Below, piece by piece: positions 1 to 64,000 of a stretch of DNA of 64,000 bases. The translations under genes were made by a program, and so were the position numbers. Source of the DNA: a virus; the IMG/VR virus record IMGVR_UViG_3300031951_000010; one strand, written 5' to 3'. Positions within the stretch are counted from its first letter, which is position 1; each line of letters opens with the position of its first letter. The notes under the pieces were generated by a model that was not told the origin of the DNA, did no database searches, and saw only the letters and a list, made by a program, of their open reading frames with translations.

Positions 1-168
1 CCGAATCATGCCATGAGTGATGCTTGCTGATTTAAGGAAGTTAGTTATCCTATCAGACTCTGCGTACAAACCGCGATTATCCAACTGTCGTGCATGATAA
101 AAAAGCTTCAAAAAAGTTGCGTTTGTAAACATATTAACAATATTGTTCTTAATCTTTCCAATCCATTC

Positions 169-1356
169 CTAGCAATAGCCAGCCATTGACAATCCATGAG
201 CGAGTGCCCATTTGCCCACAATGTTCTTTTCTCTGATCGTGGCCCGACGGTTCATCTTCCCCGCTATTTGCACAACGCTTTTTCTTTGCCTATTCACTTC
301 AATGGTTAAACGATCTTTTTCAATACCAGTGGAGGAATCACCCCCAGCACATTCGGAAAAACACCGCAGAGAGAAAATGCTCACTCGCTCATCAACACAT
401 GAAGTAACATAAGATGAAACACAATGTCTTTGCTTCTTCCCCTCATTGATCACATCTCTGTTGTTCAGCAATTCAATCATTTCCCAAACATAATTGTCAT
501 CAGTGTGTTTCCACTTTGGTATTTTAAGCCCTTCCCATTCAACATAACGGCCCATCTTGGCCTTTTGCATAAGGATATGCCATTCAGTGCTAAGCTTAAT
601 GATCGAGCTACCAGTCCGTCCCTTCATGGAAAAATTAGGGTCATTCCCCATCTTCCATGAAAGAAAATCAACAACTTCAATTAATGTATTTTTGTCCATT
701 TCGGCATGATAAACACCAAAAAACCTAATGACATCAATCAAACGACCGCGAGCTTCCGCGATAGGACAACGACGATTGAAAAACTTATCAATCAATATTT
801 CCTTAATCTGATTAGGCACGCCCGCGACTTCAAGCTTAGCCCACCAAACATTTACGTCAATTGCTTGATGAGAAGGCGCAATAAGAAATTTTGCACATTC
901 AGCACGAGTCATATAATCCTTTGCCAACTTGGGGAAGCTTTTACCCTGAGCTAAAGCAATAAACCAATCACGATATGGACAGTCCTTGTTCTCATTAGGG
1001 TTTCGACGATCTTGGGGAGCTATATAACATCGACCTGGTTTGTTAGAACGAATCATTGATTCATACATAAAAGATGGAACTGGGTACTTAACTAGCAAAT
1101 GCCTAATGAGATTTTCAATCTGACGATCACGATTATATGATCGCGGACTGAAATCATTTAATGATCGAATAAAGCTGCCCTCGTATTTTTCACAGTGAGT
1201 TTCACAAAGTAGCTCATCGGCACTCTTCTTCTTTTGTTTCTTATTTTGGCGCTGCAAAGCTAATTCTTTTTTTGATGAAACTAATACATTTGCGTATTTA
1301 GCATCTTTTTCATCAATCAAGGCTTGTCGCTTTTTAATAGCTGATGCTCTGGACAT
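169..1356 (-). CDS. PcfJ-like domain protein
   Basis: 395 aa; C-terminal EL..EGKKQRHCVSSY...SIFSLR...LTIEV pattern typical of PcfJ-like proteins. Confidence 0.7.
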   Translation of the reverse strand: MSRASAIKKRQALIDEKDAKYANVLVSSKKELALQRQNKKQKKKSADELLCETHCEKYEGSFIRSLNDFSPRSYNRDRQIENLIRHLLVKYPVPSFMYESMIRSNKPGRCYIAPQDRRNPNENKDCPYRDWFIALAQGKSFPKLAKDYMTRAECAKFLIAPSHQAIDVNVWWAKLEVAGVPNQIKEILIDKFFNRRCPIAEARGRLIDVIRFFGVYHAEMDKNTLIEVVDFLSWKMGNDPNFSMKGRTGSSIIKLSTEWHILMQKAKMGRYVEWEGLKIPKWKHTDDNYVWEMIELLNNRDVINEGKKQRHCVSSYVTSCVDERVSIFSLRCFSECAGGDSSTGIEKDRLTIEVNRQRKSVVQIAGKMNRRATIREKNIVGKWALAHGLSMAGYC

Positions 1357-1406
1357 TATATATTTACTACGATCATAAACGCGAATTAATCACCATGTGG
1401 ATATTT

Positions 1407-1481
1407 TGGCTGGTGCCCCGAGACTCGAACTCGGAACCATTCGATTAACAGTCGAACGCTCTACCATTGAGCTAGGCACCA
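1407..1481 (-). tRNA. tRNA-Asn(GTT)
   Basis: Canonical cloverleaf: TGGTGCC/GGCACCA acceptor, loop CTGTTAA, TTCGAGT T-loop, G73, encoded CCA. Confidence 0.95.
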
Positions 1482-1491
1482 GTATTTTTTA

Positions 1492-1565
1492 TGGGAGCAA
1501 CGGAGGGAATCGAACCCTCTCGTGAAGAAATATGAACTCTTACTGCACGTCCCGTGCTCGTTGCC
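1492..1565 (-). tRNA. Atypical tRNA-Met(CAT)-like RNA
   Basis: GGCAACG/CGTTGCT acceptor + C + CCA; T-arm GAGGG-TTCGATT-CCCTC; anticodon loop TTCATAT; short D-arm GCAC-GGGAC-GTGC with 1-nt linker. Confidence 0.75.
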
Positions 1566-1585
1566 ACGAAAATATAAATTTAAAC

Positions 1586-1620
1586 AAAAAAACAGAGAGA
1601 AACTTAGTGGCTCCTCTCTG
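1586..1620 (-). terminator. Attenuator terminator upstream of tRNA-Met/Asn
   Basis: CAGAGAGGAG-CCACTAAG-TTTCTCTCTG followed by T7 on the minus strand. Confidence 0.85.
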
Positions 1621-1649
1621 CGTGAAAACAATGATGCGAATTCTTTCGA

Positions 1650-1709
1650 TCACTGATCAGGAGGTCCACTAAAGGCCCACATATTATTATTCAAATTCAT
1701 ATTAAACAT
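1650..1709 (-). CDS. Met/Asn-rich attenuator leader peptide MFNMNLNNNMWAFSGPPDQ
   Basis: 3 ATG and 5 AAT in the first 10 codons; 3' end complementary to the terminator 5' arm; directly upstream of tRNA-Met-like and tRNA-Asn. Confidence 0.8.
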   Translation of the reverse strand: MFNMNLNNNMWAFSGPPDQ

Positions 1710-1800
1710 GTTTAATCACTATTCTTGCGATGAATGTAATCCACCTGCTTATTTATACGACGGCTTTGATAAAAAAGTTTCACGATGCCAATATTTTTAA

Positions 1801-3136
1801 AAAGTAACCTGCAAAAATTCCCCATCTGCTAGTCGGTGGGGATGAATTGCAGTAATTAGAAAATATTCTACTATTTTTCTAAAACATATAGGTGATAGTA
1901 AATATTAACTGTAAAAGAGACTTATATGCTAAAGGCATATAAGTTTTTGATAAAACCCACAAAGGAGCAAATTGAGATGTTTGAAAAACATTTTGGTGCT
2001 ACTAGGTTTGTCTATAACTGGGGATTAGAACAAAAAACAAAATCTTATCAAGAAGGGAAAAAGACATTGACTTTTCTTGGATTGGGTCCAGAACTTGTTA
2101 AGTTTAAAAAAGAAAACATCTGGATGAAGGAAGTAAATAGCCAATCACTATTGGCTTCTCTGAAAAATTTAGACAATGCCTATACTAGATTCTTCAGAGA
2201 AAAGAAAGGATTTCCTAAATTCAAATCAAAATATAATCCAAAACAATCCTTCCAGTGCCCTCAACATTGTTCTGTAGATTTTGATAACTCTGAATTAACA
2301 ATCCCAAAGATTAAAAATATCAAAACTATATTCCATAGACAATTTGAAGGGGATATCAAAACAGTAACTATTTCTAGGGTTCCTTCTGGCAAATACTATG
2401 TTTCAATTCTAGTGGAAGATGGCAAAGAATTACCAATTAAATCTAAGCTAACTAGAAACAATGCTGTAGGCATTGACATGGGATTGAAATATTTTGTAGT
2501 TACTTCAGATGGAGAAAAAATTGCTAATCCAAAGTATTTCAGGAAATCCGAAGAAAGACTTGCAAGAAAACAAAAGAAATTAAGCAAGAAAAAGAAAGGG
2601 AGCAATAATAGGAATAAACAAAAACAAAAAGTAGCGAAGCTACATGAAAAAATAGCTAATCAAAGAAAAGACTTTCTACATAAAGTATCTCATAAAATAG
2701 TTCACAAGAACCACGGAACGATTTGTGTTGAGGATTTGTGTGTTAAAGGGATGGTCAGAAATCATAAATTAGCTAAATCAATATCTGATGTAGGATGGGG
2801 AATGTTCTATAACTTTTTGAAATATAAATCAGACTGGTATGGAAAGAATTTTCTTGATATTGGACAATTTGAACCTTCTAGTAAAATGTGTTCAGTTTGT
2901 GGTAATATTAAATCAGATTTGACATTATCTGATAGAGAATGGACTTGTGAGAGATGCAACAACAAACACGATAGAGATATCAATGCTTCTATTAACATTC
3001 GAAACATGGCATTCACTGCTCAGAATTTGATAAGATGCATAGGGTTGGAACAACCCGAATCAACGCCTGTGGAATTGTTAGGTTACTAACGACTACGAAG
3101 CAGGAAGCCCCACCCTTTATGGGTGGGGTAGTTCAC
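1801..3136 (+). mobile_element. IS200/IS605-family (IS1341-type, tnpB-only) element
   Basis: Left-end hairpin CCCCATC...GGTGGGG and right-end hairpin CCCCACCC-TTTAT-GGGTGGGG ending TTCAC; TTTAA immediately 5' of the left end; no tnpA. Confidence 0.85.
1926..3089 (+). CDS. tnpB: TnpB RNA-guided endonuclease
   Basis: N-terminal MLKAYKFLIKP HTH, RuvC motifs GIDMG / VEDL / DRDINAS, and CSVC...CERC zinc finger. Confidence 0.97.
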   Translation: MLKAYKFLIKPTKEQIEMFEKHFGATRFVYNWGLEQKTKSYQEGKKTLTFLGLGPELVKFKKENIWMKEVNSQSLLASLKNLDNAYTRFFREKKGFPKFKSKYNPKQSFQCPQHCSVDFDNSELTIPKIKNIKTIFHRQFEGDIKTVTISRVPSGKYYVSILVEDGKELPIKSKLTRNNAVGIDMGLKYFVVTSDGEKIANPKYFRKSEERLARKQKKLSKKKKGSNNRNKQKQKVAKLHEKIANQRKDFLHKVSHKIVHKNHGTICVEDLCVKGMVRNHKLAKSISDVGWGMFYNFLKYKSDWYGKNFLDIGQFEPSSKMCSVCGNIKSDLTLSDREWTCERCNNKHDRDINASINIRNMAFTAQNLIRCIGLEQPESTPVELLGY

Positions 3137-3156
3137 ATTCATTCATAATACTATAT
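3040..3156 (+). ncRNA. Probable omegaRNA (reRNA) 3' scaffold plus guide
   Basis: Structured 3' end of tnpB through the right-end TTCAC; the flanking ~20 nt would be the guide, by analogy with known TnpB systems; 5' boundary uncertain. Confidence 0.6.
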
Positions 3157-3223
3157 ACGATCATAAAAGAAATACAGTTGCTGATCCAAGGAAGCAAAAT
3201 CATAAAACAAGAAATTAAACTGA

Positions 3224-3850
3224 ATGTGGTGGAGAAATCGATTCGCGCAATATCAGCAAAACTCAAGCTTTCCGAACATGAACGTCGAAGACAAAACAAC
3301 CGACGAGAAACAATTTTATGAATGGATGGAACAAGCTGATGAAGTCGCAGCAAATGTCGCGAATGAATTTTATAAACAACCAGATAAAAAACAATCGTGG
3401 CGATTAGTCCCAGCACCAAGAATCATCAAAATATGGAAAGACTTTGCTAAATTTGGATTTGTCCGCGATGAAAAAGGACTCGATCAAATCGCACAAATTA
3501 TGATCGAAAATACACAAAAACTTCACGCCAACACAATCTTCATGGAACATGAAGAAATGTCCGCGGAAAGCTATGCTGAAGGACTTGAACTAAACCACAA
3601 TTATGATCCAGAATTATATGATGAAAAATTCCCCCAGCACGTAGAAGATGAACATGGACAGTGGAGAATTAGCGATGTCGCATTAGCCCCGCTTGTCAAA
3701 GATAGCATGCAACTAATGGCAGAATCAGACCCAACTAGAAAATTACTGATCATAGACAGAATGCTGAATAGAATCCACGCAAGATCGGATATCGCAGCAC
3801 TCTTTATCGAAGGCGGAACACAAACGTTAAACCAAATGTTCGCGGGATAA
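3224..3850 (+). CDS. Hypothetical protein
   Basis: 208 aa ORF with plausible composition. Confidence 0.7.
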   Translation: MWWRNRFAQYQQNSSFPNMNVEDKTTDEKQFYEWMEQADEVAANVANEFYKQPDKKQSWRLVPAPRIIKIWKDFAKFGFVRDEKGLDQIAQIMIENTQKLHANTIFMEHEEMSAESYAEGLELNHNYDPELYDEKFPQHVEDEHGQWRISDVALAPLVKDSMQLMAESDPTRKLLIIDRMLNRIHARSDIAALFIEGGTQTLNQMFAG

Positions 3851-3855
3851 TTTAT

Positions 3856-4692
3856 CTACCCCGCGAAACGATTTGTTTGATAGGCACTCACCGCAGTCAC
3901 GATGTCGTGCAAATCCGCCGCATAAAATCCACTTGCGTTAAAACAATTACATTCTAATACATATAACTGCCCATTAGATGCACACACATCCATTACACAA
4001 ACTTCATGAGGCGTCCAGATAGAAGCCATTTCACGGCCAAAATCTAACACCGCAGCTGGAACATTTTCGTCCACAACAGGACGATAGCCGCTGGCAGCCA
4101 CAATCTCTCCCTGCACCACCACCAAACGCCACTCACCCTCTATCGGCTTAACACTCGCAAGACACACTTCGCAGTTGTGATTAAAAATATCTCCGCCAAC
4201 ATAATTGTCGCCCGAACCTTCTTTAATGTCCAAGAGATCACTAAAAAACAAAGTGCCTCCAGAAATTTGCTTACTGTCATCATTCACGCGAATAAATAAT
4301 TCTTCGCCTAAAGAATAATCCGTATCCTTAATGTCATCGATTTTTACAACACGCATATCCGCGTTAAAGTAGCGATCCTTATAGTGATAGAGATACTGAT
4401 CGGGACGAAAAGCGGAAGGATCGAAGAAAATCCCACGACGATATTTGCGCGATTTCCAAGCAATACGATTGAGCGTCGTACTCCCAATTAACACAAAAGG
4501 ATCAACCGCCCCCAATCGGGGCATCCGATCCAGAAAAGGAATTATATTAAAAGAATCAGACTGTATTCCTAAATCAGAACACACAACGTGAATCTTCTCA
4601 TCCACACCACGAGCAACATTCTTTTGTACATACCATTTACAAGCCATTTTGTCCATACTTATAATACGATTGAATGAAAAATAATTTCCCAT
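3856..4692 (-). CDS. ATP-grasp domain protein (DUF4343/R2K-like)
   Basis: EWRLVVVQGEIVAASGY...VMDVC...YVLECNCFNASGFY motif. Confidence 0.75.
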   Translation of the reverse strand: MGNYFSFNRIISMDKMACKWYVQKNVARGVDEKIHVVCSDLGIQSDSFNIIPFLDRMPRLGAVDPFVLIGSTTLNRIAWKSRKYRRGIFFDPSAFRPDQYLYHYKDRYFNADMRVVKIDDIKDTDYSLGEELFIRVNDDSKQISGGTLFFSDLLDIKEGSGDNYVGGDIFNHNCEVCLASVKPIEGEWRLVVVQGEIVAASGYRPVVDENVPAAVLDFGREMASIWTPHEVCVMDVCASNGQLYVLECNCFNASGFYAADLHDIVTAVSAYQTNRFAG

Positions 4693-4740
4693 GGACTTAG
4701 CCCCCTATAAACACAAACTAAACAAACCAATTATATAATC

Positions 4741-5214
4741 GTGAAAAACTTTATCCTAACAGAACTTAACTCCGAAGAGAAAATTCAAAAGGCATCCAAA
4801 ATCTTTGAAAATGAAATCAATAGGATATGGCGACAAACAGTTATCACACCAATACAAAATAAATTTGATGGCGAAAAACAACAAACAACAAAACAATTTC
4901 AAACTCAATGCCAATTCCAACTAGAAACAAATAATCCAGGCGTCCCGCTCATGTTCTCAAAACCTGGAATGATAAGAACGTTCAGAATACTCGAAAAAGA
5001 AATTATGAACATAATCATAGATACAGCGAAAACACAAGAAACTATCGATTATGAACATATACATGATGATCGTATCGCAAACCTGAATAATATCCGAACA
5101 ATGAAAGGACAATGCGATATTGCAGAAATTAACATATCCGCGAGCATTGAAGAAAAACACGACCGCAGATATGTTACGATGATCGCAAAAACACAAATAG
5201 ACCTAAACTGCTAA
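4741..5214 (+). CDS. Hypothetical protein
   Basis: 157 aa ORF. Confidence 0.55.
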   Translation: MKNFILTELNSEEKIQKASKIFENEINRIWRQTVITPIQNKFDGEKQQTTKQFQTQCQFQLETNNPGVPLMFSKPGMIRTFRILEKEIMNIIIDTAKTQETIDYEHIHDDRIANLNNIRTMKGQCDIAEINISASIEEKHDRRYVTMIAKTQIDLNC

Positions 5215-5244
5215 CCAACAAATGAATATGATCGTAGCCGCAGC

Positions 5245-5625
5245 TCACTCCGATTGTAATTCAAGCAAAGCCACGCAAAGATCATAAATACTCCAAGCAT
5301 CCTCCAAAGCAGCCGTGCGAGCCCCCTTCTCAGTATAACGTTCAGAATTATAATGATATTCCTTCAGTGACTTGCCATCCTTATCACGAAAAACTAAATA
5401 CCAATAAGGAGTGTACTGAGGATCACCCCGACGATTGTTATAACCAAAGTGAAAACCAATCGGGAACTCTAAACGATCACGATCCTCCAAATTAACAAGC
5501 CTCCGAAGATAATTAGCCTTCGAAGATAACATCTGCTTTTTATCATGATAATCACGATCCAAAACAGACTGCTCTTCCAATAAACGATCCAACTCAACAC
5601 GCGCAGATAAAATCTTATCACTCAT
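5245..5625 (-). CDS. Hypothetical protein
   Basis: 126 aa ORF in the minus-strand operon. Confidence 0.65.
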   Translation of the reverse strand: MSDKILSARVELDRLLEEQSVLDRDYHDKKQMLSSKANYLRRLVNLEDRDRLEFPIGFHFGYNNRRGDPQYTPYWYLVFRDKDGKSLKEYHYNSERYTEKGARTAALEDAWSIYDLCVALLELQSE

Positions 5626-5745
5626 AATCTAAAAAAACCCCCGATCAAAAACATGATCGTAAAATAATATGGGCAAACAATAACACACAATCTAGAGAAG
5701 AAAAAACTTTCGGGGAAAAGAGAATCTTTTTCCCGAAAAACAAAA

Positions 5746-6339
5746 TCAAATATTTGAACACGTAATGTCAGAAATATATAAATCATCATCGCAAGAAACA
5801 ATATGCATCTTAAACTCAAAAAAATCAGGATGCCATAAAGAATATAAATGATTTGCAAATTCTATAACGACAGAAGGAAGATAATCATACCCAGCAAAAT
5901 ATTCATACCCAGAATGATGGAAATTATAAGGCTGCAATGTTTTATTAACAAAAGAGACAACATAAACTGAATCAACAGGCTTATGACGAGAAATATATAA
6001 AGCAATATCTAAAAGATTGCTTAAACTAAAATTTAATGCACGAGCAAGCTTTGCTCCACGAACAGAATCAATTACACTGCTCATATCAATTTCACGTTTC
6101 AAATGATTGTATCTTAAATTCAACAAATCATTAAACGAAAGTCCATCATAATGATGAAATTGATGTATGTCCTGAAATATAAAAACATCCAGCATCTCAT
6201 TCAAGTCATAATCACTTTCGGAAAGATCACGAAAACTCGTCACGAATAAATCACTATGTAAATACAAATCACCATAATGACGAATCATATCAATGCAACT
6301 GACAGGATGCAAATAAGGCTGAATATACATAAAAATCAA
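5746..6339 (-). CDS. Tandem paralog 4 of an unknown family
   Basis: Shares CIDMIRHYGDLYLHSDLFVTS..DLSESDYDL and the C-terminal CDDDLYISDI motif with its neighbours. Confidence 0.8.
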   Translation of the reverse strand: MIFMYIQPYLHPVSCIDMIRHYGDLYLHSDLFVTSFRDLSESDYDLNEMLDVFIFQDIHQFHHYDGLSFNDLLNLRYNHLKREIDMSSVIDSVRGAKLARALNFSLSNLLDIALYISRHKPVDSVYVVSFVNKTLQPYNFHHSGYEYFAGYDYLPSVVIEFANHLYSLWHPDFFEFKMHIVSCDDDLYISDITCSNI

Positions 6340-6998
6340 AAGCCCAAATAAAAAATCAAACTCGATACGTAAAGCTCACCATCACAAATGCTAATCTCAT
6401 AAACATAAGACGGAACACCAACCCTGTGAGGAGAATACAAAGACTCTAAGTGATCAATAAAATCAATTACTTCCGCTTGTACTCCAAAAGGAATGTGATC
6501 AAACTTTGAAATACTACCGTTGCACATCTCAACACTAAAAGACCTTTCGACTCTCTTGAAAGAAGATAAATACAAATCGTCATTAGCACCAATCATTAAA
6601 CACTGATAAGGATTATCGGATAAATTGATCTTGATCACACCTACATTGTGACAATGCAATAACTTATAAAATAACATCGTATATACAATACTCTTTTCAG
6701 CAGGCTTGTCAAGATAACCCAAACAATGAACGTTAACAGGCTCGCCCAAATCATAATCACTTTCGGAAAGATCATTTAAACTTGTTAAGAATAAATCGCT
6801 GTGTAAATACAAATCACCATAATGATGAATCATCTCAATACAACTCATAGAACCATAAGACTTTAAATCATTGTTTAAAGCTGCAGGAGCGACATTGCCC
6901 ATGAATATAGGGACTCCATTCATATGACCAACCTTGGATGGACCACACCAGTTCGTCATATTACCCATAACACCATTTATATTCAAACCGTTTTTCAT
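6336..6998 (-). CDS. Tandem paralog 3 of an unknown family
   Basis: Same HSDLF..LSESDY block and YEISICDGELYVS. Confidence 0.8.
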   Translation of the reverse strand: MKNGLNINGVMGNMTNWCGPSKVGHMNGVPIFMGNVAPAALNNDLKSYGSMSCIEMIHHYGDLYLHSDLFLTSLNDLSESDYDLGEPVNVHCLGYLDKPAEKSIVYTMLFYKLLHCHNVGVIKINLSDNPYQCLMIGANDDLYLSSFKRVERSFSVEMCNGSISKFDHIPFGVQAEVIDFIDHLESLYSPHRVGVPSYVYEISICDGELYVSSLIFYLGF

Positions 6999-7017
6999 TT
7001 ATAGCACATCAACATTT

Positions 7018-7713
7018 TTATACATATCGGGACTTTAAGATCACATTAGATACGTAAAGATCACCAGAACAACGACTAATCTCATAAGCATAATCATTAA
7101 ACCCCAAAACCTGAGGGGAATAAATAGAATCTAAACGCCTTGCAAATTCTTTCACGCAAGAAGGATTACTCACATATGTCATAAAACCCCGATCATAACA
7201 AGAATCAAACCCCGAAAGATAAGGATCGGGATCGCCATGGGAAGGGAAAGGAGACATAAAGCAAATATGAGAGTCATAAGCAGCAACCCTGCAAACATTT
7301 TCAGTCGCCTTGAAAGAAGATATATATAAATCATCCAAAGGAGCAATATATAATTCAAAAGAATAGTCACTTGGGCAATTTATGCGAATCCCTCCATCTT
7401 TGCGACAATCTAACAAACGCGAAAAAGGCACAGAGAATAATTGACTTTGACCCATGGGGCGCTCCATAGAACCGAAGTTATGAACAGACACGATTTCATC
7501 CAAATCATAATCACTTTCGGAAAGATCATTTAAACTTGTTACAAACAAATCACTATGCAAATAATGAACACCATAATGACGAATCATATCAATACAATTC
7601 ATAGACATGTAAGGCGCTGGGCGATAATCATAACTAATAAATCCCGATTGATTTGCCAACACACTACCCAAAACACCATTCATGTGCGCACCATTTACCA
7701 TTTGTGACTCCAC
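7018..7713 (-). CDS. Tandem paralog 2 of an unknown family
   Basis: Same block; YEISRCSGDLYVSNV. Confidence 0.8.
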   Translation of the reverse strand: MESQMVNGAHMNGVLGSVLANQSGFISYDYRPAPYMSMNCIDMIRHYGVHYLHSDLFVTSLNDLSESDYDLDEIVSVHNFGSMERPMGQSQLFSVPFSRLLDCRKDGGIRINCPSDYSFELYIAPLDDLYISSFKATENVCRVAAYDSHICFMSPFPSHGDPDPYLSGFDSCYDRGFMTYVSNPSCVKEFARRLDSIYSPQVLGFNDYAYEISRCSGDLYVSNVILKSRYV

Positions 7714-7714
7714 A

Positions 7715-8368
7715 TTAATTATATAAATCCACGATCACATTAGACACGTAAAGATCACCATCGCAAACACTAATCTCATAAGCATAATGAAGAAAGTTAA
7801 ATATAGGATAATAATGACCTAAATAACAAACAAAATCAACCACTTCCGAAGGCAAAGTATCACGATTACAAATCACACCGTTGCGTAATTCAACCAAGTG
7901 AGTCCCATAAACATGCTTGTAAGAAGACAAATACAAATCACTATCAGAGCCAAGGAATAAATCGTGGCTTTTAATGTCATTACTGCCAGCCAAATTAACT
8001 GATTTAGAAATTTTTAACATCCCGTGTTTTGCATAATCTAACAATTTGTGAAACATTATACGAAATACTGGCTTGCTGTCTGAAATCTTATTCAACATAC
8101 CAAAATTGTGAATAGACACGATTTCGTCCATTTCATAATCACTTTCGGAAAGATTACTTAAACTAGTTACGAACAAGTCACTATGCAGATAATGATCACC
8201 ATAAGTTTTCATCATCTGCACACAATCTATACATTGAAAAAACATCCCGTCCATAGGGACTTCTTTACAAGGATTTTGTGCCACGTGAAAGGAACTAAGC
8301 GTATTTCCAATTAACATCCGCACCACCGCCAAGAAGTTCCCACTCGGGGCATCCAGGTATCTGACCAC
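7715..8368 (-). CDS. Tandem paralog 1 of an unknown family
   Basis: Same block; YEISVCDGDLYVSNV; start uncertain. Confidence 0.75.
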   Translation of the reverse strand: MVRYLDAPSGNFLAVVRMLIGNTLSSFHVAQNPCKEVPMDGMFFQCIDCVQMMKTYGDHYLHSDLFVTSLSNLSESDYEMDEIVSIHNFGMLNKISDSKPVFRIMFHKLLDYAKHGMLKISKSVNLAGSNDIKSHDLFLGSDSDLYLSSYKHVYGTHLVELRNGVICNRDTLPSEVVDFVCYLGHYYPIFNFLHYAYEISVCDGDLYVSNVIVDLYN

Positions 8369-8805
8369 TCTTCGTCACCAATGCGCCATGCGTTTTTGCG
8401 GGGAATGTAATAACCAGTGTCATAGATGTATCCCACATAATCCATTATCCTGAAATCTACTACTGGGCAAGTATCTTTGGGATATTTATCAAGGGGCTGC
8501 CACTCAGAATCAAAAGGTTTAATAAAAGCATCTTTTAAATCACTGCAATTGTTTTTTTCCGATTCCATGAGATCATCAGATGAAATATTCTTACACTCAT
8601 CCAAAATAGTATCAGCAATCTCACAACAATACTGAATCAAATTTTCAGGAATATTATCAAATTGGTCTAATGGCAAATCATAACGACACGAATCAGCACT
8701 TTCGTGAACATTGCCATTGTGCAAAGCAGCAAGCATTGGAGCCATCAATGTAGCAACTAACTGCGCACGATTATAATCATAATCACTACCAATCATCTCA
8801 TTCAT
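8311..8805 (-). CDS. Hypothetical protein
   Basis: 164 aa, first gene of the minus-strand operon. Confidence 0.65.
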   Translation of the reverse strand: MNEMIGSDYDYNRAQLVATLMAPMLAALHNGNVHESADSCRYDLPLDQFDNIPENLIQYCCEIADTILDECKNISSDDLMESEKNNCSDLKDAFIKPFDSEWQPLDKYPKDTCPVVDFRIMDYVGYIYDTGYYIPRKNAWRIGDEEWSDTWMPRVGTSWRWCGC

Positions 8806-8852
8806 ATAACTCTTCTACGATCATAAAACAAAAACATCACCAACACATAAAT

Positions 8853-8891
8853 AAAAAAGAGAGAGCACAGAAGCGTCCTTCTGGCCCTCTC
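8853..8891 (-). terminator. Intrinsic terminator
   Basis: GAGAGGGCCAGAAG-GACG-CTTCTGTGCTCTCTC followed by a T-run. Confidence 0.7.
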
Positions 8892-9663
8892 GGGATGCGA
8901 TGCTGGTAGTAAGGGAGAGTTGATCAACGCACCGACTTATCAAAACTAAAACTATGATTTTTAATGGTTTTTTGACATAGTATGAAAAAAGTATTGAAAA
9001 ATCTTAATCCACTAACTGAACAATAATAAAACAAACTCAAAAAACTAATCTTAAACAATAACCAGAAGTCTCAACCAATTCAAAGGAAATGATTGCGATT
9101 TTTTCTTGATCATCATTAGATCAGCACTCAAACAACTTAGTTTTACCACTCATTTTTTCCTGCTTCTGAGGAACATTTTTTTTGTTTTTTTAAGGGATAA
9201 TTTTGTTGCTTTTTCTTATTGATAAAGTAGATATTTTTTCTCTCGTTTTTTCTTCGTTCCTCACTATTGGAGGACACTTTTTAGATTCAAAATAAGTTCT
9301 TGAAGCACCTTCCTGATTGATGACTTTTTTTAAAAAAAGTTTTCTTAATGAGTGTGGGCGAGGGTGGTGAAATGATTGATTTATAAGGCCGTTTTTTATG
9401 ATCGGATGGGGCGGAAGAATGATGGGATTGTGGTCGAAAAATGGTTTAATTGTGATTGGAAAATGACTAGTCTGTGATCGGAAAATAATCTCAAAATAAT
9501 CGGCTCTGATCGGCCCGATTGTGCTTCGATCACGATTTTCGTTTTAGAATCGTAAAAAAGGGACCATATTGGGATGATATTGGGACGAAACTGGGATAAT
9601 CGTTCCTAAATGGAGTTATGGTGTGTTTGTTGGTTGTGATCGTGGAGTTTGTGGTTTTTAGGT

Positions 9664-9771
9664 TCAGTTTTTGCTGTTTTTCTTTTTATATTGATTTTCG
9701 ATCACGAAAGTGGACAGGAATGCTGTGATCGTTGCGATCACGATCACAGCTACGATAATGTCATTGTTCAT
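9664..9771 (-). CDS. Small membrane protein (35 aa)
   Basis: MNNDIIVAVIVIATITAFLSTFVIENQYKKKNSKN; ATGA overlap with the upstream ORF. Confidence 0.55.
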   Translation of the reverse strand: MNNDIIVAVIVIATITAFLSTFVIENQYKKKNSKN

Positions 9772-9884
9772 TTTTTATTTTTCCCGATTATGTAATTGAT
9801 TGTGATCGTGATCAGTGCGGTCAGTGTTGCTAGTGCCACGATAGTTCCGATGACTGCTGTTGTTAGGATAAAGATTTCTTTCAT
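9768..9884 (-). CDS. Small membrane protein (38 aa)
   Basis: MKEIFILTTAVIGTIVALATLTALITITINYIIGKNKK; SD-like GAGAAG upstream. Confidence 0.55.
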   Translation of the reverse strand: MKEIFILTTAVIGTIVALATLTALITITINYIIGKNKK

Positions 9885-9947
9885 GATTTTCTTCTCACCA
9901 TTGTTGCGATTATAATTCCGATGATAATAATGATCGATGCGATAGTA

Positions 9948-10313
9948 TCAGCCATTTCCATTTGTTTTGCTCCATCTTGTTCCTGTTCTTGGGTGCCATA
10001 CAAATTTTTTTTGTGTTGATTTAAGAATCCACCACATGTCTCCTGGCCAAACGTCTACGATTGTATTATTTTCGTCTACGAATTTATATCCCCCGAAAGT
10101 ATTTAATGTTCCGTCTTTGGGCATAATCATTGTTGCTTCATTCCATTTGTGGTATGGGACAATAAGATCATAATCTCTTGGATTTTGGTTTTCGGGGTTC
10201 GCGGGTGACCCAACGATCCACGCATCAAGTCCATGAGTTAGTTTTGTAACAATAGCAGGAAGTGTTCTCATTTTATTTGTGATACATTGTGTTGATCGGA
10301 TGTTTTTGTCCAT
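9948..10313 (-). CDS. Minimal nucleotidyltransferase-like protein
   Basis: WIVGS...RDYDL...VDVW (GS/DxD/D pattern). Confidence 0.55.
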   Translation of the reverse strand: MDKNIRSTQCITNKMRTLPAIVTKLTHGLDAWIVGSPANPENQNPRDYDLIVPYHKWNEATMIMPKDGTLNTFGGYKFVDENNTIVDVWPGDMWWILKSTQKKFVWHPRTGTRWSKTNGNG

Positions 10314-10740
10314 TGATCATAAGTTCTTTGGCATCATTATAGAGAAGATAATCTTGCAGAAATGTATCAATGCCTTTCCACTCGACGTTTTGCCATTTCT
10401 TGGCTGCTTTCACGAATGGAAATCTCACAGCCACGGTGTTGTAGATAAATTCTTTTGATATCGCGGATGGTTTAGCTAGGATAAGAAAAGTTCCATCGCT
10501 TGCTTGTACTAAGATTCTATTTTTCAATTTGGGTTGATTATCGAGATACATAATTGTGATCATCATGAAGAATGGTATTAGGACCATTGTGAAGTACAAT
10601 ATTGCTTTGATGTTTTGTGGATTTGTGTTACAGGCTGCGATCAGGCTTCCTATTAGTGTTGAAAATAAGATAATGATCGGGGCTAGTGTTCTGATTTTAT
10701 CGACTAGTAGCAGATATCCCACGAACATTGCGAATTTCAT
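10273..10740 (-). CDS. Membrane protein
   Basis: Several hydrophobic segments; likely start MKFAMF. Confidence 0.6.
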   Translation of the reverse strand: MKFAMFVGYLLLVDKIRTLAPIIILFSTLIGSLIAACNTNPQNIKAILYFTMVLIPFFMMITIMYLDNQPKLKNRILVQASDGTFLILAKPSAISKEFIYNTVAVRFPFVKAAKKWQNVEWKGIDTFLQDYLLYNDAKELMINGQKHPINTMYHK

Positions 10741-11024
10741 CGTGGTTCTCCGAATTGGATCATGCTTGCATACCACTGATAGTCGATCTCATTAGTATCC
10801 ATAGTTTGGATTTCATTTTTGTCCCATTGAATATCGGGGTTGATTTTGAAGCATTTTGTTTGTTGGGTATTTGTTTCGTCAGTGAAGATTTTTTGTTCTG
10901 TTGTGATGGCCCAAAGTTCATCTTCTCCCATTTGTATGAATTTAATATTTCCGATCAGATTCTGGTGAAAGACTTCTTTGAGTTCTTCTTTGTTCATATT
11001 CGAGAGTTGTTTTGCTGTGATCAT
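10737..11024 (-). CDS. Hypothetical protein
   Basis: 95 aa in a tightly packed operon. Confidence 0.6.
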   Translation of the reverse strand: MITAKQLSNMNKEELKEVFHQNLIGNIKFIQMGEDELWAITTEQKIFTDETNTQQTKCFKINPDIQWDKNEIQTMDTNEIDYQWYASMIQFGEPR

Positions 11025-11046
11025 TATATTTATTCTACGATGGTGT

Positions 11047-11769
11047 TTAATCGTTTGTTTCTCTTTTTGCGTTATAGATTTCCCAATCTGTTGCTGTCAT
11101 ATCTTCATATGTTGGTGTGTACATGTTTTTATGATCGGGGTGTTTCCATATAATCTTGCTATTGGGATTATGGTATGGAATTTCCATTGTGATTCTTTCT
11201 TGTTTTGGCCACGATTGTCTTCTAATTTCTTCTCCTTCTGTTAATGATCGTGAGGCATCGTACCATGTTCTTCCCTTATTTAGTCTTTTCATTTTTTCTT
11301 TCGGGATATACCATGTTGGTTGGATATAATCGGGGTATGCGTCATCTCCGTATAACGAAGGTATTTCCCAGTTCCACGATCCTGTGTGGCTTTGTTCATA
11401 TGATGCCCATTGCCATCGTCCATTGTAGACGAATTCTGTTTTTCTACAGTTTCCTTCCGTGTGTGTTTCATACCAATGGCTAATAGGAATTGCGTCTCTA
11501 GAGTCGATAAGATCGTAATGTTCTTTGGGTGTTTTTTCTGTATTGTTTTTATTTTTTAGATATTGTTTTGCTTGTGTTGGATTTTCTTGTTTAAGACATT
11601 TGACTACATCCATGCTAAATTCTGTATAGAGTCCTTTTTGGTGAAGCCATTGGATATAGTCTGTGTCTTTTTCCATAACTTCGATCACTGTATTTCCTTT
11701 ATAGTGTCCAAAGTCCAATATTGATTCCAGTGTAAGTATTCTGCGGTTTTTTGTCACAGTTTTTTCCAT
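11047..11769 (-). CDS. Protein with N-terminal DUF3820/ExoX-C-like domain
   Basis: LDFGHYKGNTVIEV...DYIQWL motif. Confidence 0.55.
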   Translation of the reverse strand: MEKTVTKNRRILTLESILDFGHYKGNTVIEVMEKDTDYIQWLHQKGLYTEFSMDVVKCLKQENPTQAKQYLKNKNNTEKTPKEHYDLIDSRDAIPISHWYETHTEGNCRKTEFVYNGRWQWASYEQSHTGSWNWEIPSLYGDDAYPDYIQPTWYIPKEKMKRLNKGRTWYDASRSLTEGEEIRRQSWPKQERITMEIPYHNPNSKIIWKHPDHKNMYTPTYEDMTATDWEIYNAKRETND

Positions 11770-11960
11770 TCCCAATTTGTCATAATATCCCACGCCCAAT
11801 TTTGTCGAACGGGGCCATTTTCATATATCACCCATCCATCTTTCGTTGCGATTAGAATTTCCCGATTAGGTCCAGTAAACGGATGTAGTTTTTGTGTTTG
11901 TTGAAAAGCGTTTAGACTTTGCACTTGTCCTTCCGTCCAGGGTGTATATATTTTATTCAT
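11754..11960 (-). CDS. Hypothetical protein
   Basis: 68 aa, WT..QV..LN..Q....HPFT phage-type motif. Confidence 0.6.
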   Translation of the reverse strand: MNKIYTPWTEGQVQSLNAFQQTQKLHPFTGPNREILIATKDGWVIYENGPVRQNWAWDIMTNWEWKKL

Positions 11961-12259
11961 CAGTTATCATCAATGAGTTTGTTTAGTTTTTTCTCTGATG
12001 TTGGAAAAACGAAGCAGTCTTTATCATCTTTTCTAATCGGGGCAAAATTGGCTTCTGTTAGTTCAGTGTACGTAAATCCAATCCCTATTTCTGTTGCGAA
12101 TTCGATTATATCAAGATCGCCCACAGTTCCTGTCCAATAAAGTTCTCCGAAAGTATAAATCGCCCATCTTGGTGGTCCAAAATCTTGAGAATCTATTTTG
12201 TAGAAATTTAGATTAAGGTGCGGTTCCACAGTATCTTTTCGTTCAACGTTTACGATCAT
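11960..12259 (-). CDS. Hypothetical protein
   Basis: 99 aa, coupled start/stop. Confidence 0.6.
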   Translation of the reverse strand: MIVNVERKDTVEPHLNLNFYKIDSQDFGPPRWAIYTFGELYWTGTVGDLDIIEFATEIGIGFTYTELTEANFAPIRKDDKDCFVFPTSEKKLNKLIDDN

Positions 12260-12543
12260 TTACTCATGGGCTCCAGCGGGGCTACAGTTACTTCTTCTTC
12301 TTCAACTCTTGCGAAATAAAGTTTGCCTTCAAATCGGAGTGTAGCAGAACATTTGGGAGTAGCATACTGCAAGTTTTGCGTATAGCCGATCATTTCTGCC
12401 CCAGGTAATATATTAGTCAATCGAGATCGGCATGCTTCGCCTTCTTTTCGCTTCTGTTCTTCCCATTCTTCAGCTGTGTAGCAACCGAGGCAGAGAAAAG
12501 CTGCAGCAGCGATGAGGCCAATGAATTTAATTTTCTGTTTCAT
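12256..12543 (-). CDS. Putative lipoprotein
   Basis: MKQKIKFIGLIAAAAFLCLGC lipobox-like signal. Confidence 0.55.
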   Translation of the reverse strand: MKQKIKFIGLIAAAAFLCLGCYTAEEWEEQKRKEGEACRSRLTNILPGAEMIGYTQNLQYATPKCSATLRFEGKLYFARVEEEEVTVAPLEPMSK

Positions 12544-12551
12544 TATTTGTA

Positions 12552-13763
12552 TTACGATATTGTTTTCTTGTTTATTTCTTGTTCATTGGGGTTGGCGATT
12601 TCTTTCCCGTTCATATAGAATTCTTCTGTACCGATCCATTCAGTAAATGCGGGCTTATTATTTTCTCTATGCAGGCATCCATCTTTGTGCCAAAACTTGC
12701 CCCTTGGTGATACAACCGATGGTTCATCATCGTAGCTATGTAGATATCCATCTTTTGTTGCAGTAGCATTACAGTTATTAGCTTTAATTTCTTTGATTGC
12801 TGGCAGCAGTCTTAGTTTTCTTACTGAAACTGTTTCATTGAAGTATTCTGAAGTATCTTCTGTCCAATCGATTTCCACGGGGAAAATTTGGATTCCATTT
12901 TCCTTCTTAACGCGATCCACGGGGCAATCCGTGACATGAAAGCCTGTGTAAAACAAGAAAATATCTCCTTCATAAATCTGCCATTCTCCTGGCTGATCAT
13001 CTTTAGGCAAGTCCCACGTGTGTTCTCCTCCGTTGAAAGATTTACCATTTTTTAGGACTTTATAATATTGTTTTTCTCGATTTGGAATAAGACTATTAGA
13101 ATTATCATTATGTGCTTTGTTCATTTCAATTGAGATTGTTTCTAATCGGGGTGAAAAATCTACAAAACGTGTTTTAGATAATCCTTGGTAATTCATTCTT
13201 ATCATTTCATTATATCTGAATTTTCTCTTCTCGATCTCACTGAATTCGATATTTAATCCATTTTCATTACAATAGTGTTCTCCTTCTATTAGCCACTGTT
13301 TTGTTCCGTTTGTGTGAATGATTGCTGGCAGGTTATTTTCTCGATGAATTTTCCCGTTTTTATACCAATATGTTCCATACGGGTTTGTGATCGCGGGTTG
13401 ATCATCGTAGCTATGCAGATATCCATCTTTTGTTGTAATGGTATCGTTCCCGATTTGAATTACTTTTACTGGAGTCAGCAGTCTCATTCTTTTAACTGCG
13501 ATTATTCCTCGATCTGTTTCTTTTTGTTCAGAAACTCCGCGGCTGTAATCGATTTCCACGGGGAAAATTTGATTTACTCCAGGATAGTTCCACTTTGATG
13601 GCTTACACGTGATATGAAATCCTGATTTCCATAGGGTGACATTTTCTTCATCAACTTCTTGCCACTCTCCTGGATTCCCGTCCTTAGGAAGAGAGAATTC
13701 AAAGTTTCCATTGTGCCAAGATTGACCATCTTTGAGCATGATATAGAATTGTTTTTCGAACAT
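12552..13763 (-). CDS. Duplicated-domain protein with HRxDxPA-type repeats
   Basis: Two copies of [LPKD..PGEW..GFH.T..QIFPVEID] + TKDGYLHSYDD.P + W.K.G..HRENN.PA; paralog of 26271..27284. Confidence 0.75.
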   Translation of the reverse strand: MFEKQFYIMLKDGQSWHNGNFEFSLPKDGNPGEWQEVDEENVTLWKSGFHITCKPSKWNYPGVNQIFPVEIDYSRGVSEQKETDRGIIAVKRMRLLTPVKVIQIGNDTITTKDGYLHSYDDQPAITNPYGTYWYKNGKIHRENNLPAIIHTNGTKQWLIEGEHYCNENGLNIEFSEIEKRKFRYNEMIRMNYQGLSKTRFVDFSPRLETISIEMNKAHNDNSNSLIPNREKQYYKVLKNGKSFNGGEHTWDLPKDDQPGEWQIYEGDIFLFYTGFHVTDCPVDRVKKENGIQIFPVEIDWTEDTSEYFNETVSVRKLRLLPAIKEIKANNCNATATKDGYLHSYDDEPSVVSPRGKFWHKDGCLHRENNKPAFTEWIGTEEFYMNGKEIANPNEQEINKKTIS

Positions 13764-13920
13764 ATAATTATTCTACGATCATTCTTCATTGATCATTTCT
13801 TCTCTGGGGATTTTTCAATGATCGTTTATATTTTGATGAAAATCGAGTAAAATTGTATTAATTTTTCGAAAAACTTTAATGATTGTTTATATTTTTCGAG
13901 TGATATTTTTGAATTTTCGA

Positions 13921-14223
13921 TCATACGTATCCTGCCCTTTCCATCATATCTTGTGCTGGGTGTTTTGCGCCTGAGTATCCTATTCGTGGAATTGCGACTT
14001 CTGTATGATCTTGGTTTGTCCAGAATGCGTATTTCCCGTGCCACCAGATTGTATCTCCGATTTGAATTTCGAGGGAATCTTTATTTCTTTCTACATACAG
14101 TGCGCACTGATCGTGGATACATTTTTCTCCACGACAAGTTGGTCTATAGCAGATATTGCTTTTGACGTTCACCCAGACTTTATTTCCGCAGTCAAGGGTT
14201 GTAATTATTGTGCCTCCGATCAT
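13921..14223 (-). CDS. Hypothetical protein
   Basis: 100 aa. Confidence 0.6.
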   Translation of the reverse strand: MIGGTIITTLDCGNKVWVNVKSNICYRPTCRGEKCIHDQCALYVERNKDSLEIQIGDTIWWHGKYAFWTNQDHTEVAIPRIGYSGAKHPAQDMMERAGYV

Positions 14224-14237
14224 GTTGGTTCTGTCTC

Positions 14238-14657
14238 CTATTGTGGGTTTTCGTCATTGACTTCCATCTGTATTTGTTCAAGCTCAAATCTGATTAGAAG
14301 AATAAATCCTCCATGTGTCAAAGTGTTGAAAAATATCCTTCCATCATCATTGCACAATGCGCCATTAGTTTGCAAAGGGTCTTCTATGCATTTTAATATC
14401 CAAGTATGATTTTCACTCTTCTTCCAGTTTGGCAAGAATTTTTCGAGTATATTTTCTATTTGATTTAAGTCTAAAGGCTCTTTTTCACAAGCAATGGCAA
14501 CCAACATTTCAAGCCTAAGATTATCCTTGTAAGTGCGACACATGTAAGATTTTAAATCAGTGTCAAAAACTCTTATCGGCCCACCGTCGCCAATAGTATA
14601 TTCTCTTTTATCGTCAGAAATTTTTTTCTCTATAATATATTTTAATTTATTTTTCAT
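14238..14657 (-). CDS. Hypothetical protein
   Basis: 139 aa. Confidence 0.6.
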   Translation of the reverse strand: MKNKLKYIIEKKISDDKREYTIGDGGPIRVFDTDLKSYMCRTYKDNLRLEMLVAIACEKEPLDLNQIENILEKFLPNWKKSENHTWILKCIEDPLQTNGALCNDDGRIFFNTLTHGGFILLIRFELEQIQMEVNDENPQ

Positions 14658-14806
14658 ATTTTTGTTTCACCTGGGGGGGCATTAATTGCGCCCTCATACA
14701 TACAATTCGCACGAGTTCACAAGTGGATATTTTTATTTACTGATTATAACGATTGAAATATGCCCTTTGTTTATCAGAGTCTATTCCAGCAACCTGGGGG
14801 TGGGGA

Positions 14807-15064
14807 TCAGGGAAGGATATAGACGAAGCTCTGATCGGGGCAATATTTCTCGGTGCCGTCGGGGAGAAGGATGTATCCGCCTTCCTGGACGCGGGCTTCC
14901 GAGGCGATACTACTATTACCAGAACTGTCATCCAACATGACGATAAGGTCCCCGTGATTTTCGAGTATGGATTGTAATTGATTGATTAAATGAGTGATTT
15001 TCATAGTGTCTATTTTTTTTTTTAGTTGTTGTGTGTTAGTGATCGCTGCATTCTTTTGATTCAC
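14807..15064 (-). CDS. Hypothetical protein
   Basis: MKIT.LI.QLQSIL..HGDL.V phage-type motif; start uncertain. Confidence 0.5.
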   Translation of the reverse strand: MNQKNAAITNTQQLKKKIDTMKITHLINQLQSILENHGDLIVMLDDSSGNSSIASEARVQEGGYILLPDGTEKYCPDQSFVYILP

Positions 15065-15069
15065 AATTT

Positions 15070-16164
15070 TTATTTTGCTCCAAATAATATGTCGAAATCG
15101 CGCCGTGGCATTGTCTTGCGTTGTGCTAATAAGTCTTCTTTTGGAAGAGATGGGTTCATAATCCAGGCAGGGAAGTCAAATTTACATGGTTCGTGAACTT
15201 CGCAATCTAGGAATTTAATTACTCTTACATTTTCTAAATTCGCTCCTAGATTCCAGTCTCTTTCTGCAACAAGCGTTTTGATATTTCTTGAACTTATGTC
15301 TTTACTATTACTTTCAGAAATGAAGGCTAGATTATCGTTTTGGAAGATTTTTGTAAACATGTGGTTTGATTGTATTTTTAGATTCCTATCTGGAAAGTTC
15401 TCTACCATTTTTTGTGCAAAGCTCAAAAGAGTTCTTGGGTCAGATTTCGAAAGATGTAATACGATTTGGTCTTTATCTGCATTATGATATAGTTCATATA
15501 TGGCACAAATTGCCCCAAGAAATGTTTGTCCTCCGCGCCTTCCTATACGTGTTATATGATAGGGTTTTGGTGTGTTTTCATCCGAAATATCCAGTATGTT
15601 TTGGAAGAATTTCAGTGTGTCTTCACTTAATCCATATAATTCTGGGATGGGATTGTACTTTAATTGACTTATGTCTTTCTCATCCACGCGCAAATCCTCA
15701 TTAAACTTTGTGCCAGCATACAATACTTTTAAAAATATTGCTTGCACAGGATGTAAATCACACTTCAATACTAATCGAGAAAAATCGAGGACATTTAAGG
15801 AGTCAATTTCTGCCCCGCTATAAAAAGTAATATAAGGTAGCCCTTCACTTGGGTCCACTCTAAAATGGATATTGTATCCTGATTCCTTTCCGTATTGTTT
15901 AATTTTTGCCTTCACTGTCTCGGCCACGGTTGTATTATCAGGCAGTGGAGAAAACCAAAGTGATGGCTGATAATTTCCAGGGAAAATTTGTTCATTAGAA
16001 AGCTTTAGTTTCGAAAAACTTTCTACATTGCATGATGAGATTAGGTGATTGTTTATAGCTTCACAAATATTTTGTATCAGCGGTTCTACAAGATTTGTAC
16101 GCGCATCCATCGCGCTTTGTTGTGTAATGATCATATTCATTTTTTTCCAGTCATTCTTCCTCAT
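15070..16164 (-). CDS. Degenerate terminase-ATPase-like protein
   Basis: RIGRRGGQT (Walker A K replaced by Q) and C-terminal PAWIMNP...FDILFGA resemble terminase-like ATPases. Confidence 0.45.
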   Translation of the reverse strand: MRKNDWKKMNMIITQQSAMDARTNLVEPLIQNICEAINNHLISSCNVESFSKLKLSNEQIFPGNYQPSLWFSPLPDNTTVAETVKAKIKQYGKESGYNIHFRVDPSEGLPYITFYSGAEIDSLNVLDFSRLVLKCDLHPVQAIFLKVLYAGTKFNEDLRVDEKDISQLKYNPIPELYGLSEDTLKFFQNILDISDENTPKPYHITRIGRRGGQTFLGAICAIYELYHNADKDQIVLHLSKSDPRTLLSFAQKMVENFPDRNLKIQSNHMFTKIFQNDNLAFISESNSKDISSRNIKTLVAERDWNLGANLENVRVIKFLDCEVHEPCKFDFPAWIMNPSLPKEDLLAQRKTMPRRDFDILFGAK

Positions 16165-16218
16165 TTGGAAACCCTCATCTGGGTGTTTTAGAGTGACGAT
16201 GTTTATTATACAGTTTGC

Positions 16219-16476
16219 CTATTTAGGTTTTAGTTGCTTTGGCCGCGTAAGTTTTTTCTCTCTGCCTCTGCGACTACGAACATTATTGTTGTTGCGTTCC
16301 ACAATAGCTCGTTTAGCAGATTCCTTTAATTCAGGCGACGAATGCCCTATGTGCCACATTTTGCATTTTCGGCATTTATATGAAGTCATAGTAAAATCAG
16401 CCAGGCTAGGACCAGCTATTGCCAAAAATGCATCTGCCTCTGTTTGGACATCAAAGGACCGCTTTTTACATCTCAT
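16219..16476 (-). CDS. Small Zn-binding phage protein
   Basis: C.KR.F....A...YKCRKCKMWHIGH. Confidence 0.6.
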   Translation of the reverse strand: MRCKKRSFDVQTEADAFLAIAGPSLADFTMTSYKCRKCKMWHIGHSSPELKESAKRAIVERNNNNVRSRRGREKKLTRPKQLKPK

Positions 16477-16492
16477 AAAGATACCAGATTAA

Positions 16493-16756
16493 TTAATTGT
16501 CATCATGTGAATCTTTTTCAATCTGAAGGACGGCGTCGAAATCTTCGACTGTCTTGAATTCTTCAGCCACGACTTCCAGATTTTCTCCAGAAGCGATCAC
16601 ATAGTATGGTTTGTCTTTAAGTGGTGGATATTTAAATACCATTAACCGATAGGGACCACTATCGGGTGTGTTGGGATCATTTTCTTCCTTGTAAAAGAGA
16701 ACACGATAGTTTTTATCAAGAAGTGATTGAATTTCTTTTATGTCTTTGATATTCAT
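16493..16756 (-). CDS. Hypothetical protein
   Basis: 87 aa. Confidence 0.6.
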   Translation of the reverse strand: MNIKDIKEIQSLLDKNYRVLFYKEENDPNTPDSGPYRLMVFKYPPLKDKPYYVIASGENLEVVAEEFKTVEDFDAVLQIEKDSHDDN

Positions 16757-16778
16757 GATATTATTCTAGTTTGTTTTT

Positions 16779-17216
16779 TTAAATTTTGACTTTTCTACAG
16801 TAGTCTATTCCACTGAGGAAATATCCGAAAAGATTTCCACGACTTGCTTTCACTCCAATAAAGGATTTTGAGGGCAAGATGTAAGCTTCATCATCTCCGA
16901 TGAATTCATTTATTAATATGTCGCGGCAATTTGATTCCTCTTTGAGTTTTTCGAAGTTTTTCGAGGAACACAATAATGTGATGGCCACAAGATCATATGC
17001 TTCAATCTCCTTACATGCTGCTTCAATATCGGGGGAGATTTTCGAGGTTTTAAGGCAGCCCCAAAGTTCTTCTTCAATGTCTTCTCCGATTTCTCTATTT
17101 AAGCTTTGGTGAATTTCATAGTCTTGATTGTGTTTTTCGAAATGAAATATCGCGGGATACCCTTCATCAATATAATGGTTTGAAAGCAGCACGTTTTCGA
17201 GTGAAGTATGATTCAT
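16779..17216 (-). CDS. Hypothetical protein
   Basis: 145 aa. Confidence 0.6.
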   Translation of the reverse strand: MNHTSLENVLLSNHYIDEGYPAIFHFEKHNQDYEIHQSLNREIGEDIEEELWGCLKTSKISPDIEAACKEIEAYDLVAITLLCSSKNFEKLKEESNCRDILINEFIGDDEAYILPSKSFIGVKASRGNLFGYFLSGIDYCRKVKI

Positions 17217-17431
17217 GGTTTGTTTTTCTTGATCATATCCTTAAGTTCTTCGATAGTTTCTGGGAGACACTCTGCGATTTCTCGATTGTCCATAAGATCG
17301 ATTTTCGAGTATTCTATTCCCAGAAACTCAAGTGCTTTTTCCGCGGAAATTGTATGATTTTGATAAGCCAATTTCCCATCGACATATAGAGCTGTCCAGT
17401 CATCCATTATTACGATAGTAGTATTCATCAT
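17213..17431 (-). CDS. Hypothetical protein
   Basis: 72 aa, DDWTALYVDGKL.YQNH motif. Confidence 0.6.
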   Translation of the reverse strand: MMNTTIVIMDDWTALYVDGKLAYQNHTISAEKALEFLGIEYSKIDLMDNREIAECLPETIEELKDMIKKNKP

Positions 17432-17605
17432 GCTCCATCATCCAATCGAAGATATCCGCAACAAGAACAAAGTACTCCTAGTCCAGGATATGTATATGTG
17501 TTTTTCGAGGAACATGATTTGCACTCGATCATAACATTTAATTCTTTTAGGTTGTATTGTGATGCATCGTTTGATGCATCACAATTGTTCGCGTTAGTGT
17601 TCATT

Positions 17606-18619
17606 TTATTTTACTGTTGTGCTTTGGTTATCGATTCGACCAACGAACATTGCTCCCTTGTCATGATGGGTGTATCCTGCGTCGATCAATCTTTCGATTC
17701 TTCCGAGTCTTGCATCAATTCCTGTTAGATTTGCTTCTGGGCGCGGCCCACGATCATGTCTCATTCCATATCTAAGTGTTCTCAAATGCGCACCCGAGTT
17801 TAATCGAACATGTGGGGTTTCGGCAACTTTTCTCACATGCAAAACTCCAGCATCAAGACTAATTTGCCCGCCGATAAATCCATTGAGTTCAACAACTGGG
17901 CTGCTTACTGTTTCCATGTGCGCATAGTGAACGTGGAAATTTGTCATGGTTTGTGATGTTTCTTTAATTCTCGAATCAGAATCAATAGAAATGTTTAGAG
18001 CTGGCACTCCTTCTCTTAAAGAATACGCAACAAGATATTCGATGCTGATTTCCTCCGCACTAACAACTTCAACAGCTGATTTTTCGAAGTGCCCATTGGC
18101 GTGCAGTCTTGCAAAGTGCCCCCATGGCTGCTTGTCTGATCCATCTTGAAATCCTTGTCTAAAGAGGATTCCATGCTTGGGCATTCCCGAAAGTGGAGTA
18201 CCAACTCCATGCACCGAAATGATCCCCGATTGTTCAATTCTCATTCCTTCAATCGTAAGCACAGTCTTGCCTGACCAATTAGGGTTTTGTTGATATGCTA
18301 ATGTGATCGTGCCTCGAAGCTCAACGATATTTTGATAATCATATGGCTTTGGCAATCCGCCGATATATTCAAAAACAACACCAGGTGGATTTACATAAAT
18401 AAGTCCATGGCCACAATCTAGTTCCACGACCAATGGAGCCACCACGCCCATCTTATGGGTCTCGTAAATTTCGAGGCGAAATTCTCTCATCTTTCGATTG
18501 AGTTTTTCGAAGATCGCAGTATTATGCTCAGCAGCTGTCGGATCATTAAGTATGATTCCTTTTCTTCCGATCTTAATGTCTCTGAGCTGAATTGTTCTAT
18601 CTGTTCCAAACCACTTCAT
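17606..18619 (-). CDS. Hypothetical beta-rich protein (possible beta-helix)
   Basis: 337 aa, G/I/V-rich; function unassigned. Confidence 0.55.
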   Translation of the reverse strand: MKWFGTDRTIQLRDIKIGRKGIILNDPTAAEHNTAIFEKLNRKMREFRLEIYETHKMGVVAPLVVELDCGHGLIYVNPPGVVFEYIGGLPKPYDYQNIVELRGTITLAYQQNPNWSGKTVLTIEGMRIEQSGIISVHGVGTPLSGMPKHGILFRQGFQDGSDKQPWGHFARLHANGHFEKSAVEVVSAEEISIEYLVAYSLREGVPALNISIDSDSRIKETSQTMTNFHVHYAHMETVSSPVVELNGFIGGQISLDAGVLHVRKVAETPHVRLNSGAHLRTLRYGMRHDRGPRPEANLTGIDARLGRIERLIDAGYTHHDKGAMFVGRIDNQSTTVK

Positions 18620-18997
18620 TGTTGTTCTCTGATTTATTTTCTTTTGAAAATATGTTCAAAAAATATTAGGTTAATGTAATGGGATTTTCGAGGAAGTATT
18701 TTAGGTAAATTTTCGAGGAAGTGTTCTTGAAGCTCAAATGATTAAAGTTTTTCGAGCAAGTGTTCTGAGATGCTTTTTAAGATCGCGGATAATTGTAGAT
18801 GCAACAGATGCAGTTTTGTCTTCGTATAAAAATTAGCTCTTGAGTACAAAGAACACATGATCGTGGATCATGTCCGCATTTTATGTTGTTGTTTTACTCG
18901 ACCAGTGATAAACTTTGTTGATCTTGTCTTTAATTTATATATGATTATATGACAAGAGAAATAGGGGATTTTTATTTATTAGAGAGCGTATAAAATT

Positions 18998-19573
18998 ATG
19001 AAACAAAAGTTAATCATCTATGATATCGATGGCGTTGTAGCGAATAGCCAGGCTAGATATCAGCGAAATGGCGGAGATTTTCCGCTGGTCAAGCATGACT
19101 ATAATGAATTTCGCAAGTGTATGGTTAGATATGCTGAAGATGTGCATGATGACCCAAGTTTAGAGGTAGGTGTGAGCATGATTAATCAGATTCGACTAGG
19201 CCTCGATGTTGACCGCATGGTCGCGGTCACTGCTCGGGGAGAAGAAGGAAGAGAAAAAACTCTTTCGTGGCTCCAGTCCCATATGCCGTGGGAAGTGAAG
19301 AATGAAGACTTGATTATGAGGCCTGCTTATGTTGAATACTCTCCAGGCGTATATTGGGTAGAAAGTGAAGAGAAATTTGATGCTGTGGAATTTAAGCGAA
19401 TGGTGGCTGTCGAATTGATGGAAAACTATGATGTTGTAATGGCATTTGATGATCATCATGATATTTCACATGCTTATTGGGAAATAGGAATTCCCTCTGT
19501 CTGTTTAATGGTTCCTGGAGTGGATCAAGGCACTCGAATGCAAGCTGCAATTTCGAATGTTGTTCAAGGATGA
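18998..19573 (+). CDS. HAD-family phosphatase (PNKP 3'-phosphatase-like)
   Basis: IYDIDGVVA, VTAR, K, and AFDD motifs. Confidence 0.8.
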   Translation: MKQKLIIYDIDGVVANSQARYQRNGGDFPLVKHDYNEFRKCMVRYAEDVHDDPSLEVGVSMINQIRLGLDVDRMVAVTARGEEGREKTLSWLQSHMPWEVKNEDLIMRPAYVEYSPGVYWVESEEKFDAVEFKRMVAVELMENYDVVMAFDDHHDISHAYWEIGIPSVCLMVPGVDQGTRMQAAISNVVQG

Positions 19574-19764
19574 GATTGCGTTGTTGTGTTTGTGGAAGAT
19601 GGATGGGATGCGATGAAGAAATTCGAGACATTTCATTATCATCGGAGAGTTATTATGAGGATGCAGTATGCTCGTTAGCACATCGATCATGTTTAGAGGA
19701 AGAGAATGATCGGGGCTATAAAGACGAAGAGCAATATAGCTGCTGTTTAGATTCTTTTCGGTAA
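19570..19764 (+). CDS. Small Zn-finger protein
   Basis: MRLRCCVCGRW...HRSC; overlaps the upstream stop codon. Confidence 0.5.
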   Translation: MRLRCCVCGRWMGCDEEIRDISLSSESYYEDAVCSLAHRSCLEEENDRGYKDEEQYSCCLDSFR

Positions 19765-19772
19765 GGAGTTAT

Positions 19773-21467
19773 ATGTCCAATATTAAAGAAATTAAAATCA
19801 GTGATGGAGTTTTTGCTATAGTAGATGAGCAAGATTACGAACGTGTTATCAGCGTTGGTAATTGGCATATGCTTAAGGGTAGAAAATTTGTGTATCACCG
19901 ATTTAAGAAAAATGGCACGCGGTCACGAACTTCGCTTGGAGCTTTTATCTTGGGTTGCGCAGAAGTAAAGCATATTAATGGTGATGCGTTGGACTGCCGA
20001 AGATCGAATCTGATCCCAAAATTAGACAATAAGTCAGAATTTGTTCGCGAAGATGGTATTATTGGACATGTTTTAGATTCTTATGGAAGCCAAATTGCTG
20101 TAATTGATTCTGCAGATATTCCTCGCGCTCGACTTGTAAGGTGGTGGAAGGATGATAGCCGAGGGGTCTTGGGCAAGCTATCGAATGGCAAGCAAATTAA
20201 TCTTCAGAGATGGATTCTAGAGCTTGAATCCAGTGACTCACGCGCTGTTTTTTTTAAGGACGGTGATTTTACGAATTGTCGCAGATCAAATATGCATATT
20301 GTAAAGAATCCCACAGCTTTACGTTCTTACGAAAGAAAATTTAATGATTTTTCAATCCAGGGTTCAACTGTTTACATTAAATCGTATTGGAAATCTTATC
20401 CATTTGAAGTTCAAGTAGACGTTTCTGATTTAGATATGATAAAATCATACGGAAGATGGTCTATTATAGGCAGTGCTGAGCCGTATTTGTATGCTGTTGG
20501 CTCTAATTCAAGTGGCAAACAGATTCGTATGCATCGATTAATTATGAATGCACAAAAAACAGAAATTGTTGATCATATTGATGGAAATACATTAAACAAT
20601 CAGCGTGCTAATTTAAGAGTTACGGATAACCGCGGTAATGCCTTAAATCGCAACGTTTCTTCAAAAGGTGTTTCTGGCGATTCTAATGTTTACTTTCTGA
20701 GTCATTTAAAATCAAGACAGTGGTTGGTGAATCTTCGAGAAAAAGGTAGAAGTCTACACTGGTCTAGGCACGAAGACTTAGACACCGCACGCGAAACAGC
20801 ACAGCTGGCAAGAGCCATGTATTATCCGACAAGTAAAGAAGGCACTGCGATCACTGTAAATCTTGGGGGTTATCTAGAGTCTAGTTTTGTTAATGGCCCA
20901 GGAAATCGATGTGTAGTATGGTTTGCTGGCTGCCGCCGTGGATGCGTGGGTTGTTTTAATCCAGAACTTTGGTCTTTCCAGCCTCAGAATTTAGTTTCTC
21001 CAGAATCTCTTGCCAGTCGCATTATCAATAGTCAAGTTCATGGGTTGACTATCTCAGGCGGTGATCCGATGGATTCTCCGCTGGCAACTTTCCGATTTTT
21101 GAGAGCATTGCATGATTCGAACGGGGAATTAGGGGATCGCTTACCAGGCGGAATTATTCTTTTCACTGGCATGGTAATTGAGGAGTTAAATTATGTTCAA
21201 CGCGAATGCTTGAATTACATTGATCTTCTTATCGATGGCCGATTCGAGCAAGACAAGAGAATCGATCACATCCTTGCTGGCAGCTCAAATCAGCGCTTCC
21301 ATTTTCTTGACAAACCTGGCCGCGGAAAAGACAGAATCAATCCCGACGAAGTAAAGATCGACCATGAAGTCGAAGTGCACGCTAGCTCCGATCATTTAGA
21401 GATCACGGGCTTCCCATTTGTCAAGCACCAATGGTTAAAACAACACGGTTTAAAAGTAATTAAATAA
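19773..21467 (+). CDS. nrdG: Fusion of HNH-endonuclease repeats with an NrdG-like radical-SAM activase
   Basis: Three HNH-like units (last intact: RMHRLIM..VDHIDGNTLNNQRANLR), then S.VNGPG.RCVVWFAGCRRGCVGCFNPELW, GLTISGGDP, DLLIDGRF, GSSNQR. Confidence 0.85.
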   Translation: MSNIKEIKISDGVFAIVDEQDYERVISVGNWHMLKGRKFVYHRFKKNGTRSRTSLGAFILGCAEVKHINGDALDCRRSNLIPKLDNKSEFVREDGIIGHVLDSYGSQIAVIDSADIPRARLVRWWKDDSRGVLGKLSNGKQINLQRWILELESSDSRAVFFKDGDFTNCRRSNMHIVKNPTALRSYERKFNDFSIQGSTVYIKSYWKSYPFEVQVDVSDLDMIKSYGRWSIIGSAEPYLYAVGSNSSGKQIRMHRLIMNAQKTEIVDHIDGNTLNNQRANLRVTDNRGNALNRNVSSKGVSGDSNVYFLSHLKSRQWLVNLREKGRSLHWSRHEDLDTARETAQLARAMYYPTSKEGTAITVNLGGYLESSFVNGPGNRCVVWFAGCRRGCVGCFNPELWSFQPQNLVSPESLASRIINSQVHGLTISGGDPMDSPLATFRFLRALHDSNGELGDRLPGGIILFTGMVIEELNYVQRECLNYIDLLIDGRFEQDKRIDHILAGSSNQRFHFLDKPGRGKDRINPDEVKIDHEVEVHASSDHLEITGFPFVKHQWLKQHGLKVIK

Positions 21468-21483
21468 TTAGGAGTATTCCAAC

Positions 21484-22353
21484 ATGACTAAAACTAAAAA
21501 AAGAAAAAACATGGCCGTAGTGCCAGAATCTTGTTCTCACATCTTCAAAGAGCCATCTAACAAGGCTTCTCTTTCATTAAAAAATGAATATGAAGTTCTC
21601 GGTTTATACAGAAACACTACTGATGAATATATAAAGAGAGAGATGCTAGACGAGCTTTTGTCCAGGCACAAGGATTTGTTAAGAAGGCTAGCCTGGAATA
21701 TGTTTTCTCGATACTCTGAGCGCCACGGCTTTGAGGATTTTGTTCAACACGCGGTGGTGGGAGCTATGCTCGCTTATAGCCGATTTGATTTTTCGAAGAG
21801 CAATAATGGCAAGAATCGTTTGTCAACATATGTGTACGCAACGGTAGAAAAGTATCTTCTTGACGCGATCAATCAAGACTCTTTCATACAGTGTCCTTCT
21901 CACCAACGCGCTATGCGATCATATCTAACGGGCAAATATGATATGAATCCAGAAAAGAAATCAAAATTCGAGCAAGAAAACGGGCTAACTGATGAAGCTT
22001 CACGTGATTTGGCTAGACAGAAATACATTGGCCTTACTCCAGAAATTGTCAGCTTCGAGAACGAGTTGTTTAATCAGAACAACAGTAGTGAATGTGGTGG
22101 TAGTTTTTTGGATTTGATATGTGATAATCGAGCTGCCTCTGAATCAGATTTAATTAATCGCATGGAAATTGAGCGTGCTGTTGAGTTTCTTTCTCCAAGA
22201 CAAAAGATGGTTTGTGATCTGATTATGTATCGAGAGCACACTGTTCCGTCTGTCGCGGACATTCTTACTGATCAGCTTGGAACAACTGTGACAACTAGTA
22301 TGGTGAGAAGCGATATACGTGCAATACGTAAGGCTTTTCAATCTGTTGCTTAA
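21484..22353 (+). CDS. Sigma-70-family factor
   Basis: Region 2 (EDFVQHAVVGAMLAYSRFD...LSTYVY) and region 4 (LSPRQKMVC..) patterns. Confidence 0.75.
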   Translation: MTKTKKRKNMAVVPESCSHIFKEPSNKASLSLKNEYEVLGLYRNTTDEYIKREMLDELLSRHKDLLRRLAWNMFSRYSERHGFEDFVQHAVVGAMLAYSRFDFSKSNNGKNRLSTYVYATVEKYLLDAINQDSFIQCPSHQRAMRSYLTGKYDMNPEKKSKFEQENGLTDEASRDLARQKYIGLTPEIVSFENELFNQNNSSECGGSFLDLICDNRAASESDLINRMEIERAVEFLSPRQKMVCDLIMYREHTVPSVADILTDQLGTTVTTSMVRSDIRAIRKAFQSVA

Positions 22354-22379
22354 TATTTCTGATCGGGGAAAATTTACTT

Positions 22380-22844
22380 ATGGATGAACTTAATTTTTCG
22401 AGCGGCGATAATGAATCTAGAATTCCGAGGAGGTTTCGAGACGTTGTGTTTTGGGAACATCCGATCATTGAAGACTACCAAGTGTACACGGACCTCCTGT
22501 TTTGCGGATGGTGGTACCGCCTGCGGCCCACCACCCCGTTTGATGACAGCTGTCCTGCTTCAGGCTTCCAAATCGAAGCTTTCGTATATGGAGAAAAATC
22601 TCCTCGATGCAACTTGGCCGATCTTCAAATTTTTGATTCTCTAACTTTGGTTGAAATTTTTGCATGTATTGCTGTAATGACTGAGGAAAACTCAGACCCC
22701 AGTTACCTGTTCAGCCATTCTCTTCGCGAAAACGAGCGTGTGCGCACAAGAATAAGAAAGTGGCTCGAACATCCTCCAGTCTGGCTTTGTAATTTGGTGC
22801 TGCCATACCCTGAGCCCAACGCCTCTGAAGATAGAAAGCCCTAA
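22380..22844 (+). CDS. Hypothetical protein
   Basis: 154 aa. Confidence 0.6.
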   Translation: MDELNFSSGDNESRIPRRFRDVVFWEHPIIEDYQVYTDLLFCGWWYRLRPTTPFDDSCPASGFQIEAFVYGEKSPRCNLADLQIFDSLTLVEIFACIAVMTEENSDPSYLFSHSLRENERVRTRIRKWLEHPPVWLCNLVLPYPEPNASEDRKP

Positions 22845-22887
22845 AAAATCCCTCTTTTTTTAGAGAGTGATCGGATATATGAACCCT

Positions 22888-23943
22888 ATGTTGACAGAAC
22901 GTTTTTCGAGAGCGATGAATTTGAGTTTTGATCTACACAAAGATCAAATTCGCAAGAGCACAAATAACATCCCGTATTTTTCTCATATTATGAGCGTGAC
23001 TGCTTTGGTTCAAGAGGCTGGAGCTGATGAAGATACTCAAATTGCTGCTTTGCTTCATGACGCTGTCGAGGATCAAGGCGGGGAAGAAGTGCTGCAGTTG
23101 ATCCGCGATCAGTTTGGGGATTCTGTTGCCGATATTGTTCTTTTCTGTTCTGATTCTGTCGAAAGAAATGAGAATGGTGAGAAAAAGCCGTGGCGAGAGC
23201 GAAAGGAAACCCATCTTAATCATCTCAAGGCTTTGAGTCGTTCCACTGGGCTTACGACAGAACAAAAAAATGGTGTTTTGATTATGATCGCTGACAAGCT
23301 TCATAATGCGTTGACTACTTACGAGGCCGTAATTGAACATGGCGATGCAGTCTATGAAAGATTTCGAGGCGGCAAAAATGGAATGTTGTGGTACCTTCGA
23401 AGCTGCGCAAATATTTTAACACAACTATATGGAGACTTTTCGATCACTCGAAGACTGAACGCAGCTGTAAGCGCTCTGGAAAATTTCAAACAGTACAGAA
23501 AGTTTCTTCATTTGACAATCCCAGGGATTGATGAGTCTTACTTTTATGATGCGTCTGATCCGATCATGGAAAATGAAGCTAAAAAGCGCATTGCTACTAT
23601 GTTGATTCGAGAAGAATATTTTGAAATGTATGATGATGAAACTTTAGCAAAGCTTCGTGCTCGTGTTCATGAAAGAGAGCTTGCTTTCAAGACATATGAT
23701 GCCCTCCCCGATTTTTGCAAAGAATATATTTCCAAAGATGAAAACCTTGATGAGCTTGAATTTTACACTGAAATGACGCAGCGTCTTCGAGCGTTCACAC
23801 GTGGTGATCATAACTCAGCCAATGAACTTCTTAAGTTCCTACGCGACAATGAAATGATTGAGCTTTGCGAATTGTATGTGGCCAACCCTATTGAAGGCAG
23901 TCCCGATGATGAATCTGAAGAAGACGACTTCGACGAAGAATAG
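22888..23943 (+). CDS. HD-domain (p)ppGpp hydrolase-like protein (RelA/SpoT HD_4) with C-terminal extension
   Basis: PYFSHIMSV..LV...DEDTQIAALLHDAVEDQGG..ADKLHN. Confidence 0.85.
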   Translation: MLTERFSRAMNLSFDLHKDQIRKSTNNIPYFSHIMSVTALVQEAGADEDTQIAALLHDAVEDQGGEEVLQLIRDQFGDSVADIVLFCSDSVERNENGEKKPWRERKETHLNHLKALSRSTGLTTEQKNGVLIMIADKLHNALTTYEAVIEHGDAVYERFRGGKNGMLWYLRSCANILTQLYGDFSITRRLNAAVSALENFKQYRKFLHLTIPGIDESYFYDASDPIMENEAKKRIATMLIREEYFEMYDDETLAKLRARVHERELAFKTYDALPDFCKEYISKDENLDELEFYTEMTQRLRAFTRGDHNSANELLKFLRDNEMIELCELYVANPIEGSPDDESEEDDFDEE

Positions 23944-24006
23944 GGCTGCCTGAGAAATGGGGGAAAAATCCCCCATTTCTCTTTCTCGATATTGATATAT
24001 AAAACG

Positions 24007-24480
24007 ATGAATATCCTTTTTCGAGCTGTTAACTTGAATCAAAACTCCTTTGGCGATCACACACCGATCACAAGTGCTTTGATCCGACTTTCTGAACAAG
24101 ATGTGCTTTTTATTAAAAAGGCCCTTGACAAATTGACTGAATTAAATGATTCTTGTGTTTTTGACCATCAAATGGTTGAAGCAGTTTTCTCTCTTGGTAA
24201 TCACGCATATTGGTTTAGAGAAATATGTAATTTTGATTACGAATCCCCAAACCCTCTCAATAAGCATTGTTGCATGGTTTCTGATCGAAGAACACAAGAT
24301 ATTCTTGCAGGAGCAAATCTTTATGAATCCATTGTAAACACTTTGGGGTGTGATGTGGCAATTGTTCCTGATGAAAATCGATTTTGCTTCCGCGCAATAG
24401 AAAAGCATACATACCACGTCTTCGAGACTCGGTCAATGACCTTAAAAGAACTTGAGGATTATGTTGCCCAAATTTCTTGA
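24007..24480 (+). CDS. Hypothetical protein
   Basis: Fronted by the promoter motif. Confidence 0.65.
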   Translation: MNILFRAVNLNQNSFGDHTPITSALIRLSEQDVLFIKKALDKLTELNDSCVFDHQMVEAVFSLGNHAYWFREICNFDYESPNPLNKHCCMVSDRRTQDILAGANLYESIVNTLGCDVAIVPDENRFCFRAIEKHTYHVFETRSMTLKELEDYVAQIS

Positions 24481-24490
24481 TCAGAATTGA

Positions 24491-24580
24491 AACTTTTTTG
24501 ATATTCTGATCGTATTATAATTGACGGTACGTGTGGTATTGTTATTTCATTTGTAGGGGGCGCAAGCCCCCTTTTCCTTT
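24491..24580 (+). ncRNA. sRNA cassette 1 (promoter + 32 nt + GCAA terminator)
   Basis: 33-nt conserved head, variable body, GGGGGCGCAAGCCCCC + T-run. Confidence 0.6.
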
Positions 24581-24630
24581 TAAAAAATCCCCTATTTTTT
24601 GATTTTTGTTTGCCTATATAATTCTCATAG

Positions 24631-25194
24631 GTGAATGAAATAATGAACAGAATCGATTTATTTGAATCTCTTGCTATCCAGCATCGCTCGCGCCTGATTA
24701 ATCAGGCGATGGTTTTGTGCCAGGATCACGATATGGCCGAAGACTTGGTGCAGATGACTTTGATTAAGGCTCAGAGACATTTCGATACGTATGACACAGA
24801 AAAAAGTTCTTTTATTAATTGGACTTTAAGAATTCTGCAGCGGACGTTTATTGATGAATTTAGGTCAAAGAAGCGCCGAAACGAAGTTTCAATCGAGGCA
24901 TTCTCAGCTTATGTTCAGGTAAGTGATGATGTTGAATTTGATTGCGAAGATATCAATGCTGACACCGAGGCTAAGATTATTCAGCTTGAAACTATGGCTG
25001 CTGTCAACGAGATGATTGATCGCCTTCCTGTCCAGTATGCTGAGGCACTCCGATTGTGCTTTATCGAAGGGGAAAGTTATGAGTCTATCGCAGAAAAGCA
25101 CAACACGACTATCGGCACGGTGCGTTCGCGCATCCACCGAGCAAGAAAGATGCTTGCAGAACAAAATGCAGAGCATCAAGTTGTCAACCTCTAA
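24631..25194 (+). CDS. ECF-type sigma factor
   Basis: AEDLVQMTLIKA..F..WTLRI..; LP..Y.EAL.L..IEG.SYESIAE....IGTVRSRIHRARK.L. Confidence 0.9.
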   Translation: MNEIMNRIDLFESLAIQHRSRLINQAMVLCQDHDMAEDLVQMTLIKAQRHFDTYDTEKSSFINWTLRILQRTFIDEFRSKKRRNEVSIEAFSAYVQVSDDVEFDCEDINADTEAKIIQLETMAAVNEMIDRLPVQYAEALRLCFIEGESYESIAEKHNTTIGTVRSRIHRARKMLAEQNAEHQVVNL

Positions 25195-25282
25195 AACATA
25201 GTGGAAAAATTTTCCACTATGTTTTAACACTCCGAATCGTGGGCATTCTTGTGAATGGCTAGCAGGTGGAGATTACATATAT

Positions 25283-26101
25283 GTGGAAAAACTTCACATC
25301 ATGTGTAATCTCTTCGAGCGACAACTACAAATCATAGATGGATTAATGCTTGGTGATGGTACGTTGGAGCGGAGAAAACCAACTCACAATGCTTCACTAA
25401 AGGTTCATCGATGCTTGCGAGATATTAGTTACCGAAATTGGTTAGCCAAAGAGCTTTCATCTCTTTTAACTCCAAAATCTTGTTATGAAAATGAAATTTT
25501 TGACAAGCGTACAAATAGAAAGTATTACCATGCTTCGTTTCGGTCCAAATGTTGTCCGTGCTTGACACCGATCTATGATCGCTGGTATCCAAATGGCATC
25601 AAATCTATTCCTAGTGATTTGAAGCTGAATCCGTTAACACTTGCGGTTTGGTTTGCAGACGATGGTTCTTTGTACAATCCCACTAATTATGCCCTGGACA
25701 TGAAATTTGCGACTCATGGGTTTACAGCTGCAGATGTTGAGAGGCTGAAAGATATTCTTCAGGATTATACAAGACGGGAATTTCGTGTGTATTATGAAAA
25801 GGGGCAACCGACCATTAGGGGTTTTTCTGATGCTTCAAGAGCGGTTTTGAGGATAATTGATGATGTGTTTCCCTCATTAGACAGAAAATCGGAAATCTGG
25901 CGGGCGAATAATTATCGGTTGTTTCATGGCAAGCCGATAAAGCCTGTATGTCCGCGGTGTACAATTGGCAAGGTGTATTCCTATGGGAGAACACGAAAGG
26001 GTGTGCAGAAGTTCAAGTGTGTGAGTTGCATGCACGCCTTTCAATCACAATACGAGCGCAGCATGCACAATGTCTATTATCCGACTCTTTCACGTCCATA
26101 A
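25283..26101 (+). CDS. LAGLIDADG homing endonuclease with C-terminal Zn ribbon
   Basis: IIDGLMLGDG and LAVWFADDG motifs; CPRC...FKCVSC. Confidence 0.85.
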   Translation: MEKLHIMCNLFERQLQIIDGLMLGDGTLERRKPTHNASLKVHRCLRDISYRNWLAKELSSLLTPKSCYENEIFDKRTNRKYYHASFRSKCCPCLTPIYDRWYPNGIKSIPSDLKLNPLTLAVWFADDGSLYNPTNYALDMKFATHGFTAADVERLKDILQDYTRREFRVYYEKGQPTIRGFSDASRAVLRIIDDVFPSLDRKSEIWRANNYRLFHGKPIKPVCPRCTIGKVYSYGRTRKGVQKFKCVSCMHAFQSQYERSMHNVYYPTLSRP

Positions 26102-26270
26102 CCAGAGAAATATCACAATGTGAAATAAAAATAAACGCGATTCCTAAGTAGGAATCGCAATACTGTGCACGCACACCTTTCTTTCAATCAGAATTTGAAA
26201 GGCTCACGGGAACAGATAATTCACCGATCACGACCGCTGATGGATTGCAAATCAAATCGTAGAAGATATT

Positions 26271-27284
26271 ATGGACGACATTAAAAACAGACAACACTAT
26301 AAGATTCTGATCGACGGCAAGTCTCCTAATGGCTCAGGTTATGAATGGTCTCTACCTAGTGAAGATCAACCAGGAGAATGGCATGAGTTCGATGGTGAGC
26401 TGATCGCCAATGTTTCGGGATTTCAGATTATTTCTGATATTTATCACGGTAGTTTTGAGAAGCATCTTCAAATTTTTCCTGTTGAAGTTGATTGGGATGC
26501 GGGTTATGAACCTGGGATAAGTGACACATGTGTTGTGAGGCGCTTAAGATTATTGCCGTCGCCAGAGGTTATTATCGTGGGCAATGTGAAAATTTATACC
26601 AAGGATGGAAAGTTACACCGTGATGGTGACCAGCCTGCGGTAATTTTATCTAAACGACATCAGCGTTGGTACAAAAATGGCCTTAAACATCGCGATGGAG
26701 ATCAACCTGCTGAAATTTTGCCTGACGGAACTAAGAAATATTGGCAGAATGATGAGCTTCATCGTGACGGAGATAAACCAGCAGTCATCAAGGAAGATGG
26801 TACTCAAATATGGTATAAAAACAATCAGCGCCATCGCGATGGTGATCAACCTGCCGTAATTCATTCTGACGGATTAACAATGTGGCTCAAGCATGGCGAA
26901 ATTCATCGCGATGGTGACAAGCCAGCGGTGATTGATCCTTGTGGCGTACAAATGTGGTACAAAAACGACCGCAAACATCGTGACGGCGATCAGCCCGCAA
27001 TGATTGAAGCCGACGGAACTCTAAGGTATTATCAACATGATGCCTTGCACAGAGATGGTGATCAGCCTGCAGTAATTTATCCTGACGGTGGACAAAGTTG
27101 GTACCAAAATGACACTCTTCACCGCGGTGGGGACAAACCAGCAATGATTGACAGCGATGGTGTGCAATATTGGTATCAATACGGCAAACCCAAGCGCGAA
27201 GGGGGCAAGCCCACTGTAGTATACCCCGATGGCTCTATACGTAATTATCGATTTGGGGACAAGTCAACTCCGAACTTATTTTAA
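26271..27284 (+). CDS. HRDGDQPA-repeat protein
   Basis: N-terminal domain shared with 12552..13763, plus about 9 tandem 23-aa repeats W..N...HRDGD.PAVI..DG. Confidence 0.85.
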   Translation: MDDIKNRQHYKILIDGKSPNGSGYEWSLPSEDQPGEWHEFDGELIANVSGFQIISDIYHGSFEKHLQIFPVEVDWDAGYEPGISDTCVVRRLRLLPSPEVIIVGNVKIYTKDGKLHRDGDQPAVILSKRHQRWYKNGLKHRDGDQPAEILPDGTKKYWQNDELHRDGDKPAVIKEDGTQIWYKNNQRHRDGDQPAVIHSDGLTMWLKHGEIHRDGDKPAVIDPCGVQMWYKNDRKHRDGDQPAMIEADGTLRYYQHDALHRDGDQPAVIYPDGGQSWYQNDTLHRGGDKPAMIDSDGVQYWYQYGKPKREGGKPTVVYPDGSIRNYRFGDKSTPNLF

Positions 27285-27377
27285 AAAATCCCCTAAATTT
27301 TTCGAGAAAATTGCCTATAATAAATTGGTAAAAGGACCAAACAGCGAAATGCTGTTTTCAAATAAAACAAAAACACT

Positions 27378-27821
27378 ATGAAGAACATTCTTTTGACTCT
27401 CGTTGCCCTCGTGGCTTTCGGCACTATGAGCTTTGCTCAATCGACCACCACGACTCGTCAGTCGGACGGCTTTACTGCTCAAAGTCAAAGCGTTGAACTG
27501 ACCTCGACTAGCCTGAATCTTGTCTATCTTCGAGACGGTTATGACAATTATGCTGCGTTCACTCTTCCCATGTATACTTTTTCTGGGACTGGTGGCCGTC
27601 TGAAGCTGAATACTTTCGGGGCTTTTGACCCGAATAACATTGAGCGACGTGCTTATCTCAGCACTGGTCTTTCTTTCGATGTCGTTGATCAAGACGGCTG
27701 GAAGCTGACCGTTTTTGGTGGGCCGAAGGGCTTTAATGTTGCGGACAACTTCCGTTTCCAAGACGGTAATCGTGGATGGGTGTACGGCGTCGGCATTTCA
27801 CTCCCCCTCTCTTCCAACTAA
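27378..27821 (+). CDS. Secreted/outer-membrane beta-strand protein
   Basis: Signal peptide MKNILLTLVALVAFGTMSFAQ; amphipathic strands; followed by a terminator at 27848-27886. Confidence 0.6.
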   Translation: MKNILLTLVALVAFGTMSFAQSTTTTRQSDGFTAQSQSVELTSTSLNLVYLRDGYDNYAAFTLPMYTFSGTGGRLKLNTFGAFDPNNIERRAYLSTGLSFDVVDQDGWKLTVFGGPKGFNVADNFRFQDGNRGWVYGVGISLPLSSN

Positions 27822-27884
27822 GACCAACAACACACTCAAGTAGACTAATCATCCCCGAATCATTTCTGATTAGGGGATGATTTT

Positions 27885-28181
27885 TTGTATAAAATTCATG
27901 TGAGCGAGATTGAACATTCATGTCTTCTGACAAAAGCTATTGATCGTCTGAAAGACGCGGCTAAATTTACCCCAGAATTCGCCCGAGGAGGAATGATCGC
28001 AAAATACATAGCGGAAGTGTCTTGTATTTTCGAGCCAAACAAGGTTGTTCGCGGAAATGTTTTATACGCTGTTGAAAAAGCATCTAAGAATTTCGAGCAT
28101 GATGCGCGTTGCATCGATATAATTTTATCAGCTATACAGCATATAGAAATGAATTTATGGATTTCAAATAATAGTCGATAA
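27885..28181 (+). CDS. Hypothetical protein
   Basis: 98 aa; start uncertain. Confidence 0.45.
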   Translation: MYKIHVSEIEHSCLLTKAIDRLKDAAKFTPEFARGGMIAKYIAEVSCIFEPNKVVRGNVLYAVEKASKNFEHDARCIDIILSAIQHIEMNLWISNNSR

Positions 28182-28194
28182 TTTCTGATCGTGC

Positions 28195-28285
28195 AACTTT
28201 TTTGATATTCTGATCGTATTATAATTGAGATAACGAACTGTATCTTATTTTCAAGTCGAGGGGGCGCAAGCCCCCTTTTTCCTTT
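28195..28285 (+). ncRNA. sRNA cassette 2 (32-nt body)
   Basis: Head and terminator hairpin identical to cassette 1. Confidence 0.6.
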
Positions 28286-28326
28286 AAAAATCCCCTATTT
28301 TCATATTCTGATCGGATATATGCGAT

Positions 28327-28623
28327 ATGCCTAAGAGCCAAATCACCCCGATCCCAAGCATGGATGTAAAGATTTCATATGAAAGAGTCCCGAATACGAA
28401 GTATGTGAATTTTTTTGCCACTTGCGCACTGGGACGAAAACAGATCGCAACCATGAAAAAGGAACGATACTCTTTCTATCTCGTGGGTGGCTATAAAAGA
28501 AGTGTGACATATTATCTTGATATGGAAGATCAGATTGAGTTTAATAGCATTGCAGAACGTCTTAAATGCGAAAGACAACCCTGGCGAATTGCCCAACATA
28601 TTGAAGAAGGAGGCTGGGAATGA
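28327..28623 (+). CDS. Hypothetical protein
   Basis: Fronted by the promoter motif. Confidence 0.65.
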   Translation: MPKSQITPIPSMDVKISYERVPNTKYVNFFATCALGRKQIATMKKERYSFYLVGGYKRSVTYYLDMEDQIEFNSIAERLKCERQPWRIAQHIEEGGWE

Positions 28624-28895
28624 AAAAAGTTTACAGACTCCCAGTTTACGACATTGTTGTTGAAATAGACAAAAAAGGCGGGACTATTGTATCCTCCCTG
28701 AAGGAGGATAATCCTTTTCATAAAAACCATACAATTGATGAAGATGAGATCATGCACGATGAATTCGATGCTTGTATGGATGGGATTGAAGCTTTAATTC
28801 TTTCTTGTGCCTGTAATGGCATTAATATTGCTTTACCTGAGTTTGTCAAATCCGTACAAGATGCTGTTTCTGCTGCAGAAAATCATTTTCTTTAA
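28620..28895 (+). CDS. Hypothetical protein
   Basis: 91 aa, DGIEALILSCAC.GINI phage-type motif. Confidence 0.65.
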   Translation: MKKVYRLPVYDIVVEIDKKGGTIVSSLKEDNPFHKNHTIDEDEIMHDEFDACMDGIEALILSCACNGINIALPEFVKSVQDAVSAAENHFL

Positions 28896-28904
28896 TTTTC
28901 TGGA

Positions 28905-29010
28905 AACTTTTTTGATATTCTGATCGTATTATAATTGGAACACAAAAGAGAAAAAGATAAATTTCGACGAGATGAGAGCAAGCTGGGGGCGCAAGCCCCC
29001 ATTGCTATTT
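28905..29010 (+). ncRNA. sRNA cassette 3 (47-nt body)
   Basis: Identical head and hairpin. Confidence 0.55.
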
Positions 29011-29052
29011 AAAAATCCCTCTTTTTCATTGTCCTGATCGGATATATGAACT

Positions 29053-29457
29053 ATGATTAATAAAATCAAAGAAATTTTTGAATGGGCAAAGTCAGATGTG
29101 CCCAACGTGGGCGATATGCCGTACACTGAAGGATATGTCGATGGACTGCGCATGGCGAAAGAGGCTGTTTTGGACATCCTTGGTGATGTGGAAGAACCGC
29201 TGAATGAAGAAGAACCAAAGCTCTCTTTAAAAATCGAGGGATTCGAGACAAGAGAACAGGCTGAAGCTTTTGTTTCATGGTATACAGGACAAGGCGAACA
29301 AGATGCAATTTTTTGGTTTGATGCCCGAGTAAATGAAGGCAATCTAGATGTTAACTTTATGCCCGTAGATAGTAAGCAAACATTTCCTTTGAAATTTGAA
29401 AACAATGAAGCAAAAGTTGTTCTTGAAATGTGCAAACCAGATTTTGACGAAGAATAA
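29053..29457 (+). CDS. Hypothetical protein
   Basis: C-terminal F.T.EQAEAFVSWYTGQGEQ motif. Confidence 0.7.
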   Translation: MINKIKEIFEWAKSDVPNVGDMPYTEGYVDGLRMAKEAVLDILGDVEEPLNEEEPKLSLKIEGFETREQAEAFVSWYTGQGEQDAIFWFDARVNEGNLDVNFMPVDSKQTFPLKFENNEAKVVLEMCKPDFDEE

Positions 29458-29875
29458 TAAAGCAGACCCGAAAGTGACTCATTGTGAGCTTTGCGAAGTT
29501 GGCAAAAAGTGGCTTGAAAGAAAAGGATATGTAGTTGCATTTTCTGAGTTAAGAAACATCCTAATGCATCAACACCCAGATGTGATTGGTTGGAGCTGCA
29601 GGGGTGTCTCTTGTTTGATCGAAGTTAAAATTTCGAGGTCGGATTATAATCGCGATGCTAAAAAGCCTCATGTCATTTCTCCAACCGTGGGTAAATCGCG
29701 ATACTATTTAGTTCCGAAAGGATTGATTAAACCTTGCGAAATACGCGATGGATGGGGATTATTGGAGTATGACGGAAAGCGCGTGCATAAAACAGTGGAT
29801 TCACCCGAACATTTAAAACGATCTGTAAATGACGAGTGCGCAATGTTAGTTTACGCATTGAGGAATCGGAGATGA
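29396..29875 (+). CDS. PD-(D/E)XK nuclease-like (MmcB-like) protein
   Basis: PDVIGW...LIEVKISRSD...RYYLVP..GWGLL; true start probably later. Confidence 0.65.
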   Translation: MKTMKQKLFLKCANQILTKNNKADPKVTHCELCEVGKKWLERKGYVVAFSELRNILMHQHPDVIGWSCRGVSCLIEVKISRSDYNRDAKKPHVISPTVGKSRYYLVPKGLIKPCEIRDGWGLLEYDGKRVHKTVDSPEHLKRSVNDECAMLVYALRNRR

Positions 29876-30068
29876 AAACAAAAGAAAAAATCACAAACAT
29901 TATGGGAAAAGCTTTGTGTCTGCTAGGTAAACATAACTGGTCATGGTACGAAGGATTGTCTTTTCGAGATGGAATGTATCAACGATGCAAAAGATGCAAG
30001 AGAGTGAATCCTAAAACTTGGTGACTTAAAAATCCCCTTTTTTCTTTTTCTGATCGGATATATGAAAC

Positions 30069-30512
30069 ATGAATAAAATCATGGTATCTGATGATCTTGG
30101 AAGATTTTGCTTTGTAGCCGAAGGCAGCCCCGATCATAAAAAGTTTCAAGATGCGAATGCGAATTTCGTGGATGAAAAATTAGAAACATGGTCCAAGCCA
30201 TTTGATGATTATGAGCTTTTAATATACAATGTTCCGAATGGCCGAGAATATGTTGATCTCGAACATTACGTGTTGTCAATTGATAGTTTTTCTTGTTTGC
30301 GAAGTGTTTATCATACAGACGGTATCGAAGGCGTAAGAAAAGAAATGCGATACCAATGTTTGCTTGACTACTATAGAGCTTCTGTTAGGAACCAATATAT
30401 TAGAGAAGGTAAAATTCAAGAACATGAAACCATGACTGATCAAGAAATTTTCAAAGCTGTTCTTGGGGATATGACCAAATACACATTTAATAAAGCGAAA
30501 CTGTTGAGTTAA
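30069..30512 (+). CDS. Hypothetical protein (paralog family with 31558, 32085)
   Basis: Shared W..PFDD..LIY and Y.CL.DY motifs. Confidence 0.7.
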   Translation: MNKIMVSDDLGRFCFVAEGSPDHKKFQDANANFVDEKLETWSKPFDDYELLIYNVPNGREYVDLEHYVLSIDSFSCLRSVYHTDGIEGVRKEMRYQCLLDYYRASVRNQYIREGKIQEHETMTDQEIFKAVLGDMTKYTFNKAKLLS

Positions 30513-30518
30513 ACGATC

Positions 30519-31148
30519 ATGCAAATTAAGTACCCCAGAACCATGCATCTGCCCTGGAGCAATCCATCTTCAGATGACAAAGTTATCAAAAGCCTTGAGT
30601 TTTTCGAGGGGCAAGATATTGTTGTGACTGAAAAAATGGACGGAGAAAATACAACGATGTATTGTGATTTTATTCACGCAAGATCGTTAGAGTATGCTCG
30701 CGGAGATGATCGCGGGTTCGTGAAATCACTTCAGGCGCAGATTGGATATAAAATTCCCGATGGTTGGAGAATTTGTGGAGAAAATCTTTATGCCAAGCAT
30801 TCAATCCATTATAACAACTTGCCAAGTTTCTTTTTGGTGTTTTCTGTATGGGATGAGAATAACGTTTGTCTTTCATGGGATAAAACCGTAGATTTCGCAA
30901 AGTCGCTTGATTTGCAAATGGTTCCTGTTTTGTATCGAGGAGAATGGAATGAGAAAGTTGTCCGATCATTATATAAAGAAGGAACAGAAGGATATGTTGT
31001 AAGACGATCAGATTCCTTTCATTATGACGAATTTCAGAATTGTGTTGCCAAATACGTTCGCGCCAATCATGTGACAACAGATAAGCACTGGCGACATACT
31101 CAAATTATTCCAAATCAACTTAGGGAGCAAAATCTCCCCGTTTTTTAA
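30519..31148 (+). CDS. RNA ligase (Rnl2-like)
   Basis: VTEKMDGEN motif I, HARS, ICGEN, EGYVVR, AKYVR. Confidence 0.9.
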   Translation: MQIKYPRTMHLPWSNPSSDDKVIKSLEFFEGQDIVVTEKMDGENTTMYCDFIHARSLEYARGDDRGFVKSLQAQIGYKIPDGWRICGENLYAKHSIHYNNLPSFFLVFSVWDENNVCLSWDKTVDFAKSLDLQMVPVLYRGEWNEKVVRSLYKEGTEGYVVRRSDSFHYDEFQNCVAKYVRANHVTTDKHWRHTQIIPNQLREQNLPVF

Positions 31149-31171
31149 ATAATGATCGGATATATAAGACA

Positions 31172-31516
31172 ATGAATGATTCTGCTGATAATTTCTCCGA
31201 GCCGCAAGAATTCGGCACCAAGCCGTTCATTTATTTTGAAGAGGGCGAGCCAGAAGACTACCCTCAAAGATATGGAGTAGTTCTTGTGCTTTCTGATTTT
31301 GCCCTGGCGGCAAAAGGGCTCGGCCCTGAAGACAAAGATGAATTACTAATTCGAGGCGCAGTGAGTTATCGTGAATGTCTTAATATGGCCAGGGCTAAAT
31401 GGAAACAAACCGTATTTTTTAAAGGTAAGGAAGGGAAAATGTATTCGAAAATCTCCATTGAAGGCCCCGATGTGAGAACTACATGGAATAGACCCGAAAC
31501 CCCGATCATTCCATAA
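31172..31516 (+). CDS. Hypothetical protein
   Basis: Fronted by the promoter motif. Confidence 0.65.
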   Translation: MNDSADNFSEPQEFGTKPFIYFEEGEPEDYPQRYGVVLVLSDFALAAKGLGPEDKDELLIRGAVSYRECLNMARAKWKQTVFFKGKEGKMYSKISIEGPDVRTTWNRPETPIIP

Positions 31517-31557
31517 AAAATCCCCTCTTTTCAGAATTCTGATCGGATATAAAAGGC

Positions 31558-32043
31558 ATGAATGATTTAATTCTCGTATATCTGGGCGAAGAAATTGTGA
31601 GCGTGGTTGAAGAAAATTCCGACATGCACAAAAGATACATTCAAAGAAACAAAGAATCAGCTCAAAAACGCATTACTGATTGGCGAAAACGCTTTGATGA
31701 TGCTCATATGATTTATCATAATTTTGCTCGGCATGGAAATAATCTGGCCGAATTCCTTGATAACGATTGTTCGCATTATTGTGATGCTTATATAACATAT
31801 AAAGAAAAAGGCCTTGATGCTGCTCGGGATTCATTGCCGTTTCAATGTCTTTATGATGTGAATTTCCATAACACAGCATTACGTCTTTATTATAAACAAA
31901 ATAAAATTAAAGATTTTTATAAATTCTTATCAAAATTCACTGATGAAGAATTCTATCGTGTTACTTTTGGCGAACCTGAAAATGATGGTGAGTTTCAGTT
32001 CGTGAAAGCACCTTATAATGTTGAGCCACCGATCATTCCATAA
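31558..32043 (+). CDS. Hypothetical protein (MNDLILV family)
   Basis: Paralog of 32085. Confidence 0.75.
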   Translation: MNDLILVYLGEEIVSVVEENSDMHKRYIQRNKESAQKRITDWRKRFDDAHMIYHNFARHGNNLAEFLDNDCSHYCDAYITYKEKGLDAARDSLPFQCLYDVNFHNTALRLYYKQNKIKDFYKFLSKFTDEEFYRVTFGEPENDGEFQFVKAPYNVEPPIIP

Positions 32044-32084
32044 AAAATCCCCTCTTTTCGTAAGACTGATCGTATATAAAAGAC

Positions 32085-32567
32085 ATGAATGATTTAATTC
32101 TCGTATCTCGCGGCAATAAGCCGCTGTGTGTAGTAGATGAAAGCTCTGATTTGTATCAAGAACTTGTCAGAGAAAACGAAGAGGCTATGCAAGGTGAAAT
32201 TAATCACTGGTTAACGCCCTTTGATGATGAATCTTTGATTTATTACAATTTTAACGAGTGGCCCGAAACAGAAAGCCTTACCGAATACATTGGAAACTTA
32301 ACGCTTGGTTCACATGCGGCTTTCTACAAAGATATGCTTAAAGAAAAGGGTATTGAAGCAGTGAAGAAATCACTTAAATACCGATGTCTTTATGATTATC
32401 ATCTTGCCACAGTCGGCTATGATATTTTTCTTAAACAAGATGAAATCAAGGATTTCAAAAAGTTTGCAAAAACTTTAACTCCTAAAGATATTTTCATACA
32501 ACTGTACGGAGACACTTCAAAATTGTTCAAGTTCACTGCAATCCCCTACAATACTTTTCCCGAGTAA
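32085..32567 (+). CDS. Hypothetical protein (MNDLILV family)
   Basis: Paralog of 31558. Confidence 0.75.
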   Translation: MNDLILVSRGNKPLCVVDESSDLYQELVRENEEAMQGEINHWLTPFDDESLIYYNFNEWPETESLTEYIGNLTLGSHAAFYKDMLKEKGIEAVKKSLKYRCLYDYHLATVGYDIFLKQDEIKDFKKFAKTLTPKDIFIQLYGDTSKLFKFTAIPYNTFPE

Positions 32568-32574
32568 ATAAAAT

Positions 32575-33183
32575 ATGAGCACATTTTTTACTGCCGATTG
32601 GCACTTATCAGAAACACGATTGGAAATTATGTCGCGAGACATTTTTGACAGCCCCGAACACATGAATGAATCTTTGATTAATCTTCATAACATCAACTCA
32701 AAAGTTAAGAAGAATGACGAAGTATATGTGATCGGAGATGTGATTTTTCGAGATGCTAATGTCGAAGAAACTCTTCCTTTGATCGAAAGATTTAACGGAA
32801 GAAAGATTCTTATTCGAGGAAATCATGATCGTCACATAACAGATGAACAGTTTAGCCCATTTTTCGAGGAAATCATCCCCGAGGGAGAAGGCATTGAAAT
32901 GATGATCGGAGATATTCCTTGTTATTTAACACACTATCCAACTCGGGGGAAGAAATATAAGTATAATCTAGTTGGGCACATTCATGGTGCATGGAAACAC
33001 CAACTGAATATGCTTAATGTTGGAGTCGATGTTCATCATTTTTGCCCCGTAAATGAAAAGTTTGTTTCAAAGTATTTCACAGCAATTACTGAATACTATG
33101 ATGAAGATGTTTGGGTGGCATATAATGAAATCAACTCGCGATATCGAAACAATCGAGGAAAGAAAGGTACATATTTCCCATGA
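32575..33183 (+). CDS. Calcineurin-like metallophosphoesterase
   Basis: ADWH, IGD, GNHD, THYP, GHIH motifs. Confidence 0.88.
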   Translation: MSTFFTADWHLSETRLEIMSRDIFDSPEHMNESLINLHNINSKVKKNDEVYVIGDVIFRDANVEETLPLIERFNGRKILIRGNHDRHITDEQFSPFFEEIIPEGEGIEMMIGDIPCYLTHYPTRGKKYKYNLVGHIHGAWKHQLNMLNVGVDVHHFCPVNEKFVSKYFTAITEYYDEDVWVAYNEINSRYRNNRGKKGTYFP

Positions 33184-33530
33184 GATCAGAAGAATTTGAT
33201 GAATATATGAGAGAAATTAGCAACGAATTGCGCGTAACGCTAAAGCTGCCACCAAAGTATTTAAAAGGCTTTGAACCCGAACATTGGTCATTTACGCAAT
33301 TAGAGCCGCTTAGTTTTGAAAAGCAACAAAAAATCAAGGAGCATTTCAGTAAAGAAATCCGAGACGCGCTTGACGACTATCTGAGTATTAAGGAAGAGTA
33401 CCCCGATTGTGTGTGGGCTATTCTCAACTCAATTAAAAGGCAGGCCTCAAGATATGGAAACAAAACTCTCTGGAGAGAAATTTTCGCCCCTCACCTCGAA
33501 GAAGAAAAACTCAAAGAAATTTTCCCCTAA
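33180..33530 (+). CDS. Hypothetical protein
   Basis: 116 aa. Confidence 0.6.
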   Translation: MRSEEFDEYMREISNELRVTLKLPPKYLKGFEPEHWSFTQLEPLSFEKQQKIKEHFSKEIRDALDDYLSIKEEYPDCVWAILNSIKRQASRYGNKTLWREIFAPHLEEEKLKEIFP

Positions 33531-33559
33531 ATTTCGAGTTATCCTTTGATATAAAAGGC

Positions 33560-33838
33560 ATGGACAAAGAAGCCATTAAACTAGCCATCTTGCCCCGTGG
33601 ATCAAAACTAATCGAGGGTGAAGAAATTAAGTATTATCTTGTTCTCGGGATCGTGGCCACGAACAAGGACATCAACTGGGAAAAAGACTTTGTGACTATG
33701 GAAAGCGCAATCGGCTCGCCGATCACAGATAAAATTGAGAAAATGACCAAGATGAAACTTGATGAAGATTGCGGAGACGCGAATTCTGTGTTAATGAAAC
33801 TTCATAACACCAACAGAAACGAACTTGAAGAACTCTAA
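33560..33838 (+). CDS. Hypothetical protein
   Basis: Fronted by the promoter motif. Confidence 0.6.
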   Translation: MDKEAIKLAILPRGSKLIEGEEIKYYLVLGIVATNKDINWEKDFVTMESAIGSPITDKIEKMTKMKLDEDCGDANSVLMKLHNTNRNELEEL

Positions 33839-34131
33839 TGGAACAAGACGTTTCTCAATATATTTTCATCTCACAAGAAAGCATTGACAAAGCTAAGAAA
33901 CTTATGAAAAAAGCTCCAGAATCATTAGAAGATTGGGCAGAAGAAAATTCGCGGAAAGAACGCCGATTAGAAACTCGACGCAGATACTATCGTGAAAACA
34001 AAATTCAAATCAATGTTCGACGTAAAGAACGAAAAGAAGAAATTCGAGCTGAACAGATTAGAACAGAAAAAGAACTATCGGACAAGCTTCAAATGACACT
34101 AAATTTTGATTCTGATCGTAGTAATAATTAA
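33838..34131 (+). CDS. Hypothetical basic protein
   Basis: 97 aa. Confidence 0.55.
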   Translation: MEQDVSQYIFISQESIDKAKKLMKKAPESLEDWAEENSRKERRLETRRRYYRENKIQINVRRKERKEEIRAEQIRTEKELSDKLQMTLNFDSDRSNN

Positions 34132-34132
34132 G

Positions 34133-35365
34133 ATGAGAAGTTTTTTGTCTCAGGATTTATATAAAATTACGATGAGCCAAGCAGTTTGGCGACTGTTTCC
34201 TAATGCCTGGGTGAAATATCACTATAAGCTTCGAACAAAAAACGTCAATCTTGCCCCGATTAAAGATCGAATTGATCGCAAAATTCATCAACTTCAAGGT
34301 ATTGGGCCGACGGCGCTAGAAATCAACTTTCTTCGATCATTGGGATATTTTGATCCGTCATTTTTGGCATCATTGGCACATTTCAAACTGAACCCAGATG
34401 CGTATGTGAAAACAAGCGTGGATCAAGGGCATTTTGATCTCGTGATCGAAGGACCTTGGTATGATACGATCTTCTTCGAAGTTATGCTGTTGCAAATCAT
34501 CTCGGAAACATATTTCGAAGATCACGCCCGCGAACACCCAGAGGTTTTCGAGGAAGGCAGACAGCGATTGAATGAAAAAATCGAGCACTTGCTTCACATC
34601 TACGATCAGTATACAGATCATTACGAAAGTCTAAGGGACCTTGAGGGCGGGGGAGAACTCAATCCTTTCTGCCTGATGGAATTCGGCACTCGTCGAGCTT
34701 TTTCAGAATCGTGGCAAGGAGAAGTTGTTGAAACACTTGCGCAAAAACTTCCGCGTGAAATGTTCCTCGGTACATCAAACGTGTATTGGGCACAACAACT
34801 TGGGCTTAAGCCACAAGGCACGATGGCGCACGAATATATCTGTGCTCATGGAGCGCTTTATCCCTTGCATGAGGCGCAAAAGCAAGCTTTCTACAATTGG
34901 AACAAGGTGTTCCAAGGCAAGCTCGGAACCGCGCTTTCAGATACATTCACTTTTGATCAATTCCTAAGAGACTTTGATTCGGGCTTGGCCAACTTGTTTA
35001 CAGGAGCTAGGCACGACTCTGGTGATCCGTTCGAGTGGGGCCACAAACTCATTGAACACTATCGAACACTGGGAATCAACACTCATACCAAAGTGGCTGT
35101 GTGGAGCGATAATCTAGATATCGAGCTGGCAGAAAAGCTTTGGAAAACTTTTGCCCCGAAAATTAAAACATCATTCGGGATCGGGACCAATTTGACTAAT
35201 GACATGGGGTTAAAGCCTTTGTCACAAGTCATTAAGCTTACTCATGTGAACAACATGCCAGTGATTAAGATTAGTGATGAACCCGAGAAAGTGATGTGCG
35301 AAGATGAAACATACAAGGCCTGGGCTTTGCGACTATTTACAGAAATTTTACCAAATCAATCATGA
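34133..35365 (+). CDS. pncB: Nicotinate phosphoribosyltransferase
   Basis: DLYKITM, MEFGTRR, GTSNV, GTMAHE, RHDSGDP, WSDNL, SFGIGTNLTND, IKISD..EK. Confidence 0.93.
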   Translation: MRSFLSQDLYKITMSQAVWRLFPNAWVKYHYKLRTKNVNLAPIKDRIDRKIHQLQGIGPTALEINFLRSLGYFDPSFLASLAHFKLNPDAYVKTSVDQGHFDLVIEGPWYDTIFFEVMLLQIISETYFEDHAREHPEVFEEGRQRLNEKIEHLLHIYDQYTDHYESLRDLEGGGELNPFCLMEFGTRRAFSESWQGEVVETLAQKLPREMFLGTSNVYWAQQLGLKPQGTMAHEYICAHGALYPLHEAQKQAFYNWNKVFQGKLGTALSDTFTFDQFLRDFDSGLANLFTGARHDSGDPFEWGHKLIEHYRTLGINTHTKVAVWSDNLDIELAEKLWKTFAPKIKTSFGIGTNLTNDMGLKPLSQVIKLTHVNNMPVIKISDEPEKVMCEDETYKAWALRLFTEILPNQS

Positions 35366-35784
35366 TCGTAGAAACTCCTCAGTTAAACGAAAGCGAACTT
35401 AATAATGAACAGCTCACATATTGGGCATACTTTACGTATCTGCCCCATATCGGACACTATTACCAACAATTTGCCTCATCGCAGATGGTCAAACATAAAG
35501 TGATTTCAGGAGTGATGCTTTTTTCAAGCCCCGAAGAATGTGAACGAGTATGTTCGTGGTCAGGAGCAGCTATAGGATCGGGGGCAGTGGAAATTACATT
35601 TCAAGAAGCCAAAGATCATTCGATCATGTCTCAAAAAGAGTATCCTCATATTACTCCAGTGATTTTCTTCTGTGACGGCATGATCGAGGCTTCATTTTTC
35701 GAAGAACACTCTATGGATGAAATTAAAAATCTTTCAGAATCAATTAAAGATAAAATGATCCCGAGTAAATTTGTATACGTGTAA
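35362..35784 (+). CDS. Hypothetical protein
   Basis: 140 aa. Confidence 0.6.
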   Translation: MIVETPQLNESELNNEQLTYWAYFTYLPHIGHYYQQFASSQMVKHKVISGVMLFSSPEECERVCSWSGAAIGSGAVEITFQEAKDHSIMSQKEYPHITPVIFFCDGMIEASFFEEHSMDEIKNLSESIKDKMIPSKFVYV

Positions 35785-35851
35785 AAATCCCCTATTCTTG
35801 TGGCCCAATTTGAATGTATAAAGGGATGAATACATTTATGGGAGGCGTGTT

Positions 35852-36097
35852 TTGAACTACGCTTGGGAAGTGACCGTTGACGATGTTTTTTATGCTATCA
35901 ATGCAAATGACATAAAAATCTCGTGGGAAAACGCAAACAAAATTCATGACATGCTTGATCATGATGAAGTCGTAGCTGCTGCGCTTTATGGCGAAGACAT
36001 GGACGATCAGGCCGCATATGCAAGCGATGAAATTCGCAATCAAGTCTTTGACGAAAGTGGAAACTTGCGCACAGAGTTTGCCTTCGCAGGGGGATAA
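35852..36097 (+). CDS. Hypothetical protein
   Basis: GGAGG SD before a TTG start. Confidence 0.6.
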   Translation: MNYAWEVTVDDVFYAINANDIKISWENANKIHDMLDHDEVVAAALYGEDMDDQAAYASDEIRNQVFDESGNLRTEFAFAGG

Positions 36098-36137
36098 AAA
36101 TCCCCTGTTTTCTTTCTTCTGATCGGATATATAAATC

Positions 36138-36575
36138 ATGACGCCAAGCGAACAACAATACAAAGAAGCTTCTTACAGTGTCCTTTTCCAGAAAGGATGT
36201 GTGATCAAAGACGAACGAGACATCATCAAGTATTATTCAAATACACTGAACGCAGATTATACGGAAACCAAACGAGCCTTAAAAGACCTCCAAGCCAATG
36301 GTATTAATATTGGGGAAAGCTCTTTGCCCTCTGATGGATATGGTTCTGTATTTAATGGAACTGACGCAAATAATATTGAAATTGAGTATATGAGCGCCAC
36401 GATAGTGTCTAATTCAGGTGCTAAGTATTTTTGGGCCGTGCAAGTAGGATCATTGTCCAAGGTCATCAAACTCTTGACAAATCCAATGTCTTTAGAGGAC
36501 GCCTTGTTTGTTTTGGCTCAGAGACTTGAACGAGTCAATGACAGCCAAGAACTTGCTTACAACTCGGGACTGTAA
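36138..36575 (+). CDS. Hypothetical protein (paralog of 37235)
   Basis: Shared L..GCVI...DII..Y...ADY...NGI block. Confidence 0.7.
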   Translation: MTPSEQQYKEASYSVLFQKGCVIKDERDIIKYYSNTLNADYTETKRALKDLQANGINIGESSLPSDGYGSVFNGTDANNIEIEYMSATIVSNSGAKYFWAVQVGSLSKVIKLLTNPMSLEDALFVLAQRLERVNDSQELAYNSGL

Positions 36576-36616
36576 AAAATCCCCCATATTCATAATCCCA
36601 ATCGGATATATAAAGC

Positions 36617-37192
36617 ATGGCTAAATACACGTTCACAACTTATCGACGAAAGCAAGGCACATCTGAATTCACGGTAGTAAATCAAGAAACCCTTGATCGT
36701 TATTCTGATTATCGCAATTGTAGTGTGCTTGATGATTTTGTGATTGTTCACAATCATAAAACTGGCACATATCATAATTTTTGCCGAAAAGACTTCTATG
36801 GCGATGTTGATGGGCAAATTATTTTCGGATGCAATCTATTTGGAGTTCCTGTTGTTGAACACAAAGATGATATGCAAATTCATTCTGTGACTTTCGCACA
36901 GGTAGCGACGTCGTGGCGCAATCGAGACGTCTGTGTTCATTTTGACCGCAGCATTCATCCGCAAGATTTTCAAGATGTCCATGCCCTCATCGCCGCTATT
37001 GAAAATGCGCTTAAGAACATTCATGGACAAAGCCAAGCTGCCAACCATGGAAGAATGTTGGCATGCGGAGGAGAAAATGCATATAGAGCCTATAACATGG
37101 GGGAAGTTTATTTTGCAATTTACCTTATACATCAGCGAACTGGCGCAAGAGTTGTCACACTTAATAATCGCGTGGGGATTTTTTACTACTAA
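36617..37192 (+). CDS. Hypothetical protein
   Basis: Fronted by the promoter motif. Confidence 0.7.
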   Translation: MAKYTFTTYRRKQGTSEFTVVNQETLDRYSDYRNCSVLDDFVIVHNHKTGTYHNFCRKDFYGDVDGQIIFGCNLFGVPVVEHKDDMQIHSVTFAQVATSWRNRDVCVHFDRSIHPQDFQDVHALIAAIENALKNIHGQSQAANHGRMLACGGENAYRAYNMGEVYFAIYLIHQRTGARVVTLNNRVGIFYY

Positions 37193-37234
37193 AAAATCCC
37201 CGATTTTCACCACTCCAATCGGATATATAATCAC

Positions 37235-37759
37235 ATGAACTTTGCTCACGAACTTAAAGCCAAGGTGTGTTGCATCCTTTTACAATCGGGATGTGTAATT
37301 CGTAACCCAGATGACATCATACAAACATATAGCCAACGAATTGACGCTGATTTTCGAGCCACGGAAATGGCTTATGAAGATTTCAAACAAAATGGAATTG
37401 ACCTAGAGGCATCGTCAACGATTGAAGATGGAACCGAGGGCGCATTTGATGGCTCATTTAATGAGCCTCTTCAAGTCCCTTATATTAAGTGCACGATTGT
37501 TTCCAACACGGGCATATCTTATCCTTTCGCGGCTCAAACAGGAGGAAAACTTGATAACTCACTATCGGCTATTATGAAACTTCTTTGTTCTAATCATGAT
37601 ATTAATGAGTCTCTTGAAGAACTCAAGACGCGATTAGAAGATGTTAAGAAGCAAACTCAGAAAATCGAGCGTGATGGACCCTACAAAGCCATGTTTGAAA
37701 GAGACTATGAGCTTATGCTCGATAGTCACTTGGCCTATGAGAGTTATTGCTATCTCTAA
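37235..37759 (+). CDS. Hypothetical protein (paralog of 36138)
   Basis: Fronted by the promoter motif. Confidence 0.7.
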   Translation: MNFAHELKAKVCCILLQSGCVIRNPDDIIQTYSQRIDADFRATEMAYEDFKQNGIDLEASSTIEDGTEGAFDGSFNEPLQVPYIKCTIVSNTGISYPFAAQTGGKLDNSLSAIMKLLCSNHDINESLEELKTRLEDVKKQTQKIERDGPYKAMFERDYELMLDSHLAYESYCYL

Positions 37760-37771
37760 AACAAAACAGAC

Positions 37772-38179
37772 ATGATTAAAAAACTAACAAAAGCACTCGA
37801 AAATAAAGCACAATTAAACTTTTCCGATGAAACCTTGGCACATATGCAACTAGGTCTCGCGATGATGCAAGCCGCGCAAATTTACCGTGACGCGATTAAA
37901 GCACTTCTTTCAGATCATGACGAAGAGGTTTTCGATGAAAGAATCAAAAGTGCCATGAATGAACACAACATCTGTGCATTAACGACTTTGATTGACTATA
38001 TGTATGATGGTGGAGAAAACTATCTTGATGTGAATCTCAGTCACCTTACAGATGAAGAAGTTGAAAAAATGCCACTATCAGAAACAAACATGTATCACTT
38101 CCTGTTTATCCCCGTGAAGAAAAATCCCCTAAATTTTTCACTAACAATGAATATAAAAGCCAATGATGAACCCCAATAA
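37772..38179 (+). CDS. Hypothetical protein
   Basis: 135 aa. Confidence 0.6.
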   Translation: MIKKLTKALENKAQLNFSDETLAHMQLGLAMMQAAQIYRDAIKALLSDHDEEVFDERIKSAMNEHNICALTTLIDYMYDGGENYLDVNLSHLTDEEVEKMPLSETNMYHFLFIPVKKNPLNFSLTMNIKANDEPQ

Positions 38180-38726
38180 TCTCGCACTTTATAAAGCATC
38201 CACAGAGTATTTTAAGCAAGACCCTAAAACACTCCAGTTTTACTCTGTGGATTTTGAAGATGACGACACATTGCGCACATTACAAGGCATCGGATCAGTT
38301 GTTGTCCGCACGCACCCGCGCACTGAACTGATTTCTTTCTATGCTGATTTTCGCAACAAAGAATTGCAATATGCGCTCGGAGTTAAAATGCTCGGGGTTA
38401 ATTTTGCCACGATCAGAGAACTAACTCCCAATTGCAGCTTTTTTGATGATGAATGTACGTTCTATTTTCATGCCGAAAATCCAGATCAATTAGGAGATGT
38501 ATATTTCCAAGAATACAGACGATATCACAATCTTAGAGACAATTTAGCACAAACATCAAAGCTCAGTCGAAAGAAAATCGCTAAAGAGCTTGAACATTTT
38601 GATTCTTATGAAGAATATCGAGCTTTTCGAGCTGGGGCAATTTTCTTCGTGATCTTTAACATCTGCCGAAAGTATAATATGACTTTTGTGCAAATCCCTT
38701 CATGCAGACTGGATCGAGCTTTTTAA
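38163..38726 (+). CDS. Hypothetical protein
   Basis: Fronted by the promoter motif. Confidence 0.65.
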   Translation: MMNPNNLALYKASTEYFKQDPKTLQFYSVDFEDDDTLRTLQGIGSVVVRTHPRTELISFYADFRNKELQYALGVKMLGVNFATIRELTPNCSFFDDECTFYFHAENPDQLGDVYFQEYRRYHNLRDNLAQTSKLSRKKIAKELEHFDSYEEYRAFRAGAIFFVIFNICRKYNMTFVQIPSCRLDRAF

Positions 38727-38727
38727 A

Positions 38728-39156
38728 ATGCAGACATTTCTTCCATATCCTGATTTTAAGAAAAGCGCACAGTCTCTCGATTATAGACGATTGCAAAACC
38801 AGATCGTTGAATGCCACCAATTGCTTAAAGCTCTCACGAGCCCCGAGCCAAGAGGGTGGCGAAACCACCCAGCTGCACTTATGTGGAAGGGGCATGAAAA
38901 GGCGTTAGCACAATATGCTGAAGCGTGCTGGGATGAATGGAAAAATCGAGGCTACGGCCCCGATCACAAATCCATTGTTAAAATTCGAGAAATAGCGCAA
39001 GCACTTCGATCAACAGACGAATCGCCCCGATGGATCGGTGATGAAGAATTTCATGCTTCTCATCGGGGAAATCTACTAAGAAAAGATTTGGCTTATTATA
39101 GCCAATACAACTGGACAGAAAGCCCCGATCTGGAGTATATCTGGCCAACACCATAA
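38728..39156 (+). CDS. Pyrimidine-dimer DNA glycosylase-like (DenV/MSMEG_6728 family)
   Basis: MQTFLPYPDF..SA..LD.RRL..QIVEC.Q...NHPA..MW.G...H..H..NL.RKD. Confidence 0.85.
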   Translation: MQTFLPYPDFKKSAQSLDYRRLQNQIVECHQLLKALTSPEPRGWRNHPAALMWKGHEKALAQYAEACWDEWKNRGYGPDHKSIVKIREIAQALRSTDESPRWIGDEEFHASHRGNLLRKDLAYYSQYNWTESPDLEYIWPTP

Positions 39157-39171
39157 AAGAGAACAAACATA

Positions 39172-39363
39172 ATGACCGATAACGAACGACAAGAACTAGA
39201 ACTCTTCCTTAAAGACATTGAAGTGCTTCAGGAAACTTTCACCACATTGCCCGATAAGATGCAAAGCACTATCGGCAAGGACATGGCGATTCAGATGGGC
39301 GATATTATGCAAGAGATTAAACGACTCAAAGCAGAAACGCTTGTTGAGCTAGGGTTGGTTTAA
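39172..39363 (+). CDS. Hypothetical protein
   Basis: 63 aa. Confidence 0.55.
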   Translation: MTDNERQELELFLKDIEVLQETFTTLPDKMQSTIGKDMAIQMGDIMQEIKRLKAETLVELGLV

Positions 39364-39368
39364 TTGAC

Positions 39369-39728
39369 ATGACAGAGCAGCAACAAATCAAACTTTTTCA
39401 AGAAATAGTCAAGATGGCAGCCAGTAATCCAACTGCTCATGAATTGGGTGAGTCCGTTGCTGAGTTGTTAAAAGAGAATAACGCGCTCGAATGGTGGGAC
39501 AAAAAAACCAACCGCACCACATTCACCAAAGAAGAACAAGAGGTTATTCACGCAGTAAAAAGTGGTTGGCAGTTTTATCGAATGGATGGTAAAAACTGGT
39601 ATTGGATGAATGATGTGGAAGACCCATGGACATGCCCGCGCATGCCGAATATAAGATATGTTTCTACGCGAATGATAAACAGGCTAAAAGCCTGCGGGCA
39701 GTTTCCCAAAAACTACAAATTCGCTTAA
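39369..39728 (+). CDS. Hypothetical protein
   Basis: 119 aa. Confidence 0.6.
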   Translation: MTEQQQIKLFQEIVKMAASNPTAHELGESVAELLKENNALEWWDKKTNRTTFTKEEQEVIHAVKSGWQFYRMDGKNWYWMNDVEDPWTCPRMPNIRYVSTRMINRLKACGQFPKNYKFA

Positions 39729-39743
39729 AAATCAATTCATATC

Positions 39744-40151
39744 ATGATCCTGTATCACATTAGCCATCAATACCTCGGGGAAAATCCAACTTTTTCCCCG
39801 AAAATCCCCGATCACCCAATGCCAGGGGAAAATGAAACCATCCCTCGAATTTGCACGGCTCCAACAATCTCGGGATGTTATCTTGCAATTTTGTCAGATT
39901 TCTATCTGCTCGCCAAAGAAGGACAAGACATCCCCGAATATTTCGTCTATGCAACTGAAACTGACAAAGCTGTTTTCGCAGGGGAAAATGTCCCCGATTC
40001 CAACATAACAGGAGAACACTGGATTAAGGAGCCAACACAATTTCATCTAATAGGCAAAGCACCTAGAATCAAAATCACAATGAAAAGATATGCCCAGAAA
40101 CCATTTCTTAACCAACTCAGAAAAACCGTGGATGAAACGATCACTTTCTAA
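39744..40151 (+). CDS. Putative ADP-ribosyltransferase-fold protein
   Basis: LYHIS...F.P.IP...EN..IPRIC.APTI.GC...TGEHW pattern. Confidence 0.45.
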   Translation: MILYHISHQYLGENPTFSPKIPDHPMPGENETIPRICTAPTISGCYLAILSDFYLLAKEGQDIPEYFVYATETDKAVFAGENVPDSNITGEHWIKEPTQFHLIGKAPRIKITMKRYAQKPFLNQLRKTVDETITF

Positions 40152-40192
40152 AAAATCCCCCTTTTCATAAACTCTGATCGGATATATAAATC

Positions 40193-40495
40193 ATGCCGAA
40201 ATTCAAAGTTGATTTCATTGTTCAGAACTTTCCCGATCCCGACGAGTCCGCATACCTAGCGACAAGAGAAGCTGTTCGCAATCAGCTCAAACATACTAAG
40301 GTCAAAACTAGGCAATGGAATAGGAGCACTACAACTATTGTCTATACAGAATTTTGTGATGATGCTGTGATCGGATATGAAGACTGGAAAGAAAAGTATC
40401 TCGAAAGCCTGATCGAAGAAGTCAAAGAAAAGGGAGTCGTGATCCGAAGTGTTGAGATCACTGCCACATCTTACGAATACATTATCCAAGACTGA
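40193..40495 (+). CDS. Hypothetical protein (paralog of 40813)
   Basis: Shared KTR.W...F.DD.VIGY.D..EKYL block. Confidence 0.7.
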   Translation: MPKFKVDFIVQNFPDPDESAYLATREAVRNQLKHTKVKTRQWNRSTTTIVYTEFCDDAVIGYEDWKEKYLESLIEEVKEKGVVIRSVEITATSYEYIIQD

Positions 40496-40502
40496 AAACA
40501 CT

Positions 40503-40805
40503 ATGCCTAAAACTAACACTCAAGAACTGCTTGATCAAATCGTAGAACAGTGCTTTAATCATCTAACCCCAGGTAAAAACATTCATCTTATCTACAGAGA
40601 AGGCAACCCAGTTCCATGGGAATTAAGAATTGATGATTTTGAAAGCTGGACACATTTGAAAAAAGGTATGTCTTTTATGGGAATGATGATGAAGGTAGCG
40701 CAAATTCTAGATTGCGAAAATGGCGACCAAGAAGTATACAAGACTTATGGATGCCCCACTTGTGGCTGCGGCGACAAAGACATGTATACGCTTAAATTCT
40801 GGTGA
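40503..40805 (+). CDS. Hypothetical protein with C-terminal GCPTCGCG
   Basis: Start at MPKTN. Confidence 0.6.
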   Translation: MPKTNTQELLDQIVEQCFNHLTPGKNIHLIYREGNPVPWELRIDDFESWTHLKKGMSFMGMMMKVAQILDCENGDQEVYKTYGCPTCGCGDKDMYTLKFW

Positions 40806-40812
40806 AAACACT

Positions 40813-41121
40813 ATGCCGAAAATCAAAATTGAACTCCAAATTAAAGACTCGCAAAATCATACTAATCCGCCGCATGTCCTGATTAGAAATGTCTTTCGCG
40901 ATCATATCAAGCACGCCAAGATTCAAACAAGAAACTGGAGGGCATATGCTCGATGGGGCTACTACTGGATGATTCTGAAATTCAATGATGATACAGTGAT
41001 CGGATATGATGATTTTAACGAAAAGTATCTCCGCGAAATTTTGGATGAAATCGAACAAAATGGTGTATGTGTCCCGAAGGCGGAAGTCACTGTCAAATCC
41101 AAAGAAACGATCACTTTCTAA
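40813..41121 (+). CDS. Hypothetical protein (paralog of 40193)
   Basis: Start at MPKIK. Confidence 0.7.
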   Translation: MPKIKIELQIKDSQNHTNPPHVLIRNVFRDHIKHAKIQTRNWRAYARWGYYWMILKFNDDTVIGYDDFNEKYLREILDEIEQNGVCVPKAEVTVKSKETITF

Positions 41122-41162
41122 AAAATCCCCCTTTTCATAAACACTGATCGGATATATAAATC

Positions 41163-41828
41163 ATGAAAAACATTATTGACGTACATGGAAACAAAACCAG
41201 AGCCATTTATCATATCACCATACGCGGAACTGGTGCATGGGCTCAAATTGATGTTAGATCAACTGGCCCTAAAGCGATCCCAGAATATACGATTGCAGTG
41301 GATGAGCCAGATCAATTAGTTAGTTGTATGACCAATGCGATTAATGCCGCAGAATTTCTAGTGCAGAAGGAAAGAGAAAAGGGTACGCTGTGCGCCAACA
41401 TTTCGCCCAACAATACTTTCATTGCAATTGACAACACATACCTTCGGGGCATTGATGTGAATACTATCGTTGAAATTTTGGAAACAGACTTCATTCACGC
41501 ATGGATTGAAAAAACAAACAATAGACTGTCAGCTAACATTAAAGTCAATGTAGAAATGCCCATTTTAGAGTTGCTGGGTTGCACTACAATTGATTATCGC
41601 TTTGTGAGCAATAAACACACCTCAATCCCTAAGCGCCGAATCAACTTCCCCGAAGGATTTATGTTGCGAGAAAACTCAATCGGAGACTGCAAATACTCTC
41701 TTGAAAATCTCACAAGAACGAGCATGGACGGTTGCTATATTGCCGATCTGCAAATTCCAGATTGGATGATGCCTCTCGTTGACGCATTCATGGACGAAAA
41801 CGCAGATTGGGTTAACAATCATCCCTAA
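41163..41828 (+). CDS. Hypothetical protein (paralog of 42177)
   Basis: Shared P.NTFI.ID, ILELL, KYSL, I..W.MP..D.FM.ENA. Confidence 0.7.
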   Translation: MKNIIDVHGNKTRAIYHITIRGTGAWAQIDVRSTGPKAIPEYTIAVDEPDQLVSCMTNAINAAEFLVQKEREKGTLCANISPNNTFIAIDNTYLRGIDVNTIVEILETDFIHAWIEKTNNRLSANIKVNVEMPILELLGCTTIDYRFVSNKHTSIPKRRINFPEGFMLRENSIGDCKYSLENLTRTSMDGCYIADLQIPDWMMPLVDAFMDENADWVNNHP

Positions 41829-41868
41829 AAATCCCCCATTTCACAAACCCCAATCGGATATATAAATC

Positions 41869-42177
41869 ATGCCAAAAGTTAACCTTACTGAACACGATAC
41901 CACAATTCTTAGAGAAGCCAAAGCCTCCTTAGAACGACTTGCTGAAATGATCGGGCCAACTGGGTTTTACCCCATCAACTTGGCTAATCAAATCCAAGGT
42001 ATCTTGGACAAAGCCGAACAAACCAAGACCGCAACCCCCGAGCTGATCGAACTTGCCCGACAACAATACCAGCAAGAAGGATATGTTGAAATTGATGACA
42101 ACGCGGAAGTTTCCGAAGGCAAAGATCAAGGCGTCTATGTGCAAGCATGGGTGTGGGTAGGCAAAGGAGAAGAATAA
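41869..42177 (+). CDS. Hypothetical protein
   Basis: EIDDNA.VSEG...G.YVQAWVWV phage-type motif. Confidence 0.7.
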   Translation: MPKVNLTEHDTTILREAKASLERLAEMIGPTGFYPINLANQIQGILDKAEQTKTATPELIELARQQYQQEGYVEIDDNAEVSEGKDQGVYVQAWVWVGKGEE

Positions 42178-42833
42178 TGGAAAACCATCTCGTTTACGGT
42201 GAAAAAGGAAAGACATATAGCATCACTTTGACTTTGCCTCGTCAAGATTGGCGATACGCTGACATTCACGTTGTTAATAACGCAAACTTACATCAACTGA
42301 ATATGAACGTTGACCACATAGCAGAGCTTTCCGAAAAACTGATGTACGCCGTGAGGGCAATGAATCTTGTTGCGCAAAAAACCAGAAATGAAGCTCGTGA
42401 CGAAGTGGCGAATGAATGGCCCGAAATGACCCCATACAATACTTTTATTGATATTGATTACGATGAAGATATGACGGTCAAAATTCTGAGAGAGATTGAA
42501 TATGAAACGATCAGCACATTCGTCCCCGAATGGCAAGCAAAACATCAAGAAAAAACCATGGGATCAAGACAGATCAAGCTGGATCAAACTATTGATATTC
42601 TTGAACTTTTGGACTTTAATAACCAAGAATATGAATGGGAGAGAGATGTGCCCCCTTATAAACGATCAGTAATGATCGGACCCAAAATCTATCTTCAAGA
42701 AAATGAAAAGGGGGAATATAAGTATTCATTAGTTAAATTTGTCTGGGTAGGAGAGCGCTCAGTTAAAAATCTCCCTATTCAAAAATGGCTTATGCCGATC
42801 ATTGATAAATTCATGAATGAAAACGCAAAGTAA
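42177..42833 (+). CDS. Hypothetical protein (paralog of 41163)
   Basis: Coupled start MENHL. Confidence 0.7.
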   Translation: MENHLVYGEKGKTYSITLTLPRQDWRYADIHVVNNANLHQLNMNVDHIAELSEKLMYAVRAMNLVAQKTRNEARDEVANEWPEMTPYNTFIDIDYDEDMTVKILREIEYETISTFVPEWQAKHQEKTMGSRQIKLDQTIDILELLDFNNQEYEWERDVPPYKRSVMIGPKIYLQENEKGEYKYSLVKFVWVGERSVKNLPIQKWLMPIIDKFMNENAK

Positions 42834-42886
42834 ACAAAAAATCATAGCCATTTGAAGCAATCCCCGATCTGAATTATGATCGGGGA

Positions 42887-43004
42887 TTTTTTATGACTTT
42901 CTATCACGATCTTTTTTATGACTTTCTATCACGATCTTTTTTATGACTTTCTATCACGATCTTTTTTATGACTTTCTATCACGATCTTTTTTATGACTTT
43001 CTAT
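42887..43004. repeat. 25-nt tandem repeat, ~4.7 copies
   Basis: TTTTTTATGACTTTCTATCACGATC x4 plus an 18-nt partial copy, between a terminator and the rIIA promoter. Confidence 0.95.
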
Positions 43005-43103
43005 GATCGGGTGCCACGGCGGGCTTATTTTCTAAAAAAATCCCCTTTTTTCATCTGCTCGATATACTATATAAACTACCTTTAATCAGGAATCCACCAG
43101 ATA

Positions 43104-45203
43104 ATGATTACTAACCAAACTAACAAGCCTGTTGAATCTCTTGGGGTTCAATCTGAAGCATTTTTCAACGTCAAGCAAGAAAACCTCGCGTTTATCTTTG
43201 GTATCCTCCGCAATAACCTTTACTCTGATAAGCCCCTGGCTATTCTGCGAGAGTATTCTGCTAATGCCAAGGATGCTCATGCTGAAAATGGTTGCCCTGA
43301 GCGACCGTTTGTCGTCACGATGCCCACGGCCTTGTCTCCGAATCTTAGCATCCGAGACTTTGGCAAGGGTCTGAGCGAAGAACAAGTCTATAATATTTTT
43401 GCATCGTATGGTGCGTCAACCAAGCGCGAAACCAATGACCAGATTGGGGGCTTTGGCATTGGCTCCAAGTCGGCTTTCTGTTATGTTAATGGTTTTACGA
43501 TTGTTAGCATCTTTGAAGGCAAGAAGTCTACTTATCGTGCCTACATTGATGAAACCAATATCGGTAAAATCTCTCGAATGGGCGAGCCTACTGACACCGA
43601 TGAAGAAAGTGGCCTTGAAATCATTGTTGAAATCAAGCAAAATGATATTCACTCTTTTGTTGCGGCTGGAAAGTCTCTCTTTAAGCACTTCAATCCCAAG
43701 CCGATTATTGTTTCTTGCCGCGATTTGAGCGAGTATATTGCTAACTATCGTCAGGGTGAAGTCTTGATCGAAGGCTCTGATTGGAGCATTGTGAAGCGTC
43801 AAAACTATGGTTCTTCCGAGGCTTATTGTGTTATGGGAGATATTCGCTATCCCATTCAGATCAACAAGATCACTTCTGATCGTAAGGGCTGGGTTGATTC
43901 ACTTTATGGTAGCACAATCAACATTGTCACTCCGATTGGGTCTGTGAAGATGAGCGCAAGCCGTGAATCACTTGAGTATGACGAGGTTACAATTGACTTT
44001 CTTAACAAGTCTGTCGAACGAATCTATGCCGAAGCCTGCCAAATGGTGACGAATGAACTCAAGAATTGCAAGACTCTTTGGGAAGCGCGAATTTACCTCA
44101 AGGAAATGGACAAAATTTACGGTAGCCTTAATGTTAAGGCTGAGTGGAATGGCGAACCTATTAAACTACCGCACGTCCATCTTGGGCCGAATGGTTCTGT
44201 TGGCGCGATTGAAGGTATTAGCCTTATTCGACGAGCAGAAAAGACCCGTAACGGGGACCTAAAGTGGTGCCGATGTGCTGATATTGTGCCTTCTAAGAAT
44301 GTCATTATCTTTACGGACAATGGCACGGTGAAGCGAAACACGCTCTTTTCGCGAATTAACAAGTACGTTGCTGACAACAACTTCGGGGGAACCTGCGTGC
44401 TTGCTCAATTCACTACGGCTGAGGCCCAGAAGGAGTTTGAGACTCACGAAGAAATCATCGGCGCGAATATCATTGATGTTGAAACCCTGGCTTATGTGCC
44501 TCCGATTCGTGCGAAGCGCATTAGCACTGGTGCGCGTGATAAGCAAAAGTGTTCGGCTTTCACTTACAATGGCAAGACCTATGCCAGCGTGAAGTCTCAA
44601 GCCTGGGACCCCGTGGAAGTGGACCTTGTTAATGATGGCGGGGTTTATGTTTACATTGACAAATTCTTGCCAGTCGGTTTTAGTGGCTTTGGACACCTGA
44701 AAAAGATCATTGAAGCATTGGGAGAATTAACTAATGAAACGATCATTGTTCACGGGTTCCGCGCAATGAAGAAAACCGAAAACCTTGGAAGCAATTGGGT
44801 TAGCCTTGAGGACAAAATCAAGAGTGTTATGCAAGATTGGGCCGCTGATGAGCAAACTAGCATGATGGTTGCTTCAAACTACGTCCATGATGAAACGGAA
44901 AGAATTTTTGATTATATTCAAGCGCACCGTGACTTACTTGATGATTCAAGTGTCGCCGCTGAGTTTGTAGACTTTATCAGTGAGTTTCCGACTGTGGTTG
45001 ATGAAAATGCTCTGGATAATCTGAAATACCTGTCTAATTATTCTTGTGATTTTTACAATACGTCTGATGTGGATGAGCATCGGAGTAAGTATAATGAACT
45101 CAAGAAAAAGGTCTGGGAAACTTATCCTATGCTGATATGCATTGCCCATAAGCATGAAGATCGGCGAGCTTTAGACTACATTGCTCTGGTGGACAAAAAG
45201 TAG
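43104..45203 (+). CDS. rIIA: rIIA-like protein (GHKL/HSP90-type ATPase domain)
   Basis: LYSDK..AILREYSANAKDAH, IRDFGKGL, YGASTK..N..IGGFGIGSKS. Confidence 0.85.
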   Translation: MITNQTNKPVESLGVQSEAFFNVKQENLAFIFGILRNNLYSDKPLAILREYSANAKDAHAENGCPERPFVVTMPTALSPNLSIRDFGKGLSEEQVYNIFASYGASTKRETNDQIGGFGIGSKSAFCYVNGFTIVSIFEGKKSTYRAYIDETNIGKISRMGEPTDTDEESGLEIIVEIKQNDIHSFVAAGKSLFKHFNPKPIIVSCRDLSEYIANYRQGEVLIEGSDWSIVKRQNYGSSEAYCVMGDIRYPIQINKITSDRKGWVDSLYGSTINIVTPIGSVKMSASRESLEYDEVTIDFLNKSVERIYAEACQMVTNELKNCKTLWEARIYLKEMDKIYGSLNVKAEWNGEPIKLPHVHLGPNGSVGAIEGISLIRRAEKTRNGDLKWCRCADIVPSKNVIIFTDNGTVKRNTLFSRINKYVADNNFGGTCVLAQFTTAEAQKEFETHEEIIGANIIDVETLAYVPPIRAKRISTGARDKQKCSAFTYNGKTYASVKSQAWDPVEVDLVNDGGVYVYIDKFLPVGFSGFGHLKKIIEALGELTNETIIVHGFRAMKKTENLGSNWVSLEDKIKSVMQDWAADEQTSMMVASNYVHDETERIFDYIQAHRDLLDDSSVAAEFVDFISEFPTVVDENALDNLKYLSNYSCDFYNTSDVDEHRSKYNELKKKVWETYPMLICIAHKHEDRRALDYIALVDKK

Positions 45204-45351
45204 TCTAGCATCGGGGAGCGGGCATAATGCCTGTCTCCCCATTTTTATGACTTTCTGCGATTATGCAGCACGATTAATCTTTTTTTAAAAAAATCCCCTT
45301 TTTTCGCAGAGAAACTTGCTATAATAAAGTATCGGAGACGTAGAATAAGTA

Positions 45352-46605
45352 ATGAAGATCACCGCATGTATTTACCAAACTGGCGATAGCCTCACAATCG
45401 CTTTTGACAATGGAAGTCCGCTGACTATCCATAGTTACGATGGCAATTTTAACAAGGCCGTTGAAGCCTATCGCAATGGGGATGTTGAAGAACTTTATAG
45501 TTTGATGAACATCCTCACATCTATCGAAAAGATGAGCGAATCTATTGATGACATTAAGGTTGTCGGCAATAGCGTTTATTATCGTGATGAAGAAATCCAC
45601 AACGTTATTGTTGATCGGATTTTGGACTTCCGTAATAATGGCTTTGACATTAAGCCGCTTGCGCGAATGTTGTCCAAGCTGATGCTGAACCCCTCTCGCC
45701 GCGCCGTGGAAGAACTCTACAAGTTCCTTGCCCACAAGAACCTTCCCGTCACCGATAATGGTAATTTTCTTGCCTATAAGGGCGTGACTTCGGATTATTG
45801 GAGCATTACGAGTGGTGATGCCAAGCTGATTAAGGGGACGGTTGATGATGGAGGCCGTATCTACAATGGTGTCGGTGAAGAAATCCAAATGCACCGCAAT
45901 AAGGTGGATGACAATAAGGACAATCACTGTTCTTATGGCCTTCATGCTGGTAGCCTTGAATACGCTGATAACTTCCGTAGTTACGGCGGCTACGGCGGAA
46001 AGCTGATGATCGTGGAAATTGACCCCGCTGATGTAGTGTCGATTCCTAGCGATTGTGGTTGCCAAAAGCTCCGAACTTGCCGCTATAAGGTTGTTGGCGA
46101 GTATGACGGACCTCTGACTCAGCCTCTGTACGAATCTAATTTTTCCACCGAAAATGACGATCTTTATGATGAAGATATTTTTGACGAAGATGATTGCAAC
46201 GAAGGTGACTACGACTATACTGAGCCCGAGGATTTTGACAATGAAGATGATTTAGGTGTCGTCACCGACCAGTGTGGGAATGTTCTTAATGATGGCGATG
46301 TTTGTCTGTCTGATGACGGCAAGTTGTACGCCTGGAATGAAAATAACAAGACGTTTGTTGACCTTGACGATTCTGAAAATGAGCTTGATAGCGCGATGTG
46401 GGAGAAGATGACCTATCTCGACCCCGATGCCCGAAATGATAGTGACTTTTTGGTACTGATTGATGGCATGATCTACGAGGACTCTTTCGGCAATAAACTC
46501 AAGTGGAATGAGACGGCTGACTTGTTTGAATATGTCAATACAACGTCGTGGCCCAAGCCTACTTATCTTCAGGCAATTCGCAATAAGATTGTTCGCGTTC
46601 AGTGA
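45352..46605 (+). CDS. rIIB: rIIB-like protein
   Basis: NPSRRAVEELYKFL...FLAYK.V...R..VDDN....CS.GLH.GS..Y...DVVSIP.D...K.R.C.Y.V; directly after rIIA. Confidence 0.85.
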   Translation: MKITACIYQTGDSLTIAFDNGSPLTIHSYDGNFNKAVEAYRNGDVEELYSLMNILTSIEKMSESIDDIKVVGNSVYYRDEEIHNVIVDRILDFRNNGFDIKPLARMLSKLMLNPSRRAVEELYKFLAHKNLPVTDNGNFLAYKGVTSDYWSITSGDAKLIKGTVDDGGRIYNGVGEEIQMHRNKVDDNKDNHCSYGLHAGSLEYADNFRSYGGYGGKLMIVEIDPADVVSIPSDCGCQKLRTCRYKVVGEYDGPLTQPLYESNFSTENDDLYDEDIFDEDDCNEGDYDYTEPEDFDNEDDLGVVTDQCGNVLNDGDVCLSDDGKLYAWNENNKTFVDLDDSENELDSAMWEKMTYLDPDARNDSDFLVLIDGMIYEDSFGNKLKWNETADLFEYVNTTSWPKPTYLQAIRNKIVRVQ

Positions 46606-46682
46606 ACAATCAAATAAGAAGAAAGGCCCCTAAAAGGGGCCTTTCTTTATGACTTTCTACGATTATGCGACAGCACAGCCGA

Positions 46683-46722
46683 TCACTCTCCAAGTCACTC
46701 TCCAAGTCACTCTCCAAGTCAC
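46683..46722. repeat. 12-nt tandem repeat
   Basis: TCACTCTCCAAG x3 + TCAC, directly before a promoter motif. Confidence 0.9.
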
Positions 46723-46767
46723 CAAAAATCCCCTTTTTTCTGGCAAGCAACACAATATATAGAAGTA

Positions 46768-47067
46768 ATGAAAGTCCGAGTTTATCACAACCCCGATGAT
46801 GTTTTTGATTTCACCAGCATTGAAGATATGATCGCTGTTGCAGACGTTGAGTGTGATGATATTGAGCACGCAATGGAATTGACCATGAGTATTGATGACG
46901 ATTGGTGGAAGAACAGCGGTGTGACCAAGTTATTTGAGGATGAAATTTGTCGCAGCACGAATGCTGGCGATGCGATTGTGAACTTGGATACTAATAAGAT
47001 TCATGTTGTTGAGTTGCTTGGTTTTCGCACGATTGAATCTGACGTAATCTTTACGGGGAAGGAATAA
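46768..47067 (+). CDS. Hypothetical protein
   Basis: Fronted by the promoter motif. Confidence 0.65.
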   Translation: MKVRVYHNPDDVFDFTSIEDMIAVADVECDDIEHAMELTMSIDDDWWKNSGVTKLFEDEICRSTNAGDAIVNLDTNKIHVVELLGFRTIESDVIFTGKE

Positions 47068-47069
47068 CA

Positions 47070-47285
47070 ATGCACGGTATTTTGTTGCTTGGTTTTTTAA
47101 TGATCGGCTTTGTGGTCATGGCTTGCGGCGTGACTGGTTGGATGATGGCTGGCGTGTTAAGTGACACTATTTTCAATGAGAAGTCCGAGATTGATTTTCA
47201 TAAGCGAATGGCTTTGATCGGTTTTATGATTATGGTGCTTACTGTTCTTATTGACTGGGCAATTGGAGGGTTCCCATGGGCGTGA
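47070..47285 (+). CDS. Small membrane protein
   Basis: Two hydrophobic segments. Confidence 0.6.
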   Translation: MHGILLLGFLMIGFVVMACGVTGWMMAGVLSDTIFNEKSEIDFHKRMALIGFMIMVLTVLIDWAIGGFPWA

Positions 47286-47608
47286 CACTTGAGTGTCGGT
47301 ATTTGACCGAAGAGCGGAAGGGAGGATATGTAAATTTCATAAACGACAATTGTTTTATTTTTGCCAAGTTGCCAATTAATGATACTGGGATTGACGCGAT
47401 TGGTAAAATGATTGTCCTTGAGGGTGATATCAGTAAGGTTGAAGAAGATCAACTTTTTGATTGGATCACAGGTGATATGGGAAGCCGAAAATATCACGAA
47501 GTGAAGTTTGTTGGGTCTTTTCAGCCAATTATCGAAGTAAAATACGAACCTTTGGAATTAGATCGGGTAAAAGAATATTTAAGTCTTTTGGAGAAAATCA
47601 ATGGATAA
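47276..47608 (+). CDS. Hypothetical protein (paralog of 47684)
   Basis: M.VTLEC...FVF.K.P...GKMI..EVK block. Confidence 0.65.
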   Translation: MGVTLECRYLTEERKGGYVNFINDNCFIFAKLPINDTGIDAIGKMIVLEGDISKVEEDQLFDWITGDMGSRKYHEVKFVGSFQPIIEVKYEPLELDRVKEYLSLLEKING

Positions 47609-47683
47609 TCTTGAAGCCATGACAGATTCACAAACGAATATTTGTGATCGGAATTCTTGTTTTCTAACTGGCAGGAGTTTAAC

Positions 47684-48058
47684 ATGAGTGTAACGCTTGA
47701 GTGCAGTTTTCTGGATTTTGGTTATCGTCACCCACTGCGATTCGGTGTGTTGATGCTTGGCGGATATGCAAAATACATCGAGGGCAATTATTTTGTTTTT
47801 GTCAAGGTTCCTCCGCACATTGGATGTGAATTTGTCGGGAAAATGATTAGTGAGTCGCATTTTCCTGATGATATAAGTAGCATGCGTGATGATGCTTTTC
47901 TTCGGTTGTTTAAGAACGATGCAGTTAAAGGTGAGTTTCGCGAAGTAAAGGTTACATCATCATCATGGCGTCATCAAACTATCGAAGTTGACGATGAGCC
48001 AATGCATCCCGATAAGCTAAAAAAATTCATAAAATTATTAAAGGAAAGAAATGGATAA
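47684..48058 (+). CDS. Hypothetical protein (paralog of 47276)
   Basis: GGAG SD; MSVTLEC. Confidence 0.65.
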   Translation: MSVTLECSFLDFGYRHPLRFGVLMLGGYAKYIEGNYFVFVKVPPHIGCEFVGKMISESHFPDDISSMRDDAFLRLFKNDAVKGEFREVKVTSSSWRHQTIEVDDEPMHPDKLKKFIKLLKERNG

Positions 48059-48431
48059 GTACGAACATCTTGAAACCATGACCGCGGAAGAATTGCGCTT
48101 CAGAATCCACTATTTGGAATCTGAGGTTGAAATGTTCCGTAGGCTTGGAAGAGACTTGCTTGAGCAGCGATTAAACTATCGTAGCTTAGTCAAGCATGCT
48201 ATAGAAACGGGCGAATTAGATGAACTGGAGCGGGCCTTGTATGAAACTCAGAGAGATGTTTCTGCTGACCCGCATGCTCATAAAGTGCTGCCAAATTCTC
48301 AATCGACTGTTTACACAGACGAAAAAGTCACAGTTCAATGGGACCCCGCTTGTTTCAATTACATCAAAGTGTATTTGCCCAGTGAGTTTTCAAAAAAGAA
48401 AGTTCATGTTCGTGTTCGCGCTGTAGAATAA
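48051..48431 (+). CDS. Hypothetical protein
   Basis: 126 aa. Confidence 0.6.
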   Translation: MDKYEHLETMTAEELRFRIHYLESEVEMFRRLGRDLLEQRLNYRSLVKHAIETGELDELERALYETQRDVSADPHAHKVLPNSQSTVYTDEKVTVQWDPACFNYIKVYLPSEFSKKKVHVRVRAVE

Positions 48432-48467
48432 TCCCCTATTTTTTCACTCTGAGTTGATATAAAAGAC

Positions 48468-48800
48468 ATGGAAGAACTTTTGTTTAAGCATTATGACTCT
48501 TTGCTCGGGGAAGAAAAGGCAAAGGAAGCTCGTGCTATGGGCAATACTGAAGAAGCTCGGGGCTGGCTGGCTTCCGCGATTATTCTTAATGTTGAGGCCA
48601 CGGACATTCACGAAAGTGAGCATGGGGACCCGAAGCGTCCCGAAAAGCTATTAAGTGCAGCCAAGTTACTGTATGATATAAAAGAATGGCGTCATGCAGA
48701 GCGACTTGCTGCTGAAGGCATTTCTTTGAATGCAGATAGGGACACGTTGGTATCGCTTCGCTCGTTGATGTTGGCGTGCCAAATTATGCTAGGGGATTAA
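48468..48800 (+). CDS. Hypothetical helical protein
   Basis: Fronted by the promoter motif. Confidence 0.65.
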   Translation: MEELLFKHYDSLLGEEKAKEARAMGNTEEARGWLASAIILNVEATDIHESEHGDPKRPEKLLSAAKLLYDIKEWRHAERLAAEGISLNADRDTLVSLRSLMLACQIMLGD

Positions 48801-48804
48801 TCCA

Positions 48805-49146
48805 GTGGAAAAACAAAGAATAAAGCACGATCTTGTTCAGATGGAGTGGGGCAATTATTATGGCAGAGAAGTCATCAAGAATGCTTTGAAAATTGTCAAT
48901 GACCCCGATCAGGCTGCGAGGAAAGAGGCCTCATGTTGTGTTCGTTGTTATTATGTTACTCAAGTCGGCGGTGCAGCTATGACAACTTGGTATTGTGGCA
49001 TTTGTGGAGCGAAGGACATGCATGGTAGCACCAATACACCTTGTTTGTGCAAGGCGTGTGCGAAAGATAATGGATTGTGTTTTCGCTGCGGAGCGGACAT
49101 GGAATTAAAGAATCGGAGAAAACAAAAATGGACGATAACGGACTGA
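48805..49146 (+). CDS. Cys-rich Zn-binding protein
   Basis: Four CxxC pairs. Confidence 0.65.
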   Translation: MEKQRIKHDLVQMEWGNYYGREVIKNALKIVNDPDQAARKEASCCVRCYYVTQVGGAAMTTWYCGICGAKDMHGSTNTPCLCKACAKDNGLCFRCGADMELKNRRKQKWTITD

Positions 49147-49440
49147 CATTAAAGTTTTTTACAGTCGGGCGGTTTTCCAAAGCTGCTTGGAATGAAATGG
49201 CAACTAAGTTTTTTGACCCTGGGGTTCAAACTACTATCCCGTCTTACACTCGCGCTGAGGCTTTGCGAACGAAAAAAAGAATGGCTAACAAGAAGATCAA
49301 CATCATCAATGGTGATGGTGAAGTAGTTGAGTCTGTCAACTTATACGATCACGTTGTCGTCAGGAATGCCAAGGGTAAGATCGTAGGCTAAGCCACTAAA
49401 AAATCCCCTATAAAATCGTGGGGATTTTCCTATATAAATT

Positions 49441-49704
49441 ATGATTGTTCATCAGAGTTCTTATCGGGGGTGGGACATCGAGATTCGTGAAGTTGATGGT
49501 GGGTTTACTGCTGTTTTCTCGAACGAGTTTGTTGAGAGTTCTTTCCCCGAAGGTGTTCAAAGTGTCAGTATTGAAGACTGCGTTCGGAAGGCACAGCGTT
49601 GCATTGATGTGAACGACTATCACGAGCCTCAGTATCGTTCTGCTTCTTATCGCGACGTTGAGCCTCCTGATATTGATGATTGGTTGATAGGTAAAGAAAA
49701 ATGA
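49441..49704 (+). CDS. Hypothetical protein
   Basis: Fronted by the promoter motif. Confidence 0.6.
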   Translation: MIVHQSSYRGWDIEIREVDGGFTAVFSNEFVESSFPEGVQSVSIEDCVRKAQRCIDVNDYHEPQYRSASYRDVEPPDIDDWLIGKEK

Positions 49705-50123
49705 AATGGTTTCCTCGATTTGCATGGCTGAAGAAGAATGGATTCACTTACAGGCAGGTCGAGGAATTTTCTATTCCTTTGATTGATGATTGTGTGGCGA
49801 AATTGTGTGCAGCTACGGGCACTCCGATTGTCATCAGTAGTGTTTTACTGGGCGGTAAGTTAAGTGTTCGTGGCCGCTTGATTCGTCAAGTTAGGGTTGA
49901 TGCTCGCGAGATTGATGGCTTTGATCGAGATACTCTGCCTCAGAGCGCGATCAAGTATTTCGATCAGTACGTGAATAGTGCTTCACAATCGGAGTTGCGT
50001 TACTCTGGCGAGTTTAATTGGGCTTTAATTGATTTGGATAATCGGACTGTTCAGCATATTCTTGGGCAATATGCTGAACATCTTCGCGTCCTTCATCCTG
50101 GTTGCGAGTTTATTGTAATTTAA
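49701..50123 (+). CDS. Hypothetical protein (related to the C-terminal part of 59911)
   Basis: Shared RYSG..NW.L and ..P(G)..I tail. Confidence 0.6.
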   Translation: MKWFPRFAWLKKNGFTYRQVEEFSIPLIDDCVAKLCAATGTPIVISSVLLGGKLSVRGRLIRQVRVDAREIDGFDRDTLPQSAIKYFDQYVNSASQSELRYSGEFNWALIDLDNRTVQHILGQYAEHLRVLHPGCEFIVI

Positions 50124-50556
50124 CCGCGAGTCCTTGTTCAACTTCTTTTACATATCTATCAAAGAAGTTGGCTGTGATTCTTTTCATAATCGCAGGAGTG
50201 ATTTCTTGTCCATGTGCCACTGCGTTATAAATCTCTGGCAATTCATTGAAATCCTTTTCATACATACTTGGCATAACCATATCTTCCGCTGTCGCTGATT
50301 GAATAATATTCACAATAATGATTGGGTTTCTTTCTATTTCGTCGATCAGAAAGCGATAAGCATGCTTTTTGATATGATATAGAACTTGAATATAGTCATC
50401 TTCCTGGATGTTGTCTGTGGAGAGGTCACAAATGGTTCCCCCGATCAATTTAACCAAAACTTCGCTCATTTGCTGCATTTGCATTATGTATTTGTTTGTG
50501 ACAGGAAAAATAGGGGATTTTTTGGAATACATAGTGGAGAGGACAGGAGAAGAACA

Positions 50557-51276
50557 ATGGCTCTTACAACTGCAAGTACATTTCAACCTATCGCTGAGGC
50601 CATTGGCGCAGCTGATCACAACATACAGAGCACTTTAGACTTGGGTTCTGCCAGCAGCGCGGCGTCTAAGATTACAGATGCTCGCGAAGCGATTGGGGCT
50701 GAATCCCTTTTGGCAGCCGTGGCTGACTTTGACGACATGAACACTTATGAGACGTCGATGCGCACATTGGAAAAGGACTTGGTTACACGTGTTCAACCAG
50801 CCGTGGCTGCTGCGATCACAGCGACACAAGTCTATTTCCTTGCGGAAACGGGCGCAAATTTTAGAGATTATTTTAATGCAACTACTAGTGGGAAAACATT
50901 TACATTTAACACGGACTTCAATCGATTCCGCACTGCCTGGCGCAGAGTAAGAAATGAAGAGTTAATCGTTCCCATTGGTAGTGTTACTCGATCTGCTGGT
51001 GTTTGGCCGACGTCCTTGACCACCGAGCAAACATTCTCTTTGCCCAGTTTGCTTGAAGTTCGTGCTGGTAGTTTGATCGGGGCTGCTGCGATCACTCTGA
51101 ATTTGACTTGTGTGCGTGCTGATGGGACAAATGATCTGATCGTTTTGAGCATCCCTGCCGCTACGCCCGATGGAACTCGCTTTTCTATTGGTGGGACGCA
51201 GAAATACACGAGTGTTACAACGGTCACTGCAACTGGTGGCACGAACGCTGATGTGCTCGAAGTCTGGATTCGTTAA
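50557..51276 (+). CDS. Probable virion structural protein
   Basis: A/T/G/V-rich 239 aa, strong SD, own terminator at 51302-51330. Confidence 0.55.
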   Translation: MALTTASTFQPIAEAIGAADHNIQSTLDLGSASSAASKITDAREAIGAESLLAAVADFDDMNTYETSMRTLEKDLVTRVQPAVAAAITATQVYFLAETGANFRDYFNATTSGKTFTFNTDFNRFRTAWRRVRNEELIVPIGSVTRSAGVWPTSLTTEQTFSLPSLLEVRAGSLIGAAAITLNLTCVRADGTNDLIVLSIPAATPDGTRFSIGGTQKYTSVTTVTATGGTNADVLEVWIR

Positions 51277-51372
51277 TTTTCTTGATCATGAGTCGATAGC
51301 AGAAGGGCGGAGATTTTCTCCGTCCTTTTTAATTTTCCCCTATTTTTCTAGGCTTTATTTGATATATAAAAC

Positions 51373-51648
51373 ATGAACGAAGTTTCAGAAAATCAAATTA
51401 TCGTAGATTGTTATGTTTATGAACAGGACCCTAATATGTGGTGTGTTCAGGGGCATCTGGTGACTGGAGGATTGTCTATGATGTTTACGGATGGTCTTGT
51501 AGACTGCACTGAGCATTTTGACGTGTATGTTGACCATTTGCGCACAATGGCCGAAAGCCTTGGAATCCCTTTTGTTCTTGAAAAAGATGCCGTAGAGATT
51601 CGGCAAGAACTGGAAGAAGAAGAAATGGGAGAAGAAAATCATGATTAA
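51373..51648 (+). CDS. Hypothetical protein
   Basis: Fronted by the promoter motif. Confidence 0.6.
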   Translation: MNEVSENQIIVDCYVYEQDPNMWCVQGHLVTGGLSMMFTDGLVDCTEHFDVYVDHLRTMAESLGIPFVLEKDAVEIRQELEEEEMGEENHD

Positions 51649-52041
51649 GGTCGGGCAAGTTGTTTACAACCGTGACAAATCTGAGGTTGGTGTTACCACT
51701 GGTTCTGGTCGTCGTTGTCAATCAAGTGGATGTTCTGGGTTTTGGATTATGGTTCGGTGGGATGATGGGAAAGTCACATGGCCTTGTCTAAAAGGAATGA
51801 AATTTGACCCTGATGCGAACTCTTGGCAAATTCTGTAAAAAATCCCCTTTCTTCTTGATTGTGATCGGATATATAAAGTATGCGATTTAAGATTATTGAT
51901 TTCAAGCCGTACTTCATTTTCGATGATGAAGATGAAGCCTATGGTTTTTACAATCGGATTCCCCGTTCTTTGCGGCGATTCTTCTTCTTTCAGTGTGTGG
52001 GCGGATATTACAACGCGGTGACGCTTCGCTACTAAGAAAAT

Positions 52042-52653
52042 ATGACTTACATTGTTAAGCCTTTGTGGGAAATCATGGTCCCCTATGTTATGGGCGATCA
52101 TGATGGAACAAATCCTGATTTACCGAAAAGAAATCGCAACATTCCCGTTCCCTATCATCAAGAATGGGATGAGTTTGTTCGCAATGTGACAGGCGGCTTA
52201 ACGATTCATCGCGCTGCTCGTGGTCAGTGGGAAGATCGTGACGGAAAACTTTACAAGGAAATTATGATTCCTGTGCGGATTGCTTGCACACAAGAGCAGA
52301 TCGCGGAAATCGCGGAATTTACAATTCAGCATTACAAGCAGAAGGCAGTTTTCGTTACCCTTGTTAGCGAAAAGACTCTGATCTTTTATGCCGATGGTGA
52401 AGCTCCTGAGCCAGACCCCAACACTATCGTTGCCGTGGCGTTTTACTGGGATGACTTGGAAGATATTGGTGGTTGGTGCTCCGATCTCAGTAAGGAAAGC
52501 CTCGATTATGAACGCAAAGAGTCCCCTGGCTTACGCTTCAAGCCCATCTATGCCAGCGATAAAGGACGATGGGAAAACGACATGGAAGATTGGACGTCAG
52601 ATTGGATAAATGAGCTTTGCTCTCGTCCTTTTGTATTTGATAAAAATGATTAA
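52042..52653 (+). CDS. Hypothetical protein
   Basis: WEIMVP...WDEFVR..TGGLTI...G.W..E.MIPVRI phage-type domain. Confidence 0.7.
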   Translation: MTYIVKPLWEIMVPYVMGDHDGTNPDLPKRNRNIPVPYHQEWDEFVRNVTGGLTIHRAARGQWEDRDGKLYKEIMIPVRIACTQEQIAEIAEFTIQHYKQKAVFVTLVSEKTLIFYADGEAPEPDPNTIVAVAFYWDDLEDIGGWCSDLSKESLDYERKESPGLRFKPIYASDKGRWENDMEDWTSDWINELCSRPFVFDKND

Positions 52654-53128
52654 GCCTCAGAAACCAAGTGCCCGATTAGGATGGATAGCGCCGAATGGTG
52701 ATTGGTATCCATGCGCTTATACTGCTCATCGACATTTAGCCTCGATCATTGGGCAGAATCTATTCCCAGACACATACTTTCATGACGAACTTCTTTTAGA
52801 GCAAAATGGATGGGTTTCTGTTCGATCTGGTGGCATGATTAGTAATGGCAAAATGATCACGCCCGATCAGATGAATACATTAAGGCTAATCGTGGAAGAA
52901 TTTGAATACATGGAAAGTGAAAATCCTAATATAAGTTGGGATGAAGAACTCTGTCGTAATCCAGAACTATATTTTCGCGTCCGCTGTTTCACTATGCCAA
53001 CAGAAGGCATGAAGGCCAGCTTTGCCAAAACACTACGATCACGATTTGATTACTTATCGGGGAATGATCATTCCTTGGTTGAAGAATCAAGATTGTCACG
53101 AAGAAATAACGTTCATCCAGGGGATTAA
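52610..53128 (+). CDS. Hypothetical protein
   Basis: GWIAPNGDWYPC...H motif; start probably MIKPQ. Confidence 0.6.
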   Translation: MSFALVLLYLIKMIKPQKPSARLGWIAPNGDWYPCAYTAHRHLASIIGQNLFPDTYFHDELLLEQNGWVSVRSGGMISNGKMITPDQMNTLRLIVEEFEYMESENPNISWDEELCRNPELYFRVRCFTMPTEGMKASFAKTLRSRFDYLSGNDHSLVEESRLSRRNNVHPGD

Positions 53129-53169
53129 AATATCCCCTTTCTTTTTGATTGTGATCGGATATATAAACC

Positions 53170-53529
53170 ATGGACTACAAGATCGAATTAAATGAATATT
53201 CTGGAATGCTTGTGGGGAATAGATGGTACGAGATTGACATCTTCTATTTAAGCGGCGGATGTTTCGTAGTTGCCATTAACTTTTTGGGATTTTATTCAAA
53301 AGGAACAAAATTGTCTCAGCACGGCAAAAAAGAAGTTGTTAAGAAGGCTTGTGGCTCGGTCAATGATGTGAAAGATTTTGTTTTGGCACATTTTGAAATG
53401 GAACAATCCACACATGGTGGTGATGTTGAATTCACTGGGGCGATGATTGATAATGAAGTCCTGACCAAAAGCAAAATCCTTGGTTTTTCGCGGCGCGAAA
53501 TTGTTATCCCTTCTGCGAGCTGCTGTTAA
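53170..53529 (+). CDS. Hypothetical protein
   Basis: Fronted by the promoter motif. Confidence 0.6.
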   Translation: MDYKIELNEYSGMLVGNRWYEIDIFYLSGGCFVVAINFLGFYSKGTKLSQHGKKEVVKKACGSVNDVKDFVLAHFEMEQSTHGGDVEFTGAMIDNEVLTKSKILGFSRREIVIPSASCC

Positions 53530-54452
53530 CTTTTTTGATTATCATCATTAGGGTTGGGATCGGGGAAGTTTTCTTGATCTTGAACAAAGTCTCTCAAATC
53601 TTCGGTTCGATTAAACCATCCTGGGTTTGCTTTGGCATGAGGTCTCGTCTTCAAATAGGCCTCTCGAAGATTCGTGATTTTAATTGCCAGCTCTTGGTCT
53701 TTTTCAGGTGTACTTGCGTATTCCCACGTAAGTTTCATCGTTGCAGGCCCAAGAACGCCTGTTTGTGGAGCCCCGACAATTCTTTGAAGCAGCCTTATAG
53801 CCCTTGTTGTTCCCCCATGATATCCCCAGTCGGCGAGGGCCACAGCAGTTCTTTCAGGAAGTTCATTTCCTCGAATGGGGTTCCAATACATCTTTTCCAT
53901 AATTTTATGGGCTTCATTCGGGGTCATTTTTCTCACGCTTTGTCTTGGTAAATCCATCGAATCTCGCCATTGATTGTATGTGTTTTGTGTGACGCCCATG
54001 TTTGTGGCCCCGCCTGGGTCAGCGGATTTCTTTCTGTGGACAAATCCGCCTTCTGCTGGCAGCGTGAATTGTTTGAATTTTTTCAGATCGCCACGATTTG
54101 GTTTAACTTGTTTTGCTGGAGCTGGTTTAGTTGCTTGTTGTGGTGCAATAGGCTTGGATGTCTCTTTTCTGATCGGTTCTGGTGCTTTGGCTGCTGGCTG
54201 AACAAATTCTGTCGTGATCTTAACTGGTTCTCGATTTGAATCATAAGCGGGCGTCATTAATGCTTGGCCTGCAAGCATTGCTGGCACGCCGTACATCAGC
54301 GCTTTTGCAAATGGGTTTGTTCGTTTTTTTCTTGATTGAGCAAGTTTAACTGCGATGTCGTCAAGATAGTCAGCCTCTGTATAATGCCCGATATTATCAA
54401 GATGGCTGGCTATTCTATTCAGCTCTCCGATCATAGCAGTAACGTCTCTCAT
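53526..54452 (-). CDS. GH108 lysozyme with peptidoglycan-binding tail and N-terminal extension
   Basis: EGGFV...DPGGATNMGVT, YW..I, D.G...AIRLLQ..VG...G..GP.T, GW.NR; start set at MRDVT. Confidence 0.88.
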   Translation of the reverse strand: MRDVTAMIGELNRIASHLDNIGHYTEADYLDDIAVKLAQSRKKRTNPFAKALMYGVPAMLAGQALMTPAYDSNREPVKITTEFVQPAAKAPEPIRKETSKPIAPQQATKPAPAKQVKPNRGDLKKFKQFTLPAEGGFVHRKKSADPGGATNMGVTQNTYNQWRDSMDLPRQSVRKMTPNEAHKIMEKMYWNPIRGNELPERTAVALADWGYHGGTTRAIRLLQRIVGAPQTGVLGPATMKLTWEYASTPEKDQELAIKITNLREAYLKTRPHAKANPGWFNRTEDLRDFVQDQENFPDPNPNDDNQKS

Positions 54453-54737
54453 ATTGGGCAATCTCCAGAACTTATATTTGGCGAAAATTCTGGCTCTCAC
54501 CTTTGAGGCTAGACGACATTTGAAAAATCCCTTATTTTCGAGGTTCTGATCGGATATATGAGCTATGGACATTTTGCGTTCGCCTATGACTCTCAAACAA
54601 ATCATTTCCATGTCTGAGAATGATGAAAATGGCTACGTTCATGGAATTGTGCCCTTTTCGCTTGATGAAATCATGAACAACGATTTCGAGGGTATGATGG
54701 ATTTGTTTTCGGAAAGACTCACTGCCACTGATCTTTA

Positions 54738-55013
54738 ATGGATATTCATTACGAGGCTGTTGGCTTTGCTAATGGAATGATCTTGATTAAAGTTACTGGC
54801 GACCCTGAAACGATCATTGAGGGTGAATTTGGTCTAAAGGATGAGTTTCCCTACAATCTTCAACCTGGCGACGAGGTTACTTGGAACGACCCCGATGATG
54901 GCCTTTGCAGTGTCACAGGTATTATTTCTGAGATTGAGTGGAATGGCGACTCTGCAACAATCATGTTTACCTCTGGTCAAGAGATTGAAGTATTGGCAGG
55001 AGAGCTTTCGTGA
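54738..55013 (+). CDS. Hypothetical protein
   Basis: GDEV.WNDPD.G.CS..G.I motif. Confidence 0.6.
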   Translation: MDIHYEAVGFANGMILIKVTGDPETIIEGEFGLKDEFPYNLQPGDEVTWNDPDDGLCSVTGIISEIEWNGDSATIMFTSGQEIEVLAGELS

Positions 55014-55540
55014 AGATTACTAAGTTTGCAGACATTCCTCAATACACCCGAGGGGCAAATTACGCAGTTAATGTTCCCTGGAGCCACTTGGAACGTGCGC
55101 TTGAAGCTTACAATGAGGGATGCACTAATCTTTATCTGGACCCTGATTTCCAACGCGGTCATGTCTGGTCACTTGATAAGAAGATTGCTTATGTTACATA
55201 CATTCTTCGCGGTGGTCAAGGCAGTCGTGAAATTAAGTTCAATCATCCTAATTGGTCAAATAGTGTCAAAGGAGATATGGTTCTTGTTGACGGTAAACAA
55301 AGACTTGAGGCTGTTCGTGGATTTCTTAGAGATGAATTCCCAATTTATGGTAGCTTGTTCAGTGAATTTACTGATGAATTGCGAATCATGCGATGCGATT
55401 TTGTTTTCCAAGTGAATGATTTGAAAACCAGAGAGGAAGTTTTACAATGGTATCTTGACTTGAATAGCGGTGGTGTTGTTCACACCGAAGAAGAGCTTAA
55501 TCGAGTCAGAGAAATGCTTGAAAAGGAAAAGGGGAATTAA
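55010..55540 (+). CDS. DUF262 / ParB-like domain protein
   Basis: LDPDFQRGHVW...VLVDGKQRLEA...LN.GG. Confidence 0.85.
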   Translation: MKITKFADIPQYTRGANYAVNVPWSHLERALEAYNEGCTNLYLDPDFQRGHVWSLDKKIAYVTYILRGGQGSREIKFNHPNWSNSVKGDMVLVDGKQRLEAVRGFLRDEFPIYGSLFSEFTDELRIMRCDFVFQVNDLKTREEVLQWYLDLNSGGVVHTEEELNRVREMLEKEKGN

Positions 55541-55580
55541 AAAATCCCCTTTTTCAGAATAATGATCGGATATAAGAAGC

Positions 55581-55928
55581 ATGAGTGAAGATTTTTTGAA
55601 CGGTTTTGCTATCGGTGCTGTTGCGATTATAGTTATTTGGGTTTGCTCGGCAATTAAGGCGAGTATTCCAAAACCTACAAACATGGGGTGGCTCGATGGA
55701 TCGGGTGATTGGATTGAGGTGGTTCGTATCGGTCACTCAGGAGTGACTGTGCGACATTGTGGGTATAATTCACGTAATTCACACTGGACATTTAGGCGCT
55801 GTGCAGAAGATGCTGGCTGGCCTCTTTCCAAGATGCTTGATTACCTGGGCCTTCCCGATGAAAAGACACTCAAGGAAGCTGACATGACCATGGGTGAATG
55901 GCTTTCACAAAAAAATAAAAATTCTTGA
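55581..55928 (+). CDS. Membrane-anchored hypothetical protein (paralog of 56430)
   Basis: CA.DAGW...M.D.LGLPDE..LKE..MT.GEWL. Confidence 0.7.
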   Translation: MSEDFLNGFAIGAVAIIVIWVCSAIKASIPKPTNMGWLDGSGDWIEVVRIGHSGVTVRHCGYNSRNSHWTFRRCAEDAGWPLSKMLDYLGLPDEKTLKEADMTMGEWLSQKNKNS

Positions 55929-55956
55929 AACTTTTCAAAGGTGATCGCCGTATAAC
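55927..55956 (+). promoter_or_regulatory. Promoter variant of an attenuated tRNA operon
   Basis: GAAACTTTT...GGTGATCGCCGTATAA; CGYCGTATAA also precedes the leaders at 1709(-) and 61725. Confidence 0.7.
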
Positions 55957-55996
55957 AAAAGAACATACACAAAGCAAAAGCTTTAAGGACACAATT

Positions 55997-56065
55997 ATGA
56001 CTCGCCGATATCTTTCACTGCTAGGACTCTTATCGCTTTCTCTTGAGAAAGCGGCGATTAGCTGA
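55997..56065 (+). CDS. Leu-rich attenuator leader peptide MTRRYLSLLGLLSLSLEKAAIS
   Basis: AAGGA SD; 7 Leu codons (6 CTN); 3' 20 nt complementary to the terminator 5' arm. Confidence 0.82.
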   Translation: MTRRYLSLLGLLSLSLEKAAIS

Positions 56066-56086
56066 TAGATTTTGCGATCAGTGTTT

Positions 56087-56127
56087 AATCCCCGATTTCT
56101 CTCAAGGAGTCGGGGATTTTTGTTTTT
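56087..56127 (+). terminator. Attenuator terminator upstream of tRNA-Leu genes
   Basis: AATCCCCGA...TCGGGGATT followed by TTTGTTTTT. Confidence 0.88.
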
Positions 56128-56138
56128 GCGTTTCACAT

Positions 56139-56223
56139 ACCGCTCTGGAGTAGCCAAACTTGCTACAGGCAACAGTCTTAGAAACTGTCTCTTTTCTGGG
56201 TTGGAATCCCAGGGGCGGTACCA
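56139..56223 (+). tRNA. Atypical tRNA-Leu(TAG)-like RNA
   Basis: ACCGCTC/GGGCGGT-A-CCA; ACAGT-CTTAGAA-ACTGT; T-loop TTGGAAT; GTAGC/GCTAC D-stem; no long variable arm. Confidence 0.7.
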
Positions 56224-56274
56224 ATATTGACAATAGAATAGAGGAAAGAGAAAATAGATTTTCGAGTGATAAAT

Positions 56275-56361
56275 GCGGACGTGGCGGAATTGGTTTACGC
56301 GCTACTTTGAGATGGTAGTCCCCGATTGGGGGTGTGGGTTCGAGTCCCACCGTCCGCACCA
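56275..56361 (+). tRNA. tRNA-Leu(GAG)
   Basis: Canonical type II cloverleaf, loop TTGAGAT, CCA. Confidence 0.93.
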
Positions 56362-56429
56362 AAAATCCCTCAAATTTTCGAGCCGCGATTGTATATATGA
56401 ATTATGAATGATTTTCATGGGAGTGCTCT

Positions 56430-56786
56430 TTGTCTAGTTGGCTGATCGGGTTGATTATCACGTTCTTTGTGATTTATTTTTTCTTCGGGAGTCAAAACCT
56501 TGATGATGAAGAAGAAGATTTAGAGTACTTACATTCTTGGAAAGATGGAAATGGCTTTACGACTAAAGTAATCCAAATCGGTCACGATAAGATCGTTGTA
56601 GAAAATTTTAGCAGAAAGCGCGGGCGAAAAGTTCGGGTGTGGACTGTTGAAGAATGCGCCAAAGACGCAGGATGGTCAGTTGAAAAGATGAGAGATCATC
56701 TTGGCCTTCCCGATGAAAGCGCTTTAAAAGAAGTTGAAATGACTCTTGGCGAGTGGCTTCACGAAAAGAATCAACATCAAAGATAG
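56430..56786 (+). CDS. Membrane-anchored hypothetical protein (paralog of 55581)
   Basis: Shared C-terminal block; start ambiguous (the promoter-predicted ATG at 56404 is out of frame). Confidence 0.6.
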   Translation: MSSWLIGLIITFFVIYFFFGSQNLDDEEEDLEYLHSWKDGNGFTTKVIQIGHDKIVVENFSRKRGRKVRVWTVEECAKDAGWSVEKMRDHLGLPDESALKEVEMTLGEWLHEKNQHQR

Positions 56787-56840
56787 AACCGATCAGTAAA
56801 AAATCCCCTGTTTTCGTGGGGGATTTTTGATAGATAAAGC

Positions 56841-57966
56841 ATGGCAACACGAGGCTGGGAGCCCACAGACTACAATCCGAACATTATTCGTGATGTTTCT
56901 AATCGAACCATTGAAGAATTTGAAAACGATATTCGATTTTCTCGTGACTGGGGCTTCGTACAAAGTTATGGCCTTGAAAGAGCTACTCAGCTTCTGGGTC
57001 GAGCCCCAGATACCCGAGCAGTTGAATTCTTTAATGAGTTCATGTCTCAGTATTCCCGAGCCGTCGAGCTTATGGAACAGCTAGGCATCAAAAAGAAGAT
57101 TCTGAAAAAATTCAAGCGATATCCGATTGCTCCTTGTCTTTATGCTGATTTGAATGAAGAATGTAATGATGTATTGACGGGATCGAAAATCGGTGGAATT
57201 CCTGACCAGCGCCAAGCTGGAAGTGCGCTGTCTTCAAGGCAATATTGTTAGTCGCATCAAGGCAGCTTGGCCCAAGGATTCAAATGGTAAATATATGATA
57301 TTCGTTGGCCAAATCAAAGTGCCTGGACACATCGTCGCTCCCTGGGATTATATCATGGGCGAGAAAATAGACAAGTATGGAAATTATGATCGACCTCTTA
57401 ATGGGTTTAGCCACGGGCAGAACATTTTTGAACAAGAGCATACTTATTTAATTTTTCGCAGTGCGCATGCACCAAATTTTGGAGACATGTTCGATTGTGC
57501 GATGGTGCATTCTCGCTTCGATGCCAATGAATCGGTAAAGGAAGATAAATATATTGAGGCTGTGAAAAAAGCTATTCCGCAGTATCGCCGAAGCAACATG
57601 GAAGACAATTGTCCAATTTGGAGTGATCGGTGTCACACGCTAACTGATTACCGAGTTAGCATGACGCTTGATTTAATTCGCGACTTTGAATGGGCAGGTG
57701 GGTTTGAAGGCAATGTATTTGATTACATAGATTCGTGGAGAGAACACTTCGGTTCTTATGGCACAATTCAAATTTTTGGCGATCCAAGATCACAACAGAC
57801 CCCACAGCGATTTGCTGAAACACGCACTGTTTACCGTCCTCGAATGATGCGCCCGTGGCTTGGAATGACAGACCTAAAGCACGATTACACTTGGCAATAT
57901 AATTTTTGTCACGAAGGTTTTCTGAGTGAATCAATTATGGGCAAAGTTGATGGAAGCTGTACCTAA
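56841..57966 (+). pseudogene. YwqG/DUF1963-like gene split by a frameshift (56841..57251 + 57193..57966)
   Basis: GSKIGGIPD in one frame continues as WPK...MIFVGQI in the +1 frame. Confidence 0.5.
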
Positions 57967-58010
57967 TTAAAAATCCCCTGTTTTTCATGGGGGATTTTGA
58001 TATATAAGGC

Positions 58011-58412
58011 ATGGCTGATTATTACACCCATTTTTCCTTTGTCGTTGACGTTAAGAATCGTGAACAAGCAGACGGTTTGAAGAAAATGCTCACCCAGGCC
58101 AAAAATGAAGAGCTAAATGAAGAAACTTTGTACACTCCTTGGAGTTGTGAAACTAAGGACGATTTAACTAGCTTTTGGTTTCACTCTGATGATTGTGGTC
58201 AGGTTGATCTTATTGTTGACATTTTGGCTAAATGGCAAGAAGACTTCAATTACGATCAGCCCATTTGTTTTGAGTGGGCGAATACTTGTAGTAAGCCCAA
58301 ACTGGATGCTTTTGGTGGTGGGTCAGTTCTGATTTACAAGGGCGAAGCTCATTACACGAACACTTTTGATTGGTTGACTAAAAAGAAAGCCGAACTTGGA
58401 ATCGTTGACTGA
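58011..58412 (+). CDS. Hypothetical protein
   Basis: MADYYTHFSF...FEWANTCSKPKLDAFGGG phage-type family. Confidence 0.75.
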   Translation: MADYYTHFSFVVDVKNREQADGLKKMLTQAKNEELNEETLYTPWSCETKDDLTSFWFHSDDCGQVDLIVDILAKWQEDFNYDQPICFEWANTCSKPKLDAFGGGSVLIYKGEAHYTNTFDWLTKKKAELGIVD

Positions 58413-58457
58413 CTAAAAAATCCCCTGTTTTTCAATAGGGGATTTGATATATCAATT

Positions 58458-58594
58458 GTGCCAAGAAGCACTTGAAGTGCAGTCTACGGATATGCCTTAT
58501 TAGGGCATGTGATTACTGCGTAGGAAGGACAGGGTGTAATGAAGTACGGTCGCGACGAAAAGTTACATCGGGTTAAAATCCCAACTTGGCACCA
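58458..58594 (+). ncRNA. 137-nt tRNA-like RNA
   Basis: Starts at the promoter-predicted +1; GTGCCAAG/CTTGGCAC terminal stem, ends ...CCA; GCAC-N5-GTGC-AGT arm; GGG-TTAAAAT-CCC T-like arm. Confidence 0.65.
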
Positions 58595-58616
58595 AATTGA
58601 AAAATGAGAATCTAAT

Positions 58617-58917
58617 CGGGGCGTGGCGAAATGGCAGACGCAGGGGACTTATAAAATGAGCACTTGTTTGTGAAAGCTGCAAGTGAATGCAATCAAATTC
58701 GGTGAAACCTTAACAGTTAGGCTGATGGCAATACCGAGCCAAGCTAACTCAAAACAGAGTTAGAAGGTGTAGAGACTAGATGGTTGCTGCCTAAGTCGAA
58801 AGATATGGCAAAGGTATAGTCCAGACCACAAAATCCTTTGGGATCGTAGTGAAAGCTATAGTGGTATGAAAATCCCTTAGTAGCAATACTGTGTGGGTTC
58901 GAGTCCCACCGCCCCGA
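58617..58917 (+). tRNA. tRNA-Leu(TAA) with group I intron
   Basis: Exons 58617-58650 and 58869-58917 rebuild loop CTT|AAAA; CCA not encoded. Confidence 0.9.
58651..58868 (+). ncRNA. Group I intron (trnL/IC3-like), 218 nt, no ORF
   Basis: P AAATTCGGTGAAAC, Q AATACCGAGC, R GTGTAGAGACTAGATGG, S AAGGTATAGTCC; terminal G; inserted after U34. Confidence 0.9.
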
Positions 58918-58946
58918 TTAGGTTATATATTGATTACTAATGCGCT

Positions 58947-59465
58947 TTGTGTGCTTTTAGTATAAGAATGTTTGTGTCACGTTTGCAAAAATATACCCTA
59001 GAGGAGATAAAAGAAATAATATCTAAATCAAAATCTTATGCTGAAGTAATTCGATCTATTGGTTTAATTCCTGCTGGTGGAAATTACAAAACATTGCAAA
59101 GTTTTGTACATGAATACCGAATTGATACTTCGCATTTTCTGGGCTCAGCTTGGGGGCGAGGAAACCAATTGGATTATCTCCACAATAGCAATAGAAAATC
59201 ATTAGAAGATGTTTTTTCGGGAAAAGTAGCTTATAAATCAAGCCATAAATTAAGGCTTCGGCTGATTAAAGAAGGATATTTTGAGCATAAATGCTATAAA
59301 TGTGGACTAAAAGAGTGGCAAGGACACGAAATACCCTTGGAATTAGAGCATATAAATGGAGATCATTGTGATAACAGTCTCGAAAACCTCATTATTCTTT
59401 GCCCCAACTGTCATGCTCAAACAGAAACTTATGCTGGTAAAAACAAAAAAAGACGATTAGGTTAA
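58947..59465 (+). CDS. Free-standing HNH endonuclease
   Basis: CYKC...LELEHINGDHCDNSLENL..LCPNCH. Confidence 0.9.
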   Translation: MCAFSIRMFVSRLQKYTLEEIKEIISKSKSYAEVIRSIGLIPAGGNYKTLQSFVHEYRIDTSHFLGSAWGRGNQLDYLHNSNRKSLEDVFSGKVAYKSSHKLRLRLIKEGYFEHKCYKCGLKEWQGHEIPLELEHINGDHCDNSLENLIILCPNCHAQTETYAGKNKKRRLG

Positions 59466-59505
59466 AAATCCCCTAAATTTTTCTTCAGATTTCGATAAAT
59501 TAATT

Positions 59506-59754
59506 ATGATCGATGACAAAAGAACTTCAGAATGTGTTATTCTTCATATTGAAGTTGATGTTGAGTACCCTGAAGGAATGCATCTTGGGGTTGTTCTATC
59601 TGGTTTGCAAAACAATGCGAAAATTGCCATTACTGAACTTGATGACGATAGGGTCCAAATCACAGCAAATAGAATCACAGCAGTTGAACATTTTGTTACT
59701 GGAGAAATTTTAGAAGATTACCAGTGGAAAAAGAAAAAAGAATCTCCTCGATAA
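59506..59754 (+). CDS. Hypothetical protein
   Basis: Fronted by the promoter motif. Confidence 0.6.
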   Translation: MIDDKRTSECVILHIEVDVEYPEGMHLGVVLSGLQNNAKIAITELDDDRVQITANRITAVEHFVTGEILEDYQWKKKKESPR

Positions 59755-59758
59755 ATGT

Positions 59759-59842
59759 GCCGCAGTGGTGGAATGGTAGACACGGCAAGCTCAAACCTTG
59801 CTGCCGAAAGGCGTGAAGGTTCGAATCCTTTTTGCGGCACCA
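59759..59842 (+). tRNA. tRNA-Leu(CAA)
   Basis: Type II cloverleaf, loop CTCAAAC, CCA. Confidence 0.93.
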
Positions 59843-59910
59843 TATTTTCACATATGCATGACTATGTGAAAAATCCCCTGTTTTCTCTTTCTTGATCGGA
59901 TATATAAATC

Positions 59911-60540
59911 ATGTTTAATATGAATGTGATTCTTTTCAAGAACAATTCTATCGAAGAAAATTATCTTTTCTCTGGTGAAAATTCTGAAGATGTTGCGAAA
60001 AAGGCAGAAAGCAAAATGATTGAAATTCTTCGTTCAGAAATGTCTAACTTTGACGAATACACGTCGGAAGATATTGACAACATTTTGGAAGATGGATATG
60101 AATCCTTTGGAAATGGAGCGGTTTTTATTACGTGGCCTGACATTGTTGATGTTGATAAGGAGATTGATTCGGAAAATAATTTTGTTTTTCGTGGCACTAT
60201 TGAATACTCCATCCCGCACATTGATTCAGAAGTAGTTCGCCTGTGCGCCGCACTAAATGAGCCCATTGAAGTTGGTCTACAGTGGGAATCACATTATCGC
60301 AATGGTAATGGCTACGCTGTCCGCGTTAATGCAGATATCTACTCAGTTGATGAAGAACTTGCTGCCGAGGAATTTAGTGATTATTGGGATTCAGGATGCG
60401 ATGATGAAATTCGCTATTCTGGGGACTACAATTGGTCCCTTTTGGGCAAAGACTATAAAGAGGCCATCAGTATTCTCCAAAAGTATGTTGATGAGCAAAA
60501 GCGTCGTTACCCAGGCTACGATATTAGAATTAGCAAATAA
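59911..60540 (+). CDS. Hypothetical protein
   Basis: Fronted by the promoter motif. Confidence 0.7.
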   Translation: MFNMNVILFKNNSIEENYLFSGENSEDVAKKAESKMIEILRSEMSNFDEYTSEDIDNILEDGYESFGNGAVFITWPDIVDVDKEIDSENNFVFRGTIEYSIPHIDSEVVRLCAALNEPIEVGLQWESHYRNGNGYAVRVNADIYSVDEELAAEEFSDYWDSGCDDEIRYSGDYNWSLLGKDYKEAISILQKYVDEQKRRYPGYDIRISK

Positions 60541-60577
60541 TCCCCTGTTTTCTCTTTCTTGATCGAATATATAAATC

Positions 60578-61000
60578 ATGACAATTGACGGAAAGTTGCT
60601 TAAAAGACTAATGTGTAGCAACGAGGCTTTTGATATTTTGGGTGACATCGTAAGTTGGAATTCTGGAGGTTGCTGGATTCTTGCCGAAGCTCTGCGCCGA
60701 TTCATTGGCGATCAGGCTACTATCGTGGCCATCGCTGATGATCGCTGCCAACACCAACATATTGTCGTGAAAGTGGGGAATTTGTATTATGACGCCGACG
60801 GAGAGTCGAACGAAGGGCGTCTGCTGCATCGCTGGATGGATTATGAACGACTCCGTAATCCTCGAATCGTAGGTTTTGATCCAGAACTGGCCGCTGATTT
60901 AGAAATTCCTTGCGAAGAAGAACTTGTAACGCAAGTCTATAACTTGCTGAACTCGCGTCTGAAAAATCCCCTTTTTTCACAATCGGGAGCGCATATATAA
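60578..61000 (+). CDS. Hypothetical protein
   Basis: GGCWILAEAL...H.VVK....YDADG motif. Confidence 0.7.
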   Translation: MTIDGKLLKRLMCSNEAFDILGDIVSWNSGGCWILAEALRRFIGDQATIVAIADDRCQHQHIVVKVGNLYYDADGESNEGRLLHRWMDYERLRNPRIVGFDPELAADLEIPCEEELVTQVYNLLNSRLKNPLFSQSGAHI

Positions 61001-61003
61001 ATC

Positions 61004-61210
61004 ATGGACCCATTTCTTTTTTATTCTACCTATTTTATCTTGGGACTTGGTTTTATGTTCGCATTGATGGCAATCGGAGCGCATCACTATACCAATGGCC
61101 CATCTCGTGAACAAGAACAAAAACAAAGAATCAAGTTTATTATTCTATCAGTGCTTTTAATAGCTAGTGCAATTTTTCTGGGCCGTTATGCTGCGGGTCT
61201 GCTTTTTTGA
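61004..61210 (+). CDS. Small membrane protein
   Basis: Two TM segments; fronted by the promoter motif. Confidence 0.65.
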   Translation: MDPFLFYSTYFILGLGFMFALMAIGAHHYTNGPSREQEQKQRIKFIILSVLLIASAIFLGRYAAGLLF

Positions 61211-61276
61211 TTTCATTCTCTTGAAATGGTTTTAAAAAATCCCCTTTTTTCAGAAAACCAAATCAATATAAAAAAT

Positions 61277-61597
61277 ATGCGAATTCGACCGCAATCCGAC
61301 CCGAACAAGGAATATCTCATCGACTTTTACTACCCGTATGGGAAGCAAGGACACAAGAAGAAGGGCACCAAGACTGTCTGCACTATCTCTGTCGGCCCTG
61401 TGGGTAGTCTCGACAAGGACAAGACCGAAGTCTCGACCACTACCGTTCGCCGACATAGTACCGATCAGGACAATCTTGTCGTAGCTCGTAATTATGCACT
61501 GGCCAAGGCCCTATCCCCGATTGAAGCTAGTGTCCGACAAGAGATTTGGGAACAGGCTCCGATTCGACGAGCAGACATTTCCCTGGAACTCGACTAA
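61277..61597 (+). CDS. Hypothetical protein
   Basis: Fronted by the promoter motif; terminator-like hairpin at 61615-61648. Confidence 0.65.
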   Translation: MRIRPQSDPNKEYLIDFYYPYGKQGHKKKGTKTVCTISVGPVGSLDKDKTEVSTTTVRRHSTDQDNLVVARNYALAKALSPIEASVRQEIWEQAPIRRADISLELD

Positions 61598-61724
61598 ACT
61601 CCAAAAACATTCTCATTGAGGGAGAATTTAATCCCTCAATGAGAAAAAACAAAAAACTGCTAACAAAAAGCAGGTGATCGTCGTATAATAAGAGAAGAAA
61701 CTGAAAAGCACAAAGAGCTATATT

Positions 61725-61847
61725 ATGAATCATCTCTTATCGACGACAATATGTGGAACAACAGGAACCTCAACAAGAGGAATCCTTTCCCTTGGCGTTA
61801 TCGGCAAGGATAGTGATTCTGATTCAGGAGAACCCATCGAATCGTAG
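61725..61847 (+). CDS. Thr/Gly/Ser-rich attenuator leader peptide (40 aa)
   Basis: MNHLLSTTICGTTGTSTRGILSLGVIGKDSDSDSGEPIES; ACA x4 and GGA x4; end complementary to the terminator arm. Confidence 0.78.
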   Translation: MNHLLSTTICGTTGTSTRGILSLGVIGKDSDSDSGEPIES

Positions 61848-61867
61848 CTTTACTGTGATTACAGAAC

Positions 61868-61908
61868 AAAGAGGCTCGATTCGATAAGATCGAGCCTCTT
61901 TTCTTTTT
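61868..61908 (+). terminator. Attenuator terminator upstream of tRNA-Gly/Ser/Thr
   Basis: 13-bp stem AAAGAGGCTCGAT/ATCGAGCCTCTTT followed by a T-rich tail. Confidence 0.9.
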
Positions 61909-62037
61909 AGATATGATGTCTGGGAAGAGAAAGATCGAATATTGAAAATTTCATACAGGTATAGATATAAAAGTGTTAGGGGGTGTTGGATCGATCTTTG
62001 ATCGCAGGCCTCACCCCCTTGATCGAGACACATTTTC

Positions 62038-62111
62038 GCGAGATTGGTATATGGGTTGTGCCCTAGCCTTCCAAGCTAGAGAAAAGGGTTCGAATCCCTT
62101 ATCTCGCTCCA
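62038..62111 (+). tRNA. tRNA-Gly(TCC)
   Basis: Cloverleaf, loop CTTCCAA, U73, CCA. Confidence 0.93.
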
Positions 62112-62162
62112 ATTTAAGACACATTTCTTTGTGCTGCCAATGGGCAGCTTTCAAAAGAAAAC

Positions 62163-62249
62163 GGATGGGTGACAGAGCGATCTATTGTAGCGGTCTTGAA
62201 AACCGCCGTGCCAAAAGCACCGTGGGTTTGAATCCCACCCCATCCTCCA
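62163..62249 (+). tRNA. tRNA-Ser(TGA)
   Basis: Type II, loop CTTGAAA, CCA; U73 is atypical for Ser. Confidence 0.9.
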
Positions 62250-62276
62250 TTTTGTAACAAAATCATAAAATTCAAA

Positions 62277-62310
62277 GCAGGTGTAGCTCAGTGGTAGAGC
62301 GCCCGCCGCG
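62277..62310 (+). pseudogene. Orphan tRNA 5' half
   Basis: GCAGGTG-TA-GCTC-AGTGGTA-GAGC; acceptor pairs 6/7 with CTCCTGC at 62869-62875. Confidence 0.65.
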
Positions 62311-62347
62311 AAGGTTGATGGTTGCAATATCGATAAATAGATTATGT

Positions 62348-62764
62348 ATGGCAATAACAAAATACAAAGGAGCCGTCGGGCTAACTAATGTAATGGCCTG
62401 TCTTGTCAATCAAAAAGCAAAAATCTTTGTTCCAATAGACGAAGACTGTCAATATGACCTGGTGGTAGATTATCAAAATTATCTTTACAGAGTGCAAGTT
62501 AAATATGCTGAGGCAAAAAATGGCAAGATCGTTGTAAAGACGCGCTCAACGAATAACTATTGTGAAATTCGTTATACTAAAGATCATTTTGACGTGATTG
62601 CTGTTTGGGACAATGTTGGCAAAAAAGCATATTTTATTTCATCGAATTTAATCACAGAAGGAATGACGGAAATGACCTTGAGATTAGATGCACCAAAAAA
62701 CAATCAAACTAAAAACATAAGATTGGCTCGTAATTATGAGCAATTTAATGCTGCGGTCGCATAG
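62348..62764 (+). CDS. PD-(D/E)XK endonuclease (I-Ssp6803I-like)
   Basis: TK.KG...P......YDLVVD....YRVQVK...Y....FD..AV; 3' end overlaps tRNA-Thr. Confidence 0.85.
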   Translation: MAITKYKGAVGLTNVMACLVNQKAKIFVPIDEDCQYDLVVDYQNYLYRVQVKYAEAKNGKIVVKTRSTNNYCEIRYTKDHFDVIAVWDNVGKKAYFISSNLITEGMTEMTLRLDAPKNNQTKNIRLARNYEQFNAAVA

Positions 62765-62832
62765 TGGTCGATTGCACCTCTCTTGTAAAGAGGAACTCCA
62801 CACCGTGGGTTCGAATCCCACCCGTAGCTCCA
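62750..62832 (+). tRNA. tRNA-Thr(TGT)
   Basis: GCTGCGG/CCGTAGC, loop CTTGTAA, CCA; 11-nt variable region. Confidence 0.88.
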
Positions 62833-62845
62833 TTTTTCGCACATA

Positions 62846-62876
62846 TGTGTCAGGGGTTCGAATCCCCTCTCCTGCT
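62846..62876 (+). pseudogene. Orphan tRNA 3' half
   Basis: TGTC-AGGGG-TTCGAAT-CCCCT-CTCCTGC-T. Confidence 0.65.
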
Positions 62877-62946
62877 TTGAGTTGAGTGATGATATCCGAT
62901 CATAAAAAATCCCCCTTTTTCTCAATAGTGATCGGATATATAAAGT

Positions 62947-63545
62947 ATTGCTGTGAGCTAAATCAATTGACACAGCATGATGAAACCAAAATCATCTAAA
63001 AACAATAAGGTGCTCCATATACGTCTGGGAAAGATAAATTAGACGTGGACACACTGTGATGTGGACTAATCACAGCGCACTGGGGCATGTGTGCAAGCCC
63101 GAAAAGCCTATCTTTACTGATATAGTTAAAGAGAAAGAGCAGAGAGTTAAGGCTTAAAATAAACTCCATGCGTTCGTAAGGATGAACTCAAAGACGAGTT
63201 CAGTTATGACTAGGATACGAGAGGAGGGAGGCAATGAGTTTCTCTCCTCTCCCCGACAAAGCGATTTCCGACTGCTCATCGGAGAAGTGATCTAGTAAAA
63301 CACTCAGAAAAACACTAGCGTAGGAAATGCGTTAATCCCTGATTTTTTATCGGTTTTTAGAGACAAAAAACTGTTCGTATAGGGCTTGCGGTAAGCCTCT
63401 TGTTTTAGCTAGGTGATCCTGTATGTAAAAACCAAGCGGATGGAACAAATCAATTTGTTTTCGCGAGCAAATGATCCATTGACTTTGGGGAACAGCGTAA
63501 GAACGTTTCGCCATGAGGCTTTGAGCAAAGTCTCGTTCCCCAAAA
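62947..63545 (+). ncRNA. Large (~600 nt) highly structured ncRNA
   Basis: Own promoter motif whose +1 is not an ATG; no credible ORF; more than 12 consecutive hairpins; ends GGGGAAC...GTTCCCC before tRNA-Asp. Confidence 0.7.
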
Positions 63546-63558
63546 ATAAAAAGATTCT

Positions 63559-63635
63559 GGGTATGTAGTTCAGTTGGTTAGAGCACCTGCCTGTCACGCA
63601 GGAAGTCGCGAGTTCAAGTCTCGTCATATCCGCCA
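63559..63635 (+). tRNA. tRNA-Asp(GTC)
   Basis: Canonical cloverleaf, loop CTGTCAC, G73, CCA. Confidence 0.95.
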
Positions 63636-63655
63636 AAATTTCCAAAGGAGACAAA

Positions 63656-63871
63656 ATGAATAGACAAATAGAAAGCCTCGATCATCTGGTGTCTCTTGGG
63701 CTACTGACATCATATGAGTTTGTAAACGTGTCAGCCAATAACATTGAGGGCGAGATTTCAGAACATCATAATTCTGATCGATTGAAACTCATATTCCCGA
63801 ATGGGTTGGAAGTGAAGATCACTGCGATCACAACAGGCATGGAAGAAGATGCTCTTTTGAGATTGGAATAA
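63656..63871 (+). CDS. Hypothetical protein
   Basis: GGAG SD; 71 aa. Confidence 0.6.
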   Translation: MNRQIESLDHLVSLGLLTSYEFVNVSANNIEGEISEHHNSDRLKLIFPNGLEVKITAITTGMEEDALLRLE

Positions 63872-64000
63872 AAATCCCCCATTTTCAGAAGAGTGATCGG
63901 ATATAAGAAGTATGGAAGCAAAGATTTATCGCCAGGCTCATCCCCAGGATGAAAATCGTCTTTCTGTTGCCGCTGATATTTTTGCACGGCGGCACCGCCT

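Follow-up and report, generated by a model that had tools for sequence, protein, structure and literature searches.

A tRNA-shaped, probably non-decoding RNA gene in the tRNA cluster of a freshwater jumbo phage, a candidate counterpart of T4 species 1 RNA

Introduction

What does a large phage encode in a stretch between a protein-coding gene and a tRNA gene that begins with a promoter, folds like a tRNA and is too long to be one? The question is raised by a locus on 64,000 nt of viral DNA (IMG/VR record IMGVR_UViG_3300031951_000010), the whole of which is called the window in the following. A preliminary description of the locus had seen in it a tRNA-mimic RNA with its own promoter, a candidate decoy or Y-RNA-like molecule.

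T4 has provided examples of small stable RNAs from a phage tRNA cluster since the 1970s: at the end of this cluster it encodes two stable and abundant RNAs, RNA C (rnaC, 139 nt) and RNA D (rnaD, 119 nt), to which no function has been assigned (PMC3014915, PMC9697503).

Genomic setting

The source of the window is a large (jumbo) freshwater phage of about 421 kb, and the window sequence also forms part of a metagenome contig of 420,993 bp and of dozens of shorter ones. The window contains rIIA and rIIB, HNH endonucleases, an anaerobic ribonucleotide reductase activase-like gene and many tRNA genes, and its proteins are at most about 30-38% identical to any phage protein of INPHARED or IMG/VR. 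The features of the locus are collected in Table 1. The candidate gene is located 21 nt upstream of tRNA-Leu(UAA) without a terminator between the two, and a search of the neighbouring proteins for a functional clue to the RNA found none.

Mobile elements have left visible marks on the tRNA genes of this phage. The intron in tRNA-Leu(UAA) is devoid of an open reading frame and inserted between U34 and A35, the site known from trnL of cyanobacteria and plastids. A free-standing HNH gene (58968-59465) lies 3' of tRNA-Leu(UAA) and has suffered a 61-nt internal deletion in one metagenome copy (L105), and at 62277-62876 a tRNA is split, with a PD-(D/E)XK (PF11645) endonuclease gene and an intact tRNA-Thr lying between its 5' half and its 3' half.

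Table 1. Coordinates (in the window) of the candidate RNA gene, its parts and its neighbours
Feature	Position	Strand	Evidence or remark
Upstream gene, 133 aa	58011-58412	+	stop codon 58410-58412
Promoter cassette of the RNA gene	58416-58457	+	A-run and ATCCCC box, -10-like GATATA at 58446-58451, 6-nt spacer
tRNA-shaped RNA gene, 137 nt (predicted)	58458-58594	+	minimum free energy, strand specificity, identical in ten independent metagenome contigs
Terminal acceptor-like stem, 5' strand GTGCCAAG	58458-58465	+	pairs with 58585-58592, probability at least 0.98
D-like hairpin GCAC-UUGAA-GUGC, followed by AGU (motif to 58483)	58468-58480	+	pair probability 0.9
Long two-part arm	58483-58524	+	upper helix 0.87-1.0, lower helix about 0.45
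Variable-arm-like hairpin, 8-bp stem GGTGTAAT/GTTACATC, 21-nt loop	58533-58569	+	pair probability at least 0.97
T-like hairpin GGG-UUAAAAU-CCC, 3 bp	58570-58582	+	pair probability 0.91
Terminal stem, 3' strand CTTGGCAC (58585-58592), and unpaired CA (58593-58594)	58585-58594	+	
A/U-rich 21-nt spacer between RNA gene and tRNA-Leu(UAA)	58595-58615	+	no terminator
tRNA-Leu(UAA), next gene of the same predicted transcription unit	58616-58918	+	exons 58616-58650 and 58869-58918
Group I intron in tRNA-Leu(UAA), 218 nt	58651-58868	+	Rfam RF00028, 58.2 bits; ARAGORN with introns

A promoter cassette predicted to set the 5' end

A cassette of roughly 40 nt consisting of an A-run, the box ATCCCC, a T-run and then GATCGGATATA or a variant thereof occurs in about 25 copies in the window, exclusively on the plus strand and spread over 22846-63905 (e.g. 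36098-36137 and 59871-59910). It can be written as AAATCCCC...GATATA, and in 18 of 27 copies an ATG starts exactly 6 nt after the hexamer. A gap of 6 nt is the spacing expected from a -10 element to +1, so that most genes of this phage look leaderless and equipped with a promoter each, and +1, judged from the spacing alone, is predicted to coincide with the ATG. A Shine-Dalgarno sequence is seen in only a few genes (e.g. 19773 and 21484).

In the cassette copy ahead of the candidate gene, the base that follows 6 nt after the hexamer is not an ATG but G58458, which opens the terminal stem of the RNA, just as the preliminary description had claimed of the promoter rule. The chance that an exact complement to an 8-mer at +1 is present 60-200 nt further on is estimated at about 0.002. 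A second copy of the cassette, at 62907, also precedes non-coding sequence. The upstream half of the copy at 58416-58457 contains a 9-bp hairpin (58418-58426 with 58437-58445), which could double as terminator of the upstream 133-aa gene.

Fold of the 137-nt RNA

The 5' end of the 137-nt RNA is the predicted +1, and its 3' end is a putative one that may shift by a few nucleotides either way. The minimum free energy of the 137 nt is -45.6 kcal/mol compared with -33.3 +/- 3.0 kcal/mol in dinucleotide shuffles (z -4.05), of which none (0/200) was as stable; the reverse complement reaches -31.7 kcal/mol (z -1.15), a weaker fold that is accounted for by four G-U pairs in the plus-strand structure. 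Windows of 137 nt that fold as well are rare in the phage (6 of 926). All 36 predicted pairs form without a mismatch, the helices have probabilities of 0.87-1.0 except for the lower helix of the long arm (about 0.45), and the domain remains closed once downstream sequence is added to the folding. An open reading frame of note overlapping the RNA was not found, and in antisense complementarity to the remaining window sequence the RNA does not exceed shuffled controls.

The stems and hairpins drawn in the preliminary description are all present in the sequence, including the long central arm and the long extra arm. The terminal stem consists of eight Watson-Crick pairs out of eight. In the long arm, the lower helix UCUACG/CGUAGG occupies the position of a tRNA anticodon stem and is followed by an asymmetric internal loop, on top of which stands the upper helix AUAUGCC/GGCAUGU with the 7-nt loop UUAUUAG (58490-58510). 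The extra arm is the variable-arm-like hairpin with its 8 bp and 21-nt loop, which directly abuts the T-like hairpin, and AA stands between the latter and the terminal stem. Within the T-like loop the equivalents of U54, U55 and A58 and the closing G-C pair are present, with A at the position of C56, and the D-like loop has U at the positions of G18/G19. The large loop of the variable-arm-like hairpin contains an 8-nt palindrome, GUCGCGAC (58549-58556), through which the RNA could dimerize by loop-loop contact.

With respect to the 3' end, the RNA had been described as ending in CCA, and these letters do stand at 58592-58594; C58592, however, pairs with G58458 and only CA is left unpaired. As the first C is paired and CA alone overhangs, the CCA of the 137-nt RNA does not constitute a canonical NCCA end. 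The ordinary tRNA genes of the phage encode 7 bp, a discriminator and CCA. In tRNA-Leu(UAA) the CCA is not encoded.

Comparison with known RNA families

A confident match to an Rfam family had been named as one finding that would refute the proposal, and it was sought without success: nothing in Rfam matched the locus, neither with the whole window at the gathering threshold nor with 8.5 kb or 153 nt alone at E<=10. At the same E<=10, the models for tRNA (RF00005), tRNA-Sec (RF01852), tmRNA (RF00023) and YrlA (RF02553) gave no match at the locus, and the same is true of the T-box and other riboswitches. ARAGORN at default settings, with or without introns, calls no tRNA there, and its relaxed-threshold, tmRNA and mitochondrial modes return low-threshold artefacts only. 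When every single internal segment was deleted in silico, none of the resulting 4120 variants was called a tRNA at the ARAGORN default. Standard annotation, which relies on tRNA finders and Rfam, thus misses such genes entirely.

The combination of a 7-bp acceptor, a discriminator and CCA that is typical of tRNAs is replaced by an 8-bp stem with CA alone unpaired, and no anticodon stem of 5 bp topped by a 7-nt loop was found at the usual distance from the elbow, even after intron removal. Two anticodon-like heptamers in the RNA, AUGUGAU (His-like) and GUGUAAU (Tyr-like), lack flanking stems and were rejected as chance occurrences. The geometry of tRNA-Sec and allo-tRNAs is partly reproduced, with the 8-bp acceptor and a long variable-like arm present, but the anticodon arm is not a normal one.

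Among the established families, tmRNA and tRNA-Sec/allo-tRNAs share with the candidate the tRNA-like ends and, in the case of bacterial tRNA-Sec, the 8-bp acceptor, whereas the 137-nt RNA has neither a tag open reading frame nor G3-U70, a UCA anticodon or a match to any of the models. The statement that the RNA is too long for a tRNA and has no tag open reading frame holds, as at 137 nt it contains no suitable reading frame and the ARAGORN default finds no tmRNA at the locus. YrlA RNAs likewise are small RNAs with a tRNA-like module, some of them phage-encoded; yet the paired ends of a YrlA RNA make up its Ro/Rsr-binding helix and enclose the tRNA-like part, whereas here they form the acceptor-like stem. 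The proposed likeness to Y RNAs is not supported, the YrlA model being silent at E<=10 and the terminal stem lacking a bulged Ro-binding helix. The term tRNA mimic draws on the layout and on a D arm shared with a phage tRNA-like gene and not on a family match, as the Rfam tRNA model sees nothing at E<=10.

Signs of tRNA ancestry

The 16-nt motif GCAC-N5-GTGC-AGT of the D-like hairpin occurs twice in the 64-kb window, where no occurrence is expected. On the minus strand (about 1570-1492) the motif recurs as D arm in a tRNA-Met(CAU)-like gene, where it has the same place relative to the acceptor strand, in agreement with the preliminary description, which had noticed the arm in an atypical Met RNA. 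When the candidate is aligned on this gene, its helix CUACG/CGUAG falls on the anticodon-stem position, and its other elements follow one another as in a class II tRNA. The Met-like gene itself is unusual: its D arm is a miniature one (4 bp, 5-nt loop), it is missed by ARAGORN and its best Rfam match is tRNA-Sec with 17 bits. As a -10-like TTATAT is situated 6 nt before its first base, this gene may also start at its first nucleotide.

The class II tRNAs of the phage (Leu, Ser and Tyr) and the Met-like gene have in common with the 137-nt RNA a terminal stem, a D-like hairpin, a helix at the anticodon position and variable-arm-like and T-like hairpins in tRNA order, and the phage's own tRNAs also show an A/U-rich trailer after the letters ...CCA. 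They differ from the candidate in that the latter has a length of 137 nt, its helix at the place of the anticodon stem encloses a loop of 30 nt with a further hairpin inside, its variable arm comprises 8 bp and a 21-nt loop, CA alone is unpaired at its end and tRNA models do not detect it. The D-arm motif, the helix at the anticodon position and the class II order of elements suggest an origin from one of the phage's own tRNAs, and the 137-nt RNA may be described, as far as can be read from the sequence, as a phage class II tRNA with an expanded anticodon loop and variable arm. Whether tRNA enzymes would recognize the RNA is uncertain, given the T-like stem of only 3 bp, the missing C56 and the lack of a canonical NCCA end.

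Comparison with T4 species 1 RNA

No Rfam family was found for rnaC or rnaD. Homologues of rnaC from five Tevenvirinae genera or species (T4 locus L082:2909-3047; loci L088-L091) were aligned and turned into a covariance model, R2; homologues of the T4 gene are present in Kanagawavirus, Moonvirus and Karamvirus. The consensus fold across the five Tevenvirinae has 46 pairs, 19 of which show compensatory changes. It is composed of an acceptor-like stem with a conserved tandem U-U, a long central arm, a linker of 9-10 nt and a 10-bp hairpin, which precedes by one nucleotide a canonical T arm stacked on the acceptor. The 5' CGGUUCGAGGA, the loop UUGACG, the hairpin loop GCGUCAAC and the canonical T arm are conserved.

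The two RNAs resemble each other in size (137 versus 139 nt) and in their place in a phage tRNA cluster beside a tRNA gene. Their layout is also alike, with a terminal stem, a long central arm with internal loops, a single-stranded 9-10-nt linker, a long hairpin that abuts the T hairpin and finally the 3' terminal strand. Neither is able to decode and neither has an Rfam family. On the other hand, no similarity exists in sequence or covariance model: R2 gave no plus-strand match to 58458-58594 at E<=10 with filters off, and a model of the 137-nt RNA gave none to T4. The best match of R2 in the window (55997-56137; 19 bits, rough E 6e-4) is a hairpin-rich leader ahead of Leu tRNA genes, which lacks the T arm and is probably spurious.

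Peculiar to rnaC are the canonical 5-bp T arm with the loop UUCGAAU, stacked on a 7-position acceptor with the tandem U-U, and the absence of a D hairpin, while the candidate combines a 3-bp T-like stem (loop UUAAAAU) and a 2-nt bulge with a perfect 8-bp stem and a D-like hairpin. Furthermore, rnaC is cut out of a longer precursor, whereas the candidate is predicted to start at +1. Judged by these comparisons, the resemblance is one of kind and layout and not of family.

Relatives and variation

The 137-nt RNA is identical in ten independent metagenome contigs, but as the contigs match the window at 99.7-100% identity over their whole length, the ten copies show no covariation and carry no information on selection. 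Contigs of the phage stem from samples ERZ27248008 and ERZ4200892 and from JGI 3300032093, 3300005527 and 3300008120. One diverged relative was found (L100; also on a longer contig, of 1292 bp, from JGI sample 3300059473), in which the protein upstream is 82% identical; L100 breaks off at nt 70 of the RNA. In these 70 nt a single change has occurred, C58506 to T, which converts a G-C pair of the upper helix to G-U, as compared with three changes in the 42-nt promoter cassette and a much more diverged 5' half of the upstream gene. The low divergence of nt 1-70 is compatible with constraint; it is not statistically significant and a recombination boundary explains it equally well.

Beyond this relative, blastn with the RNA against the INPHARED phages returned chance matches only, exact and degenerate patterns of the RNA found nothing in IMG/VR, and two patterns found nothing in the GTDB genomes. 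A pattern of the promoter cassette had three single matches in IMG/VR, which were taken as chance. A covariance model of the single sequence (R1) did not match any of about 90 loci. Relatives of the upstream gene, metagenomic or viral, accounted for 79 of them, and the others were one locus from a huge phage, the tRNA region of T4 and the rnaC loci.

A stable, non-decoding RNA as the preferred reading

Cumulatively, the observations argue for the reading, to which we would assign a probability of roughly 0.55, that the locus is the gene for a small, stable and non-decoding tRNA-shaped RNA, an orphan counterpart of T4 species 1 RNA (RNA C). Transcription would begin at G58458, the base that opens the terminal stem, where the cassette places it, and the 137-nt RNA would be the first product of a unit that runs on into tRNA-Leu(UAA), the HNH gene, a small open reading frame and tRNA-Leu(CAA). 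As the 5' end would then be a primary triphosphate end, no cut by RNase P should be needed on this side. The 3' side could be freed either by RNase P at 58616, the 5' end of tRNA-Leu, or by RNase E in the A/U-rich spacer, whereupon exonucleases would trim back to the terminal stem. Release and stabilization are thus probably accomplished by tRNA-processing enzymes of the host, and the closed, tRNA-like shape is expected to render the RNA stable.

Decoding by such an RNA is not to be expected, as some 12 pairs and an internal loop separate the loop of the long arm from the junction, which puts the tip of this arm too far from the elbow, and as the 3' end does not keep the tRNA register. The tRNA-like top half and elbow might rather, and this is speculative, occupy a tRNA-binding protein of host or phage as a mimic, with an enzyme of tRNA processing or modification or a defence nuclease directed at tRNAs as conceivable partners.

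A broader proposal, which we consider quite unlikely as it stands, is that the RNA belongs to an unnamed wide class of phage 'oversized tRNA mimics', primary transcripts whose triphosphate end is at the same time the end of an acceptor-like stem. Members of such a class would act as decoy or inhibitor of a tRNA-directed host factor, be it an anticodon nuclease, another tRNA-sensing defence or a processing enzyme, with the anticodon-like loop U-U-A-U-U-A-G displayed on the long arm, open to binding but unusable.

Alternative explanations

The rival that survives best, although we regard it as doubtful, is a decayed or rearranged tRNA pseudogene, now only a structured 5' leader of the tRNA-Leu(UAA) precursor, which RNase P would cut off, which would then be degraded and which would do nothing in trans. 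The location between a promoter and tRNA-Leu(UAA) is what would be expected of such a leader, the tRNA genes of this phage have been hit by mobile elements (the group I intron and the split tRNA at 62277-62876), and the failure of tRNA models to detect the RNA along with its degenerate T arm and 3' end fits a gene in decay. A decaying gene is, however, not expected to retain all 36 pairs intact and to have acquired added arms that are perfect helices; moreover, the promoter register sets +1 on the first paired base, and nt 1-70 are kept in the relative with one pair-preserving change.

It is very unlikely that the structure is merely a chance fold in an intergenic spacer without function. The prediction is indeed made from a single sequence and six other windows of the phage fold as well, but for this explanation the z-score of -4.05, the strand asymmetry, the 8-bp closure at the predicted +1 with its chance of about 0.002, the shared D-arm motif and the situation in a tRNA cluster would all have to coincide.

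A shade less credible still is a cis-acting leader which controls transcription or processing of the unit of tRNA-Leu(UAA), intron and HNH gene. Such a role would suit the position at the 5' end of the unit, and leader or attenuator arrangements upstream of other tRNA genes of the window had been proposed in the preliminary description. Against it, the locus has no terminator and no alternative pairing with downstream sequence, the fold is closed and self-contained, and no T-box or other riboswitch model matches.

That the locus is a decoding tRNA with a short intron or insertion, or one of the Sec/allo-tRNA type with an 8-bp acceptor, can hardly be maintained: ARAGORN at an 80% threshold does propose a tRNA-Tyr(GUA) with a 46-nt intron and a long variable region, and the 8-bp terminal stem and the long variable-arm-like hairpin would agree with the second type, but the same relaxed run yields obviously spurious calls, the anticodon stem proposed for Tyr is mismatched at two of five pairs with a pair probability of 0, no self-splicing intron type of 46 nt is known from bacteria, the ARAGORN default with introns finds nothing and passes none of the 4120 deletion variants, and the Rfam models for tRNA and tRNA-Sec are silent at E<=10, with no UCA anticodon loop present.

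Significance

The 137-nt RNA is read as a new orphan among the stable, tRNA-shaped RNAs that phages encode in their tRNA clusters and that do not decode. If so, a jumbo phage unrelated to T4 would have arrived independently, starting from its own stock of tRNAs, at an RNA of this size and layout, which argues that the layout does something useful for large phages. With respect to applicability, the RNA comes with a promoter of its own and its 5' end is predicted to be the primary one, so that it could be expressed alone and used in pull-downs of its partners.

In an unrelated huge phage, a 156-kb contig (JGI 3300033074) carries 12 tRNA-Leu genes with five anticodons within 10.5 kb (L095:2619-4939 and 8765-8849). 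This array adjoins genes for a class I aminoacyl-tRNA synthetase, an RF-1-like protein and a formyltransferase.

Follow-up and report, generated by a model that had tools for sequence, protein, structure and literature searches.

A codon-matched leader ahead of Gly, Ser and Thr tRNA genes in an uncultured phage: a putative multivalent attenuator

The locus and its genes

An uncultured phage with a genome of roughly 421 kb carries, in the window (the whole stretch of 64,000 nucleotides that was analysed), a codon-matched leader unit which we call U3. It consists, in this order, of a promoter-like site, an ORF of 40 codons, a terminator and the genes for tRNA-Gly(UCC), tRNA-Ser(UGA) and tRNA-Thr(UGU) (see Table 1). 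The hairpin which precedes it is terminator-like on the minus strand in the terminator scan, and a run of A follows it on the plus strand; it is probably the end of the preceding transcription unit, a role that we infer. Within the promoter-like site lies the motif GGTGATCGTCGTATAA (61673-61688), which, when the sister units are aligned, marks the tRNA units with a putative controlling leader. The sequence CG[CT]CGTATAA has exactly three copies in the 64 kb, and all of them precede a small ORF, a terminator and tRNA genes.

The ORF, with its start signal, stands close behind the promoter-like site, as is required of an attenuator, its translation not being shown. In two sister units, U2 and U4, the place of the AAGAG of U3 is taken by TAAGGACAC; use of the site in translation is likewise inferred. 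No homologue of the leader peptide was found in the protein collection. We must note that AAGAG is only a weak Shine-Dalgarno-like site, and that neither the host nor its coupling of transcription with translation is known.

Between the terminator and the first tRNA gene, U3 has a long spacer, against no more than about 20-26 nt in the sister units. This spacer holds the hexamers TTGAAA-18-TATAAA (61942-61971) and, according to the fold, a hairpin (about 61973-62030). The hexamers fail the promoter scan and are devoid of both promoter motifs of the phage; a second promoter bypassing the attenuator is possible there. Farther on, the array is interrupted by an ORF resembling a homing endonuclease, whose stop overlaps the start of tRNA-Thr, and by the two remnants of a disrupted tRNA gene. 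We rejected the idea that the endonuclease gene sits within a split or intron-containing tRNA, as the intron mode of ARAGORN reports none and the 3' strand of an anticodon stem is missing. In the tRNA-Thr itself the variable loop is 11 nt long and the D stem is weak. Its co-transcription with the leader is inferred and was assumed in what follows, a tRNA remnant and the homing-endonuclease gene lying in between.

Table 1. Positions of the features of U3, its surroundings and two sister units in the window
Feature	Position	Strand	Remarks
Perfect 14-bp hairpin	61610-61645	.	between the upstream gene (61277-61597) and the U3 promoter-like site
Promoter-like CTAACA-18-TATAAT	61660-61689	+	TATAAT at 61684-61689; promoter scan score 10/12
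Shine-Dalgarno-like AAGAG	61713-61717	+	7 nt 5' of ATG; sequence inspection
Leader ORF, 40 codons + TAG	61725-61847	+	peptide MNHLLSTTICGTTGTSTRGILSLGVIGKDSDSDSGEPIES
Sensor run (putative), codons 6-19	61740-61781	+	10 cognate: TCG ACG ACA.. GGA ACA ACA GGA. TCA ACA. GGA
Antiterminator 5' strand (predicted)	61835-61852	+	spans the stop codon TAG (61845-61847)
Antiterminator 3' strand (predicted)	61870-61886	+	terminator 5' arm + loop
Intrinsic terminator (predicted)	61868-61909	+	14-bp stem and 6-nt loop (61868-61901) + U-tract; tail TCTTTTTAG
Spacer	61910-62037	+	136 nt to tRNA-Gly counted from 61902 (after the terminator stem)
tRNA-Gly(UCC)	62038-62111	+	ARAGORN; Rfam 55.2 bits
tRNA-Ser(UGA)	62163-62249	+	ARAGORN; Rfam 48.7 bits
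5' remnant of disrupted tRNA gene (acceptor + D arm)	62277-62307	+	sequence inspection
PD-(D/E)XK homing-endonuclease-like ORF within the array	62348-62764	+	Pfam PF11645 PDDEXK_5, E=4.2e-23
tRNA-Thr(UGU), 83 nt	62750-62832	+	ARAGORN; Rfam 57.3 bits
3' remnant of disrupted tRNA (T arm + acceptor)	62846-62876	+	pairs with 62277-62283
tRNA-Asp(gtc)	63559-63635		ARAGORN + Rfam
U2	55946-56361	+	motif CGCCGTATAA; ORF 55997-56065 (MTRRYLSLLGLLSLSLEKAAIS)
U2 switch (predicted)			antiterminator strands 56044-56060 and 56087-56102; terminator 56087-56118
U2 RNAs			Leu(UAG)-like cloverleaf 56139-56223; tRNA-Leu(GAG) 56275-56361
U1	1407-1762	-	motif CGTCGTATAA (1762-1753); ORF 1709-1650 (MFNMNLNNNMWAFSGPPDQ)
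U1 switch (predicted)			antiterminator strands 1673-1657 and 1621-1604; terminator 1621-1592
U1 RNAs			Met(CAU)-like cloverleaf 1565-1492; tRNA-Asn(GUU) 1481-1407

Codons of the leader and alternative RNA folds

A preliminary description of this DNA had pointed to a 40-codon leader with a particular run of codons, and both are found as it reported them. It had also stated that ACA, GGA and TCA are the exact codons of the downstream TGT, TCC and TGA anticodons, which the tRNA calls of ARAGORN and Rfam bear out: these Watson-Crick codons make up 10 of the 39 leader codons when 1.97 are expected (P=1.7e-5). If one counts all codons that the tRNAs of U3, Gly(UCC), Ser(UGA) and Thr(UGU), can read, the total is 13 of 39 (codons 6, 7, 8, 11-14, 16, 17, 19, 34, 35 and 40), where 2.9 would be expected (P=3e-6). 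Only the frame of the ORF shows this excess, with 13/40 against 2/39 in either of the other two. As a background we took the 760 ORFs of 15-50 codons present in about 94 kb of the phage; just one of the 759 others is equally enriched for the Gly/Ser/Thr codon set. This codon signal is far beyond chance, and the leader is thus enriched in the codons of the amino acids and tRNAs that an attenuator in this place would sense.

The leader also encodes a DSDSDS run (61808-61825), which the preliminary description had noticed and set beside the tRNA-Asp gene farther downstream. The run exists; we rejected the link, since the leader shows no excess of Asp codons (3 of its 39, where 2.7 would be expected; P=0.51) and since a copy of the general promoter (62905) and a terminator-like hairpin (63382-63398) precede tRNA-Asp. 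A RiPP precursor was rejected as well: the run rich in Ser, Thr, Cys and Gly is N-terminal, there are no modifying enzymes nearby, and the sister leaders have very different compositions which track their own tRNAs.

The terminator announced earlier is present, with 14 pairs and not 13. This predicted Rho-independent terminator, whose function is inferred, separates the leader from the putatively regulated genes, as the attenuator reading demands. Its hairpin folds at -21.1 kcal/mol and appears in the minimum-energy fold, also with a ribosome placed at the stop; the leader RNA as a whole is unusually stable (z=-5.9). The best RNAduplex partner of 61870-61886 is the stretch 61835-61852, at -19.9 kcal/mol, while 500 dinucleotide shuffles give -12.3 +/- 2.3 (p=0.004). 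This substantiates the pairing with the terminator arm that had been proposed for ATCGAATCG-T-AGC (61836-61848), which spans the stop. The duplex is what an antiterminator must be: it excludes the terminator and, in the folds, can form in the nascent RNA while the 3' arm is still to be transcribed.

We then folded the RNA with the bases under a ribosome masked. With the ribosome at the stop, 61835-61852 is covered and the terminator forms. With the ribosome at any of codons 2-33, 12 of the 14 arm bases are paired in the antiterminator, which stays formed for a ribosome at any codon of the sensor run. The ORF ends within the switch, so that the position of the ribosome picks the structure, a further requirement which is fulfilled in the fold calculation only. 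In U3, as in the sister unit U1, the antiterminator is also what the ribosome-free RNA folds into by default, and therefore the switch depends on efficient translation of the leader.

Sister units, other phages and the search for relatives

Three further units of the same phage combine a small leader ORF with tRNA genes: U1 at 1.7 kb and U2 at 56 kb of the window, and U4 outside it. In the leader of U2, the CUN codons are 6 of 21 (P=2.8e-4), and a stall at codons 2-12 is required to free the antiterminator. In that of U1, Asn alone accounts for 5 of 18 codons (P=0.003). As the first tRNA follows the terminator of these two units by about 20-26 nt, it would be made solely by read-through. The first RNA is unusual in both: ARAGORN overlooks the Leu(UAG)-like RNA of U2, to which Rfam gives 25 bits when its tRNA threshold is 29, and the Met-like RNA of U1 is recognised neither by ARAGORN nor by the Rfam tRNA model. 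In U4 the leader reads ..CAA CAA CGC TGT CGG CGT.. ahead of Gln, Gln, Arg, Arg and Cys tRNAs; it has also six Thr codons which no tRNA of the unit reads. We found no canonical terminator in U4, where the 3' end of the ORF makes a long helix with the stretch directly 5' of tRNA-Gln.

When each of the four leaders is scored against each of the four tRNA sets, the diagonal of the matrix gives P = 4.7e-4, 2.8e-4, 3e-6 and 2.6e-3, while all 12 off-diagonal values are at least 0.17, so that only the matched pairs are enriched. The true pairing of leaders with tRNAs ranks best of the 24 permutations. Synonymous choices fall on the codons of the unit's own tRNAs in 24 of 31 cases against 15.8 expected (P=0.0018). 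Against the small-ORF background, the empirical rates of the four units are 1, 3, 1 and 14 of 759. In three units the partner of the terminator is at the stop codon, with duplex p = 0.01, 0.014 and 0.004.

We also sampled blind 29 tRNA clusters by means of an RlaP homologue, and scored their small ORFs against the anticodons of their own array. In one of them (L035) an Asn-rich leader, MMMNRNNSNNIEGHA, precedes a terminator and two tRNA-Asn genes; in another (L044) a His-rich leader, MFTHSHHIHHHCSEGSGKV, precedes a terminator and two tRNA-His genes. Mismatched controls reach the score of these two in 0.9% of cases. Both belong to giant phages which are unrelated to the one studied here, and this suggests that the leader design is widespread. 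Canonical terminators, made of a hairpin and a U-tract and overlapping the alternative pairing, are found in U1, U2, U3, L035 and L044.

The phage is abundant in the lakes that gave the assemblies ERZ27248008 and Ga0315902. Seven of its assemblies do not differ at any base of U3 (100% identity), so there is no microdiversity to read. No diverged relative of U3 was found in IMG/VR, INPHARED or the protein collection: blastn of the unit against INPHARED gave tRNA matches only, IMG/VR queried with the upstream protein and two promoter patterns gave nothing, and the protein collection gave only self matches. A pattern scan of metagenomes returned one contig (L009) which matches a different part of the window at 95% identity, and a second (L007), which we discarded as a relative, being the same phage farther downstream. 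The homologues of PcfJ, whose gene adjoins U1, did not lead to relatives either, as they belong to bacteria or to phages without synteny. In the full-text literature we did not find leader-peptide attenuation of tRNA genes, a tRNA operon being at most mentioned in passing.

Proposed mechanism, alternatives and known systems

The best reading of 61660-62832 is that of a single transcription unit in which a ribosome-mediated attenuator controls entry into the tRNA genes, although there are neither expression data nor a covariation test. RNA polymerase would start a few bases past TATAAT, and a ribosome would load onto the leader. If Thr-tRNA(UGU), Gly-tRNA(UCC) and Ser-tRNA(UGA) are plentiful, the ribosome would reach TAG and cover 61835-61852, the terminator hairpin 61868-61901 would fold and transcription would stop before the tRNA genes. 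A ribosome lagging at ACA or ACG, at GGA, or at TCA or TCG (10 of codons 6-19) would instead leave 61835-61852 free to pair with 61870-61886, and the polymerase would read through into tRNA-Gly, tRNA-Ser and tRNA-Thr. The new tRNAs would quicken decoding and close the loop, giving one leader negative feedback on three tRNAs. As the leader uses the very codons which the downstream tRNAs read, these tRNAs are probably made mainly when such codons are read slowly. The Thr/Gly/Ser attenuator suggested in the preliminary description thus receives support from the codon match, the geometry, the dependence of the masked folds on the position of the ribosome, three sister units and two other phages, all of which are observed; translation of the leader and read-through dependent on decoding speed are inferred. 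On balance we consider it probable, though well short of established, that U3 is a multivalent leader-peptide attenuator with feedback control of phage tRNA transcription.

Several other explanations have to be weighed. U3 could be a self-contained small gene, for a micro-protein or a small RNA, whose transcript always ends at 61901, the tRNAs being transcribed from a separate promoter in the spacer. The hexamers TTGAAA-18-TATAAA can be cited for it, together with the strong terminator and the stability of the leader RNA, but it leaves unexplained the frame-specific match of codons with anticodons in four units and the terminator partner lying on the stop codon in three. Moreover a second promoter would not fit into U1, U2, L035 or L044, neither promoter motif of the phage occurs in the spacer hexamers, and the peptide has no homologue; we find this explanation improbable. 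Chance is barely tenable: small ORFs are indeed plentiful in the phage (760), and a low-complexity one might happen to precede a terminator and tRNAs, yet the empirical rates given above, the enrichment of matched pairs only and the duplex p-values, always obtained at the stop codon, argue against it.

The two remaining explanations concern the switch itself. Partial terminators are common before stable-RNA genes, and a fixed, leaky one could set a constant low transcription of the tRNAs, the leader, whether translated or not, being irrelevant to read-through and its codons reflecting co-adaptation or drift. There are no data for conditional read-through, and U4 has a matched leader without a canonical terminator. 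A passive dampener could however do without an ORF, a codon match or an antiterminator on the stop codon, and all three recur, also in unrelated phages, so that we give it little credence. Translation of the leader could also control the tRNAs through RNA processing or stability (for instance by RNase P, RNase E or RNase III) and not through termination, a notion to which the helix between the ORF end and tRNA-Gln in U4, without terminator, and the extra hairpin in the spacer of U3 lend some colour. We doubt it strongly, as canonical terminators overlap the alternative pairing in U1, U2, U3, L035 and L044.

The attenuator reading of U3 has precedents. Enterobacterial leaders may be multivalent, thrL sensing Thr and Ile, and the ilvGMEDA leader Ile, Val and Leu; trpL, hisL, leuL and pheL belong to the same group. 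Like U3, the attenuators of amino-acid operons have a short leader close behind the promoter, with codon runs for two or more amino acids, and a terminator opposed to an exclusive antiterminator, the choice being set by the position of the ribosome while the terminator is transcribed; U2 shows their full 1:2 / 2:3 / 3:4 arrangement. The phage unit differs in that it would regulate tRNA genes and not biosynthetic enzymes, so that the sensed molecule is itself the product, in that the codon choice of the leaders in this phage follows the anticodons of their own units (the 24 of 31 choices above), and in that the antiterminator of U3 is the default fold without ribosome. The Rfam amino-acid leaders (RF00506 Thr_leader, His, Leu, Trp) have no match on the leader strand; Thr_leader alone gives a match, and this covers the terminator on the other strand, with E=0.99 and 22.7 bits where the gathering score is 55. 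Judged from its sequence, the element of U3 is an analogue of these leaders and not a homologue.

The pheM leader of E. coli pheST, which encodes phenylalanyl-tRNA synthetase, is a leader-peptide attenuator. As proposed for U3, it controls a gene of the translation apparatus by the decoding of cognate codons, but the gene is that of a cellular synthetase and one amino acid is involved, whereas U3 has several viral tRNA genes. T-boxes resemble U3 in their feedback on genes of translation supply and in a choice between terminator and antiterminator which is tied to the state of a single tRNA species. They differ in that they bind the uncharged tRNA directly, using specifier codon and T-box loop, and need no ribosome, when U3 has an ORF with many cognate codons. 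The T-box model (Rfam RF00230) has no match at E<=1 in 55000-64000, and we rejected a T-box, as well as any known Rfam leader, as the identity of U3.

For decades it has been debated why phages should have tRNA genes, and to our knowledge the regulation of these genes has hardly been studied. Two recent papers, to judge by their abstracts, present phage tRNA genes as countering host defences that target tRNAs (eLife 2023, PMC10264068; Nat Commun 2024, PMC11555353); they ask what tRNAs a phage has and for what reason, and do not treat transcription regulated by a leader peptide, and in this context a phage would gain from sensing the loss of particular tRNAs. Our phage also encodes an RNA ligase and a peptidyl-tRNA hydrolase. 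It can be imagined, though we regard this as rather unlikely, that the leaders are shortage alarms in counter-defence: an anticodon nuclease or host shut-off would deplete tRNAs, the ribosome would stall and replacement tRNAs would be made, the leaders acting beside the RNA ligase and the peptidyl-tRNA hydrolase. Variants of shape, namely the Met-like RNA, the Leu(UAG)-like RNA and the tRNA-Thr with its long variable loop, might in that case escape cleavage.

If the attenuator reading of U3 is true, the phage gauges the speed of decoding codon by codon and replenishes only the tRNAs in short supply, a logic of attenuation in which the molecule sensed is the one produced. It would provide a sequence signature for regulated tRNA arrays in phage genomes, and a compact natural sensor of tRNA supply, which could serve for example to read out tRNA-targeting defence systems.

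Codon content of the leaders

We read the unit U3, which comprises a promoter-like site, a leader ORF, a terminator and tRNA genes for Gly, Ser and Thr, as most probably an attenuator of transcription that works through a leader peptide and is multivalent; this reading has no expression data behind it. The preliminary description had proposed that its leader matches the anticodons of these tRNAs, and the match is borne out in the following way: the codons that the three tRNAs can read (ACA/ACG, GGA/GGG, TCA/TCG) make up 13 of the 39 leader codons while 2.9 are expected (P = 3e-6). The expectation rests on codon usage in 58 long window ORFs, which have 13,374 codons together. If only strict Watson-Crick cognates (ACA, GGA, TCA) are counted, they account for 10 of the 39 (1.97 expected, P = 1.7e-5). 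Ten of the 13 cognate codons lie within codons 6-19. The signal is specific to the frame, as the other two frames hold 2 cognate codons each. Of 759 further ORFs with an ATG start and a length of 15-50 codons, taken from about 94 kb of the phage, only one is equally enriched for this codon set. What the same description stated about the sequence also held, except for the terminator stem, which has 14 pairs and not 13. The link that it saw between a DSDSDS run in the leader and a tRNA-Asp gene further downstream fails, because the leader shows no enrichment of Asp codons (it has 3, and 2.7 are expected) and because a further promoter copy and a hairpin resembling a terminator precede tRNA-Asp.

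The 64 kb contain three copies of the 10-mer CG[CT]CGTATAA, and after each of them come a small ORF, then a terminator and tRNAs. Besides the sister units U1 and U2, a fourth unit (U4), not visible to the preliminary description, was found by walking beyond the window with exact-protein look-ups. When the four leaders are set against the four tRNA sets, the matched pairs on the diagonal give P = 4.7e-4, 2.8e-4, 3e-6 and 2.6e-3, all 12 mismatched pairs give at least 0.17, and the true pairing ranks first among the 24 permutations. Restricted to tRNAs called by ARAGORN, P is 0.003 for U1 and for U2. Where a synonymous choice exists, 24 of 31 codons are those read by the unit's own tRNAs (15.8 expected, P = 0.0018); judged from codon choice, this points to a sensing which would target tRNAs and not amino acids alone. 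The single tRNA genes of the region (n = 7: Leu(UAA) with its intron, Leu(CAA), Asp, Thr(GGU), Met, Arg(UCU) and Lys) all lack a leader and lie directly 3' of protein genes or of a general promoter.

Features of the units and of their surroundings (window positions unless a locus is named)
Feature	Position	Strand	Remarks
U3 promoter-like site	ends 61689	+	CTAACA-18-TATAAT; includes GGTGATCGTCGTATAA
U3 Shine-Dalgarno-like site	7 nt 5' of leader ATG	+	AAGAG, weak
U3 leader ORF	61725-61847	+	40 codons
U3 antiterminator	61835-61852		pairs with 61870-61886
U3 terminator hairpin	61868-61901	+	14 bp; TCTTTTTAG directly 3'
U3 spacer	terminator to tRNA-Gly(UCC)	+	136 nt; promoter-like hexamers at 61942-61971
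tRNA-Gly(UCC), tRNA-Ser(UGA)	3' of spacer	+	in this order
tRNA-Thr(UGU)	62750-62832	+	3' of PD-(D/E)XK endonuclease gene; variable loop 11 nt
Disrupted tRNA gene	62277-62876		5' and 3' remnants without anticodon arm, enclosing the endonuclease gene (PF11645, I-Ssp6803I family) and tRNA-Thr(UGU); endonuclease stop codon overlaps tRNA-Thr start
Divided tRNA array (fourth)	L028 16921-17706		likewise divided, by HNH gene
General promoter copy and stretch 3' of it	62905-63545		ATT, not ATG, at expected start; then about 600 nt without credible ORF; no Rfam family match
Terminator-like hairpin	63382-63398		near end of ORF-free stretch, 5' of tRNA-Asp
U1 leader	in 1407-1762	-	MFNMNLNNNMWAFSGPPDQ; 5' of Met(CAU)-like cloverleaf and tRNA-Asn
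Met(CAU)-like RNA	1492-1565	-	3-nt D loop; cloverleaf fold, missed by ARAGORN
U2 leader	in 55946-56361	+	MTRRYLSLLGLLSLSLEKAAIS; 5' of Leu(UAG)-like cloverleaf and tRNA-Leu(GAG)
Leu(UAG)-like RNA	56139-56223	+	no long variable arm; cloverleaf fold, missed by ARAGORN
U4 promoter and leader	outside window		GATCGTATAAT; TAAGGACAC (as in U2)
U4 ORF	outside window		MKTHTTSNTNMVFTRRNSATGVQQRCRRSA; ends ..CAA CAA CGC TGT CGG CGT..
U4 tRNAs	outside window		Gln(CUG), Gln(UUG), HNH gene, Arg(UCG), Arg(GCG), Cys(GCA)
Unit of another giant phage	L035 (607-kb contig)		TTGACG-17-TATAAA; MMMNRNNSNNIEGHA; GCCGCCC-cgca-GGGCGGC and U-tract; two tRNA-Asn genes
Unit of another giant phage	L044		TTGACA..TATAAA; MFTHSHHIHHHCSEGSGKV; hairpin and U-tract ending at first of two tRNA-His genes
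ORF of another giant phage	L033 4880-5030		47 codons, rich in Glu/Gln/Arg; ends 9 nt 5' of seven-tRNA array (Ile, Asn, Trp, Gln, Glu, Leu, Tyr); codon match weak (score 1.5)
tRNA-Leu(UAA)	58618-58915		group I intron in anticodon loop (RF00028, 58.2 bits)
HNH-like ORF	58947-59465		directly 3' of this tRNA-Leu
Promoter motif	22844-63886	+	about 35 copies; ATG directly after
TnpB/IS605 OrfB gene	1926-3089		PF01385, PF07282
Related TnpB copy	L009 1-1400		variant contig of same phage; about 70% DNA identity; inserted instead at window position ~35.8 kb
564-aa protein	19773-21467		HNH_3 endonuclease segment, Fer4_12/radical-SAM domain
Genes downstream of U1	L021 11225-16449		left of window; peptidyl-tRNA hydrolase 2, peptide deformylase, RNA ligase, NUDIX, Tad2/Tad6-like
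Genes among single tRNA genes	L019 16727-19828		right of window; PARP-like and Macro-domain proteins

The predicted switch

According to RNAduplex, the best upstream partner of the 5' arm and loop of the U3 terminator is the antiterminator segment, TAG stop included, with -19.9 kcal/mol; 500 dinucleotide shuffles gave -12.3 +/- 2.3 (p = 0.004). Folds of the nascent RNA, ending at the terminator loop, were then computed with 30 nt masked as the footprint of a ribosome. With the A site on the stop codon, the antiterminator pairing is lost and the full RNA folds into the terminator; when the ribosome is placed anywhere from codon 2 to codon 33, the antiterminator keeps 12 of the 14 arm bases paired. 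The antiterminator is the preferred nascent fold without a ribosome too. Hence, U3 should terminate only if its leader is translated briskly to the end.

The best partner of the terminator is again formed by the last ORF codons in U1 (-18.0 kcal/mol, p = 0.01) and in U2 (-14.4 kcal/mol, p = 0.014). Only about 20-26 nt separate terminator and first tRNA in these two units, which means that their tRNAs can be made by read-through only. In U2, a hairpin sequesters the antiterminator strand, which in the masked folds becomes free only if the ribosome stalls within codons 2-12, a stretch with five of the leader's Leu codons.

From other phages, 44 IMG/VR loci were retrieved through the RlaP-like protein of the phage's tRNA region (51-66% identity), and every small ORF at most 450 nt upstream of 29 tRNA clusters was scored for the cluster's own anticodons against those of other clusters. 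Two of the 29 stand out (L035 and L044), with a score reached by 0.9% of mismatched pairs. In the nascent fold of L035, the stop codon is where the antiterminator begins, and placing a ribosome on it brings the terminator back. These two cases show that the design is not confined to one genome.

The phage and its genome

The source of the window is a large phage, uncultured, that has rIIA-like genes and many tRNAs. It is present in dozens of assemblies (at JGI, the metagenome series Ga03159xx), the longest being a contig of 420,993 bp. The motif AAAAATCCCCnnTTTTC-N7/8-(T)GATCGGATATATAAAnC, frequently bordered by the inverted repeat CGATCA...TGATCG, has the look of a phage promoter, whose position would make the mRNAs of most genes leaderless or nearly so. 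A group I intron in the anticodon loop of tRNA-Leu(UAA), as carried by this phage, is typical of cyanobacteria and plastids.

Standing of the attenuator reading

A T-box was rejected by Rfam search, and kinship of the U3 leader with any Rfam leader was rejected as well, no sequence relationship being found. No diverged relative of U3 was found, so the predicted pairings are without support from covariation. The case for attenuation at U3 is weakened by the weak Shine-Dalgarno-like site and the unknown host, and by the hexamers in the spacer, which are only putatively promoters. It is weakened again by U4, where no canonical terminator was found and where six Thr codons of the leader are unmatched by the unit's tRNAs. 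Co-transcription of tRNA-Thr with U3 across the endonuclease insertion is assumed.

In its way of working, U3 as an attenuator is like thrL and the ilvGMEDA leader; pheM-pheST likewise controls a component of translation, as we propose for U3. A full-text search of the literature did not find leader-peptide attenuation of tRNA genes described, in phages or in cells. In the proposed control, each tRNA block would be under negative feedback set by how fast its own codons are decoded.

Follow-up and report, generated by a model that had tools for sequence, protein, structure and literature searches.

A strongly folded, gene-free stretch before a phage tRNA-Asp is probably the gene for a large RNA

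Results

Organization of the locus

The 64,000-nt stretch of viral DNA analysed here (hereafter, the window) contains rIIA/rIIB-like genes, NAPRTase and many tRNAs. It is tightly packed: by a crude count, roughly 86% of it lies within ORFs of at least 60 aa. No close relative of the window was found among 50,697 phage records. From position 62000 onwards, the plus strand carries, in this order, tRNA-Gly, tRNA-Ser, a split tRNA, a promoter cassette, a 612-nt stretch without a gene, tRNA-Asp(GTC) and an ORF of 71 aa (Table 1). An earlier note on this DNA had described a non-coding RNA inside the tRNA cluster, spanning 62947 to 63545. The setting is as described, in that the 612 nt sit between phage tRNA genes, and the start at 62947 stands; the end does not, and must be moved to 63558, the last base before tRNA-Asp(GTC), which the geneless stretch directly abuts. 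The 71-aa ORF is preceded by an AGGAG site and has no promoter cassette of its own, and the next cassette starts at 63875, just after it. We infer that this ORF is the final member of a transcription unit that comprises the promoter, the RNA, tRNA-Asp and the 71-aa gene.

Two other regions of the window were recorded in passing. At 62277-62880, the 5′ and 3′ halves of a tRNA, recognizable by their complementary acceptor strands, flank the gene of a PD-(D/E)XK endonuclease (PF11645, E 5e-23); between the same halves lies an 83-nt tRNA-Thr(TGT), which overlaps the stop codon of the endonuclease gene. At 8806-9947, 1.1 kb have neither an ORF of at least 60 aa on either strand nor an Rfam match; a 612-nt segment within this region (8900-9511) folds no better than its shuffles (z +1.1).

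Table 1. Coordinates of the features at the locus and of the leader core in related phages. Positions are those of the window unless a contig is named.
Feature	Position	Strand	Basis or remark
11-nt perfect inverted repeat bracketing the upstream half of the cassette	62892..62939 (arms 62892-62902 / 62929-62939)	+	repeat search
Phage promoter cassette (AAAAAATCCCCC TTTTTC .. GTGATCGGATAT ATAAAGT)	62904..62946	+	core matches, weight matrix
Strongly folded ORF-free RNA candidate, begins ATT	62947..63558	+	ORFs, shuffles, partition function, Rfam search
Predicted 5′-terminal hairpin, 7 bp, 15-nt loop with 8-nt palindrome TCAATTGA at 62963-62970	62949..62977	+	partition function, P 0.93
Two predicted local hairpins, 63021-63046 (8 bp) and 63054-63075 (7 bp)	63021..63075	+	P 0.92 each
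Predicted multibranch domain, about 318 nt	63082..63399	+	single-sequence partition function
Predicted 3′ domains, 63439-63480 (inner hairpin 63454-63471) and 63484-63544	63439..63544	+	partition function, repeat search
tRNA-Asp(GTC)	63559..63635	+	ARAGORN; Rfam tRNA model 67.1 bits
AGGAG ribosome-binding site and 71-aa ORF (ORF 63656-63871)	63645..63871	+	reading frame and sequence
Leader RNA core of related phages, about 210 nt (model R1)	L005:9412-9636, L008:7477-7689, L010:603-830		after promoter, before tRNA-Asp

A near-consensus promoter copy with ATT at the usual position of ATG

For the core of the promoter cassette, TGATCGGATAT, 20 copies were counted in the window, where 0.3 would be expected. 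The full cassette consists of AAAAATCCCC.TTTTC, about 8 nt, TGATCGGATAT and 7 nt; an ATG then follows at a fixed distance, without a Shine-Dalgarno sequence. The simplest reading of this arrangement is that the cassette would be a phage promoter that makes leaderless mRNAs. Because the other copies have their ATG at this fixed distance, we take the copy before the geneless stretch to be a promoter, and 62947 to be the probable +1 of its transcript.

To compare the copies, a weight matrix was built from 19 cassettes, including the one at 62928. This copy scores 65.1 bits, the third best in the window, and is the sole high-scoring one that lacks an ATG both at the usual position, where it reads ATT, and in the few bases around it. 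The earlier description of a standard promoter copy with ATT rather than ATG at +1 is thus accurate: the near-consensus cassette ends at 62946, and the ATT stands at 62947. The frame read from this ATT reaches a stop after 4 codons, so the change is not a simple start-codon knockout. Upstream, the left arm of the inverted repeat (62892-62902) is a reverse copy of the promoter core, i.e., a core match on the minus strand. A second, internal promoter was considered at 63393-63432, where a faint cassette-like stretch is found (63413), and was rejected; its score is -33.7, at rank 441 among 127,898 positions.

Coding potential

The earlier note had seen no credible ORF in this stretch, and each further line of inquiry agrees. 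The longest plus-strand ORF within the 612 nt is 51 aa long, and the three plus-strand frames contain 17, 10 and 15 stop codons (42 in total). Recoding any single stop codon opens at most 103 codons on this strand, i.e., nothing of gene size. Pfam and PHROG scans of the ORF fragments of both strands gave nothing significant (best E 0.083), and an exact look-up in a collection of about 15 billion proteins showed that these fragments have never been called as genes; nor was any called gene found for them in the four long contigs on which the locus lies. Hidden coding was therefore rejected, as stop recoding, the Pfam and PHROG scans and the called-gene look-up were all negative.

Folding and predicted structure

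The minimum free energy of the 612 nt is -178.3 kcal/mol, which corresponds to a z-score of -4.5 against 20 dinucleotide shuffles and of -5.4 against 14. Forty-four control windows of 612 nt have a mean z of -1.03 (sd 1.56, minimum -5.42), with one of them as low as the candidate; when the raw minimum free energy is corrected for GC alone, the candidate ranks 33rd among 318 windows. That is, the folding exceeds chance and the signal is real, but it is not unique in this RNA-rich genome; the region belongs with the most strongly structured ones of the window. Several strongly folded stretches exist in the genome, as seen in the control windows 28500-29111 (z -5.4) and 57900-58511 (z -4.2). A fold computed from a single sequence is not, in itself, evidence of a functional structure (PMC8250186). 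The difference in folding energy between the two strands (plus minus minus), -10 kcal/mol, is well within the genome spread (sd 28) and was discarded as an uninformative strand test; the RNA is assigned to the plus strand because of the promoter and of the orientation common to all neighbouring genes.

All ten hairpins listed in the earlier note were recovered at their places, both in the sequence and in the pair probabilities. Two of them have competitors, however: CTAGT/ACTAG competes with the pairing 63209-63214/63291-63296, and GGCTT/AAGCC with the long-range helix 63092-63100/63382-63390 (P 0.98). In the predicted structure, the first hairpin starts 2 nt after the presumed 5′ end. The candidate's single-sequence prediction contains one large multibranch domain. 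This domain is closed by the helix just mentioned together with 63082-63086/63395-63399 (P 0.87-0.98), and includes predicted hairpins at 63183-63202, 63219-63251 (14 bp, of which 3 G-U), 63265-63285 and 63316-63334. The long-range closing complement of 8-9 nt is at chance level, as an 8-nt complement this far apart is expected about three times in 612 nt. Within the 3′ domains, 63484-63544 is predicted to form a 10-bp stem, TTTGGGGAAC/GTTCCCCAAA, around two hairpins. A complement between 63008-63015 and the D/anticodon-stem region of tRNA-Asp is likewise at chance level and was set aside. No paralogue of the RNA was found inside the window.

Comparison with catalogued RNA families

Whether the RNA belongs to a described family was examined with Rfam 15, whose 4,227 families include ROOL, GOLLD, OLE, raiA, T-box, tmRNA and RNase P. 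At gathering score, the window yields tRNAs and one group I intron only. A search of 1.8 kb found nothing at E<=10 between 62947 and 63558, and a search of the 621-nt region alone, with the laxest filters, returned two noise matches to microRNA models (E 5.8 and 6.5) and nothing else. Since no Rfam 15 family does better than E=5.8, the RNA is not a detectable member of any catalogued family. This was also the outcome of the covariance-model search against ROOL, GOLLD and other large RNAs that the earlier note had proposed: run with Rfam 15, it gave no match. Of the choice offered there, namely ROOL, GOLLD or a new class, the first two are thus contradicted (best E=5.8), and the third is not established by copies that are all identical.

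The same searches bear on smaller elements. The 612 nt contain no T-box or riboswitch match to Rfam, and neither ARAGORN nor the Rfam tRNA model, even at E<=10, finds a tRNA between 62947 and 63558; a string of tRNA-like RNAs or tRNA pseudogenes was rejected, as the gap holds no tRNA match. A leader-peptide attenuator was rejected as well: the small plus-strand ORFs lack a ribosome-binding site and contain only 0-2 Asp codons, and there is one weak terminator-like site only.

Copies and relatives

In sequence collections the RNA is an orphan. A blastn search of 50,697 phage records found no match at E 1e-5, and what it returned at E 5 was noise; neither IMG/VR nor the JGI metagenome collection contained an exact 33-mer from the RNA. 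The promoter-cassette pattern gave a single chance match in IMG/VR, in GC-rich DNA. The same locus is present in four assemblies, in which 821 nt around the RNA are 100% identical. Across 20 kb, the four samples differ by at most 2 SNPs, none of them in the RNA; i.e., the population is clonal, and these data therefore carry no information on constraint.

One copy of the phage, L004, is otherwise identical and carries an extra, ORF-free element of 201 nt between tRNA-Asp and the 71-aa gene (L004:9788-9988; insertion point 63643/63644). This element folds with z -3.4, has complementary ends (GCTGAT...ATCAGC) and no Rfam match, and no further copy of it was found in the sequence examined. It is possibly an RNA module that is mobile or exchangeable.

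Related phages were reached through the neighbouring genes. No relatives whatever were found for the upstream ORF of 209 aa; the 71-aa ORF has relatives in five other clusters only, at 65-70% identity (contigs L005-L013). Searches of all retrieved loci with the RNA, by nhmmer and blastn, found nothing.

A different structured leader in the same slot

Three of these contigs (L005, L008 and L010) keep the layout of promoter, non-coding leader, tRNA-Asp and ORF, with tRNA-Asp directly before the ORF. The gap before tRNA-Asp measures 258 nt in L008, 625 nt in L005 and 773 nt in L010, where it also contains a small ORF; the non-coding leader takes up 213-640 nt. The cassette of these phages is analogous, AAAACTTTCCCCCTGATTT .. 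CTATAG .. ATG, and one copy of it drives the leader. In two of the three lineages a stop codon comes directly after the initial ATG of the leader: the L005 leader opens with ATG-TAA, and that of L010 with ATG-TGA.

The three lineages share a leader core of about 210 nt (model R1, Table 1) with the conserved stretch CATCCCTTAGCTGGAGGGT..AAAATCGAGCGGC. Compensatory changes are seen in 11 of its 34 predicted pairs, most clearly in a 9-bp hairpin with the loop TGAGCA, and the leader is structured relative to shuffles (z -3.2 and -2.2). Judged by these sequence changes, the core is genuinely a structured RNA, and no Rfam family matches it. A partial second copy of the core lies at L005:9777-9822.

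The candidate RNA does not belong to this family: with filters off, the best overlap of model R1 with it is at 63174-63312, with 4.0 bits and E 0.94. The core is absent from the rest of the window as well, and from the next 10 kb (L002). The two leaders are nevertheless alike in that they occupy the same slot, follow the same type of promoter with its +1 ATG neutralised, precede tRNA-Asp and the 71-aa gene, and are structured. They differ in that they have no similarity by sequence or model, and in that the relatives' leader is shorter, with its core of about 210 nt, and has compensatory changes. The conserved feature is therefore the layout, i.e., promoter, structured non-coding RNA, tRNA-Asp and small gene, while the RNA that fills the slot differs by lineage. 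Across the clade, the +1 ATG is neutralised in three ways, namely ATT, ATG-TAA and ATG-TGA. That the sequence at the slot turns over follows from the 4.0 bits scored here by R1; a dispensable spacer would turn over too.

Two further observations were made in the related contigs. At L008:8007, 10214, 10361 and 11163 (and 7440), a promoter sub-type has CTCTTTTC.AATGGGGATT in place of CTGATTT. The stretches that follow it, among them a gene-free gap of 1.3 kb (9935-11206), lack both an ATG and a called gene, which suggests that L008 contains further RNA genes with a promoter flavour of their own. In the short contigs L012 (90-185) and L013 (1-100), the element before the 71/75-aa gene resembles tRNA-Asp in the context of its GTC anticodon stem and loop, but its body is abnormal and longer; a tRNA mimic may have taken the place of tRNA-Asp here.

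The 3′ end of the transcript

The sole terminator-like site on the plus strand is a weak hairpin at 63382-63398 followed by CTTGTTTT, with 5 T in 8 positions and G-C-poor flanks; this hairpin competes with the long-range helix 63092-63100/63382-63390. The final stem of the RNA is trailed by an A-rich tract, without a T-run. Because no convincing terminator is present, transcription should continue into tRNA-Asp. From the general course of tRNA maturation, RNase P would then cut at the 5′ end of tRNA-Asp, which would set the 3′ end of the upstream RNA and release it as a 612-nt molecule.

Discussion

The stretch 62947-63558 is probably the gene for a large folded RNA. More specifically, we propose that it is a structured RNA module specific to this lineage, which is transcribed together with tRNA-Asp and separated from it by RNase P, a reading to which we give about an even chance. 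Transcription would start from the phage promoter cassette at or beside 62947. With ATT in place of the +1 ATG, ribosomes that load on a leaderless 5′ AUG would not engage the transcript, which is predicted to fold into a 5′-terminal hairpin, a large multibranch central domain and two 3′ domains. RNA polymerase would read on into tRNA-Asp, and cleavage by RNase P would free an RNA of about 612 nt with a structured 5′ end, which would then act as a separate module. The position would represent a conserved 'slot', filled by a different structured RNA in related phages and, in one variant, complemented by the extra 201-nt module after the tRNA.

Known phage RNAs provide precedents for such a molecule. 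The stable RNAs species 1 and 2 of T4 (rnaC and rnaD) are non-coding, transcribed together with phage tRNAs and released by tRNA-processing enzymes. The maturation logic is the same as that proposed for the 612-nt RNA, although species 1 and 2 are much shorter, about 120-140 nt. ROOL and GOLLD are among the least understood bacterial RNAs, and form RNA-only cages of unknown purpose. The average length of ROOL is 581 nt, and both RNAs often occur near tRNA islands in phages (PMC5737381, PMC12286853). The candidate resembles ROOL (RF03087) in its length of 612 nt, between phage tRNA genes, and in being phage-encoded, adjacent to tRNA genes and probably co-transcribed with them (PMC5737381, PMC12286853), as well as in its predicted multi-helix fold and in that no protein partner is evident; it differs in that the ROOL covariance model has no match here, where the RNA has no family of homologues. 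GOLLD (RF01998) is similar in being a large phage or prophage RNA near tRNA islands (PMC12286853). [quoted passage not shown] Our preferred guess is that the candidate may be a stable trans-acting RNA of the same kind as ROOL, GOLLD and T4 species 1 and 2; that it regulates the tRNA seems less likely to us.

The main alternative, which we consider fairly unlikely, is a leader that acts in cis and serves tRNA-Asp and the 71-aa gene only, by protecting the 5′ end against RNase E or 5′-end-dependent decay, by setting the timing or amount of tRNA-Asp through a switch at 63382-63398, or by guiding processing. The position of the slot is conserved and its sequence is not, which points to a role tied to place; the hairpin 2 nt from the presumed 5′ end would suit protection, and the competition between the terminator-like hairpin and the long-range helix would suit a switch. 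On the other hand, by the standard of stabilising leaders 612 nt is a great length, the terminator-like site is a weak one, and the stretch has neither an Asp-codon-rich leader peptide nor a T-box or riboswitch match. In addition, the core of the relatives' leader is conserved in sequence in three lineages, which suggests a sequence-specific module and not generic padding.

It is also unlikely, in our view, that the stretch has no function and is what is left of at least one decayed gene cassette, or debris of recombination, where a homing endonuclease has reshuffled the region; its promoter would then still fire or be a relic itself. The RNA has no relatives in the collections searched, the tRNA directly upstream is interrupted by tRNA-Thr and the gene of a PD-(D/E)XK endonuclease, ATT is what a single G-to-T change in ATG would give, and a cassette-like stretch, albeit a faint and low-scoring one, lies within the RNA. 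Debris would explain the missing homologues, but neither the excess of folding nor the consensus promoter: nothing in the decay of a coding sequence would make it fold 4-5 sd better than shuffled versions of itself, and the cassette is a near-perfect copy of the consensus. Moreover, no frame keeps any similarity to a protein, and the genome is otherwise tightly packed. Finally, the idea that the RNA is a strongly diverged ROOL, GOLLD or other large RNA already in the catalogue is close to refuted, despite a length near the ROOL average and the tRNA-island context (PMC5737381, PMC12286853). Searched by itself under the most permissive filters, the region gives no Rfam 15 match at E<5, and no family matches the stretch at gathering score.

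The reading of the stretch as a released RNA module can be extended, tentatively, to the proposal that it is the founding member of a new class of phage RNAs of about 600 nt, i.e., an analogue of ROOL and GOLLD that is unrelated to them, is transcribed from a leaderless-type promoter with a disabled start, matures by RNase P cleavage of a tRNA-Asp precursor, and belongs to a set of exchangeable modules in the tRNA operons of jumbo phages; we regard this broader proposal as possible rather than probable. As an orphan represented by a single sequence, the RNA has its value as a candidate for transcript mapping and structure probing, not as an established discovery. Within the clade, a simple rule would apply: promoters normally put ATG at the start of the transcript, and RNA genes would be recognisable by ATT, or by ATG-TAA or ATG-TGA, at the same place. 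If the RNA is indeed an unrelated example, a big RNA before a tRNA would have arisen more than once, which would point to a general need of infection that is tied to the supply or processing of tRNAs.
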